Positions 1-64,000 of a stretch of DNA of 64,000 nucleotides are shown here, in pieces. The translations under genes were made by a program, and so were the position numbers. How positions within the stretch are numbered: position 1 is the stretch's first letter; each line of letters starts with the position of its first letter. The notes beneath the pieces are model-generated. The model had not been told where the DNA came from. It ran no database searches and saw only the letters and a list, made by a program, of their open reading frames with translations. Source of the stretch: Chiloscyllium plagiosum (taxonomy: Eukaryota); the NCBI RefSeq assembly GCF_004010195.1, contig NC_057718.1, positions 40,254,101 to 40,318,100 on the forward strand, read 5' to 3'.

Positions 1-2450
1 AGATTATATTTCCTGCTTGCCAGTTTGTTGGAATCTTTCCAATATCCAGTGAATTTTGGAACATTATCAGCAACTACTAGTTGCTAACTAATTAGCCATC
101 TCTTTTCGGACCCAAGGAGGAAGTCCATCAGGACCTGGGTACTTAGCCTGCAATTCAATTAGTTTGTTCATCACTGCTTTCACTGTGATTGTATTTTCAC
201 TGAATTCCTGTCTCCAGTTATTACTGGAATGTTTTTGTATCCTCACTGGTGAAGAAGGCAAGATGCTTATAATTTTAGCCACCATTTCCATGTTATCTAC
301 TACTGACATCCCATTCTTACTCTCAAACTTCTCTTGACTGACTTTCCTTTCCAATACCAGTAGAAATTCTGGCCATCTGTTTTTACATTTTCTAGCTAGC
401 TTCCTCTCATTTTATAATTTTGTTTCTCCTGATCATTCTCTGCTATTCTTTCTCTGCTGACTAATTATCTGATCTGACCCTCATATTTGTGTAATCATAT
501 GCTTTTCCTTTAGTTTGATGTTTTCATTTACACCTTTAATTATTTATAGATGATGGATCTTCTGCTTAGAGTTTCTCTTTATGGTAAGAATAATATACTT
601 ATTCTGGGTTTCCAGAAATATCACTTTAAATGTCTGTCACAAATGATCTAACTTTTAACTTAGTATCTCAGTGTGCTCTTATTAATTCAGGGTTTCACAT
701 CCATTATTACTTCAATTTATAATTCTAGTCTTAGACCCGCTCTTCTCCCTTCCAAACCGGGTATAAAATTCAATTATGTTTTGATCACTGCTGTCTAGGG
801 CTGTCTACTCTGACATCATTACTCCTGTTACATTACACAGTGATAATTTCTTACAGCAGCATTTCTGAAACAATCTCGGAAATATTGGTTGAACTCCTCA
901 AGCAGGCACCTATTTCAAATTTTGCCAGTTTATATGTAGATTACAATTTTTTGTGATTATTGTGTCTTTTTTTTAACACAAGTACTCAATATTTCTTATA
1001 GTATACTTTATCCCACATTGTCGCTACTGTTAGGGGCCTGTTGATCACTCCCACTAATGACAACTTTCCCCTACTAATTCTCATGTCCACAGAAACCAAT
1101 TCTACATCTTGATCTACTTGACCAAGGTGGTCTCTAACCATTGTGCCAGTGGCATCCTTGATTATCAATGCTATCCTTCTACTCTTACTGAGCTTCCTAT
1201 TTTTCTTCAGTGTCTATGATATGGAGGAGCTGGTGTTGGATTGGGATAGACAAAGTTAAAAATCTCACACCAGATTATAGACAAATAGGTTTATTTGAAA
1301 GCACAAGCTTTCGAAGTGCTGCTCTTTCATCAGTAGTTAGTGGGGCAGGATCATAGGACACAGAATTTATAGTAAAAGATCAAAATGTCATGCAACTGAT
1401 TGAACAAATCCAGATTGTTGTTAAATCAATCAAAATCTATATCCCCATTCTAAGTGATTAAAGACTTAACAGCAATCTAGGTTTGTTCAATACATCACAT
1501 CATTTGTATGACACTTTGATCTTTTACTATAAATTCTGTGTCCAATGATCCTGACCCACTAGCTACCAGATGAAGGAGCAGCGCTTGAAAGCTTATAATT
1601 TCAAATAAACCTGTTGGACTATAACCTGATGTTTGTGAGTTTTAACTTCTTCAATGTCATATGTCTCGTAATATTCAGGACCCAATCTATGTCATTTTGC
1701 AGCCCACCTATATCCCTGTAAAGAATGTCAAATGATAGTGCACATTGAAGTAAATAAATATCAATTCATTTAACTTAAGGATACTATGTGCATTCAGATA
1801 CAGAACCTTTAACCTTGTCTTCTCATTATCTTTGTTACATGTAATCTTGACTGCTAGTGTATTGTATTAATAATAGAGATTATTACTGTTGATGTTTCCT
1901 CTTCAGCGTGTTGCTTAGCTGCTCATATTCCCTGAGTAGAACTTCTTTCTAAGTCCTATTTTATTGGTACTTGCATCGCCCATGACAACTGGATCCACCC
2001 TCTTCTACTGTAAGTTCCTATTCAGCTCTGAGCAGGTGTCCTGAACCCTTGTACCACATAAGCAACAATCTTTGGCTACAGCCTGAAACAAGGTGCCCTA
2101 GTCAATCCACTTTTCCTTCCTACACACTTGTTTTCATCTGTTTACGTGAGCCCCTCAAATTTGTTAGATATTTGCAAGGGCTGAGGCCCCTGCAGTACAA
2201 TATTCTCCAACCTTTTGCGGCCACACTCTCCTGCTCTTAACTGCAGATGGATTCGGACTGCTGTATGCTTTGGGATGTGACTGCCTTCTAGATCAAGATT
2301 TCCAGATACCTTTCCCTGATGTGTCATAATTTCTTCAAGACAGCCTCCAATTCAATAGCCTTAAGTTGGAGTTCTTATATTTTTATACATTTTGTGTTTG
2401 TCTGAATCCAGAAGTTCCCACATTACACAGTTGCAACACAACAGGTGTGC
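1..2450 (-). mobile_element. Old, degraded CR1-type LINE (ORF1-like, endonuclease and linker remnants), interrupted by a Penelope-derived palindrome at 1219-1648
   Basis: Minus-strand ORF fragments KYPGPDGLPPWVRKE (cf. CR1 ORF2 KSPGPDGIxPRxLKE) and SLVGVINRPL (cf. endonuclease GVxYRPP); many stops and frameshifts; boundaries approximate. Confidence 0.6.
1219..1648. mobile_element. Palindromic Penelope-like (family B) terminal mini-element with degenerate hammerhead motifs and a degenerate ~15-bp TSD
   Basis: Inverted arms aagttaaaaatctcacac... (from 1253) and ...gtgagttttaactt (to 1648); same terminus as 30519-30611 and 11417-11481; flanks cttcagtgtctatg (1205-1218) and cttcaatgtcatatg (1649-1663). 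Confidence 0.75.
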
Positions 2451-3124
2451 CATCACTGAACAGATTAGTTCAATGTAATTTGTTAATGGAATCAGTCATG
2501 TGAAATAAATTACTATTCTTAGCCACAGCTTTAAAGAATCTATCAAATCTGATACCATTTTACTCTCTAATACTACATGCTCTGTAAAAAAGCAGGTGAT
2601 TGTTTCAGGACTCAGAAGAAAAGAGTCCTATTGAACTCAGTGTTAACTCTGTTTTTCTCTCCATAGCTGCTGCCAGAGCCACTGAGTTTCTCCAGCACTT
2701 CCTGTTTTTATTTCAGATCTCCAGCATCAAACCTATTTGAAGGATTCAAACATGAATTCAGCCCTTTCCAGCTTCCATCTTTTGATTTCTTTAATATGTT
2801 GCTTTTAATAACTTCTAGGTATCAATATTAATGTTTTTGTCTATTTATGGATCTTCCCTAACTCCAGTGTCCTTAAGCAGGCTATTTGCACAATCCTTTT
2901 GTGTGAAGCATGTAACTACAGAACAGTTTACAAGACTCCTGTAAAAACAACCTTTACTTTTGGTATATATTTAAAATTAAACATGTGCCATTTTGTAGCC
3001 ACTGAATTGGTGCAATCCAAGGTGGTTAGGAAAGTCAGTTCCAGCCCCTTCCCCTACTTTGCTGAATTCCCACACTAACCAATCTCCTAAGCTTTGAGAT
3101 TTCCACTTTTTCCAGTTTATATGT

Positions 3125-3740
3125 TGTCACAAAGCTGTTCCTTTTCTCAAGGATACTGTGTCCTTGGTTTTCTCCAGAGGGGTTATTAACAGGCTGGGCT
3201 CCAAAATAGCTGGATCTGGTACCGAGATGAAAGTCCTTTTTTGTTTATATGTAAACAGATGAGTCTTTAGGCTAAAGCTTTTATGTTTTTATAAGTAACC
3301 TGTATAAATCAAAGGGGCGTGGCCAGCTCTCTAGCGGAGAAGTTCAGTCCAGAATGAGTTAGGGAGTTCAGCTGTGGAACTGTGTGAAAACAGACTGCTA
3401 GAATCTCTCTCCTTCTGCCCTTCTAATGTCAACCTGTAAACCTTCGTTTCATTTTTACTGTGTTTAAGGGATTTGCTTACTGGGACTGTTGTGTATATTC
3501 GGGAACAGCATAATTAAATCTAGTTTGGATAGACTAAATTCTGTAGAGGTTCTTTATTCTGTTCCTTGTGTTTCATTGTGTAATTTGGGGAATAGATTTT
3601 TGTCTATTTTAAAACCTGGTAGTCAACCTAGCTAACTTATTCCAGGTGATTTTCACTGTACACTTACCAAAACAAATTGCAAAGTTATGGTCTGGGCTGC
3701 CTGCTTAAGAATATTGAGTGGTCTGGCCTAGTCCATAACA
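3125..3740. mobile_element. Solo LTR (616 bp), TG...CA, 4-bp TSD ATGT
   Basis: atgt|tgtcac...cataaca|atgt; the paralogous uninterrupted sequence ccagtttatatgtagatta at 925-943 shows the empty site. Confidence 0.8.
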
Positions 3741-4701
3741 ATGTAGATTAAAATCTTATGTGATTATTGTCTCTTTTTTTTCCTACAAGTACTCAATATT
3801 TCTTGTAGTGTACTTTATCCCACACTAACCAATCTCCTAAGCTTTGAGGTGAGGTCACCTGTCATGATCTGTCAAAGGCTGTACAGGAGCAACAAGGATG
3901 AGGAGTAATAGTGTTCTTGCACCACTGTCCTGATTTATGAATTTGACAGCCCTTTCTCCATGGCAGGCCGGAAACCTATTTGAAGATTCGAACACGAATT
4001 CAACCCTTTCCAGCTTCCATCTTTTGACTTCTTTAATATAAGTTCTGAAATAAAATATAACATGTAATGTAAGTGTACATTATCCCTCTTTGAATTCTCT
4101 GCAAACTTGGATATGATCAACCTCAGCAATTTTCTTCAGTCGCTTCTCTTGCATAATTCAGCTCAACAGAGTTGCAAATGCTTGCTTCCACTCTTGCTGA
4201 TTTGAATATATTGAGACTATCCTTCTTCCTCCTATTTATGATGTGATTTTTGAAGGTCTATCCTCAACTCCTTCCATTCCATATGGCTGACATCTAACAA
4301 CATCATCTCTCAGGTGTGAGTCGCCTTCCTCTTGTGTATGAGTAACACCATAGCTATATCTACAGTCCTTCACAGGTCTTGGACTCTTCTTCTGGTATCT
4401 CATTTTGGATTCTTATGCATTCTTCTTTGAGGGAAAATTCAGGGAATAATTTTCAGTTCTGGACATTGAAGACCACTTTCCTTAGCTGTACCAGATTGTT
4501 TGTAATCTCAGTCTGTGTTTAGCCCCAGTTTAGTTTCTAATCTCATGCCATTTCCATCACGAATATTTCTTACCTCCACCTCTAATATTGCGATTGCTGC
4601 AACCATAACCTTCATACATACCTTGCATTAATATGAAGTGTTGTCTTATTGTGTGCTCTCCAAAGTTAATTAACTTGTTGTTTGTGTTTTCTTTTTGATA
4701 G

Positions 4702-4807
4702 GTCATACAGCTTATTGAGGGGAAGGCCTCGGCTTATGTATTTGCTAGTCCTGGCTGTAAGAAATGGGATACCTGTGCTCCTGAGGCTATCCTTCATGCT
4801 GTTTCAG
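4702..4807 (+). CDS. BPNT1: 3'(2'),5'-bisphosphate nucleotidase 1, penultimate coding exon ([36 protein letters not shown])
   Basis: ag|GTC...TCAG|gta; near identity to vertebrate BPNT1 including the WD motif of the inositol monophosphatase family; phase fits the next exon. Confidence 0.96.
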
Positions 4808-5029
4808 GTATTTGTTTCTTTATATTATTAAATCTGAATCAGCCTCAAAATAAAATTTACAAGCAAACCGTGGAAGAAAATATAACCACAGTGTGGACTT
4901 GCCCAGCTTGACAATTTGATTATCAAAGAGCCAGTCAAACTTGACTCCAAGTTATGATTGCAGGGTATGATCTTGTAACTAAATTTAACTTACAGATTAA
5001 ATGGCACTTTTGAACTGTTTGAAAAATAT

Positions 5030-5585
5030 GAACATTCCCTCCTTATCCTCCATGACCTGGACGCAGCCTTTGACACGGTTGACTGCATTACCTTCCTGGA
5101 CTGCCTCTTCACCTGTTGTCTGACTGAATGAGACTGCTGTCACACAGTTCCATTCGTATTTATCTAGTCACAAGCAGAAAATCACTTGCAGTCTCTTGTC
5201 TTTTTCTCCATATATTCCTAACTTTCATGTTCCCAAGGATCTATCATGGTTCCCTTCCTGTTTCTCATCTGCATGCTGCCCTGAGATAATTTGAAACAGT
5301 TATTTTTCACATTTTAGACATCGACAACCAGCTGTACCTCACATCAATTCTATTAACTCCTCCACTCTTGCTGCTTTGTTATACTGCTTTTCCAATATCT
5401 AGACCTTAATGAATAGAAGTTTCCTCCAATTAAATGTCTTCTCTATTCCTTTCCCATAGACTCTGTCCCTCTTCCCTAGCAGCAATCTGAGATTAAACCA
5501 GTCTCTTTAGAATTAGTGTCACATTTGAAGCCATAATGTGCTTCTAATTACACTTTACACTTGTTTTTAACCACTGTAACATCAC
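5030..5585 (+). mobile_element. Degraded L2-type LINE RT fragment in the last BPNT1 intron
   Basis: cttatcctccatgacctggacgcagcctttgacacggttgac resembles the L2 RT motif LxLLDLSAAFDTVDH; boundaries approximate. Confidence 0.6.
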
Positions 5586-5748
5586 CACACAGAGTCTAGT
5601 TATTAGAACCTTTATTAGATTCAGGAGGTATCAACAAGGTACTGTCTGAGCGAACCAATTCCAATAGATGCAAATAAAGCAGCCAAAGATGATAAATAAC
5701 AAATTGTCTTGTTTGAAAACATTTTATTGTAATTATTTTTATTCCTAG

Positions 5749-5897
5749 GTAAACTGACAGATATTCATGGGAATTCCTTGCAATATCATAAAGATGTGAA
5801 GTTTATGAACTCAGGTGGAGTCCTTGCAACTTTAAGGAACTTTGACTATTATGCAAGCCGTGTTCCTGACTCTGTTAAAAAGGAACTAGTTCCCTAA
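5749..5897 (+). CDS. BPNT1: BPNT1 terminal coding exon ([49 protein letters not shown])
   Basis: cctag|GT AAA CTG...CCC TAA; matches the vertebrate BPNT1 C-terminus ending LVP. Confidence 0.96.
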
Positions 5898-6421
5898 AAA
5901 AAGTTCTTACTTGCTGCCTTTGTAACCTCGAGTGACCAAAATGTTTGAAATGTTCTTTGGTTTAATTCTAATTACTTCCTCAAATAAGTTGCAGTCTGGA
6001 AGATTAATACGGGAGTACTTTTTACTTTGCAGGGCAAGTGCTGATCTGGAGAGCTGCTGTTTGCCTGTTTTGTGGTTGTGCACAGTTCAGTTGAGTTCAC
6101 ATTTATACACTTTGGGTCAACTGAAACTAATCTTTGTTGCAGAAACGTTTACTACATCAAATAAATTTTTTTCTTTTGAATTATGTGAACTGATACACAT
6201 GATTTTTATGGTTCCCTACAACAATATTTGATCTAAGTTTTCATGGGCAGCCTTCTGTTGAATTTTGCCCTCATTGAAGAAGAATGGAAAATTAGTTCTC
6301 TCTAGTTCTGCTAAATCCTTATGTGCAAAGATTCTCATTAAGCTTTCATCTTTTGTGGTGTCAAGAAATAGGTGAATGTTTGTTGAAAAGAAAATGTAAT
6401 TTCTTTTACATCATTGATTTA

Positions 6422-6427
6422 AATAAA
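6422..6427 (+). terminator. Candidate BPNT1 polyadenylation signal AATAAA (a second candidate lies at 6160-6165)
   Basis: AATAAA followed about 20-50 nt later by GT/T-rich sequence (tgtgctgttt...gatgtttgttttgg). Confidence 0.5.
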
Positions 6428-7751
6428 TCGCAATTGATACTTTACAATGTGCTGTTTCAGAAAGTGATGTTTGTTTTGGCCCAACAAGCAAAAGACCGGT
6501 GAAGTATTGTGGCTGGAACTACTAGTACTAGTTAACCAGTTCATTTTGGACACTTTGCAGTGCCAGCAGTGTTGACAAGGGTGATGGTAGAGCCTTCCCT
6601 TGAAGCCAATTAAAATAGTTCCGTTCATTAAGTGTTTGTCAGAGGCTTGGGAGGATTGAATTTTGAAGGGGATTCATAAGTTTTGCAGCAGCTAAAGGGA
6701 GGTTGGTACAGAGTAGTAAGCCAATCATGGGATGTCCTAAGGTGTCACCCTGGTCTCCTAATGTCAGTGGGAGTATGGAGACCCCTTGTTTGCATGTGAT
6801 GATGGAAGGAATCAGTCAGTGTTCAGGCATTGAACATGTTCCTCAACTCCTGGCATTGCAGTGCCAGAAAAGCAGTGGGAAAATGTGTCTATCACAGTAG
6901 CATTGAGAATTTTTGGTGGAAGTCTGAATTTTGCATAATGGAATTCCACTCTTTATCTGATCTTACCTCGCCTTGGCTGCTGTTGCCTTCTATCAGTAAA
7001 AGTTGGAAATAGGAACTGTTGAAAATCCTGGGAAGCCTCAGCCACTAAAGCAGCCAGAAACAGGCCTTTAGGAGTTGCCACTCATCACACATGGATGATG
7101 TGCTCTGTTGCAAGCAACTTGGAGACATAAGGATGTGCAGACCTGGGGAAAGGACCGCTAGAACTGCAGGTTCAGTGGGGGCATGGATGATGGGTCAGAA
7201 CAGCCAGTGTCTAGAGTGATGGGGGGGTTGGGTAAATAACAAGAGACAGCTAACCCAAATCTCCATGGGGTTCAGCAGGTCTGGGATGGGGTAGGAGTTG
7301 GAGGAGAAGCTGAGTCTGAACCTGAAGCCAAAGTCTTTTGTTTTCCTTTGGAGCTCTTGGTACTCGTGGCTACAGAGGATGTAAATAAAGTTGCTCAAAT
7401 TTCCAATATTAGGTGAACTCTGCCCTATGAGTTATGGATTTTTGTCAAGTTTAAAATTGTGCACTGGAGGCAAGTGTGAAGAGAGACTTTTGATTTTCAG
7501 GAAGAATTAAATTATGACATTCTTCACTGCATTTACACAAATATTTCTTCATTCAGTTAGATGCTTCTTTGGAATTAGCTTTAAAATGCAAAATGCTGCA
7601 GTACCAATCATTTGCAAAAAATATAAAAACACTAGAATCTTACAAACATATTTTCATATTTATAAGATTTATGTGATCAGTAATACACAAACTTTGCCCT
7701 ACTTTATTGCTGCTTAGTTTTTGCTAGTGTCTCGTATCACATTAATTGTCT

Positions 7752-8049
7752 AGGGTGGCACCGTGGTTAACATTGCTGCCTCATAGTGCAAGGAACCTGG
7801 GTTTGATTCCCTTTTCAGTGATTAATCAAACTCCATTGAAATATTCTTTCTGTCTCTGTGGGTTTCCTCCATGGTGGATTGGCCGTACTAAATTGCACAT
7901 AGTGTCCAGAGATATGCAGGCTAAGTGGGTTAGCCACGGTAAACACGGAAGTGTAGGGATAAGGGTGGATTTTGGTGGGATCCTCTTCGGAGGGTTAGTG
8001 TGGACTCAGTGGGCCGAATGGCATGCTACCACACTGTAGGGGTTCTATG
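7752..8049 (+). mobile_element. tRNA-derived HE1-like V-SINE (degenerate, internally deleted)
   Basis: ggtggca...gtggttaacattgctgcctca...ggtttgattcc head and ...acactgtaggggttctatg tail shared with the other copies in the window. Confidence 0.75.
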
Positions 8050-8979
8050 CTTCTTTCTTCCTCTGTCACCTATTTTAAAAATCTACATTGCTTAGATATT
8101 TATATGATACCTATGCTGCAGTTTGGAAATGAGACACCGTATTGTAAGCATTTTGTAAATCCATAGACACTCTTTGTCCAAATAGTTCAGTTCTTCAACA
8201 AACAGTTAAACTTTTCAAACAAGGCTTCTCTGGTAACAGATCTAAGTTGGATGTCAATGACTAACATAGTCATTGTGCATTAATCTGATAAGCAAATTAT
8301 GGATTCTAAAAGCAATAAACTGCTTATAAATGTTGTCTTGTGTTCATCTGGGTAGTTTTCAAGAACAAAAATATCACTGGATTAAAAATGTTAACTCTTT
8401 CTTTGGCCACAGATTCTACCAGACGTGCTGAGTTTCTCCAACAATTTATGTTTATGTTTCAGTTAATAGTGATTGATAGTTAACTACCATGCATTGTTTA
8501 AACTTTAAACCAGGCAGGTTGGCTCTGGTTGATTGCTCTGACAAATGAACCAGAGGATGGCTGTCACCCACTCTTTCGGTTTGAAATAAGCACAGCATAT
8601 GCATATTTCTTTTCCCTCTAAACAACAAGGCTCTGTGCATTAATGAATAATTGCAGTCTGTGAATTTCATGACTCATGTGATGCTAGCTATGTAGGCCAT
8701 ACATTCCAAAGACTGGAGGATGGTACCAAACAGCTTATCTCTTTGGCAAGGTACTGACCGTGACAGTCTGCTTGCTTTTGCAAAATTTACAGTATATTTG
8801 ATGTGATTGGGCAACATTTGCAAAATATTTCTCCGTTTAAAGAATTAGGCTGACAACCAGTTTAGGATTGTTGGTCAGACTCAGTGTCGCAATTGTGTTT
8901 ACTGGAAACTGCATGTATTAATAGCTACATATATTAATACATATATTAATATAGCTACATATATTAATGCATCAATCTG

Positions 8980-9960
8980 TCTTCTCATCCACCACAACTT
9001 TCCTTCACTGGGCTATATACATGATATGTTTCTTACAGTTCCATGCACTATAAAATTGGCCTTATTGGCAATCTCGTAAATAAGGCCTGAGCCATTTGAT
9101 AAGCTTATAAGCTTGTTGCTACGATAGGGCACAACAAGCCAATCAATAAGAGAATTTCTCACTTTATACTGTACATTTTCATGGGTAAGTCCAAGGCAGC
9201 CACCTTCTGTCCTAAAAAGTGCTTAGTGGATCTTAGGTAACCTTGGAAGGATATATTAAAAACTGGAGCAACTGATAAAACTACCTTTCTCATGTAGTTA
9301 CTAGGCAGTAGCAACACACATGGTATTTATAATTTTTTTAAATCATGGACTCCTGCCACGAAGCCAAAAAGACATTTTACCTATCCCATATAAGTACTGT
9401 GATATATGAATTTCAATGCTGGGATGATGCTAGGTATCTCGACCTTAAGTCCCAAAGACTGTCAGATTGCATCAGACAGCATGTACAATATTTGATGGGC
9501 TTCCATGGTTGTGCATGGTTTGCTAAATAATCCTAAGTGTGCTAACATTTTGCTGACAACCAATTTAAGATTATCAGCTAGGACCACAGTTTGGTGTGCT
9601 TGCACATACTGGAAACTCCATAATTTCATACACTGGACCTTGTTCTTTGCAGACAGAAAGAACATGTACGTACATTGTCAATTTCATTGCTTAAAATAGA
9701 TAACTATTTTCTGGTTCTCTCAGGAGTCTTGTCCAATAGCATCAATGTGCCTGTCTTAAACTTATAGCATGGCAGTTATTTGTCAGTAGTCATCATCTAC
9801 TTGATGCATTTTCCATGGTAATGCATCTACCAATCAGAGACCACTTACCAACCATCAGTATTTTCTTTTTTACAGTATAAAATGTTGTTTCCCATTGAAT
9901 TTGTTTTGATAAATACAAGATAAAATAGCTCAACAAAATATCTTTTTTTCAACAGTATTC
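8980..9960 (+). mobile_element. Highly degraded Penelope-like element (GIY-YIG remnant)
   Basis: ORF 9345-9530 STVIYEFQCWDDARYL...SQRLSDCIRQHV resembles the GIY-YIG pattern VIY-x-CxC-x-YVG-T-xxL-xR-xxH; boundaries approximate. Confidence 0.5.
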
Positions 9961-10249
9961 AAATTCTGTACAATTAAATGACTAGGGTTTATTACATAAT
10001 AGCAACAGCACATCTGCACTTTGTCAAGAATAATTACTTAGACCTTACAGAGCTCATACAGTTACATTTTCTCCTCTGAAAGCAGGACATAGCATTCACA
10101 CATTGTGTGTGTGTGGAGATAGTTATCTGTTGCACAAGACAGTTAATACCTCAAAAGGTTAACTGACTTCTAAAATGAGACTTACATATCAGATTATGAA
10201 GGACGGTGAAGGCTGCTTGTGCTGAAGTGGTCGTGAGCCTCGGCCAGGA

Positions 10250-10935
10250 TTTTTTTTATTTCAAAAATATACTTTATTCATAAAATATTTTGATCTGTCC
10301 AATTGGTCATGCCATACATCCGCAAACATTCCATTTCTTGGTATACAGAGACGGAGTAATCATTCATATATACGGTGGTCTTTACCCACCGCGACTTGGC
10401 GGCAGCTGCCCCAAGCTTCAGCGCGTCCCTCAACACGTAGTCCTGGACCTTGGAATGTGCCAGTCTGCAACACTCAGGGTCAGGGTCAACTCCTTCAGCT
10501 GGAAGATCAACAGGTTTCGGACCGCCCAGAGAGTGTCCTTCACCGAGTTGATAATCCTCCAGGCACAGATGATGTTCGTCTCAGTGTGCGTCCCGGGGAA
10601 TAGACTATAGAGCACGGAGTCCCACGTCACGGCGCTGCTCGGGATGAACCTCGACAAACACCACTGCATTCCTCTCCAGACTTCTGCATAGGCACATTCC
10701 AGAAGGTGGTGTGTGACAGTCTCGTTCCCCCTGCAGCCGCTTCGAGGGCAGTGTGCGGTGCGGCTGAGAGTCCGGGCATGCATAAAGAATCTCACAGGCA
10801 GAGCCCTTCTCACCACCAGCCAAGTCATGTCTTGGTGTTTGTTGGAAAGTTCTGGCGATGAGGCATTCTGCCAAATGGCTTTGACAGTCTGCTCAGGGAA
10901 CCGCTTGATAGGATCCGCCCTCTCCTTTTCAAGTC
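10250..10935 (-). mobile_element. 5'-truncated Tx1/L1-clade LINE 3' fragment with poly(A) remnant
   Basis: Minus ORF 10430-10939 has a C-terminal zinc knuckle CPRSGCRGNETVTHHLLEC and LWAVRN (cf. IWxxRN); T-run at 10250-10257; CpG-rich, so relatively young. Confidence 0.8.
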
Positions 10936-11416
10936 CCACCTTCTCTAGAGGTGTGTCACAGCATTCCCATACAGGTTTATTGGTACAATGAACTAACCTA
11001 TCTACTTACAGTCTTCTTAACTACAGGTGGAAATCTCATAAATGACCATGATGGTTGTTATAATGCATAACTAAATTATGTGACAAACATTTTATGTTTT
11101 ATCAAAACTGAGCCTCTGTTCTAATGAAGATCTTGTGTGGACACCCTTCTCTACTTGGGAACTCATTGACTTCCCAACCGATAAGGAAGATTTGTTGCTG
11201 TTGCTGTATGCTTTAAAAAAAGTGGAAAAAAAAGGATTTGTGGCAATGAAAGCTAGACGTCTCAGGTGGTTCTGGTGGTCACCACTACAACATATAACAT
11301 GCGGAGAACAAGATGAAGCTCATCAACACGAAGAGAATAATCAATTAATATTAACCCCTTTACACCACGACACAACACCCTCTCTGATTCTGATGTGAAG
11401 TGTTTGACTGGTATAT

Positions 11417-11481
11417 ACAAAGGTAAAAATCAACCAACACCAGGTTGTAGTCCAACAGGTTTATTTGGAAGCAGTAGCTTT
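11417..11481 (-). mobile_element. Penelope-like family B terminal fragment
   Basis: acaaaggtaaaaatcaaccaacaccaggttgtagtccaacaggtttatttggaagcagtagcttt matches 30519-30586. Confidence 0.7.
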
Positions 11482-11853
11482 GAGGTTAAATAAATACGTG
11501 GCAGATATGCAGAATATTTTAGCCGCTTGTTATATCTGTGTGAAAATAAATCCAGGTGTCGACATAGCTGTCCCTTGTATAACAAGGTTTCGAAACAGTG
11601 ATTGAATCAACCCAAACAGATCCTTTTTAAAATGAAACTTCAATCCTTGAAGGGAAGCGGCACTGTCTGACCGTGGTTCGGAGCGGAGGGAAGACTGGGG
11701 CGTGACGCCGGAAGTGGCGTGTTCACGTTGGGGGTGGTTTTGGCTGTGACACCCGGAAGTAGTCACTTCACCGTGGGAGCGGGTCTGCGGGTAGCGGCTG
11801 GTGGTCAGTGACAGTACCTGTCAGTGAGGTGGCGGTTATTAACGTTACAGCAG

Positions 11854-11896
11854 ATGGCTGTGAATCTGACGGTGAACCTCGCCAGCCCTTGCTTAG
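11854..11896 (+). CDS. EPRS1: EPRS1 exon 1 coding part (MAVNLTVNLASPCLG)
   Basis: cagATGG context; resembles human MATLSLTVNSGDPPLG; donor G|gtgagt; phase 1 matches exon 2. Confidence 0.9.
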
Positions 11897-11981
11897 GTGA
11901 GTATCGGCCGGAGCGGACTGGACTGGCCGGGCCGGGCCGGTGGAGGGGCATGAAGCCGCCTGGCCCAGTGCCGCACACGGT

Positions 11982-11990
11982 ATTGCATCA
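11982..11990 (-). promoter_or_regulatory. C/EBP-ATF response element (CARE/AARE; TGATGCAAT on the - strand), candidate ATF4 site
   Basis: Exact ATTGCATCA 86 nt into intron 1; identical to the established CHOP AARE core. Confidence 0.65.
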
Positions 11991-12734
11991 TGTGTGGGAC
12001 AGCCTGGTCCTGGAGCCGGCGATTAACAGCATGTCCTTGGGGAGGACGGGGTGGGTTGGAGGGGATCTGTGCTTCAATATGTAGAATCATACGAACTTTA
12101 AAATCTGCACTGTCAGTTATTGACAATCTGTGATCATGTGCTAACATTTTTTTTAAACAGTTAAATGTGTATCTGTAAGACGAGGATAGGTTTCGATTCC
12201 AGACTCTTCAGTATTTTCGTTTCTTCCCACCCCATATTTACAAATCTTGCACTTTTTTGTTTTGTTGCTCCCGTTTGACTATGTACAATATTATTAGATT
12301 TATTGAAGAAGTTGTCTATATATGTAAAGTCGGTATTGTTAATATGACAGTTATTTGCCCATTTAATTAACGTGGCACTTCCGATTATATTCTGCATTGA
12401 TTTTTTTTTCTTTTAATAACTTTTTAAAAACCTCTGTTCTGATCAAAAAGATTCGGTTATACTGAAATTTGAAGTATGTATGTTTAAATTTTCTTCCTCT
12501 TCAATAAAATTATTTCAAGTTTGACAACGTATGAGTTTGCATATGTGCTTTCTAGAGGTGCGGCGAATAAATGACAGTGTTATTTATGGTCTGGGGATGT
12601 CGAAGCCATGTTTTAAGCTATGCAGACTATATTTTTTTAATTGTTCAATGAATGGGTGTGGTTTTGATTTTTTTAAGAAAGCTTGTTGCACTCTTTAAAC
12701 CTGTTCTAGAATGGTGTTGGCAGGGATTTTTAAA

Positions 12735-13660
12735 ATTATTATTCACACATACGATGTGGCAGTCCCTGGCAAGGCTAGCTCATCCGTAACCGCCTTTGAG
12801 AAAGTGGTGATGAGCTGTCATCTTGCACCACTGTCATCCATGAAACGAAGGTGCCATTAAATTGGACATTCCAGGGTTTTAACCCAGTTATAGTGAGGGA
12901 CCTGTGACTTATTTAGAATTAGGATGGTGTGTGGGTTGGATGGGAGCATGCAGGTGGTGATTTTTTTTTCTCTGCTGCCCTTGTCTTTGAGATGGGAGAC
13001 AGTGTGATTTGCAAGTAGCTATTAAAGGAGGAGCCTTGGTGAGTTGCTGCAGTACAGTTGGTACACGCTGCTGCCACTGTGCTGGTAATAAAGTTAGTGA
13101 ATATTAAGTTAGATGAAGTGCTAGTCAACTGAGCTGTTTTCGTTTTGAATTGTTGGGACTGAACATATCCAGGCAAGTTGGGATTATTCCATCACATTCC
13201 TCTATTTTGTCTTTTAATGGAGGAGGAGCATTGATCCAATTGAGTTTCTGGTCAATGGTAGAGGATTTGATCATGATAATATGAAATATTAAGGGGTGAT
13301 GAGATTCTCTTATTGATGATAGTTGTTGCCTGGCATTTGTGTGGCACAACTGTTAATTGCCACTTATTCCAAATCCAAATTCTTGCCAAGTGTTGTCATT
13401 TGCAGACACGGACTGCATATGTTCTGTGGTGCTGCAAATGAAACCCTATCCAAATATTAACAAGCATCCCCACTTTTCTACATGGATTGATGGAAGATTA
13501 TCAAAGAAGCTGAAGCCAGTTTCCAAGGTTCAGGTACCTTGGTGAACTCCTACACTGATGTTATGGTACTGAACTGATTGGCTTATAACAATTACCTTCC
13601 TTGGTGCTAGTTTTGACTTCAGCCAGTGGTGTTCAACTTGGAAGACTACTGATTCTTCAT
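12735..13660 (-). mobile_element. Degraded LINE 3' portion (clade not assigned) whose tail resembles the tail of the SINE at 40487-40868
   Basis: attcacacatacgatgtggcagtccctggcaaggctagctcatccgtaaccgcc is loosely the reverse complement of the SINE 3' end; boundaries approximate. Confidence 0.45.
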
Positions 13661-13780
13661 TTGAGAGAAGACGATGGATAGTAATCAACAGATGATTTCC
13701 TCCTCAACGCTTGACCCCGTTTGGGACTTGTTCAGGTTTGGAATCAATGTCGAGGGCTCAATGGGTCACTGCCTCCTGAT

Positions 13781-14055
13781 GGGCAGCATGTTGTCTCAGT
13801 GGTTAGCACTGCTGCCTCACAGCACTGGGGACACCAGTTTAATTCCAGCCTCGGGTGGCTGTTTATGTGGAGTTTGCATATTTTTCCTGTCTGTGTGGGT
13901 TTCCACTGGGAGCTTCAGTTTCCTTCCACAGTCCAAAGATATGCAAGTTAGCTGGATTAGCCACGCTAAATTGCCCATAGTGTCCAGAGTTATATAGGCT
14001 AGATGGATTTGGGCAGGGAGGTGGATCTGGGTGGGATGCTCTTCAGAGGGTTGGT
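13781..14055 (+). mobile_element. HE1-like V-SINE
   Basis: A-box/B-box-like head (tcagtggttagcac...agtttaattcc) and core tgtggagtttgca...tgtgtgggtttcc. Confidence 0.85.
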
Positions 14056-14611
14056 CAATTCTGTGATGAGTACCACATCTCTTGGGTTTGTTCTGCTGTT
14101 GAGGTTGTGATTGTAGGAGTCTAGAATATTGGCTAAAAGATTTAATTCAGTGACGTGACTGTGGCAAGCTGTTGTTTGACAGCTATCCCAATTTTAGTCA
14201 AGGTCCATCTTACCATATCCTGGAATACTCCAGTGGTTTATAGTCTCTTATTCTTATTAAATTTGATATCTTGGATACAATTAAGAGGTTTTGTTTGACC
14301 TTGTTAGAAGATGTTGTTAGTGTCACCCACATTGCTGTGGAGCTTGAGTTACAAATTGAGCAGGCCAGGTTGTCATTATTGATAAGTGTTTTGTTTCTGA
14401 TTTATTTGTTTAACTTGCCATGGCCTGAAGACATGAAGAGAATCCCAAAGGGAACTGTTCTGTTCCATATTTCCATACTTAACATATAAAAAAAAGACAA
14501 CCTTGCTGGATTCATAAAATGGCTGAGGTTGATCACATGATCTTGATTCCAGAAGCTTCTGGATTCCCTACTTTGTGTAGACGTTTCAGCTAAACCAACA
14601 CAAAATAGCGG

Positions 14612-14794
14612 CTACACCGCTGAAGCCAACGCCAACTCGAGGACACCTCTTCCTACTGCCCCCTCGACCATGACCCCACCCGCCAGCACCCTACACCGCT
14701 GAAGCCAAACACCAACTAGAGGACACCTCTTCCTACTGCCCCCTCGACCATGACCCCACTCCCCTCACCAAACCATCATCTCCCAGGCCATACA
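14612..14794 (+). repeat. Tandemly duplicated ~68-bp internal fragment, probably of a Penelope-like ORF
   Basis: ctacaccgctgaagcc...cctcgaccatgaccccac at 14612-14679 and 14691-14759; C-rich like the family A ORF. Confidence 0.6.
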
Positions 14795-15845
14795 GCCACA
14801 GCCACAAAATGCTTAGGGATGAGCCATTTGCCTCCAGCCAGCTCAGGACAGGAGTAAACCTCAAAACCCTTTGTGTTAAATGATTTTGCAATGCTTCACA
14901 TCACTGTTAGCTTAGTGACCTTCCAATTCACCCCTGAGATGGCCATTCAGTACTTGAAATGTCTGTGTGTCACATGATTGAAATCTGAGCTTGTTAAATC
15001 ATTTTAAGCATACAATTCTGGGATTCAAAGTCAGTTGCTGTTTGACCTCTGGAGGGGGATTAGGACTCTAGGCTGGGTTGGCAGCCTGCCTTGGATCTTC
15101 CATTTGTTTCCAAGTTGCTGGCTGGAAGGAAGCCTCCGTTTTGCCTAAAATAAGGAAAACTACTGGGTCCAGCTCACTGAGGAAAATATGTTTGAACACT
15201 GACCGTTGGGAATTTTTTATTCATGTGATGTTTTTTCTTTTCAATATGGATTTGCCAAAACTTGTAATTTATTACCCATCTCATCTTCTGTCTTAATGTT
15301 TTAGTGCTTGGATGGTGTAGTGAGTTAATTTCACTGTCTTAAAGAACATTCTAAAAAGACTACTTCTTCCCTCCAGCTTTGCACTTTTTACCCTACCTCC
15401 ACCCCCACCTCCACGTACCCCATCCCATCCCTTTCTGTTTATTGTGACAGAAAGACAAAAATGATTGGCATTTAGAGAATGTGTCAGGAAGTGAAGTCTC
15501 TGAAGTTATCAGCAGCGAATCAGGTGTAAGATTCCATATATACTTTCATTACTGGAAGAAAGATCCAGAAAAATACAGAAAGCAACCCTCTTCATAATGT
15601 GCCTGGGAATGAATTGAAATTAGAATTGTTTTCCCCTGTTAAGGCCAAGGCGCTGATATATTGTAGATAGGCTGGAAAGTGTTGTTAAAATTTTGTGGAT
15701 AAACCTTATTTTTGATTTAATAGCACACCAAGTGTTAGGGTTGTTGTTTGCGTCAGTTTTGAAAATGAAATCCAAACACTGGCATTTGGAGAACATCTTT
15801 CAGCCTACCTCAATAGGGGACATGAGTAAGTCAAACAATATGGAA

Positions 15846-17150
15846 TCAGAGTCATGGAAACAGAACCTTCGGTCCAACTGGTCCATTCTGAACATAATCC
15901 CAAACTAAACTGGTCCCATCTGCCATATGCCTCCAAACACTTTCTATTCATGAATTTTCCAAATGTCTTTTAAATGTTGTAATTGTACCCATATTATCAC
16001 TTCCTCAGGAAGTTTATTCCACACACGAACCACCCTGTGTGTAGAAATAATTTAGCCTCCAGTCCTTTTTTTTTTAAAATCTCTATCCTCTCACCTTAAA
16101 AATGTGGCCCCTAGTCTTGAAGTCGTCCATCCTAGGGAAAAGCTGAAAAATGTGTTGCTGAAAAAGTGCAGCAGGTCAGGATTCTTGAAGAAGGGCTTAT
16201 GCCATAAAACGTTGATTCTCCTGCTCCTTGGATGCTGTCTGACCTGCTGTGCTTTTCCAGTAACACATTTTTCAGCTCTGATCTCCAGCATCTGCAGTCC
16301 TCACTTTCTCCATCCTAGGGAAAAGACAACTACCATTAACTCTATCTATATCTCATTATTTTATAAACCTCTATCAATTCACCTCTCAACCTTCTATGCT
16401 CTGGTGAAAAAAGACCCAGCCTTTCTTTATAACTCAAACCTTCCATTCCCAGCAATACCCTAGTAATTCTCTTCTGATCCCTCTCCAGCTTAATAGTATC
16501 CTTCCTGTAACTGGTTGACCAGAACTGGACACAGTATTCCAGAAGAGGCCTCACCAATGTCCTGTACAACCTCAGCATGACTTGCCAACTCCTATACTCA
16601 AAGGACTGAGCAATGAAAGCAAGCGTGTCAAATGTCTTTTTAACCATCCTGTCTATGTGTGATGCAAACTTCAAAGAATTGTGTATCTGAACCCCTATGT
16701 CCCTGTGTTCTACAGCACTACCCGAGGCCCTACCATTAATTGTATAAGCCCTACCCTTGTTTTTTGGACCAAAATGCAATATCTTGCTTTTATCCAGATT
16801 GAATTCCATGTGCTATATTTCAGTCCATTGACCCATTTGAATAAGATGTCTTTGTAATTTTAGAAAACTTTCTTCACTGTCTACTCTGCCACCAATTTTG
16901 GTGTCGACGCAAACTTACTAACCATACATTCCACATTCTCATTCAAATCACTTGTGTAAATGATGAACAAAAGAGGACTCTGAACCAATCTCTGTGGAAC
17001 ACCACTGGTGACAGGCCTCCAATCTGAAAAGCAACCTCCACTACCACACTGTCTCCTGAAGGTAAGCTGATTCTGTATCCAACTGGCAAGCTCACCCTGA
17101 ATCCCATGTGACCTAACTTTATTTACTGGTCTACCATGTGATAACTTGAT
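15846..17150 (-). mobile_element. 5'-truncated CR1 LINE (RT C-terminus and 3' UTR) with a nested Penelope mini-element
   Basis: ORFs 16342-16809 (LYRTLVRPLLEYCVQFW, RRLRGELIEVYKIM) and 16881-17177 (VTSGVPQ). Confidence 0.92.
16143..16311 (+). mobile_element. Penelope-like family A palindromic mini-element with a degenerate hammerhead; TSD up to 17 bp
   Basis: tccatcctagggaaaag at 16126-16142 and 16309-16325; inverted arms 16141-16180 / 16238-16277; ends ...tctgcagtcctcactttctcc. Confidence 0.85.
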
Positions 17151-18165
17151 GCCTTGGGCGTAAGAGGGGAAAAACAATCATTTTAATTCATTCGCATTCC
17201 CTCTTTGTCCTTGAAAAATCTAGTTTAAATTCCACAGCTGTAGGGTGATTTGAACTCAAGTCTCCAGACCAATTTCCTACACGTCCAGATTATTAGACCT
17301 TTAACATAAAACAGATGCTCCTTAATACTTACCAGGGAAATAAAGGTAAAGTTGCCATTGTCTTATCAGGCAATAGGGTTGCTCTTAGAGAGACAGATAA
17401 TGTTGGCTTAACCGGTGGCTTACCATTGCCACAGATGAGAGGAGAGGTTGAGAAGGAGAGTACTTGAATTGAACAAGTGGTATTGGCGTCATTCTGCATT
17501 GCAAATCAGCTATACAGCCAACTGAGCGAACTGACCCCCTTAGGATTACTAACTGAGTAAGAAATGTTTAGCTGTAGTGTCCTGAAAAGGAAGAAATGAA
17601 TTTAGTCCGGTATCTTCTGACAAGCGAGCATGAGAGACTGATAGACAGTACTAATGGTTTGCTGACTTGCACCTGCAGAGTTAGACCTGTAATTGTATCC
17701 GATTCTTCCAAACTATCTTGACACATGGGTAATGCTGCAAACCAATGTCTTAACTGTTGTAATGCAATACAAAACTGAGCCTAGATATTAAACCCACATT
17801 TGTGATTACTAGTGTTCATGTTGCACTTTGAATTGGGTGTGTAGTAGGGGAAGACTCTCTGATCCTTGACTGTTCCCTTCTGTATCCATATACTGTGCAT
17901 TTGGATGAATGGAGTGTGTCCGAATAGGGTGACAGCTTGTGTATGATATTGACCAAACAGTAACTTTTACTGTGAATTTTTCAGTGATTTTGATTTGGAA
18001 ATTCTTAGTGTGGTGTAATTCTCTGATGGTTATATTAAGTAGGTAGGTGTGGTTGTCTGAGCATGGTTCTTATGGTGCCAGCTTTTTTAATAGTTTGTCT
18101 AAAAGCAAATATTCACGGTTTAACTCTCCACCTGATATCGTAGGAGGCCTTTGAACTGTGAGGGT

Positions 18166-19079
18166 TGTCATAACTCATTGGGTAGCATGCTGGAAGTCAA
18201 GCCCTGCTATTCTTAGAGTTCTCAGAGTTAAAGATTTTAAAATAAGTATGCAAACATCCAACATGCCTAATTTTCAGACCTAGGTTATTGGAAAGTACAG
18301 ACCAGGTTTCTGTACTTAACAAGAACTGACGTTTTTTTCATGTCATTATATTTTAGGTAAACAATTAAAATAAATTCTGTAAACTCTACAAATTAAAACT
18401 CTCCCTTGCATGCACACATACAAAAGTAAACAAAAGGGGGGAAAACAAATACATGAACGGAGGGTTACCAGTTCTGTAGTCTTCCTTCGCTGGATCAGTT
18501 GGATTGGTTCTTGCTGATCTAATGATGGCTAATTTTTTTGCTCAATCTTTCTTCTTCTGAATACTTTAACTGGTTTGCAAGAGGCACAGGGTGGCTGTTT
18601 CACTTGGGAAAGATCTCTGACTTATCCAATTCCAAATCGCAACATGCAGTATCTGCCGAAGGAAAGATAAACTGATTTTCTTCCGATTTAATGTGGTTTA
18701 CTGCAGAAAACAGTGTTTTCTGGCTGCTACAGGACTTCTGGTTTCTCTTCTCTGATTAGCTTTTCTCTGCGTTGCTCAGAGCCCAAGCCGTTCAGCTAAC
18801 TGACAGCCAATCACCTTGTGGCATTCATTGGACCTTTATCATTGATAATTGTCCCTCGTCCTCACCAGATGGTTTCATTTGTAAACAGCCCCTTGGCCCC
18901 AGCATAGCTGCACACTGCTGAAACCCACAGCTACACACTCGTTGTTCACAGTTGGTATCATTGCATACTCTCAAAGCATGCAGCCATTCTTTGGAAATTC
19001 CTGGGCTTCAAAACAGTTGTTTCTCATTTTTAGTCCAATGTTTTCAAAAAGCACAAGAATAAAAGGCATGGTCTTTACA
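18166..19079. mobile_element. Probable solo LTR (914 bp), TG...CA, 4-bp TSD GGGT
   Basis: gggt|tgtcata...ctttaca|gggt. Confidence 0.6.
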
Positions 19080-19710
19080 GGGTTACGGGTATTCTTAATC
19101 CTAATTTGTTAACTTTACTTGCACTCTCCAGCAGGGTTTACTAGTGAGTGGGAGTGCTAACTATTTTTCTTTTTAATTTTCTCATTGTTGCTTATGAATG
19201 CTACAACAACTTTTAATGATCATTGTTAGTATCAGCTGATTCCACATTAATTATGCTACAGGACCAACTTTACATGTTGGAGAGTGTAAATGCATTGATT
19301 TGAACTAAATGTGATACAGATGATTAGCCATCATTAATGGAATAAGCTGCTGAGAGAAATGTCATGACCTCCATTCCTACTTGCTTTACCATTTTGTACA
19401 TTTTGGGAATTAAGAAATATTCAGCAGAAACTGAATGATTCACTTGACCATTCAACCAGTAAGATTCGAACTGCCCTCTAGTATCTTGGGGATTATTATA
19501 TTTATCATTCTATATATTCCACTATCTCAGCTGATTGCTGAAAAATGGTGTTTTTAATGTCCAAGTGTGTGTGTACAAATCGGTGAAAATGGCAATTTCA
19601 CCAATATTCCTTGACATTGTTTGATGACATGTTTATGTTTGAATTACCATGCTGCAAAGCAAGTGTACTTACGCCATTGACTGGAGTCTTTTTGGTCGTT
19701 TGTATTTTAA

Positions 19711-21603
19711 TTAGAGTCATAGATATGTACAGCATGGAAATAGACCCTTCGGTCCAACTCGTCCATGCCGACCAGATATCCCATCCCAATCTAGTCCTAC
19801 CTGCCAGCACCCGGCCCATATCCCTCCAAACCCTTCCTATTCATATATCCATCCAGATGCCTTTCAAAAGTTGCAATTGTATGAACCCCCCACCACTTCC
19901 TCTGGCAGCTCATTCCACGCACACCACCACCCTCTGCGTGAAAAAGTTCCCCCTGAGGTCTCATTTATATCTTTCCCTTCTCACCCTAAACCTATACCAT
20001 CTAGTTCTAGACTCCCCCACCCCAGGGAAAATACCATGTCTATTTATCCTATCTACACTCCTCATGATTTTATAACCCTCTATAAGGTCACCCCTCAGTC
20101 TCCAACGCTCCAGTGAAAACAGCCCCAGCCTATTCAACTTCTCCCTATAGCTCAAATCCTCTAACACTGCCAACAGCCTTGTAAATTTTTCCTGAACCCT
20201 TTCAAGTTTCACAACATCCTTCTGATGGGAAGGAGACCAGACCTGCATGCAATATTCCAACTGTGGCATAACCAATGTCCTGTATAGCCATAACATGACC
20301 TCCTAACTTCTGTACTCAGTACTCTGACCACTAAAGGAAAGCATACCAAACGCCGCCTTCACTATCCTATCAACCTGCGACTCCACTTTCAAGGAGCAAT
20401 GAATCCTGCACTGCAAGGTCTCTTTCTTCGACAACACTCCCTACCATGAAGTGTATAAGTCCTGCTAAGATTTTCTTTCCCAAAATGCAGTACCTCACAT
20501 TTATCTGAATTAAACTCCAACTGCCACTTCTCAGCCCACTGGCCCATCTGATCAAGATCCTGTTGTAATCTGAGGTAACCTTCTTCACTGTCGACCACAC
20601 TTCCAATTTTGGTGTCATCTGCAAACTTACTGACTATGCCTCTTATGCTCACATCCATATCAGTTTTATAAATGGCAAAAAACAGTGGACCCACCAATCC
20701 TTGTGGCATTCTACTGGTCACAGGCCCCCAGTCCGAAAAACAATCCTCCACCATTACCCTCTGTCTTCTACCTTTCAGCCAGCTCTGTATCCAAATGGCT
20801 AGTTCTCCCTGTATTCCATGAGATCTAACCTTGCTAACCAATCTCCCATGGGGAACCTTGTTGAACGTCTTACTGAAGTCCATTTGGATCTCGTCGACTG
20901 CTCTGCCCTCATCAATCTTCTTTGTTACTTCTTCAAAAAGCTCAATCAAGTTTGTGAGACATGATTTCCAACGCTCAAAGCCATGCTGACTATCCCTAAT
21001 CAGTCCTTGCCTTTCCAAATACATGTACATCCTGTCCCTCAGGATTCCTTCCAACAACTTGCCCACCAACAAGGTCTGGCTCACTGGTCTATAGTTCCCT
21101 GGCGTCCTCACCACCTTCAGTAAATAGTGGTACAACGTTAGCCAACCTCCAGTCTTCCGGCACCTCACCTGTGACTATCAATGATACAAATCTCAGCAAG
21201 AGGCCCAGCAATCACTTCCCTAGCTTCCCACAGAGTTCTAGGGTTCACCTAATCAGGTCCTGGGGATTTATCCACTTTTATGCGTTTCAAGACATCCAGC
21301 ACTTCCTGCTCTGTAATCTAGACATTTTTTTCAAGATGTCACCATCTATTTCCCTACATTATATATGTTCCCTGTCCTTTTCACTGATGCAAAATTCTCA
21401 TTTAACAACTCCCGCATCTCCGGATGCAAAGGCCGCCTTGCTGATCTTTGAGGGGTCCTATCCTCTCCCTAATTACCCTTTTGTCCTTAATGTATTTGTA
21501 AAAGCCCTTTGCATTTGCCTTAACTCTATTTGCCAAAGCTATCTAATGTCCCATTTTTGCGCTCCTGATTTCCATTTCCTGTTGCCTTTGTACTCTTCTA
21601 AAG
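19711..21603 (-). mobile_element. 5'-truncated CR1 LINE (RT domain, pseudogenised)
   Basis: ORF 20389-21168 PGNYRPVS...QHGF...DFSKTFNKVPH...KFADDTK; 3' terminal short repeats tagagtcataga. Confidence 0.95.
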
Positions 21604-21940
21604 ATTTCTGTCTCCCTTTCTTTAATTTCCCCGGTCCTTCCTGTGCCTCCTTCTTGATGTCTGTCTCTTTCCCTCCATCTGCCTTTGCCTTGTCACCTCC
21701 TTCTGTATCTGCCTCCCATTGTAATCTTTGCCTGTTTTCCTATGGTTTGTCTCTGAACAGCCCTACTTCTTCTACTACTTATCTTGCTGTGGCGATTATT
21801 CTCTCCCGCTGTCTGTTTCCCATTTTCGGTAGACCTCACTGTCGCCACTCTGACCCTCTAAATCTCTGTTTCTCTCTGTCTTTGTTTCTCTTCCCTCTTC
21901 CCTCTCCTCTTCCCCCACCCCACCCCACCCCCACCTTCCT
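21604..21940. repeat. Pyrimidine-rich low-complexity tract
   Basis: Strong C/T bias on the + strand. Confidence 0.6.
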
Positions 21941-22177
21941 TATTATATTCATGCTGCTCCTTGCTGATGGTGCACTATGAAACTTGTTTGGAATTGAGAG
22001 GTCTTATAGTCACTTTCATTTGATCTGCAATTTTTAAAGCTTTAATTATGAAAGTTTGTACATTCTGGTGTCTTTTTTAACTGGGATGTATGTATTTTTT
22101 TAAAAAGTGAGTTCTGCATATGATGCATTAAGAATATGTTGTGATGCTAGTGGGGAGTGCTGACTGCTATCAATGTA

Positions 22178-22271
22178 GGCGAAAGTGAGGACTGCAAATG
22201 TTGGAGATCAGAGTCAAGATTAGTGGTGCTGGAAAACCACAGCAGGTCAGGCAGCATCCAAGGAGCAGGAA
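22178..22271 (-). mobile_element. Penelope-like family A terminal fragment
   Basis: gaaagtgaggactgcaaatgttggagatcagag...agcaggtcaggcagcatcc is the reverse complement of the 16220-16311 terminus. Confidence 0.8.
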
Positions 22272-23894
22272 TACAGTGAGTTCAACAAAATGTCTACTCC
22301 CAGCCTCCCTCCAAGTGAGAGTGACTGAAAACTGTTGATGTTATAGCAACTTCTGCACATGTTCAATCTAAAGAAATAAGATGATTCTGGAAAAGGAGGC
22401 TCAATTGAATATCCTGGCTATAACATTACGAAAAAGTTAGGCTCTGGCTGATTGTTACAGGATGAAGGCTAAATTTAAACTAGGGTTGTTGATTTGGTTT
22501 AAAAAAAAACTCTGGAAATCTATGCAATTAGGACTGTCATGCTTAAAGAAGATGAGGTATTTCGAGGTGTCCATTGTCTATGTTAATTCCATTGGAGGTC
22601 TCTAGATATAAGGCTGTACTGGTGAAAGTAACTTGAGGGTTGCATGCAATGAGTGTGAAAAGTGAGAGGTCCCGTGTATGAGTTAAGGACTTTTAAACTG
22701 TGTGTGTGCCACCATATTTGTGTGGAAGGTGGTGTTGAGAGTCGAGACACCAATCTTTGTATGTAATATTTAAGGAGGATTTAATTGTTCTGTTGCATAC
22801 TTAATTTTTTATTTCTTTTGGGTGCAATTGCTGTAGTAAAAGTTTTAAAAAGTGAAATCTTATGTTTTTCTTATCTATATGTTTCACATTGCCTTTGTTT
22901 TCAGGTTATTGTTACAATCCCTGTTGAGAACAATGTACTGGTGCATTTTAAATAACATTTACCTTATGCCTTTCCATAAACTATTTCATTATTATTTACT
23001 TAACTGAATACCTGTTAACATTGAGTTCATGGCGGACTGTGCAAAATTTCAGATTGGACTTGTTTTTTAAAATTGAGATTATTTACTTGATTCTGTAGTT
23101 TTGAAAACAACCATCCTCTGGGTCCACTATCATCAAAACTGCCATCAGCTTCTCCTTCTGTAATTGCTAAATGGGTCACTCTTATCTCTGCCTCTCAATA
23201 CATAATATTTATATTTTACTATGGTTTTGGAATAATACTGTATTGTTGTATAAGGACATTTTCAAATGTCTGATCCAATTTTAAGTCTTCCAACCTGTTA
23301 CTTTTCAACTGATACAAATTTTTCTTAAAGTAGTAAGAAGCCATCAATGTTGATTGGGGGAGCAGGCAGTCTGAGCTGCTCTGATCAGTGGGATTGCTGC
23401 AGTACAGACATGATGCACACTGACCTTGAGGTATTGATACTGAAAGATCATATTTAGCTCTGATCCTTGACCTGTTCAGTGAAAGATTTTGAGGTGGTCT
23501 TGCTTTCTGACAAACATGCAGTACTGTGTAATATCAGAGGATTGGATATTTCATTATGTATCTAATCTGAAAAACAGCAATTCCAGCAGTTAGTACAGCT
23601 AAACCGGATGCTAAAATAATCATGCCGTCTTCGTTTTTACTTTTGGTACTTAGATTTCTTCAAATATTGTTTGATATTCAATTTAATATCTAATTTTTCT
23701 ATTACTGTGGCTTTGAGGTCCTTCTTTTCTCCTCCCTAATTGAGATGCCAGGTTGACTGATCTAAGCCTATTAAAATTGTACAAGTTTGTGCTCTTGGCA
23801 CTTCTTTTGATGCTCTAAACTTGATCGATCATATTTCAAAACTACTTATTCCTGTACCTTAGCAGCAAAGTCTCTCATTAATCATTAAAAAAAA

Positions 23895-24025
23895 ATTACA
23901 GATGTTGGAAATCTGAAGCAAAGACAGTTCTGAAGAAGAGTCACTAGACCCAAAATGCTAACTCTGCTTTCTGTCCACAGATGCTACCAGACCTGCTGAG
24001 TTCTCCAGTTTCTGTTTTTGTGTCT
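23895..24025 (+). mobile_element. Penelope-like family D terminal mini-element with a decayed hammerhead motif (23927-23962)
   Basis: gttCTGAAGAagagtcactagacccaaaatgctaac followed by tccacagatgctaccagacctgctgag; related fragments at ~2610-2728, ~8360-8450 and 39410-39460/39697-39768. Confidence 0.55.
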
Positions 24026-24597
24026 CATTATTCATGTTATCTTGAAACACCAATATAGCTGCATTTGAAATATCTATATAGGGGCTGTTACTCAGTTGAA
24101 AGCATTTTTAATTATAGGGTCTCAATTTTGAGTCTCTTAATGATATTAAAATCAATCAATTCCTAGGCAATAAAAAATCCATTTGGATAAATACTGATTA
24201 AAATGTGGCTGGAGATGGAATTTGTCACTACATTCACTTCTAGGAAAGAAAAAGGAGCCTCAATTCCAATTATCCTAAAATCGGATTATCCGAACAGGAT
24301 CTGAAGTCTTGTGAAGCTGTTGCAACAAAGTGTGTTACTGACAATGGTGCCACCATCGAGTCTTTTGTTAATAGTACAGGGTAAATGAGGGTTACTTGCA
24401 CTGAAGAAGATCTGCAAATGTTGCCTCAAAGAGGTGCTAATGACACTGGTGCAACAATCTCAGTCAATTATAGTAGTGTTAAAATAATTTTAACCAACAA
24501 TGGTGCAACAATCGTGTCTTTAGTTTAACTGAGGAATACCTGCACTGAAGATGATGTGCAAGCATTGCAGCAAAGAGGTGTTATTGATATTGGTGCA

Positions 24598-26077
24598 TGG
24601 TGTAGCCATGGGCACCCGCATGGGCCCCAGCTATGCCTGCCTCTTCGTAGGATATGTGGAACAGTCCATCTTCCGCAACTACACTGGCCCCACCCCCCAC
24701 CTTTTCCTCCGCTACATCGATGACTGTATCGGCGCCGCCTCGTGCTCCCACGAGGAGGTTGAACAGTTCATCCACTTCGCCAACACCTTCCACCTCGACC
24801 TCAAATTCACCTGGACAGTCTCAGATTCCTCCCTCCCCTTCCTCGACCTTTCTATTTCTATCTCAGGCGACCAAATCAACACTGACATCTACTACAAACC
24901 GACCGACTCCCACAGCTACCTGGACTACATCTCCTCCCACCCTGCCCCCTGTAAAAACGCTATCCCATTCTCCCAATTCCTTCGACTCCGCCGCATCTGC
25001 TCCCAGGAGGACCAGTTCCAAAAACGTACAACCCAGATGGCCTCCTTCTTCAAGGTCCGCAATTTCCCCCACGACGTGGTCGACGATGCCCTCCACCGCA
25101 TCTCTTCCACTTCCCGCTCCTCCGCCCTTGAGCCCTGCCTCTCCAACCGCTACCAGGACAGAACCCCACTGGTCCTCACCTACCACCCCACCAATCTCCA
25201 TGTACAGCGCATCATCCGCCGTCATTTCCGCCACCTCCAAACGGACCCACCACCAATGATATATTTCCCTCCCCTCCCCTATCAGCATTCCGTAAAGACC
25301 ACTCCCTCCGGGACTTCCTCGTCAGATCCACACCCCCCACCAACCCAACCTCCACTCCCCGCACCTTCCCCTGCAACCGCAGGAGGTGCAAGACTTCCGC
25401 CCACACCTCCCCTCTCCCCTCCCTCCAAGGCCCCAAAGGAAACTCCCATATCCGCCACAGATTCACCTGCACCTCCACACAATCATCTATTGCATCCTCT
25501 GCACCCGATGTGGCCTCCTCTATATTGGGGAGACAGACCGCCTACTTGCGGAGCGTTTCAGAGAACACCTCTAGGACACCCGGACCAACCAACCCAACCA
25601 CCCTGTAGCTCAACATTTCAATTCCCCCTCCCACTCCACCAAGGATATGCAGGTCTTTGGACTCCTCCATCGTCAGACCACAACAAAACGACGGTTGGAG
25701 GAAGAACACCTCATCTTCCGGCTAGGAACCTTCCAACCACAAGGGATGAACTCGGATTTCACAAGTTTCCTCATTTCCCCTCCCCCCAGCCTGTCTCAGT
25801 CAAATCCATCAAATTCAGCACCGCCTTCCTAACCTGAGATCTTCTTCCCGACCTCTCCGCCCCCACCCCAGTCTGACCTATCACCCTCACCTTGACCTCT
25901 TTCCACCTATCACATTTCCGACGCTCCTCCCCCAAGTCCCTCCTCCCTACCTTTTATCTTAGCCTGCTGGACAAACTTTCCTCATTCCTGAAGAAGGGCT
26001 TATGCCCGAAATGTCGATTCTCCTGTTCCCTGGATGCTGCCTGACCTGCTGCGCTTTTCCAGCAACACATTTTCAGC
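24598..26077 (+). mobile_element. 5'-truncated Penelope-like element (family A): RT, GIY-YIG endonuclease and hammerhead-containing terminus; frameshifted
   Basis: GVAMGTRMGPSYACLFVG...LRYIDDC...LPFLD; IIYCILCTRCGLLYIGETDRLLAERFREHL; frameshift near 25250 and stop at 25572-25574. Confidence 0.95.
25984..26019 (+). ncRNA. Minimal type-I hammerhead ribozyme motif (family A; stem-III C changed to T)
   Basis: ATTC-CTGAAGA-A-GGGC ttat GCCC-GAAA-T-GTC-GATT. Confidence 0.6.
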
Positions 26078-26251
26078 AACAATCTTAGTCAATTGTCGCA
26101 GTGTTGAAAGAATTTTAACACATAAAAATGATTGACATGCTGAAGGATTTAAAATGCATGAAAAATCAGTGGTGTCTTCATTCCCTCTACAACTTTTTTC
26201 CAAGTTCGTATCTGGTCTAACTAAGTTTCTTGTACATACTTACTTTGTCTG

Positions 26252-27410
26252 TGAATAGAAAGCAGACCACAGTGACAATTGAGCAGAAAAGCGAGAGTTC
26301 ATAGCATCTGGATCGTGATGAAAAGGCATCGAAGATTACACAGGAGTACAACATTGGAATAGTGACAGTGTCTGACATCAGGAAAGCAAGACCGGTGATT
26401 GAAAAATTCATCAGCCAAAGTGACCCTGCAAATGCTCTAAAAAAAAATCCATGAAGCCAGCAAAGGATGAGCAACTCGATCAAGCTGTACTTTTGTGGTT
26501 TTCACAGCAGAGTGAAAAGGGAATTCCTGTGTCTGGCCTGATGATACTAGAGAAAGCTGCCAGTTTCCATGAATGACTCCACACCGGTGAGTCTGATCAC
26601 AGCATACCATTGGGCTGGTTACAGCACTTCAAACATCGTCATGGCATTAGGCAACTCTGCGTTCTTGGAGAGCAGAAGTCTGTGGATGCCAGCACCGTGG
26701 AAGGCTACAGACAGAAACTGCAATCCATCATTCTTGAAGGAAACTATGAACTTGAGCAATAAGACACTGCTGATGAAAGTGGATTGCTTTGGCGTGCACT
26801 GCCGGATGAAACACTTGCATCCACCACAGAAAAGCAGGTGTTGGGACATAAAGTGCAGAAGGATTGCATCACGATTTTCCATTGTGTCAATGCCACCGGC
26901 ACTCATAAATTACCGCTTGTCTACATTGGGCGATGTGCTAATCCACGTTGCTTCATGAACTAGTTTCCTGTGAAGTACAAAGCATAAAATAAGACATGGA
27001 TGTCATATCCACGTTTCTCATCCTGGTTCTATGAAGGTTTTGTACCTGCTGTCAATCACATTTGGCAAGCGCTAGACTTGAGCAACGAACCCTTTTGTTT
27101 GTTGACAACGCGGGGGCACACACTGTGAAAGGCAGCCAGTTAGAATCAGCAGGTGGACCCATCAAGTGTTAGTTTTTACCACTCAACACCACTTCAAGGT
27201 TACAGCTGCGTGATCAGGGAATCATTGCAATTATGAAAAAATATTATCGCCGTAACATGTTGCATGCCATCCTGGATGAAGACAATGCAGAGAAAAGACT
27301 CCAGGAAATGATGAAAGTATTCACAGTCAAGGACGCTGTGTTCATGATTGCTGAATCTTGGGACCACATCAAACCATCGACAACTGCAGAGTGTTTGTAC
27401 AATGATTTGC
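26252..27410 (+). pseudogene. Tigger/Jerky-like (CENP-B HTH plus DDE) transposase, multiple stops and frameshifts
   Basis: Manual translation gives EQLDQAVLLWF...GIPVSG, GWLQHFKHRHGIRQL, DESGLLWRALP, NATGTHKLPL, VDNAGAH, FLPLNTTSRLQLRDQGIIAIMKKYYRR. Confidence 0.9.
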
Positions 27411-28457
27411 GTGTTGGGAGCCGTGCCAGTGAAGAGGACACCCGTCCAGAACAAAGGCTAACCACAGACATCACTGAAAATTGCAGACAGTTGGGTTTAG
27501 GAGATTTTTGTAGAGACTGAGATCAATGCTTGGGTGAACTGTGACAATGACATCGGAACCGAGACACTCGGTGATGATCAGGTAGTTAACGTAAGTCCCA
27601 CAAGAACAGCAAGGAAAGTGTGGACGGTGTGGATGGTAAGGAAAATCTGATACCAACACCACCTCCAGTCCCCGTTAACGAAGCTGTTGACAGTTTGTGA
27701 CTTTTCATGGAGTGTTATGAAACTCAAGACCAAGTCGACGCTGTTAAGTTGATGCATCTTCACCAAATGTTATCATTCACAAGAAAAAAAGAGACAGCAG
27801 CACCTCAACAGCTGCTGGATATTTTCTTTGGAATTAATAACTAACGTCCACCTCAATGAATTCTATTTACTGTACAGATAGACAAAAAGTGATCTGGTTT
27901 GTAAAATGTCATGGATTTTTAAGCGATATCCTGTGTTCGTATAAATAATAGCGATTGAATGAAATAAAAAGTCTGTAAACATGCTCTGTGCATTGTGGCT
28001 TCCTTTGTTTAAGGTCAAATCAATTAACTGAATACTCAATTATTCGAATGAAAACCTGTCTGCCCATTGACTTTGGATAATCGAGGTTCCTCTGTATGTG
28101 CAAAATTTGTGAAGAAACATTTCACATTAAGGGAGAGGAGCGTTTGTGGCAGCAAATAAAGATTTATCTCTTTCAGCAGCAGTTACTTCTACTGTTCAAA
28201 ATACACTATTGCAAATGCAGACCAGATGAATTGAATGTTGACGTTCAGAATTAATATTTAAGTTTCTGTAGTTTCCTTTGTGTAATCATTAGCCATTTCC
28301 ATAGATGTTTATTTAAAACAAAATCATTATCTTAATGAACTAAGTTTGGTATTATTTATGAACAAGATTTCCTTATTCTTATGTTGAACTTTAATTCTCA
28401 TGTGAAACTGGATGCTTAATATAAAGCTGAGAATTAGAATTTTTGTTATTCTTGTAG

Positions 28458-28542
28458 GTGTATTACTAACTGTGGAACATGTAAAAAACTCTGTCAATGT
28501 GTTGGTTGAAGAGGGTAAAGAGAATGTGCTGCAGATTTCTGA
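28458..28542 (+). CDS. EPRS1: EPRS1 exon 2 (GVLLTVEHVKNSVNVLVEEGKENVLQISE)
   Basis: tgtag|GT...GA|gtaagt; 85 nt; similar to human [28 protein letters not shown]. Confidence 0.95.
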
Positions 28543-29379
28543 GTAAGTATTCTCCGTTGCTTCTGTTGCTCTTATTTTAACTGAGAGAGCCTGGCTCTTT
28601 AAACATGGGTTAGTCATCACTTCAGAGTGATAGTCAATATTTAATTCTTCTGGAAATTATGGATTACTGCCTACAAAATTTCAACATTTGAAACATTGGT
28701 AACCACAGACTCTGATATGCTTAACTCTTCTATACCCTGTGAAATAGCCTGGGAACCCTCTATTTTCAACAATGCAACTCCCTGCTATCTTCATGAGGGC
28801 CATTAGGAATGGGTAATAAAACTGACCTTGCTGGCCACAGCCACATTCCTAACAAAAATCAGTTGACAGCCTTAAATCATCATGCTGTGTACGTTCTTGC
28901 TGTCTTTGCCTTCGTGCTTACCAAAGCTCGTACAAAAGACTGCTCAAAATCTGTGTCCATGTCTGTGCTTGGGCCATAGTTCCAATTTTGTTTTACTACT
29001 CCCTGCTTCTGCGATGCATCTTGAGATGTTTTATGCAAAATGTGTTCCACAGATGTGAGCTGTTCTAAATGCTGATGATTGCATCTTTGAGGGACTAATC
29101 ATTACGATGATTATCATTTATCATTTATCATTTTTTGGAATCTAGAATTACTGACTTGGTAATATTATCATCCAGGACTTTAATGAGCCAATTGACAACC
29201 AAAAGCTTTATGGTCACTTTGTTTTTCTTTTTATTGATAGAAGCTTTTTAGTTCCAAACTTTTTAACTGGAAATAGAATTCTCAAATCACTGTTGTGGAG
29301 TTGAAATTTGTGCTTCCTGATTTGTTATTCCAGGAACATAACCAGTACATTAGTTCACCTTTTTAATTTTACTGTGAAG

Positions 29380-29960
29380 TTGATGACAAGTAGTAGACTA
29401 CCACAAATGGAATCATGGGACACAGCATTGGAGATGTGCTGGCCAATGGGCATATAGGAATTATGAATTCCATTATGATGGAAAGTGCATGGGGTAATTG
29501 GCCATTAAGATGGAAGGTGCTGTGGTTTAATCTGTCAGGTCAAATTGGTGCAAAAGTGAGACACAAACCAAATTGAAAAGGGGAAACTGTCATTTCCAAA
29601 TGGATTGATAGAACATGTATCAGTGTAAGTGGCAGCAGGGAGGTAATGGCCTTGAGTTTTGTAGCTGGAAGAAATGAACAGTGAGGACTTTATGTTCATT
29701 GTTAAGAATTGAGTGCTCAAACGAGTGTTTGAGTGCTGTAGCTGTAAGGGAGCAGATTTAGATGACAATCTTGAGATCAGATTCATATGATGACCCATAA
29801 TAGTTTGGCAGAAAATATCATGATTATGTCTTCTATCAATAATGTCTCATGGAGCAAAAGAATAAATAGACCATGTATTGGTCAGATCCTGTATTTCAGT
29901 GGATGTGTTCAGGTGAGGTTATTGGTTTGGGATCACCTTTTTTTGGAAGATTCCAAAAGT
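29380..29960 (-). mobile_element. Degraded L2-type LINE fragment
   Basis: Purine-rich + strand consistent with an antisense L2 ORF2/3' region; boundaries approximate. Confidence 0.4.
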
Positions 29961-30017
29961 AGATGCATGAGAGGCAGTGGAGGAGCATCGAACAACGCTA
30001 GGTACACATATAGGTAA

Positions 30018-30510
30018 GTTGAAACTTTATTGCTGGAACAGCACAGCAGGTCAGGCAGCATCCAGGGAACAGGAGATTCGACGTTTCGGGCACAGGCCCT
30101 TCTTCAGGAATGAGCAGAGAGTGTTCAGCAGGAGAAGATAAAAGGTAGGGAGGAGGGACTTGGAGGAGGGGCGTGGGAAATGTGATAGGTGGAAAGAGGT
30201 CAAGGTGAGGGTGATAGGTCGGAGTAGGATGGAGGCGGAGAGGACAAGAAGAAGACTGCAGGACAGGAAGGCGGTGCCGGGCGGGAGGGACCCGGCTGAG
30301 ACAAGGTGGGGGGAGGGGGGATGAAGAAACTGGTGAAGTCCAAGTTCATCCCCTGTGGTTGGAGGGCTCCCAGTCGGAAGATAAGACGCTCCTCCTCCGA
30401 CCGTCGCGTTGTTGTGGTTTGGCGGTGGATGAGTCCAATGACCTGCATATCCTCGGTGGAGTGGGAGGGGGAGTTGAAATGCTGTGCCACAGGTTGGTGG
30501 GGTTGGTTCG
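30018..30510 (-). mobile_element. Penelope-like family A 3' fragment (end of GIY-YIG plus terminus), young
   Basis: Minus ORF PVAQHFNSPSHSTEDMQVIGL...EERLIFRLGALQPQGMN; terminus nearly identical to the left arm at 39460-39551. Confidence 0.92.
30076..30111 (-). ncRNA. Intact minimal type-I hammerhead ribozyme motif (family A)
   Basis: Minus strand ATTC-CTGAAGA-A-GGGC ctgt GCCC-GAAAC-GTC-GAAT: stem I ATTC/GAAT, loopless palindromic stem III (ACGT), GUC cleavage triplet. Confidence 0.75.
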
Positions 30511-30511
30511 A

Positions 30512-30950
30512 TGGGGTGTACAAAGTTAAAAATCACACAACACCAGGTGATAGTCCAACAGGTTTCATTGGAAGCACTCGAGCTTTCGCAGCATCGCTCC
30601 TTCATCAGGTGATAGTGGAGGGCTCAATCCTAACACAGAATTTATAGGACAAATTTGCAGTGTGATGTAACTGAAATTATATATTGAAAATTTGATTGTT
30701 AGCCTTTCATATGTTAGAATACCATGATAGTTTAATTTCTTTCATATGAAAATCACAAAACCTTTTTTTTTAAAGTTGCATTCTCAGGTTAACTGCTAAC
30801 AAGAGCTCGACAATATGGTGACGGTGTTGCCTCCCTGTGTTCTCTCTCTATGCCATGATGTTTAGATTGATTCTCATCTAAAAGTGAGATAACGGAGTTT
30901 TACATGACTTCATGCAGTTTTTGAGCTCACAGTGCTACAGGAATGCATGC
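30512..30950 (-). mobile_element. Penelope-like family B 3' fragment with hammerhead motif at 30575-30611
   Basis: Minus strand CAC-CTGATGA-A-GGAGC gat GCTGC-GAAAGCTC-GAGTG; terminus shared with 1253-1335. Confidence 0.7.
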
Positions 30951-31069
30951 AGTTCGGACCTTCATCCCTCGACGTTGTGCCATTTATCTTCTCTAAGATC
31001 AGACTAACCTACATGCTTCCATTTACTTTGTTCCATGTGCCTATCTAAGAGTCTCTTAAGTTTCTCTCA

Positions 31070-31217
31070 CGGAAAAGGTGGGGGGGTGCGGCCAGTGTTT
31101 TTGCGGAAGATGGATTGTTCCACATACCCTACGAAGAGGCAGGCATAGCTGGGGCCCATGCGGGTGCCCATGGCTACTCCTTTTGTTTGGAGAAAGTGGG
31201 AGGATTGGAAAGAAAAG
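31070..31217 (-). mobile_element. Isolated Penelope family A RT fragment
   Basis: Reverse complement encodes SSHFLQTKGVAMGTRMGPSYACLFVGYVEQSIFR, near-identical to 24601-24680. Confidence 0.9.
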
Positions 31218-31762
31218 TGCCATGCCTCTAGGAATTCCCTGGCTGTTCTCTCTTTGGCTTGTCCTATAATAGTAGTGTTGTCCCAGTCGAATTCATATTG
31301 CTTGTCATCTGCATGTGTGGCTACTAAGGATAGCTGGTCGTGTCATTTTGTGGCTAGTTGGTGTTCATTGATGCGGATCGTTAGCTGTCTTCCTGTTTGT
31401 CCTATGTAGTGTTTTGTGCAGTCCTTGCATGGGATTTTGTACACTACATTGGTTTTGCTCATGCTGGGTAACAGAACAGCCAGGGATTTCCTAGCGGCAT
31501 GGCACTCATCCACAGATTCAATCAATAAGCACATTGACCTGGACCCAATATACCGACCACTGCAACGGACAGCTGGAACTGACAACCAGAAGCGGCAGAT
31601 TCAAATGGCGGAGGAAAGATCACAGAAGCGCTTCACAGGAGGCTCCCAAGCACTGAGGATGTCACCTAGACAGGGGACAAAACGTCTGCAACACAAATTC
31701 CCAGCTCGGCGAACAGAACCACAACAATGAGCACCTGAGCTACAAATCTTCTCTCAAACTTT
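31218..31762 (+). mobile_element. Penelope-like family C fragment with 5' inversion (31218-31470 minus, 31471-31762 plus) and hammerhead motif at 31650-31689
   Basis: Minus part TNVVYKIPCKDCTKHYIGQTGRQLTIRINEHQ (GIY-YIG); plus part GCA-CTGAGGA-T-GTC...GAC-AAAAC-GTC-TGC. Confidence 0.85.
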
Positions 31763-31766
31763 GGCC

Positions 31767-31902
31767 TAGCACTGTTGCCTCGCAGCGCCAGAGACCCGGG
31801 TTCAATTCCCGCCTCAGGCAACTGTATGGAGTTTGCACATTTTCCCCGTGTCTGCGTGGGTTCCTCCCACAGACCAAAGATGTGCAGGTTAGGTGAATTG
31901 GC
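31767..31902 (+). mobile_element. HE1-like V-SINE fragment
   Basis: tagcactgttgcctcgcagcgccagagacccgggttcaattcc...ggagtttgcac. Confidence 0.8.
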
Positions 31903-32476
31903 GTATGTCTAAGCATTATTTCACAGGTCAAGCATGACCTTGGTCCTTGGTGTTCCAGTTGATGAAATTTGGACAACAATTTTGTATTTAAATTTCTTTT
32001 CATTTTTGTCCTGTTTGAATTTTCTAGATCTTAAAGTTTGGAAAGAACTAATCTTGGTATAATTACTTGGTCAGTAAATCCAAAATCAGAGTACCAAGTT
32101 ATGTTATGAAAACTAACAGGAGCATCAGTCTCAAAAAATGCACTTTACAGACTTCATGCGGCCAAATGATACAAAGTTTGAACACTATTGCTCTGTAGCT
32201 ACTGGACAGTTTGACTTTCAGAAATGCAATTTGACTTGATGTACTCATGAAATACCAAACCATTATAATCTTTTTATACTTTTCCCTTACTATTGATATT
32301 ATCTGTACTCAAATGGTCTTAACCAGATTATGCACATGCGAAGAATGTGTCATTCATGTCTGTCAGGGAATATGAAAATAGCAAATTATTTATATTTTAC
32401 ATTTTTAATGATTTATGATAAAAACTTATTGATTCCTGTGAAGTTATTGTAGTGTAATCTACTTTCAATTTTACAG

Positions 32477-32576
32477 AGACATTGTATTTAATGATGTGAA
32501 TTCCATCGTTCGCTACCTGGCTCGGGTAGATACAGAAAATAAGCTCTATGGATGTAATCTACTAGAACAAACTGAG
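32477..32576 (+). CDS. EPRS1: EPRS1 exon 3 ([33 protein letters not shown])
   Basis: ttacag|A...GAG|gtaaga; 100 nt; GST-like domain NSIxRYLAR motif. Confidence 0.96.
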
Positions 32577-35500
32577 GTAAGAGTTTGAGCATCTGTAGGA
32601 CAACATATTAGTCTTAGCAATGGACAGGTATAATCATCACGAGCAGTATTTTTAATGGAAATATCTGCCTTTAAGAATAAGATATCTGATAGCTACATGA
32701 GTCTTGAATTTCAGCAGGTCATGGTTGCTGGCTAATTGTTGCTTGTATTTTCATAAGAGAATTCAATCAATGTTTAATTGGGTGTGTTGTTTTAACTGTC
32801 CTGTCTCAGGTAGAAGTAAATGACTTCTCTTGTCTTTTAGCACTTTGATTTGGTTTGTAGATGACAAAATAATTGAGATAGTTAACAGTACCACAATGTC
32901 TAGTTTCCATTGCCAACCGTATTGTCGAAGTGACCATTTAAATTTGTCTGCATTATTAGTTTTTTTGTATGTCTGATTCTGTGGATTCTAATATTTTTAT
33001 TCTAATAAATTCTATAGAAAATATTTAGTGTTTTTTTTTCTTGATCAAAACATATGACTAAACTTTCACTCAACAATCTTAACTAATCGTTGCTGATGGA
33101 AGACCATTTTGACCCTTACCTAACAGGCTAGACACTGACCACCCACCAGCAGCAGTAATGGGACAGAAGTAAAAGCCCAAGTCCCACAAATCTATATGTA
33201 AGATCAGAGTAAATTCACTAATTTTAAATTAATTAATTCTATGGAACTGTGGAAAGCCAATTAAAATCATGTCATTTCCCTAGAAGTTGAAGGGAAAATA
33301 AAAGACTAATAATCTTGATTTAAACTCTTAGTTGAAAATAGAGCTAGCAATTAACCATCTGACTGGTACTTCTGGCTGGTATGAATCACTTATGAATACA
33401 TGCCTTTATTTCTGTGGAAACTCTGTGACCAATTAGATTTGATAATTTTTTATTTCTCGCCCACGGCAGCCTTATCCTGACTGTTCTGTGGCTGTCGATT
33501 TGCTTCGATGATCACCAGGTTTTTGCTTTACATGGTATCTTCCCACTCAACAAATACTCCCAGTGAGCCTGACTATTGGAGTTTATATTTTATCATTACT
33601 CTTTCTATCGATACAATGTTGACATGCTAATCATGATCCTCAGGCTATATCTGTTTCCTTTCTCACTCTTTACATTTTCCCATACCACTCCCCTGACATC
33701 ACATCACCATGTTATGATACCACACCATGTTATGCTGTTGTCAGTTTCTCTTGCTGCAAGTTTCTTTCCCCTTGAAAGTTTGAGTCAAGAATCTGTAATG
33801 AAAAAGATTCACCTGATTTCTTTTTCTCTGGAACACTCTCCCTGGATCAGAGAGGAACATGAGCCAACTCCCTTCCCAGCAGCTCTAATTCTTTGACTTA
33901 GATATTTTCTAAAGTTTTGGAAGTTGTTGTTAGAGCTCACTTTCTTTTAAGTACTCTTTTAATGCATAATCACTCGTATGCTTTTAGGCATGCAGGTGGC
34001 TCTGATCTTATTACTTATGTTGTCCACTTCCAGAACTCTGAACAGTGAATTACTGACATTTCCTTGTCAACACCTCTCTTTGCTCATTCCTGATCTTTTA
34101 GTTTCACTTGCTTTTGGAATATGAGTGTCACTGACAAAGCAAGCACATATTGCTTATCATTGACTTTGGTTATGTGACTGAGCTGCCTTTCTTAAACAGC
34201 TGCCATCCTTGTGATTCAGGTGCTGTCACAGTTCTGAGAGAGAGATGCAGAATTTTGACCTAAAAATGTCTGATATTCAATATTGTATTAGTTAAAATTT
34301 TTCCTTGAGAATATTAGGAAGCCTGAAGCTATTGTTCCTGGTTACTCATTCCTATTCACTGATGCTATGTATCCCCCAGACTCTGTGGTGAGCTGAGCAA
34401 GACTGTTAGAATCTGGCCCTGAACTGAAGTTCTAACTCCTTATCCTCTCTAACATCAAAGCTGACTACTTGCACCTTCATAACGTTGCCCATTTCTATCC
34501 ATGTCTTGGCAGCTTTGCTTAAACTCATTTCTGTGCCTTTTGTTCTTACTATTTCTGACTTCCAAAGTATTCCTATGTAACACAATATAATTCCTTCAAG
34601 TTATCTCGGACTGAGTGTGATAAATTGATGAGTTAATATAAGGAAATTGACATGGGAAGTGGAAATAATTTTACTGTACTGAACTACTGAAAATGCATCC
34701 ATGTCAAGATGTGAATTTTAAATATTTGACATCGGTGAAAGCTAAAAAGTGTAAATCATATGCAAATATTTTTAAACAACGTCTGCAAGAATCTAAGCAC
34801 CCAACATTTGATCTGATTACTGCATAATTGTTAATTTTTTTCTATTTTGTTAACTTAATTTTTGTCTGTTTAAAGAAATCCAGAAGCATCAATATTTGTA
34901 AATCCATTGAACCCCTTCTGTAAACACAGCAACCCATTTCTATAGTTTTTGAGATTCCAATAGGCTAAGGCTGTCAATCTATATGATTTAATTGGAGATA
35001 TCAGCAGTGTGAATTCAATATGAAGTATAATTTCAATTTGAACCAATTGATGATTAAAATTAAAAAAAACACACTATATTTTGTGAGCTTCATTCTGATC
35101 TTATTCTTAGAAATTGCACATGTTCTTACGTTTTTGAAGATTAGTTTCTTCAAATATAAGCTTTAATCAAGACCTAAAGGTCTATAGTGTTAAAAACCTT
35201 GGTATTTAAACAATAGTGAATTCTGTAGATTTAAATTCATGCATTCGAACATTGTCTTGGCTCTCAGAATGCTTGAAGTGGTGGTGAGGATTTTTACGGT
35301 ATTTGTTTTATTGCATGTAATTTACATCTGTCACCCACTAAATGACTTTTATTGTTTGGAACTATTGTGAATCTAAAGAATTGAGGACATGTACATTGAA
35401 TTTGGGCCCTGCTGCCACGTCAGCTTGTCTTTTTGTAAAATTCTGTAACTCTACACCATTTGGGACAGATGGAAGTAATTTTTGTGCCACTGTTTTTTTT

Positions 35501-36869
35501 ACCTTACTGATATAGTGGATTTAGAATGTTCAAGTTAGAAAGTTAATTATCTGCAATGAATTATTTTGAGTTTTTGCTTTACATTTAAATGTTTGCAATT
35601 CTCAGGACTTTTGGAAAGAGAATTCAGAAATTTCTGTAGGAAAACAAACTTAAATTTCATAGTAACTTCTATGTTAGTGCCTATTCTTTTTATCATCCCC
35701 ATCTACCAGCCTCAGCCACAATTTCATTTTGTCCTTTTTCTAAAGGCATTAACGTTTTGGGAGTACAGTTTCAATTGCCTTTGTTGGTTACCTTGTTAAA
35801 TGGTTATTGCTCATGAGTAAGCTTTGAATAAAGAGTGTAGGATAGCTCTTTGATGCCTTAGCTGAAGGTTCTTGGATCCATATCCCATTGTAAAGTCCCA
35901 GTTGCTGGGGAGAAAGTTACTTGAGGTTGGAAAAATACAGTTCTTCCTTCCTTGCAATAAACAGTTAATGTAGTGGAAGAAGAAAATGCCTGCAATTTAA
36001 AGTCAAGTTTTCTGTTTATAATAAGGCTTTCAGAAAAGCAAAATAGTAAACATGATTTTGCTTGGCAGTTCATTAGGGGTTGAGTGAAATATTAGAGTTG
36101 GGATCCAAAATCTTTCGAAAATGATCACTTAAATAGTGAGTTATTCCCAATTATATCCAGGTTATGATGAGTTTGGAGTGAATGTTTAGAACTGTGCAAT
36201 GCTGGAATAATTACAGGTCCCTGTGAAAGGACATGCATGAATTGACACTGAATCATTTGTGTGTATGCATAAGATAGAGCGATTGGATATGGTATTAAAA
36301 CATATCGACTTGTATATTTTGTCTGACATTCTTAAGGATGTGACTTTAGTGACAGTATTGTCTGCATGTTAAAGGACATGCATTTTCCTAACTATGCAAT
36401 CCAGATTTTTAGTAACCTAACTTTCCATAATCTCTTATGGTGTTAACATTTATGTAATGATTTTTAAAAATAAATTTCTGAAAGCCAGTTGCAAGTTGCA
36501 AGACTAATTGACATATTTATTACTAATTTGTATTAGGTAGGATTCTAATTTTATTTTGAGATTAGAGTCAAAGTATTTGGTTTTTATGAAACAAAATTAA
36601 AACATCAACTTTTTAAAAGACACTTAAGTAATGCAAACTTTATAGCATACTACAAAGTAATAGGATTCCTGCTTTCGTCATTTATTTTGCAGTGTTGTCA
36701 TAGCAACAAGAATTATCTTTTGATAAATGTCATGAACCAAGGATTACTTGCCTTTAATAAAAACTTGCATTAAATCACTTGCATTACCTTTTAACATTGT
36801 ACCTGTGTGGATATTGCTACTATCAAATTAATAACTTTGAACTTTTTGCGATAATCCTTCTGTTGGCAG

Positions 36870-37026
36870 GTGGACCATTGGTTGGAGTTCAGCAAAACAA
36901 GGTTGGCAAGTTCTGCTGTGTTCCCTGCAGCAATACAAGAGCTGAATTATGCACTTTCTCTCAGGACATTCCTGGTTGGACATGAATTGACACTGGCTGA
37001 TCTCTGTGTATGGGCAGCATTGAAAG
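36870..37026 (+). CDS. EPRS1: EPRS1 exon 4 (VDHWLEFS...[22 protein letters not shown])
   Basis: ggcag|GTG...AAAG|gttggc; 157 nt; GST-C-like motif. Confidence 0.96.
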
Positions 37027-37884
37027 GTTGGCAAAAGAATCGTGTTATTTAAAATGGAGTTGCTTTTGTAAATGGCGTCTCTGCTGTGTTATGGAGGATG
37101 CTATTTTAGCCTGAATTTTGAAGCTAAAAATATAAATTCTTGATGAAGTAATTACATTGAAAAATGATCTAACTTCATTTGAGAAAATAATCATATTTTT
37201 ACAGACATGACTTCACAGTGCCATTTAATTTGCTTGGACTACAATAATAAGACTTGGAAATCTTTAAAGTAATTGAAAACTAACATCTGTGATGAACAGA
37301 CTATCTTGGTCAGCCATATAATATGATAGTGAAAGTAGTAGAGAAAACTGACTTGCCTTTTATTAAGGTCCTTTAATTTGGAAAAATACCCAACAAACTT
37401 TAATTGGCATTACTTATTAATACTTGTGAATCAGATCATAATTCTATTGGAATTGTCAGTTTAAGGTTGCAAGTGGTTTATTGTATATTTCAAAGCTTGT
37501 GTTTCGGAATATTTACGTTATTTCAAGACTGGAAGTTGGTTTAATCTGTACCTTAGTTCGGTGTTTAGTATGGTGCTATAGTTTCCACTCTGCATAGTCA
37601 GGAAAATGTCAAAATATCACTTCTTATCCAGTTCTGCTCTTGTGTTACTCTGTCCGGCTTGTCACTGTCCTTATCAATTGGGTGACGAAATATAGTGAAT
37701 TTCTGCTGAGTTTCTTTTTTGCATCCTGAAAGTAAAAGTCTATTGATGTCCACTGGACATACAAAAACACTTCGTAACCAATTAATTACTATTGAGATCA
37801 TCATTGGTGTAATTTAGGAAAAACAACAGTCAATTTGACATAGCACAACCCAATTAGAAGCTAAATGTGAACATACTCAGTTTG

Positions 37885-38152
37885 TTTTTCCGATATTGAT
37901 TGATGGATGAATGTGGGCCAGGGCACCATGGTCACCTCCCCTGTACTTTGAAGTATATCTTTAAATCTTTCATGCTCACCTCTGAAGGCAGACAGAGCTT
38001 CATTTTTCAATGTCTCATCTGATGGACAGCATTTTCAATAGAGCACTTTGAGTACAGCACTGTGATGTCAGGACTAAATTTTGTGTTGAAATCCTACAGT
38101 GAGATTGTAACTCTCCATTTTGAGGGGCTAGATTGCTCCCAACTGACCCACT
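37885..38152 (-). mobile_element. Degraded Deu-domain (SacSINE1/AmnSINE1-like) SINE
   Basis: aatgtctcatctgatggacagca is the reverse complement of the Deu-core-like tgccgtctttcggatgagacgtt; tRNA-like head at the right end; recognised from memory, not aligned. Confidence 0.5.
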
Positions 38153-38716
38153 GTTGACAAATGGTAATATTAGAATGGTTCATTCAACCAGTAAAATACT
38201 ATGTTTAAGGCTAATAGGTATCCACAAAGGCTGCAATTTGGATATCATGGGCATCAAAAAAGCTAAAATGTCAATAAGGTTTGCAGCCCAAGGTTTAGTA
38301 ATAATCTGCGCATTTATTGTCTGTAAAATTAGTAAACATAAACTCATTATTTGAGGCATTTGGTTGAACTTTATTAAGGTGTACTTTTTTGAGTACAAAG
38401 GAAAGATACTAAATGTGTTCAAACAATTTGCTGTTATCCTGAATATAGACATGTTAGTCAATTATTGCAGCCACAAAGCCCCTCCAAAAAGGGGGTGACA
38501 GCTTGTATGTTAAGTGTTGAAGTGAACAGCTGATATGGTTAACTACCAATTTGAAAGGTGGGAAAAGTACAGTAATTAATTATTAAATTAATGTAGCATG
38601 GTTTATTGAATAAATTAGCTACAAAGTTGCTTTTAACCATAACTAAAGCATTTCAAGATTCAGCAATTTTGTGGTCTTTAGTGTCCCATGTAAAGAGTTT
38701 GATTTAAACAAATCAA

Positions 38717-39035
38717 GGGGGTGGCATGGTGTCTCAGTGGTTAGCACTGCTGTCTCACAGCACCAGGGTCCCAGGATTGATTCCAGCCTTTGGCAACTGT
38801 CTTTATGGAGTTTGCATGTTCTCCCCGTGTCTGCATGGGTTTTCTCCGGGTGCTCCGGTTTCCTCCCAAAATCCAAAGATTGTGCAGGTCTGGTGAATTG
38901 GCCATGCTAAATTGTCCATAATGTTAGGTGTACTCGGCAGAGGGAAATGGGTCTGGGTGGGTTACTCTTCGGAGGGTCGGTGTGGACTGGTTGGGCTGAA
39001 GGGCCTGTTTCCACACTATAGGGAATCTAACCTAA
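38717..39035 (+). mobile_element. Near full-length HE1-like V-SINE
   Basis: tRNA-like head, core ccccgtgtctgcatgggttttctccgggtgctccggtttcctccc, CR1-like tail gggctgaagggcctgtttcc. Confidence 0.9.
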
Positions 39036-39516
39036 ACTATTCTGAATCAACTTGGCAATGACATCACCTTTAGGATCCCAATCTGCATTAGATTTTGTGT
39101 TTTTGGTGTCTGAATCCTCCTTTCTCAAACATCTTTGCTGATGTAATATTCTGGGATTTCATGTCTTTGCTGCTTTTTGACAGTAAATCACTGGAAACTG
39201 ATCATTTTTACATTGAGGTCACTTGGTACTCTGAGCAATCTTATACCCAGACCTCCTGAATGACAGGTTGGGACAATACCACAAGCACCTTTGCTGAGAG
39301 GTCCTGTGTTGCAACAGAGGGCCAAGCCCCACCTGCTCCAGAGGTCTGAAGTATCTACAAGCCCTCTGTTCAGGAAAGCACTGACACCAACTAGCTAAAA
39401 GCGAAGTAGTGTGGGTACTGGAGACCTGAAACAAAAACAGAAGGTGCTGAATAAACTCAGTTGAAACTTTATTGCTGGAACAGCACCGCAGGTCAGGCAG
39501 CATCCAGGGAACAGGA

Positions 39517-39554
39517 GATTCGACGTTTCGGGCACAGGCCCTTCTTCAGGAATC
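39517..39554 (-). ncRNA. Minimal type-I hammerhead motif, left arm
   Basis: Minus strand GATTC-CTGAAGA-A-GGGC ctgt GCCC-GAAAC-GTC-GAATC. Confidence 0.72.
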
Positions 39555-39586
39555 CTGAAGAAGGGCCTGTGCCCGAAACGTCGAAT
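39551..39586 (+). ncRNA. Minimal type-I hammerhead motif, right arm (EPRS1 sense strand; predicted cut after 39582)
   Basis: AATC-CTGAAGA-A-GGGC ctgt GCCC-GAAAC-GTC-GAAT; stem I weakened by one mismatch. Confidence 0.65.
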
Positions 39587-39794
39587 CTCCTGTTCCCTGG
39601 ATGCTGCCTGACCTGCTGTGCTGTTCCAGCAATAAAGTTTCAACTTTGATCTCCAGCATCTGCAGACCTCACTTTCTCCTCGCTGAATAAACTCAGCAGG
39701 TCTGGCAGTAACTGTGAGGAAAGAAACTGTTAACCTTTTGAGTCCAATTTGTCTCTGCTTCCAAACTGACCGCTATCTATTGCTCTGATACCTT

Positions 39795-40454
39795 TGTAAA
39801 ACTGCATGTTGATTTGGTCTACTTCACCAAAAATGCAATGCCTAAATCTATGCTTAAATAAACCTGATGATTTGAGGGCCCATTCCAATATATGCATTCT
39901 AAGTTTAGACCGGATTAATTTTGAACAAAAAACTGATTAAGTAATGGTTAGTTCTTGAAGGCAAAAGGATAAGGTGTGTAACATTCCAGCTAATTCCAGT
40001 CTGGCATCCTAGCACATGCACGTGAGCATGCACACCCACGAACCCACCCCATTGGGGTCTTGTAACAGCGCATTCAGGTGATGACGAGACAAATTTGACC
40101 AGAAATCTTTTTATGGAATTGCTTTTTCAGCTTCTCTGTCACCTTTTGGAATCCTAAAAGGAATTCTTCAGAAATGTGGCAAAGGACTTCATAGGCTCCA
40201 CCCTAAACCCAGTTTTAAACAGAAACAAATTTGTCACAGCTTCTGATGACCATGAAATCAGACATGTGATTTCCAAAAAAAATCCAAGTAGTTAAGTAAG
40301 GTATGTGACTTTCCAGAAGAAGCTTTGAGAAAGTGTCCCACCTTCTAATAATCGTGACCAGTTAAGTTCAAACACATCAGAACTCCAAATGAACCAGTTT
40401 TCACAATCCCTTGGACCTGAATTGTCAAAAATAACAATAAGTATCTTCATAACA
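39795..40454. mobile_element. Possible solo LTR; a related partial copy lies at ~45540-45974
   Basis: cctt|tgtaaaac...tcttcataaca|ccta (TSD with one mismatch); shares aatggttagttctt and ttttcacaatcc...tatcttcataaca with 45784-45974. Confidence 0.5.
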
Positions 40455-40486
40455 CCTATCTTCAAAGTTGCAGAAATGAATCCTTA

Positions 40487-40868
40487 GGTTTGATAATGGT
40501 ATTATCTATAGACTACTAATCCAGAAACTCAGCTAATGTTCTCTGGATAAGCATTTGAATCCAGAAGGCAGATACTGGAATTGAATTAAATAAAAATCTG
40601 TAATAAAAATTCTAATGACCATGAAATTATTGTCAATTGTTGGAAAAATCCATTTGGTTCACTAATGTCCTTCAGGGAAGGAAATCTACCACCCTCACCT
40701 GGTCTGACCTACATGTGACTCCAGACCCACAGCAATGCGGTTGATGCGCAATTGGCCTGTGAAATAGCCTAGGAAACCATTTTGTTGCATCGGTCACCAA
40801 GGGCTACTAGGGACGGACAATAAATCCTGATCACCTGGTGATGCCCACATCTCTCAAATGAATTTTTA
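40487..40868 (+). mobile_element. tRNA-derived SINE (second family)
   Basis: tRNA-like head (aatggtattatctatagactactaatccaga...tttgaatcc), core ggttcactaatgtccttcagggaaggaaatct, LINE-like tail. Confidence 0.6.
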
Positions 40869-41017
40869 AAAAATAAATCACATGTAGATTAATATTTAAC
40901 ATATTGACCCATTCATTCTCATTTAATATATAAATATAACTAATGTCTAGTATTATTTTTGGTGCTCAGATAATTCACAGCAAAATTTCCAGTCAAAGCA
41001 TGAGAAATCACATTGTC

Positions 41018-42579
41018 CATAGAACAATACAGCACAGAACAGGCCCTTCGGCCCACAATGTTGTGCCGAACATTTGTCCTAGCTTAAGCACCCATCCATG
41101 TACCTATCCAATTGCCGCTTAAAGGTCACCAAAGATTCTGACTCTACCACTTCCACAGGCAGCGCATTCCATGCCCCCACCACTCTCTGGGTAAAGAACC
41201 CACCCCTGACATCTCCCCTATACCTTCCACCCTTCACCTTAAATTTATGTCCCCTTGTAACACTCTGTTGCACCCGGGGAAAAAGTTTCTGACTGTCTAC
41301 TCTATCTATTCCTCTGGTCATCTTATAAACTTCTATCAAGTCACCCCTCATCCTTCGCCGTTCCAACGAGAAAAGGCCTAGCACTCTCTACCTATCCTCA
41401 TACGACCTATTCACCATTCCAGGCAACATCCTGGTAAATCTTCTCTGCACCCTCTCCAAAGCTTCCACATCTTTCCTAAAGTGAGGCGACCAGAACTGCA
41501 CACAGTACTCCAAATGTAACATCACTTCACGACTCTTGAATTCAATCCCTCTGCTAATGAATGCTAATACACCATAAGCCTTCTTACAAGCTCTATCCAC
41601 CTGAGTGGCAACTTTCAAAGATCTATGAACATAGACCCCAAGATCCCTCTGTTCCTCCACCTCACTAAGAACCCTACCGTTAACCCCTGTATTCCGCATT
41701 CTTATTTGTCTTTCCAAAATGGACAACCTCACACTTGGCAGGGTTGAACTCCATCTGCCACTCCTCAGCCCAGCTCTGCATCATATCTAAGTCTCTTTGC
41801 AGCCGACAACAGCCCTCCTCACTGTCCACAACTCCACCAACCTTCGTATCATCTGCAAATTTACTGACCCACCCTTCAACTCCCTNNNNNNNNNNNNNNN
41901 NNNNNNNNNNNNNNNNNNNNNNNNNNNNNNNNNNNNNNNNNNNNNNNNNNNNNNNNNNNNNNNNNNNNNNNNNNNNNNNNNNNNNNNNNNNNNNNNNNNN
42001 NNNNNNNNNNNNNNNNNNNNNNNNNNNNNNNNNNACCCTTCACAAATTCGTGCTGGCTGTCCCTAATCAAGCAGTGCCTTTTCAGATACTCATAAATCCT
42101 ATCCCTCAGTACCCTTTCCATTACTTTGCCTACCACCGAAGTAAGACTAACTGGCCTGTAATTCCCGGGGTTATCCCCTATTCCCTTTTTTGAACAGGGG
42201 CACAACATTCGCCACTCTCCATTCCCCTGGTACCACCCCTGTTGACAGTGAAGACGAAAAGATCATTGCCAACGGCACTGCAATTTCCTCTCTTGCTTCC
42301 CACATAATCCTAGGATATATCCCGTCAGGCCCGGGGGACTTGTCTGTCCTCAAGTTGTTCAAAATGTCCAACACATCTTCCTTCCTAACAAGTATCTCCT
42401 CTAGCTTACCAGTCCGTTTCACACTCTCCTCTTCAACAATACGGTCCCTCTCGTTCGTGAATACTGAAGAAAAGTACTCATTCAAGACCTCTCCTATCTC
42501 TTCCGACTCAATACACAGTCTCCCACTACTGTCCTTGATCGGACCTACCCTTGTTCTCGTCATTCTCATGTTTCTCATA
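41018..42579 (-). mobile_element. 5'-truncated CR1 LINE (young subfamily) containing an assembly gap
   Basis: ORFs with DKSPGPDGIYPR, PGNYRPVSLTSVVGK, HLEYCVQFWSPH, RRMRGDLIEVYK. Confidence 0.95.
41886..42034. other. Assembly gap (149 N)
   Basis: N run. Confidence 1.
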
Positions 42580-45396
42580 TTGCAGAGGAAAACAATCTGT
42601 TAAGGGCTATAATCATAAAATCCATAGAAGCAGTCTGACATTGTGGTTTTTTAAAAATTATCTATTAAGGCTGGTGGGATGATCAGTTTATACCATTGTT
42701 TTCAGTAGCCATGACTGCCACATACTTGAAAATCTTTAAGAGCCAATATCAAACCCAGGAGCTCTTTTCCATTGTGGCGTATTTTTTTGTGATTTAGCTT
42801 TGTAAAAAATAACCAACTAGCTTCTGTGTGCCTCTCGTATGTAGAACTGAACTTACTCCCAGGCCATGGTATCAATTGTTACCTTGATGAAGTTTGTGAT
42901 GACCAGCTTTGATTCACTTATTAAAATTGCTTTCAGCCTCCTAAGATGCTTGTTACTGTCCTGCACTCCACCTTGGTTTTCAGTGGAGCAGCTGTGCTGA
43001 GGCTGTTTGTTACAAACTTGTGGAAGGAACCACACATCCCCAATTGGTGGAGCTTCTTGTTCCCAAGAATCAATGCTTGTACAGTTGCTGTTATTGACAA
43101 CATTTGCATTCACCTTGCAATGTATCTGACGTAGGTTACACATTTTTGCACATTTACTTTTGACAAGGTTTACTTCACCACCACATCAACTAACAATTTC
43201 TAAATGAAGCTTCTAGTTATTCCAGGTAGTCCTTCCAGGTATCAAAGTATCCCTGTATATCAAGCTAAACCACATAGTTAGGAATGTTGGCTACCAATTA
43301 GTTCATCAATTGGTGGGAACTTTCTGCTGTATTTTTAGCCTGCATGTTATCACTCAGCATTGGAAAAAATAAAGGCTGATGTTTTTTTTAGTCTTGTTTC
43401 TGGTGTTAAGAGAACTTGCTAGTATCTCTTTTACAAACCTATGTTACTCAGAAATCTGGCACTGTCAACTCTTTTATATTAAAATCTTCTAAGTGAGGAA
43501 TTGGTTAAGAGTTTGCCTTTATTACTGTTGGACCATTCTGTAGTCTGCAGAACCTGGTTGAAACATTGGACTTAAGCACACAAGAAAACTGAGGAACTGC
43601 AGCTGCTTTGACTGCAATCAATGGTGTTTTCAGTATTTCATGTATTTCTGCTTTAATCTGGGCTTGTTTCTCCGGACTTAAATAGTGAGGATGCTATTTT
43701 TTTTTTGGAGGGAATTCTTTTGCAACCACATGATGTAAGACTAATGGTGTACACCCTGGTTTGGTCCCTATAGAATCAATTTAAATTCTGAGCACCCTTG
43801 TTCGACCTCATTCTGTATCTAAATGTGAAAGCGTGGTTCTAACTTCTATATAGTTTGGTTCAATTTTGAAATTGTCTAGGTCTTCCTTTCTCTATTCCTC
43901 ACTATCTCTTTTGACTACCTGATGAAACCCATGCATCCTTAACCACCTCCTGGTGTTGGTATTAAAAATATTGATGTGGCATGGCACAGCTGATCTTTTT
44001 TTCTGGCAACCTGCGTTGTCAGTCAAATCATTTACATTCTCAGTCCTTTCTCTGTCCTATATGAACCACTGAACTATGTTCAATGCTGTTTTAAAGCCTG
44101 TTCTGTCTATAGGTAATACGCTGTGGACTTTAACTGTGTTACACACAGCCTACTCAAATTCTGAAGTTTTAGACACAAAATTAGAGGCTTGATCTGACTG
44201 GATCTCCATCAGAATTCCATATCGCAAAGGAACTGAACTAACCTTTGCTATTGCCTCAGAAATTTGTTCTCAAGAAAACATAGTAGCCATATCCATAATA
44301 GTAAGGATATAGTTGGTTCCCTTTTGGTTAAGACCCCACAGGGGCTGTCAACACGCTATAAAGTGGTTCCACGTAAAGTTGATATGGGGTTTAGAGATGT
44401 TTGCTTGTTTGCTGGTGTAGTCTTCCTACAATCTGTGACATATAAAGAATTTTACAATATTGTAATACATTCTTATGATGTCTTGGCCAGTAAGAATCTT
44501 GACTAATATAAACTCGGTCTTCCAGATCACTTAATGACTCAGGATGGGATTTTCATGTCCTTAATATCTCTCTGTATTTGGATGGCACCAGTATTAGCTG
44601 AAACATCATTAACTTGTCCTCTGGTTTGTGAGGAGGTCTCGGCTTCCTCAACACAATCATCTTTTTAATATAGGAGCATTTCAGAACTCTATCTGATTCA
44701 CTTCTGGTTTGAGTAGATTGGCTTACAGAACTTGGATCAGAGAAACCTTATTGGATATTTCCTTTGATTGACCAAAACCCCAAAGAATGTTTCAGATTGG
44801 CAAATACTACTTGGGTCTCTATGCATGAAAGTTCTGGAATGTTTTTCTTCTGCAAGTTTTTTTTTCTTTTCCATAAGTTAACGCTTTCTCATTTCTAACT
44901 TTTTCTTCTTTTTCCATTTTCTGTTCTATTTCATGCTGCTCATCTACAGTTATATTCTAGCCATTTCAACTGAATTATCATCTGGATTGTTTTTTTTTAC
45001 CCAAATTCAAATGCTATGCTATTATCTCACTTGTGCCTGCTTTATTCGACTCTATATTGAACTCTAAGTCCATTTTTATTCTGCTGATCCAATTATCCTG
45101 ATCTTTAGCGAATCACTCAGGGGTATAAGTTCCCTTGGAAAGGATTATGGCAACTGTCAAAAAAATTGATTTTTATCACCATTAATGTACAAGAAACCCG
45201 GAATTGTTCCCTTTATCTTTTTCAGTTATTACTGCTCCATTTCTGATTTTGGTTTTGGGTGATCTGGTACTACAACTGTTGTTGGAGAAGTGCCCTCTCT
45301 CCTGCTCTCCCTCCTGCCCCCTCTACCTTGTCCTACTACTCCACTGGTCACAACATAAATTTAAATGCTCTACTTAGATACTGATATGACTAATTA

Positions 45397-45533
45397 CAGA
45401 GGAACCTCTATTATCCGGCATTCGATTATCTGAACAAGATCACAAATTCCCAATGCTTGGCTAAACTGTGTTATCCGGCATTCCAAACAAAATATTCCTC
45501 GCCTGTGTCGTTCGGATAATCGAGGTTCCTCTG
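45397..45533 (+). mobile_element. Tigger-derived MITE (137 bp), TA TSD
   Basis: TA|cagaggaacctctattatccg...cggataatcgaggttcctctg|TA; TIR matches the right end of the Tigger at 28075-28094. Confidence 0.92.
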
Positions 45534-46067
45534 TATTTGCTTTAATAATATTAGGTTTAGCATGAAAACATCAATCAACCAGAGCTTCTCAATAAACAAC
45601 AAAATTAGCGATTTACTAAATATGTGTTGCTTGTTTTACAAGGATGCAATTAAGAGTGAAAATGCAAATACTTATCCTTTGAAGTAGCTCATCACGCATG
45701 CACATGCACACACGAGGTTAAGGAAAATAGAGAAATTTTCTGTTTAATTTAGTTTAATTTTGTAGAAAACACTTTGGCCCAATAATGGTTAGTTCTTTAA
45801 GGATAAAATGTAAATTGTTCCAGGCTCTTGCAGTTTGTCATCCTTTTGCATGTGGTTACTAGACACACAAAAAATCAGGTACACTTATTTTATTAGTACT
45901 CCAAATGAGCCAATTTTCACAATCCTTTAGTGATGAGTCCTCAAAATATCAGTAAAGGAAATATCTTCATAACATGCTGAACCAGTTTTGAAAGCACAAA
46001 ACTGGCTCCTATCTAAATTATAGATATATGAAGTTTGTGATTTAAGAACTTTTTTTTTAATCAACAG

Positions 46068-46207
46068 AAAGTAGCCTTTGTCAGCAGCAACTAGGTCAGA
46101 ATAAGCTATCCACTCATGTTAAACGCTGGTACAACTTCCTTGGTGCTCAGAATGCATTTCAGTCTGTGTGTACAAAATGGGCAACAGTAACTCCACAGAA
46201 TACAATG
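46068..46207 (+). CDS. EPRS1: EPRS1 exon 5 ([47 protein letters not shown])
   Basis: aacag|AA...ATG|gtaagt; 140 nt; HVKRW motif. Confidence 0.94.
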
Positions 46208-47090
46208 GTAAGTCTGCGTTTTTCTAAAATCTTGTGACTGATGAGCTGTCCCACAGAAATGATTAACTGTCAGTTTATCAGATCTGAGTTTTCATTCTGA
46301 TTCCTAATTGTAATACCTTTTGTTCATCTTTCCCAGGATTTCTTCTTTTATTGAGCATTCGTATTTTAGTTGGCTGGCTCATTTCATTAATCTTAGAGCT
46401 GTATCTGTCTGCAATTACATTTAATTTGTAAAACTTACAATATTAATGTATGAATACAACTGTATACAGAACAGTTGCTTGAGTTTGAAAAAAGTTTGAT
46501 GCTACAGTATCCAGAGTTCCAGTGCATTGTTAACCAACAGGAATCATAGGTGGAAACATTACCATGGTTATTCCCTATATCAACAGGGCTTCTATTAGAA
46601 GGAACTTGTCTGGAGTTTGGAATAATTTGATGAGTCTGTTACCCTGAGTTGCTCTGACTTCAGGTGGCTTCAGAGCAACATTGGCATATGTGTACAGTCT
46701 CTCTTTTATTTTTGGCATCTTGCCTTGGTCAGAGTGGCATGTGGCAATGGGAAATGTTGGATTTTCAAAGAACATAATAAAATACAGAACAAATCACTTG
46801 GCAGTTTCATACTAGTTCTAATCAAGTTTTGTCAGTAAGTTGATAGTGAGTCCAGTGATCATCAGCCAGTTCAATTTGGAGAAGTCTGAGTTGCTCAGTC
46901 ATATATTTTACGGAATCGATACTCCACAAAACGTTTTTTTTAAAAAGTCTGTGACCTTGAATGCATTTCAATTTAGCCTTTGTATGATTTTTGCTTCAAA
47001 AAAAGGTTTAAATTGGATAGATCAGCTTCTTTATTTAGGATTAGGATTTTATTTAATATTGTTTTAAACAAATGTTTGTAATTTGTGTAG

Positions 47091-47185
47091 ATGAATGAGA
47101 AGAAAGAGGATCGTGGAAAATTTGTTGATCTGCCTGGTGCAGAAATTGGGAAAGTGGTAGTAAGATTTCCACCTGAGGCCAGTGG
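47091..47185 (+). CDS. EPRS1: EPRS1 exon 6 ([32 protein letters not shown])
   Basis: tgtag|ATG...GG|gtgagt; 95 nt; RFPPEASG motif of GluRS. Confidence 0.97.
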
Positions 47186-48469
47186 GTGAGTGGATAGATT
47201 CAAATTTTCTATTTTGTAATAAAACCTTAAACTGCTTTAACTTTGTTTGCACCAACTAGTGGCAAGTCATCCAACTGTAGGCTTGGAATTACTTGAAATG
47301 ATCTAAAAAGCATGCACATGAAAAATACGTTTAAAATTAACATTTTTTTAATGTCAGTTGTTGCCTACTTGTGATGTCAAAGTACTGAATTAGGAATAAA
47401 AAGTGGTGAGGGGGAAGAATTGTGGTTTTAAGATACTGAACATAATGGGGAGAAACGGAATGTTTAAATGTGAACGTAGCTCAGTAAATGAAACAGTTCT
47501 GTCATGGGAGAGAAATGCAAATCAAAAATAGTGATTACAAGGAGAAAGAATCTGAGTAATGAAATTGCAATAGAACTGGATGATCAAAAGTTTGGCTCCT
47601 TTTTAGTGGGAAGAACTGATTCCAAATTGTATTAGCTTAACTGCTTCTCTGTCTGCATGTTTATTCAGTATGTGCTTTTCAACAAAGAAGCTGTGTGGGA
47701 TTTATAAACGGAGATTTATAAAGAGCAAAGTATATTCTTTCAACATGACAAATCTATTTTGAAACGTTAGGTTGAGTTGTGCTCGCAAGCTGCAGCAAAT
47801 GGTGACTTGTGCAGGCTGAGATGGTGTTAGTTAACTCAATCTGCCTGCTTCAATCGTCTGATATGATTGAAGCAGAAAATTTCAGGAAATTCTGGAGAAA
47901 ATATATAACAACAGTATTTCTCAGGCATTCAACAGATGTCATACGACACTTTGTAAATTCCATTTAAATATCCATTTACAATTGAGGTTATTCATTCCAC
48001 CAGGAATGCGAAAGTACAGTTGTCATATTTGCCATTAACTCAAATAAATATAGGAAGGAGTTTGCCATCCATGTGCATGGAGAATCCCTCGTCATAAACA
48101 AATTCATTATACCCTTTCTATTAATCCATCTTGTATCAGTTATCCATTGTACTTGGATAACTGTTCTGAAATGGAACGGTAATATCTCCTTTATTTGGTA
48201 GGCTGTACTTGATAATTGAAAACTATTTTTATGGGAAAGTTGGAATACAATATCCTTTTGGAAGGAGTTTGTAAAATGCTTGCTTGAGCCCTAAATTTAC
48301 AATTTTTCTTTGTCACCTCCTGGCATGTCCAAGCTCAGTTAGTCCATGAGATTCCCGCCACCTCTACTTCTTGATCTACAAGTTGTGAATGGTTCTCTCT
48401 CTTTTGGATTTGCCATCATATTTTGGGGGAGTAAACTCTTTTTCCCACAACCATTGTGAGCCATCACCC

Positions 48470-49870
48470 TACCTTCAACCTCTCTTTCCACTCCAAAGCC
48501 TTTGAATTTGTTCTTGCCTCTCAAGTCTATACCCACCTTTACTGAAACTCCGTATTTTATTCCTTCCAGTCAGGGTTCCACAAATGCCACTGTGCCAAAA
48601 CAACTCTTAATAACAACACAAGTGACATCTTATGTGACTCTGAAGATAACTGTCCTTCTCCATCCTTTCTGATCTAATTGTAGCTCATGTCATGGTTAAT
48701 CACATCATGGTCCTAATCAGCCTATTCAGAGCAGATGTGATTTGAACCCTATCAGATTAGGACTTTACCATCACGCCATAAGAATCCAGACATCATTGTC
48801 CATCAAAACCTCTCTACTGACGATCACCTTGCAGGAATGGCTCTCGTGGTTTCAATCTCATCTCATCTAATTATAGCAAGAAATGGTTGCTGTGGCTTCT
48901 TTTCTCTTACACTGGTGTCCCTGTTGTATCCCAAAGATCTGTTCTTGACTCCAATTATTTCACATTCAATCATCGTTCTTAGCCAACCTTATGCTTTCAT
49001 CTGATTGTTACCATTCATATGTTTGCTGACAACCTGCAACTTTAACTCACCACCCCATCTCTTGGCTTCTCTGCTGTTGCTAAATTCCATTTCCACCATC
49101 CAGTACAAGATGAGCCGAAATTTTCTCCAATTAAATGTTAAGCAAACTGAGGCCACTGTTTTTGGTTCCTGTTTTGTTTCCTACATACTGACTCTCTTCT
49201 GGTCCCTGGGAATAGTCTGAAGCGGAACAAGCCTGTTTACACCCTTTGTGGAATATTTGACTCTATTGCTGTTCCTGTTCCTGTTCCTGTCTCTTTCAGT
49301 CTTTTCCACCTGATCACAATGACTTCTGGAACAATGCTCAATTTTGCCCTCTATCAGCACATCCACTGCTGAAATTTGTAATCATGCCTTTCTTACCTCT
49401 AGACTTGACTTTTCTGGTGCACTCTTCTCTGGTCTCCAACATTCTTTTCTCTGCAAATTTGAAGTCCTCCAACTATTCATCTGTCACAACTGTGCTTGCT
49501 GACTTGCATTGGCTCCTGGTCAAAAAATGCCTTGAAATTAAAACTTGTCTTTGTTTTCAAATACCTACATAGGGTACCCTTTCTTATTTGTGTAATCACA
49601 CCTAACTCCACAACCACCCATGATATTCTGGTCTTCTAAATACCCCTGATTTAAATCGCTGCATCATTACTGGCCATGCCTTGAGCTGCATAAACTCAAA
49701 CTCCAAAGCTCAGCAATTCTCTCTTATCATCCCTCCCTGTCTACTGTTTGTTTCTGCTTTCTGAACACTGTCAGAAATCTACTTCTTTGATCGTGCTTCT
49801 GGTCATTGGGTGGCTTGATGTTATATTTTGCTTTATAATGCTCTTGTAAGAAGTTTTAAGACTTTTTATT
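48470..49870 (+). mobile_element. Degraded L2-type LINE (RT to 3' end)
   Basis: ttccagtcagggttcc (QSGF), ttttctccaattaaatgttaagcaaactgaggcc (cf. LQLNxxKTE), gacttgcattggctc (LHWL); boundaries approximate. Confidence 0.6.
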
Positions 49871-49879
49871 ATGTTTCAT

Positions 49880-50720
49880 TAGTATGCAGGTACATCAGGT
49901 AGTCAGGAAGGCAAATGGAATTTTCACATTTACTGCTAAAAGAATTGAAGTACAAAAGAAGAGTATATAGGGAGGTGTTTCTGCAACAGTACAAGACATT
50001 AATGAGACTACATCTGGAGTATTGTGGCCCCTCCAACTTGATGCATTTGAGGTAGTTCAGAGGATGTTCAGTAGATGATTCCAGAGAATATGGGTTTGTC
50101 TTGTGAAGAGAGTTGAGCAGTGTAGGCCTGTACTTCCTGGTGTTTAGAAGAATGAGAAGAGATTTAATGGAGGTATAAGGATGTGGAAGGGAGGTTTTCT
50201 CATGTGGGACAATCTAGAATGAGAGATTATAGTTTTAGGGTAAGGGTAGCAGATTTAAAAGAGATGAGCGGTTTGAAAGATTCTAATCTGCTTTTGTTGA
50301 ATAATACCACAGGTGCTTAAGCATTAATTGCTGAGCTATTGATTTGGGCAAATACATGAATAGGAAAGGTTTAGAGGGATATGGCCAAATACAGGCAAAT
50401 GCGGCTAGTTTAGTATGGGAAACCTGATCGCCATGGACTAGTTGGACTGAAGGGTCTGTTTCGTGCTGTATGACTCTATAATTCTGACTAAAATGGTTGT
50501 GGGTGTGTGATTTGTTACCTCAGCATGTAGTGGACACTGGGACAGTGAATAAACTTAAGGAGGGGATAGATTTTTAATTAGTATTGGGCTGAAGTGTTAG
50601 GGAGTGCAGGTACCAAAATGGAGTTGAGGCCAAAATTAGATCAGCTATGATTGTATTAAATGGCAGCAGAGCAGCCTCGAAGGGCTGAATTGCTTACTCC
50701 TGCTCCTAGTTCTTATGTAT
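49880..50720 (+). mobile_element. Degraded CR1 3' fragment with a second CR1 3' end nested at ~50345-50480
   Basis: catctggagtattgtg (HLEYC), tttagaagaatgagaagagatttaat (cf. RRMRGDL), two CR1-type 3' termini. Confidence 0.7.
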
Positions 50721-51155
50721 GGACATATTCGTCTCCAAGTTGCTGGAAAATAAGAACATGGATTAGGTGATTTTTCGTAGCTGAAGTCACTTCCTGTACC
50801 CAATATAGCTGTGACTTCAGTCATTGAGATCCCGGACTGTAGAATGTTTTTGAGGAGGTTCCATTTCCTCTCTCCCTGGAGCATTCTCAATATCCACCTC
50901 ATGATTAGATTTTGATCATCCCACCTAACAATTCCACCATTGGCTGAGCTTCCATTGCTGGTTGATTAAGTTTTGATCAAACACTTGGCTTTTATCTACT
51001 TAAACTTGCATTTGTGTATCATGTTCCGTCAAGCAGTGTTTTTAAGTTACAATTGTGACTATAGTATAATCAGATTTTCTTTAAAAGTTGCACTGTTCTA
51101 ATTGAGATGGACATATGTATGTAGTTATTTATGCTTTAAAATAATTTATTTATAG

Positions 51156-51282
51156 TTATCTGCATATTGGACATGCCAAAGCTGCTCTCCTGAATCAGCA
51201 TTATCAAGTGAGCTTTAAGGGGAAACTTATCATGAGGTTTGATGACACCAATCCTGAAAAGGAAAAGGAAGACTTTGAGAAG
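51156..51282 (+). CDS. EPRS1: EPRS1 exon 7 ([42 protein letters not shown]); HIGH motif at 51163-51174
   Basis: tatag|T...AAG|gttggt; 127 nt; class I synthetase HIGH signature. Confidence 0.98.
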
Positions 51283-51828
51283 GTTGGTATCAAATGTATT
51301 TAATAAATACATCTCTGTCTAAATATAACTGCAGTGATTATTTATTTTGACAACTGCAAGTGATTTATGATGAAAATTGTTCTTTATTAATATTCATATA
51401 ATTTGAATTATTTAAGTTTGTAATATATTTGTGTTTAATGACTGCTATATACTTTTCTCAAATAGTTTTGACTATTTGTAATAAAATAGTATTACATTAA
51501 GTCAACTAGATCATCATGGGTTAAGAGGCAATACAGAGAAAGAATGGACTGTACTAAATCTTAAAGATGTTATTATACTTTTTTGTCAGAAACCTCTGTT
51601 GCCCTTTCTTTTCCCTTTAGCCTAGAATATATACCTGAATAAGTCTCACTTCTTGTTTGAAACTTTTCTGAACAGTTTAATATATAAGCCTTTCAGAACA
51701 GAATTCCTTCATATTGAGGAAGTTAGGATTTTTCTTAACTTGCATTTCAGAATAAAACTAAGCTTGTTGCGTTGCATTGCATTCTAACAAGGAGTTCAAC
51801 TGTGTGTAACATTGACTGCTTTATTTAG

Positions 51829-52021
51829 GTTATACTGGAAGATGTTTCAATGCTACACATTAAACCTGATCAATTCACCTACACCTCTGATCACTTTGAA
51901 ATTATAATGCAATACGCTGAGAAAATGATTAGAGATGGGAAGGCCTATACAGATAACACACCTCCAGATCAAATGAAACAAGAACGTGAACAAAGGATTG
52001 AGTCTAAATGCAGGACAAATT
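51829..52021 (+). CDS. EPRS1: EPRS1 exon 8 ([24 protein letters not shown]...ESKCRTN)
   Basis: tttag|GTT...T|gtgagt; 193 nt. Confidence 0.97.
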
Positions 52022-52745
52022 GTGAGTACCATTGAAAATTCTGCTCGGCGGTACTCTAGCCTTTATTCAATATTTGTAATTCTCTTTCCAACTCCTTTTA
52101 AATGAAAATGATTCATGCATGGCTATGATTTCACATGTTGCCTTGAGACTAGATGCTCTGTGTTGCTAAGTTTCTTGACTACACTGGATATCATATTTAA
52201 TTTCATATCAGCCCTCATTTGATCTCTTTCTGCAGTTTTTATAAATGCTGAACATTATGTACCTGTCCCGTGCCAAACCCAATGAAACTTATTGTATTAT
52301 GATTGCCTAATTAAACACAGTACTCGGATAAAAGCTGGAAGTTTTAAAATCTGCATAAATTAAAACAACATTAAGAGTTGCTTGTTTAAAGACTTTATTC
52401 CGAATGGTCATCTATTCTTAAAAATGGCAGAAGTAAGCAAGAAGTAGATTTTCAGTAAATTTCTTCTTAGGAAAAATGTAAGAGCATTCTCAGAGTGTGA
52501 ATAAATGTAAGGTGACATGCTGGAGTGTTGGAATAGCTGAAACACTGTCAGAATCAACTCCCAATTATACCTTTGTAATGTACAGGTGTTCTTGCATGGT
52601 ATTAAATGTTAAAAAAACTTATAGATTTCTAATACTAAAGGTGACTATAATGGATGAAGGATTCCTTTTGTATTCATTTAGTATTTGTGTTCTTTGGAAA
52701 TATAAATAAAATGTTTGACCATTGCATGTAATTTGTTTGTTGAAG

Positions 52746-52917
52746 CTGTGCAACAGAACATGAAAATGTGGGAAGAGATGAAGTCTGGAACGGAGTATGG
52801 GCAAAGCTGCTGTTTACGAGCAAAGATTGACATGACTTCTAATAATGGTTGCCTCAGGGACCCCACACTCTACCGATGCAAGAACATGCCGCATCCACGC
52901 ACAGGACTCAAATACAA
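52746..52917 (+). CDS. EPRS1: EPRS1 exon 9 ([15 protein letters not shown]...CCLRAKIDM...RDPTLYRC...HPRTGLKYK)
   Basis: tgaag|CT...AA|gtgaag; 172 nt; phase consistent with both neighbours. Confidence 0.94.
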
Positions 52918-53970
52918 GTGAAGTATACCAGTCAAATTTAGGTTTTGCAAATATCATTCTTGGATTTTTTTGTCATTTTTAATCTTTGTTAAAAAAAAAG
53001 TCAGATCCTTCTCATGAGATCTCAGTGCTGCTGTGGTGTCAGGAAGTATATGCAAGTATCCTAGACTAACACTGACTGAGAACAACAGAGAAATATTATA
53101 TCCTGTCCTCCTTTCCCTCTTTACTCATTCCAACTCCTCACTTACCTGTGTACAGTTGTAGCAATGCTGTTAACTGCATATTAAGATTATTGTGTTAGGG
53201 TGAAATTGATCATGTACAAATGTTTGGTTGTTTTTGATTTAACTCTTCAGTTATCCAATAAGTACTCATCAACAGATAATCATTAAAGCTCAGATTTAAT
53301 AATTTATGCAAGTAGAGATAAAGGGAATATTTATGGCCTTTTAGTTAATTCAGGCAAACACCGTTAAATACAAAAATCTGGAGAATGCTGTCAGATGTAC
53401 CATTCCTCCCCAGGCTGCAGAAGACAAACTTCCTTTCTCTTGAATGGCAATTATTTCTTCAGCATGGTTTATACAGCCCAAATTAGAGCTTGCCCATTCT
53501 ATTTTAACAGAATTCGTATTTTAACAGATAGTATGAATTATTAACAAACACCCTTTTCAACACTGATTAGTTTCCACAAATATGGAATCTCATCCCTAAG
53601 ATTTTAATGTTAGAATTTTACTTTTTTTAATGTGTGTTTTCTGTGTCTCTTCATTCTTAATGCAAACTTTCTTTTTTCCTCTTTGCCATCTGTACTTAAT
53701 TTGGGGGATAGAGTGAGAAGGTGGTGGTGGGATAGTGATGCTATAGGCTGAAGGTGAACTGAGATGATGTGGTTGGGAATAAGGCTCTGAAGGGATTTGA
53801 AAGCAGGGATGAGAATGTTGAAATGGAGATATTTTATTAACTGAGATTCAGTGTAGACCAGGAAATATTGAATGAACTCCGGCACCTTGTGCATGTAATC
53901 TGAGGAATATCCTTGATGTTGTGCTGATCTGTAATGAAATTATGTCTACTGGTTTCATGGAAACTCTTGA

Positions 53971-55750
53971 TTGCAGGTAAAGGGATGGCTGGAAAATGGG
54001 AAGCCTTCAGAAACATGATAACAAGAATTCAGAGAAAGTATATTACTGTCATGGTGTAAGGGAAAGCTGGTAGGTATAGGGAATGCCTATATTGAGGGTT
54101 TGGTTAAGAAAAAGAAGGAAGCATGTGTCAGGTATAGACAGGATTGATCGAGTGAATCCTTAGAAGAGTATGAAGAAAGTAGGAGTATACTTAAGAGGGA
54201 AATCAGGAGGGCAAAATGGAGACATGAGATAGCTTTGGCAAATAGAACTAAGGAGAATCCAAAAGGTTGTTACAAATATATTAAGGAAAAAAGGGTAACT
54301 AGGGAGAGAATAGGGCCCCTCAAAGATCAGCAAAGCGGCCATTGTGTGGAGACACAGAAAATAAGGGAGATACTAAATGAATATTTTGTATCAGTATTTA
54401 CTGTGGAAAAGGATATGGAAGATATAGACTGTAGGGAAATAGATGGTGACATCTTGCAAAATGTCCAGATTACAGAAGAAGAAGTGCTGGATGCCTTGAA
54501 ACGGTTAAAGGTGGATAACTCCCCAGGACCTGATCAGGTGTACCCGAGAACTCTGTGGGAAGCTAGCGAATTGATTGCTGGGCCTCTTGCTGAGATATTT
54601 GTATCATCGATAGTCACAGGTGAGGTGCCGGAAGACTGGAAGTTGGCAAACATGGTGCCACTGTTTAAGAAGGGCGGTAAAGACAAGCCAGGGAACTATA
54701 GACCAATGAGCCTGACCTCGGTGATGGGCAAGTTGTTGGAGGGAATCCTGAGGGACAGAATGTACATGTATTTGGAAAGGCAAGGACTGATTCGGGATAG
54801 TCAACATGGCTTTGTGCGTGGGAAATCATGTCTCACAAACTTGATTGAGTTTTTTGAAGAAGTAACAAAGAANNNNNNNNNNNNNNNNNNNNNNNNNNNN
54901 NNNNNNNNNNNNNNNNNNNNNNNNNNNNNNNNNNNNNNNNNNNNNNNNNNNNNNNNNNNNNNNNNNNNNNNNNNNNNNNNNNNNNNNNNNNNNNNNNNNN
55001 NNNNNNNNNNNNNNNNNNNNNNNNNNNNNNNNNNNNNNNNNNNNNNNNNNNNNNNNNNNNNNNNNNNNNNNNNNNNNNNNNNNNNNNNNNNNNNNNNNNN
55101 NNNNNNNNNNNNNNNNNNNNNNNNNNNNNNNNNNNNNNNNNNNNNNNNNNNNNNNNNNNNNNNNNNNNNNNNNNNNNNNNNNNNNNNNNNNNNNNNNNNN
55201 NNNNNNNNNNNNNNNNNNNNNNNNNNNNNNNNNNNNNNNNNNNNNNNNNNNNNNNNNNNNNNNNNNNNNNNNNNNNNNNNNNNNNNNNNNNNNNNNNNNN
55301 NNNNNNNNNNNNNNNNNNNNNNNNNNNNNNNNNNNNNNNNNNNNNNNNNNNNNNNNNNNNNNNNNNNNNNNNNNNNNNNNNNNNNNNNNNNNNNNNNNNN
55401 NNNNNNNNNNNNNNNNNNNNNNNNNNNNNNNNNNNNNNNNNNNNNNNNNNNNNNNNNNNNNNNNNNNNNNNNNNNNNNNNNNNNAGGGGAAAGATATAAA
55501 AGAGACCTAAGGGGCAACATTTTCACGCAGAGGGTGGTACGTGTATGGAATGAGCTGCCAGAGGATGTGGTGGAGGCTGGTACAATTGCAACATTTAAGA
55601 GGAATTTGGATGGGTATATGAATAGGAAGGATTTGGAGGGATATGGGCCGGGTGCTGGCAGATGGGACTAGATTGGTTTGGGATATCTGGTCGGCATGGA
55701 TGGGTTGGACTGAAGGTTCTGTTTCCATGCTGTACATCTCTATGACTCTA
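53971..55750 (+). mobile_element. 5'-truncated CR1 LINE, same subfamily as 19711-21603, containing an assembly gap
   Basis: ORF 54235-55671 DNSPGPDQVYPR...GKLLEGILRDRMYMYLERQGLIRDSQHGF; 3' end ctctatgactcta. Confidence 0.95.
54873..55484. other. Assembly gap (612 N)
   Basis: N run. Confidence 1.
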
Positions 55751-56362
55751 AATGGTCCACGGAAAGCTAAGCTATACTTTAGTTTTTTTTCCTCGTTATT
55801 CTGTTAATTAGAGACTGGTTATTAGGTCCCTCACTGTTCATATGACACACAATTTACATGTTGTTTGGGTGAAATTTTCAACGTGCTCTTATTGTGAATT
55901 GCATGTTAGCTGGTAAAATTGTTCAATAGCTCTTCAATCTTGTTGATTTGGGTTATGGGGAAACTGCAGTCACTCAGGATATTTTTTTTGATCTGAAGTA
56001 AAGATTGATAATTTCTTCATTTGTTAAGACTGGAGGCTAGTTGTCATTGAAGGGTTCTTGATCTCAGGAAAAAAAAGCTGAGGATATGTTCTCTTGTCCA
56101 TAGAAGGAACATTTGGTTGGATTAATCCAACCATCATGTGAAGACAAGTCAATTGAATCCAGTATGTTGAATATACAACTTGCATTTGTGTATAAAATGA
56201 GGCCCATTCTCTCCCATGCCCCCCCCCCCAACCCCTTTGTTTGTCACACTGAAACGCTCTTTTTTGCTATGGATGGCTGGTTCTTATTTCTCTATCCCTC
56301 TTCTCCTTTCTGTCCCTTCTCCCTATAGAAAGCTCGTTCATGGCTAGTCGAGATTTTTGACA

Positions 56363-56637
56363 GGCTCAGTGGTTAGCACTGCTGCCTCACAGCACCAGGT
56401 TCGATTCCAGCCTTGGGTGTCTGTCTGTGTGGAGTTTGCACATTCTCCCTGTGTCTGCGTGGGTTTCCTCCCACAGTCCAAAGTTGTGCAGGTTAGGTGA
56501 ATTGGCTATGCTAAATTGCCCATAGTGTTAGGTGCGTTAGTCAGAGGGAAATGGGTCTGGGTGGGTTACTCTTCGGAGGGTTGGTGTGGACTGGTTGGGC
56601 CGACGGGCCTGTTTCCACACTGTAGGGAATCTAATCT
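56363..56637 (+). mobile_element. HE1-like V-SINE
   Basis: ggctcagtggttagcactgctgcctcacagcaccaggttcgattcc...tgtagggaatctaatct. Confidence 0.9.
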
Positions 56638-57143
56638 CACAATAGCGAGTGATGAGAGAAATAATGTGAAATAGAATGAACAAAACAAAATATTTTGCTG
56701 AGTCAGTTAAATTTGCATGTTGCTTGGTTGTACTATCTTCTTATATGGCTCTACTGTGCATACTACAAAGTTGTGGGTAATATAATTTCAAGGGTTATCC
56801 ATATCTGGAGACAATGAAATGGAGTTTAGGGAAAGGAAACTATGTATGGTTGACAGGAGTCATGTGAGATGCAGTTTAACATGCTAGCGTTCTGCATCTT
56901 CAAAGAATGTCTTAGTGGTAAATAAATTATTTAACCATGTGATGCAGTGCGTGTAAATAAACCAGGGCTGAAGGATATTTTTCAGGAAATATTACTCAAG
57001 CAAAAACCGATTAGTAGTAGCAATGCAATATCATGGAGATACGTTAAAGAAACCTGCAGCTAGATGTGCTAACAAAATAATAGTATTTAAAATCTGTAAA
57101 GATGAGTTCTGAAAGGCTTTTGCTCAAAACAATCTTGTGATGA

Positions 57144-57455
<312 letters not shown>

Positions 57456-57516
57456 TAATTTTGCAATAAAACTGTGAAATTGATTGATTTTTGAATTTTG
57501 AACATGTGTAATTTAA

Positions 57517-57687
<171 letters not shown>

Positions 57688-57902
57688 TGAATGTGAACTT
57701 GATGGTTCTCACTATAGGTCCAAAATATGTTGTCTGACATGGTTTTGATGATCTTACTTTGCAACTCTTTGCTGACTGAAAGCCCCTAATTTTCTTTGGA
57801 AACATATATTATACTTCAGTTTGTTTTGTAAAAATGTTTGGAAAAGTGTATTGCTGTTCGTGGTTCGCTGCATTAAAGGTTGTATGTGTTTTATGATTAT
57901 AG

Positions 57903-57962
57903 GGTGGCTCAAGGTCTGTTGTGAACATGGAGTGGGACAAACTCTGGGCTTTTAACAAAAAG
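57903..57962 (+). CDS. EPRS1: EPRS1 exon 12 (GGSRSVVNMEWDKLWAFNKK)
   Basis: tatag|GGT...AAG|gtaaat; 60 nt. Confidence 0.97.
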
Positions 57963-59506
57963 GTAAATATGAGCTAATATAATCGTCTTTGCACCTTGTT
58001 CATATCCATCACTGATATTGCAATTTTTTATATTTGAATATATACAAATTACAGCTCTGAGGAAAATGGAATGTTTTTGTGTCTGGTTACTTGGTGATAA
58101 ATGTATTGTTTTCTGATGCTTTAAATTGTATGAGAAATCCAATTTTGGATGAAACGTTTATCTTGGTTGGAATAATAGTATGAAAAAAACATAATATTCT
58201 TTAACCCCAAAATTGTGCAAATTTATTGAATTAAGCACAAATTATGCATTACATTTTCTGCTTCTTTCAAGCTGCAAGCTAACTGTAACAAGGTATTACT
58301 TAACAATTTTCTGCTTTGACTAGAGTACTTCACAGCTTGAATAGCATGGCAATAATGCATTAGATTCAAGATGTGTGCACAGCCAGTTGTCTTTTTAACT
58401 ACTGTTGTGATTGTGGTTTAGCTGGTCGGGTTTTCTGCACATGTTGACAGCAAAATGACTGTGTAGCGTTTTGAATATTTGCTTAGGTAAATAGTTAATA
58501 TGGCAGTGATTATTGCTCTGTATACTTGGAGCAACCTTTCTAAAGCACTTTTAAGAATTATTTTTAATTCTACTCCAAAAGTCAAAACTGTTTAATTTCT
58601 TTGCTCAATAGCAAATCTGAATGAAAGTGTATTGGTTGTTAAGAGGACTAACTTTCTATACTCCTGTGAATAGATGAGAATTCATATTTGAGTAATTTAA
58701 CAAATTGAAAATCAGTTAATACTAATCTAAACAGGGGTTTTTTTAAAAATATAATATTTGTTATTCTGGTTTGTATTTTTAATGTAATACAATATTGTTT
58801 TAATATGTTCTATTCAAAATGCTGTACCAAGTGTAATCTAATATAAAATCAGCACACTTATGATGTCCAATGTATAGTACTATAGTACTTGGATGTCCTT
58901 TTCTGACGAGGAAAGGAGCATAATGCATTATACAATTCATGAGCTCACTTTGTAAATTTGGCAACACACATTAAGTGAGACTGAGATTTAAAGAATTGAG
59001 TGCAGAAATACCATTCTAGGACTTTGGCTGCCCAGCTAGAGTCTTAATCTAAACCATTTGAATCTGGCATCTTGTGTTAATGTCTTGCTAACCTTTCCAT
59101 TTGCTTGTAGTTCAATGCCGCACTTCTCAGTTTTTTCATATCTATCTTTTTTCTTTTATTAATTTTTAAACATTTTTGCGCCTCTCAAAGGATTGTTTGC
59201 GTTGTTGCAGTTAACTGCAAATGAAGATACACAAATTTTAATTGGCCTTTATTTAAAATTAAATTAGACTGTTATAATTAATTTAACCTCTATGTATAGA
59301 CTTCTCGAAAATAAATAATACCATTTTAAGTGAACTAACAGCTTTTCAGAAAATAGCTACAAGTTTTCCAATGCTTTCTGTTTTAACTAATTGTTGGTTG
59401 CAGCAAGCTAAACAATTCCGTATGCCTTTGTTTGGATATTGCATGCAGGTGAATACGGAACATCAAGTTATATATAGACAAAATGATCTATACTTATTTA
59501 CTTCAG

Positions 59507-59617
59507 GTTATTGATCCAGTGGCACCTCGGTATACCGCATTATTAAAGGATGCAGTGGTGCCTGTGAATGTGCCAGAGGCCAAGGAAGAGATGAAAGATG
59601 TGGCCAAGCATCCTAAG
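59507..59617 (+). CDS. EPRS1: EPRS1 exon 13 ([37 protein letters not shown])
   Basis: ttcag|GTT...AAG|gtaata; 111 nt. Confidence 0.97.
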
Positions 59618-60129
59618 GTAATAGGGTCTATAAATGAAGGGTGGGGTGTGTAATATAGAATCCACCTTACTTTCACTTGTTGAGAAATACACTGAGGGAA
59701 AGGAGATGGAGGATAAAAATCTTGTATGAGAATGATTTCCTTGTGTGCGTACACATGCACATACACACACAGTCCTCCCTCTCTACCTCTCATGCACACA
59801 AAATTCTTAGTTTGATTAATTGATGCTTAGACTGAATTTTGATTCATTGGGGCTTTGAAATGGAAAATTTATTTTCTTTTTCAAATTTTTCAGTCATATG
59901 GGTTAAGAAATGTAGAGAGGGGAGGGCCATGCATCCCATTGAATCTGCTCTGCTATTCCATTAGATTGTGGCTGATCATCCAAGTGCCACATTCCTGCAA
60001 TACTTCCATATCCCTTGATGTTACTCCTCAGAAATCTTATTCAATGTTTGAACTTCTACAACCCTTTAGTGTGGAGAATTCCAAAGATTCACCACACTGA
60101 GTAAAGAAATCCCTCCTCAATAAGACACT

Positions 60130-61312
60130 TGAAAAGTCACAAAGCAATCCAGTAGTGTCAACAAGGCTTTATGAAGAGCTGTTCATGTTTGACTAATTTA
60201 GAAGCAAAGTGGACCATGGGAGTCCTGTAGGTGCCACACAAAAGGTTATTACACAGGGTAAGATTGCACAGTGTTATGGGTAATATATTAACTTGTATAG
60301 TGGATTAGCAACCAACAGAAAGTAAACTCAGGATAAATGTTTTTTTCCCTGGTTGGCAAGCCGTAACATCCGCTCTATGTAGGCTTGTAGGCTGCCAAAG
60401 GGTTCAGTCCTTGGGCCTAAGCTATTTACAATCTTTTTAATTACCTGACTGCAACGATAAGCCAAACTTGCAAATTAAATGAAAATAGGTTGGAAAATCA
60501 CCAGTGATGAAGAAATGAGAAACGGATAGGTTAGGTGAATGGCCAAAAGTTGCTGATGGTGTTTAACATGGATAGGTATGAGGTTATTCATTTTGATTTG
60601 AAAAAGAAAAAGGCAACTTCTTACCTAAGTGGAGAGAAACTTCAGAGTGCTTCGCTGTGTAAGGAACTGCGTGTTCTCATGTATCAATCGCAGACAGCTA
60701 GTATGCAGGTGTGTTCGTTAATAAGGTCAAATGGAATTTTAACTCTAATTAATGTAATTGCAGTAATTCAGAGAAGGTTTGCAAGATAAATTCCAAAGAT
60801 GACAGATAAATGTTATGAAGAGAGATTGAGCAGTTTAAGCCTATAGTCACTAGAGCTTAACAAATAAAATATTTAATTGAGGTTTATAAGATGCTGAAGG
60901 GGATTGACAAAGTAGACATGGAGCGGATGTTTCCCCTTGTGGGCAATCTGGAAAGCGAGGTCGTGATTTTAGGCTAAGGGTTACCAGATTTACAATCTAA
61001 GTAAGGAGGAATTAATTCTCTTAAATGGTCTTGAATCTGTGGAATTTTGAATTTGAATTAGCTTTATTGTCACTTACTCAAATGAGTACAGTGCAAAGTT
61101 TCTTAGTAACCACTTACAGTGCCATCTTAGGAACAAAATACAGCTTCTGGAATTCTCCTTGAGAGGACAGATTTTTAATTAGTAATAAGTTAAATGGTTA
61201 TTGGGAGCAGGCAGGAAAGATGGAGTTGAGGCATAGATGAGGTCAGCTGTGATTTTATTAAATGGCGGACAAGGTTTGAAGGGCTGAATTAACTATTTTT
61301 GCTCCTTATGTT
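60130..61312 (+). mobile_element. Degraded, internally deleted CR1 LINE
   Basis: Remnants of QQGF, GSVLGP-LF, LIEVYKML and a CR1-type 3' UTR; boundaries approximate. Confidence 0.7.
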
Positions 61313-62086
61313 AAATGACCTAGCCCATATGCTGAAATAATGTTCCTTGATTTTAGACTCAGTAGCCTAGGAAGCATTTTATTTGCATCCACCTGTCATG
61401 CCCTTTAAGAATTTTAAGTTTCAATAAGGTTAGCCCTCATTCTTCAAAACACTAAGGAATATAGATGGTCTCCTCAATCTCTTTTCATAAAACAATCCTA
61501 TCTGAGTGATTAGTAGAGAGAATGTCTGTGCATGCCCTTTACGGCAAGTATACAGCTCTTTAGCTAAGAGAAGCAAAGCTCTACGTGGTACACCAGGTAC
61601 AGTCTCAACATGCCTCTGTACAGCAACAGCAATTTGCACTCAAGTCCTTTGGTCATGAAGGCTAACATACCAAATGCCTGTCTAATTCATGCTTACATCT
61701 ACCTATTAACTTTGAGATTCTTCAAGGGAACCTTTGGCCACCTCATTTCTCATCCTGTCACCATAAGCACTTCTATCTTTTTGGAATCTAGATATATGTT
61801 GAGAAAACCTAAGGCTTATTATTAGCATTGAAATATGCATAAGTTTGAACTGGTATTTCATTTTATCTTTACTGGAATCCATAATGAGTGAATAGTTTTA
61901 GATTGTTTTGTAGTGGCAGGTTAAATCTGTGAAATCCATGCTGAGTAGTAAACAAGGTTTTGTAGATATATAGAACTTGCACTTGCCTTAATGTCATGAT
62001 TTGTAATACAGCTGTACTTATTTTCCTTCTAATCATTAGTGTTTCTTCTTCCCTTCTAACCAAACCTTTTTTTTTGTTGTTGTCAG

Positions 62087-62223
62087 AATCTGGAAATAGG
62101 GCTGAAGTCTGTGTGGTATGGACCGAAAGTACTAATTGAGGGAGCAGATGCTGAAACTTTGACAGAAGGAGAAATGGTTACTTTTATTAATTGGGGTAAC
62201 ATCAACATCACTAAAATTAACAG
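62087..62223 (+). CDS. EPRS1: EPRS1 exon 14 ([45 protein letters not shown]); gene continues beyond the window
   Basis: gtcag|AAT...AG|gtgaga; 137 nt; anticodon-binding region of GluRS. Confidence 0.97.
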
Positions 62224-62245
62224 GTGAGAGAGTAGTTTTGTAGTA

Positions 62246-62404
62246 CAGAGGAACCTCGATTCTCCAAAGGACACGGGTGGGGAGTATTTCGATCGGTTAA
62301 TCGAATGCCGGATAACATAGTTTAGCCAAACACCACGGCCTTGCGATCTTGCCAGATAATCCGAACTTTGGTTAATCAAATGCTGGATAATCAGCATTCC
62401 TCTG
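62246..62404 (-). mobile_element. Tigger-derived MITE, same family as 45397-45533, opposite orientation
   Basis: TA|cagaggaacctcgattctcc...ggataatcagcattcctctg|CA; internal gccggataacatagtttagccaa is the reverse complement of 45457-45479. Confidence 0.88.
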
Positions 62405-64000
62405 CAGAGGCTTTCTGGCTGTTATCCCTTGAAAGCCAACTGTGTGATTGGATGTGATGCTGATACACAATTTATTGATAATTTCTTTTGGAAATTTCTT
62501 TGGAAATTTGGATTCTGAAATGGACAGAGTCCAATATAACTTTAAGATTGATTTGTGTGTGTTAAGAAGGGGGTTTTTAGTTCCATTTTTGATTTCTGAG
62601 AGTTGTGTAGATAGGTCAGGAATTGTTACAAATATTTAAAAGAGGCTTTTAAGAAAAACCCTTGAGGTGAATAGTTCAGTGCCTTGTAAAATAAAGTAGC
62701 ACAGAGGAAACAAAGGGCTGTTGCTTCTCCGCAAGTTGTCCTATGACACAGGATGACCAAGACAAAAGTTATTTTAGAAAGACAGAGCTATCCAGAGGGT
62801 CAGTGAGTATGCAGGTTTCTTTCAGAGATAAGTAGGCCATTCAGAGAAACAAAAGGCCTGCAATACCTGAAGTAGAGTTTTAGCAATATCAGAAACTGAG
62901 CAGAAGAAAACAAGACTTGAGTGGCTTAAACATCAAAAATAGATACACCAGAAAAAAGAAGCTTTTAAGGGTTCAATGGAAGAGGAAAATAGTAGTTTGG
63001 TTGATTTTTGCTTCAGTAAAGTAGCTGATTACTGAATATTTCTAGTTTTTTTGAAGTGAAATTAACATAGTCTTCGGGTTATGTTTTGAATCTCCAATGT
63101 TTTTTTCCTTAAAAATCACTTGTTAGGTGTAAAATTGATACTAATGCCTTAAAAGGGAAAAAATGCAGTAAAGTGTATAGAGCAGGGATATTAGTCATTT
63201 TAATTAATAACTCATTACAATAGGAATGACAGGTCCAATGATGTGTTGCAGTTGCAGCTTGTAGGAACTGCTGTACATCAAGAGGACACATTTGTAGCAA
63301 GTGTTTGCAGCTCCTCCAACTTCTTCAGAGTTGAGGATCTGGAGCTTGAGCTGCAGAAATTGTGCCAAATCAGGAAGCGGGAAACGTACACGGATACTTT
63401 GCTGCAGCACGCAGTCAAACTCCTTAAATTTGCTACTTCAGATTTGGTCTACGATCAATGACAGAAGGATGTGATTGTAGGTGAGGCAGATATGGGGACC
63501 CAAGGACAGCTCTCAAAGAACTTCAATACTTGTAACTGTCTAACAGCAACCAAGAGAGGTAAAATATGGGCTTGCACGACAAAGATATGATGTCACTGCA
63601 GGCCAACTACATTGACAATGATACTCAGAGTGGGACATGAAGGGACAGAGTATACAAACATAATAAAACAGCAAACGAGGACCAAGAGTGAATAAAATAT
63701 AAGACATCGTTAATGGCCCTTTATCCAAATGCATTTAGTTTTTGGAACAAATTAAATGGATTCATGTCATAAAAAGAGGATAATGTTTGACTAATTTGTA
63801 GAAGCATAGTGGACCATGGGAATCCTGTAGATGTATATAAGGTGCCACATAAAAGGTAAGATTGCACAGTGTTATAATCTTAGTAATTGCAGTGACATGA
63901 TTACAATGATATTAATGTGCCAACTAAACATTCAGTGGCAACTGAACTTTCGAAAGAGCAGGCAGGAAGAGATTGTGGAGTGCCCTTGTCGTCTTCCCCT

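Follow-up and report, generated by a model that had tools for sequence, protein, structure and literature searches.

Penelope-like elements (PLEs) typically insert as a head-to-head inverted pLTR with a palindrome at the junction, a one-sided tail of 30–40 bp and a target-site duplication (TSD) (PMC3846280, PMC8557442). Their minimal hammerhead ribozymes were reported in 2014 to occur in pairs on opposite strands, about 100–700 bp apart, and to show no activity as monomers and weak activity as dimers (PMC4209133). For PAc, a Poseidon element of the green anole, the PLE protein is described as making nicks in both strands of the target and extending them, without a need for hammerhead cleavage; reverse transcription has two internal starting points, and it is these that delimit the tail (PMC11167929). 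In addition, non-LTR retrozymes have been reported in one chondrichthyan (bioRxiv 10.64898/2026.07.22.740005).

Here, we analyzed an insert in an intron of EPRS1 within a 64-kb window, that is, the whole stretch of 64,000 nucleotides of Chiloscyllium plagiosum DNA under study. Like the insertion units of endonuclease-positive (EN+) PLEs, as far as these are described in the sources above, the insert shows a head-to-head inversion, a 36-nt one-sided tail, a TSD and a hammerhead in the repeated end; unlike them, it carries neither an ORF nor a direct pLTR between the arms and measures 221 bp in total. The inverted head-to-head arrangement itself is already described for PLEs, and what is absent from the EPRS1 insert is the body. 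Its TSD is 15 bp long, compared to 8–10 bp in the rotifer examples given in those sources. With the minimal metazoan PLE hammerheads of PMC4209133, in the accessible part of which sharks are not named, the insert shares the type I core, the extra base before stem II, G10.1–C11.1, a stem I of 4–5 bp and a self-complementary, loopless stem III. In contrast to the spacing reported there, the two cores of the insert are 5 nt apart and have stem I sequence in common. The shark family resembles PAc Poseidon in having its tail delimited by two putative reverse transcriptase (RT) start sites and in retaining an uncleaved hammerhead, whereas it differs in an apparent Neptune/Nematis-type linker Zn-finger and in nick sites that are not at ATT. 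Non-LTR retrozymes are likewise non-coding, PLE-derived and equipped with a type-I hammerhead, but they are described as head-to-tail tandems in which one strand carries two or more hammerheads. Assignment to this class was rejected since the insert has an inverted, head-to-head layout with one hammerhead per strand. A MITE was also considered and rejected: the arms come from a retroelement end, an unpaired tail stands at one end only, and the direct repeats in the window are 15 and 17 bp long.

The insert is bounded by a 15-bp direct repeat without mismatch (39446–39460 and 39682–39696) and is 221 bp long between the two copies, as an earlier note on this DNA had claimed; the last 2 nt of the left copy also match the family end. 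The left arm (39459–39551, sense on the minus strand) and the right arm (39553–39645, sense on the plus strand) are both copies of a PLE end module. They meet at a centre (39551–39553) which, in alignment with the parent copies, falls on the 5′ strand of stem I of the hammerhead. The description in the earlier note, 91-bp arms with a 3-nt centre, is equivalent to 93-nt arms separated by a single unpaired base (39552), the outer 2 bp being common to the TSD. The one mismatch between the arms (39487 C versus 39617 T) is a private substitution of the left arm. The right arm is followed on the plus strand by the unpaired 36-nt tail (39646–39681). The start of both arms is the hammerhead's front edge rather than its cut site, and the core is uncleaved. 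At the outer ends, the left arm stops at the tail-less 3′ end of the family (putative RT start site 1), with 2 nt of microhomology at the junction, and the right arm with its tail stops at the second 3′ end (putative RT start site 2); the TSD encloses the unit. The note's statement that the insert has no coding capacity holds in the functional sense, but an ATG-led frame of 27 codons (39601–39681, plus strand) runs through the tail. This frame is possibly the start of the PLE ORF; it matched none of the N-termini of 120 homologous proteins. An RT–EN ORF of its own is absent from the 221 bp, and the insert is a truncated product and not an autonomous copy.

Two 5′-truncated PLEs are present in the window. 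One of them, of the same subfamily (30016–30519, minus strand), consists of the C-terminal part of the endonuclease followed by the end module without a tail. Its terminal 94 nt (30016–30109) are 100% identical to 39553–39646, and it ends within 1 nt of the point at which the left arm stops. The other, a frameshifted copy of a sister subfamily (24599–26077, plus strand), contains RT, linker, GIY-YIG and end module, again without a tail, and ends at the same point; its GIY-YIG domain (PF01541) was matched with an E-value of 0.00038, which is below the domain cut-off. Protein comparison showed that the upstream ORF pieces match shark PLE proteins. The parent proteins are elasmobranch PLEs with 57–80% identity, the best relatives of the sister copy being a bamboo-shark protein (80%) and proteins of whale shark, zebra shark and rays. 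The CX2-5CxxC linker Zn-finger between RT and EN, by which PMC8557442 defines the Neptune and Nematis clades, was found by pattern in 92 of 120 homologues, including the shark proteins P0003 and P0004; in the decayed window copy the last Cys is absent. The end module thus derives from an element with RT and, C-terminally, a GIY-YIG endonuclease, and an inverted head-to-head copy, a one-sided tail and a TSD are all found with it; the arm is identified by these comparisons as the 3′ end of an EN+ shark PLE. A rearranged remnant at 31070–31460 combines a short PLE RT fragment with a GIY-YIG-like piece in the opposite arrangement.

Contigs from three DNA runs (X1, X2 and X5) and raw reads from one RNA run (X21) were aligned to 39553–39912, which covers right arm, tail and flank. 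The numbers of aligned contigs (12,274, 14,442 and 11,099 per DNA run) indicate that the end module is highly repeated. Summed contig depth over the arm was 10^4–10^6 times that over the flank, a ratio that is not a copy number and says only ‘highly repeated’. Among the 24 of 314 loose ends listed, ends with mixed flanks were seen behind 39644–39646 in all three DNA runs and behind 39679–39682 in all four runs. These ends place two fixed 3′ termini of the family some 36 nt from each other, in agreement with the two RT start sites published for the anole element. Variants at 39585, 39623 and 39666, at about 40–50% of contig depth, point to at least two abundant end-module subfamilies.

When a strict minimal-hammerhead descriptor was run on the 64-kb window and on 30 shuffles of it, four sites were found in the window (39555–39582 and 25988–26015 on the plus strand, 39549–39522 and 30107–30080 on the minus strand) and none in any shuffle. 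Rfam, which does not model the minimal form, returned no hammerhead match and one chance-level miRNA match (E 0.64). The insert does contain the expected hammerhead on each strand, with catalytic core, stems I and II and palindromic stem III all present. On the minus strand (39516–39555, core 39549–39522), the type-I motif has a fully paired stem I of 5 bp plus G-U. On the plus strand, which is that of the pre-mRNA, the core (39555–39582) has a 4-bp stem II, a self-complementary, loopless stem III (ACGU) and an A.A mismatch in stem I; a fully paired stem I occurs only on the minus strand. The cut after GUC had been placed correctly, as the predicted plus-strand cut follows 39582.

The full insert is predicted to fold with –190.4 kcal/mol (z –30), and none of 200 shuffles was equally stable, in line with the hairpin foreseen for EPRS1 pre-mRNA, which the note regarded as a possible ADAR or Dicer substrate. 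For stem II, the predicted pairing probability is 0.93–1.0 when an arm stands alone but about 4e-19 within the complete insert. On either strand the complementary arm is transcribed first, and the ribozyme is therefore predicted to be masked, as the note had also anticipated. Its further suggestion, that a ribozyme is presented whichever strand is transcribed, is correct for the sequence only, since each transcript would carry one minimal hammerhead, and that one masked. Given this masking, the A.A mismatch in stem I and the inactivity or weakness of minimal motifs, cutting of EPRS1 pre-mRNA by the insert is predicted to be unlikely.

The RNA run was sampled at about 2 in 100, and 459 of 12,955,460 records aligned, on both strands, with no read on the unique flank. 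Read starts or ends did not pile up anywhere in this sample, including at 39582, in a library ill-suited to show cleavage. A>G changes at 39643 and 39658 were also present in DNA contigs, a third, seen at 39649 in 5 of 108 reads, affects a tail position that the duplex does not include, and C>T and G>A changes were in similar excess. For these reasons we claim no editing; most of the A>G changes across the family are DNA variants. A splice acceptor at stem I, as described for Drosophila Penelope in PMC4209133, was sought in the two parent copies, and neither has an AG there.

The location in EPRS1 was correctly recognized. The insert lies between exons 4 and 5 of this plus-strand gene, the upstream exon at 36870–37026 (human residues about 78–130) and the downstream exon at 46068–46207; two further exons are at 28459–28543 and 32478–32577. 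The identity of the gene is given by a PDB match to human EPRS residues 77–134 (E 2.7e-19) and by PF00749. The intron is presumably number 4, a count we take from the human exon order because exon 1 was not located in the window. In addition to what was first described, the insert is nested in a PLE end module that is older, decayed and from a related family (39418–39768, minus strand), which it splits; both sides of this host element show 71–86% matches to copies at 2622–2724, 8378–8462 and 23925–24024. The TSD lies in the stretch of this host end with similarity to the incoming arm (78% over 27 nt). A preference for pLTR-like targets is possible, though a single case allows nothing firm. At the level of the locus the insert is probably neutral.

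For each DNA run (three samples from two studies), one long contig is listed whose alignment starts precisely with the first base of the right TSD copy (39682), and not in the tail. These contigs extend by 438, 439 and 440 further letters (X1, X2 and X5) upstream of 39682. Counted from the left TSD copy, this distance leads to 39006–39008, just inside a SINE (38733–39033), which is a place where a contig would break. From these lengths we infer that all three samples apparently cross the site without the insert and with a single TSD copy. The filled junction is in none of the 24 pieces listed of 38,923. Since the insert differs from its family by one substitution and the site is apparently empty in these samples, these observations are most simply read as an insertion that is recent, not fixed and probably polymorphic in the species. 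The apparently empty allele in other animals is a new result. Beside the site, an ordinary SNP (39756 T>C in the X1 and X2 contigs, not in X5) will be useful for allele phasing.

Other arrangements of the end module were also seen. A sibling insert with inverted arms and tail (16126–16325, plus strand) is bounded by a 17-bp direct repeat. Within it (16139–16311) the right arm is full and tailed, the left arm is only about 42 nt long, and both junctions show 2–3 nt of microhomology. This copy could be an unequal product of two primers or a deleted palindrome; its short left arm is joined via a 5-nt overlap. In one X5 contig the palindrome has its centre at the ACGT of stem III, and four X2 contigs are joined near 39560, with a weak consensus agreement of 0.67. 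This set of variant junctions is small, namely one window copy, one contig and four contigs. Copies with the same centre as the EPRS1 insert overran the edge of the alignment reference, which starts at 39553 (464, 479, 356 and 116 records), and hence fall outside the counts. Joints from the arm to 39682–39689 have sides of <30 letters and may represent related repeats. A joint in X1 from 39644 to 39553, with 2 letters between, is listed without its type; it may be a head-to-tail dimer of the 94-nt arm, a retrozyme-like tandem. The window also holds an older palindrome of 396 bp (1253–1648, 77% arm identity) from a different, sister PLE family with a hammerhead, its centre about 100 nt upstream of that hammerhead. 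Further ends of this family are at 11400–11481 and 30519–30690, of which the latter borders directly on the 5′ end of that PLE which occupies 30016–30519. At 23895–24024, a host-type PLE end follows what appears, when read by eye, to be an antisense piece of its own tail, an asymmetric inversion. Beyond the shark data, a scan with the hammerhead pattern gave no match in metagenome and viral contigs, and a 19-mer scan gave no viral locus and 48 metagenome loci, which we regard as chance matches because none extended beyond 28 nt.

We consider it likely that the insert records a single recent event by an EN+ shark PLE in which the end module alone was laid down twice, head to head. This agrees with one of the two options offered in the earlier note, a severely truncated, inverted Penelope insertion, for which the identical parent end in the window and the published layout both speak. 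The palindrome would have been built during insertion, with both nicks in the target probably serving for priming. Two primers would be provided by nicks staggered by 15 nt: the top-strand nick would prime a cDNA from RT start site 1, using the 2-nt microhomology, and the bottom-strand nick would prime another from RT start site 2. Both cDNAs would extend to the front edge of the hammerhead and be joined there where 1–3 nt are complementary; repair would then resolve the central mismatch. The cited biochemistry comes from a Poseidon-clade element, whereas the present family appears to have the Neptune/Nematis-type linker. The product would be a dead end, with no ORF, its ribozyme masked by the earlier-transcribed arm and hammerhead cleavage unused.

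More speculatively, the stop point could be the capped 5′ end of the PLE mRNA, in which case the arms would be 94-nt and 130-nt run-off cDNAs from 5′-proximal RT sites. An initiator-like YYANWYY motif is found at the stop point in both parent copies; it would occur by chance at 1.3–1.8% of positions, and it overlaps stem I. An extra G can be a trace of a cap. In Drosophila Penelope, the start lies 46 bp upstream of an intron whose end falls at helix I. We propose this run-off detail tentatively, and would not yet give it an even chance.

The second option of the earlier note was a self-propagating, non-autonomous palindromic unit, in which the PLE protein acts in trans on a transcript of an existing palindrome and copies it. 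If priming took place at sites 1 and 2 from both nicks, arms, tail and centre would all be reproduced. This option would account for the two arms starting at the same point, and for AT or GAT preceding 39553 in 3 of the 12 joints listed, the right arm of the copy at 16126–16325 starting likewise. A dominant common centre is also compatible with the same-centre copies that overran the reference; the centre lengthens stem I on the minus strand (5 bp plus G-U, compared to 4 bp in the parent), and non-autonomous PLE derivatives are known (PMC8557442, bioRxiv 10.64898/2026.07.22.740005). However, the template would be a hairpin of –190 kcal/mol whose base contains site 1, the unit has no evident promoter or boundary of its own, the arms are identical to an ordinary PLE end without any unit-specific change, and each strand has one masked, monomeric hammerhead. 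Other junction types also occur; this option is not supported, and assembly of the palindrome at insertion is favored over a unit that copies itself. We think such a unit unlikely, and we are just as doubtful of its stronger form, a still-active palindromic shark retroelement whose fixed centre perfects stem I on one strand and which seeds polymorphic intronic dsRNA hairpins.

A PLE origin with inversion by self-priming, i.e. a fold-back, possibly on an antisense template, and with an endonuclease trimming one end to leave the tail, has precedents in two studies: self-priming on an antisense template was proposed for junction palindromes by Arkhipova et al. (PMC3846280), and formation of the tail by endonuclease resolution of an intermediate by Craig et al. 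(PMC8557442). The contig centred on a natural 4-nt palindrome would also fit. Against it, simple fold-back of one cDNA cannot supply the tail, because the plus strand follows the parent antisense through the centre and yet ends in the tail, an argument which assumes that the upstream letters of the template were those of the two parent copies. Asymmetric junctions such as that of the copy at 16126–16325 are also more simply explained by two unequal cDNAs, and we regard self-priming as rather improbable. An assembly artefact, with the insert or its inverted arm misplaced into the site, might be suspected from the three apparently insert-free samples, from the filled junction missing among the listed pieces, from the fact that no listed sequencing run contains >0.89 of the sequence words, and from the gaps in the assembly. 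The perfect TSD together with both ends lying at family-specific termini makes such an artefact very unlikely indeed; moreover, one arm has a private mismatch and the host element is contiguous across the site. Two-primer insertion by an EN+ PLE remains our preferred reading.

No report of this shark PLE family or of a two-primer PLE model was found in a literature search that covered the main texts of largely open-access papers. The value of the EPRS1 insert is that of a clean, very young footprint of PLE integration. With junctions at the two putative RT start sites and arms that stop at the front edge of the hammerhead, it lends itself to testing a two-primer, run-off model. Should the empty allele be confirmed, the PLE family would be one that is still active, or was so until very recently, in this lineage of sharks, and alleles with and without the insert would provide a natural control for the effects of a 90-bp intronic hairpin on editing and splicing.
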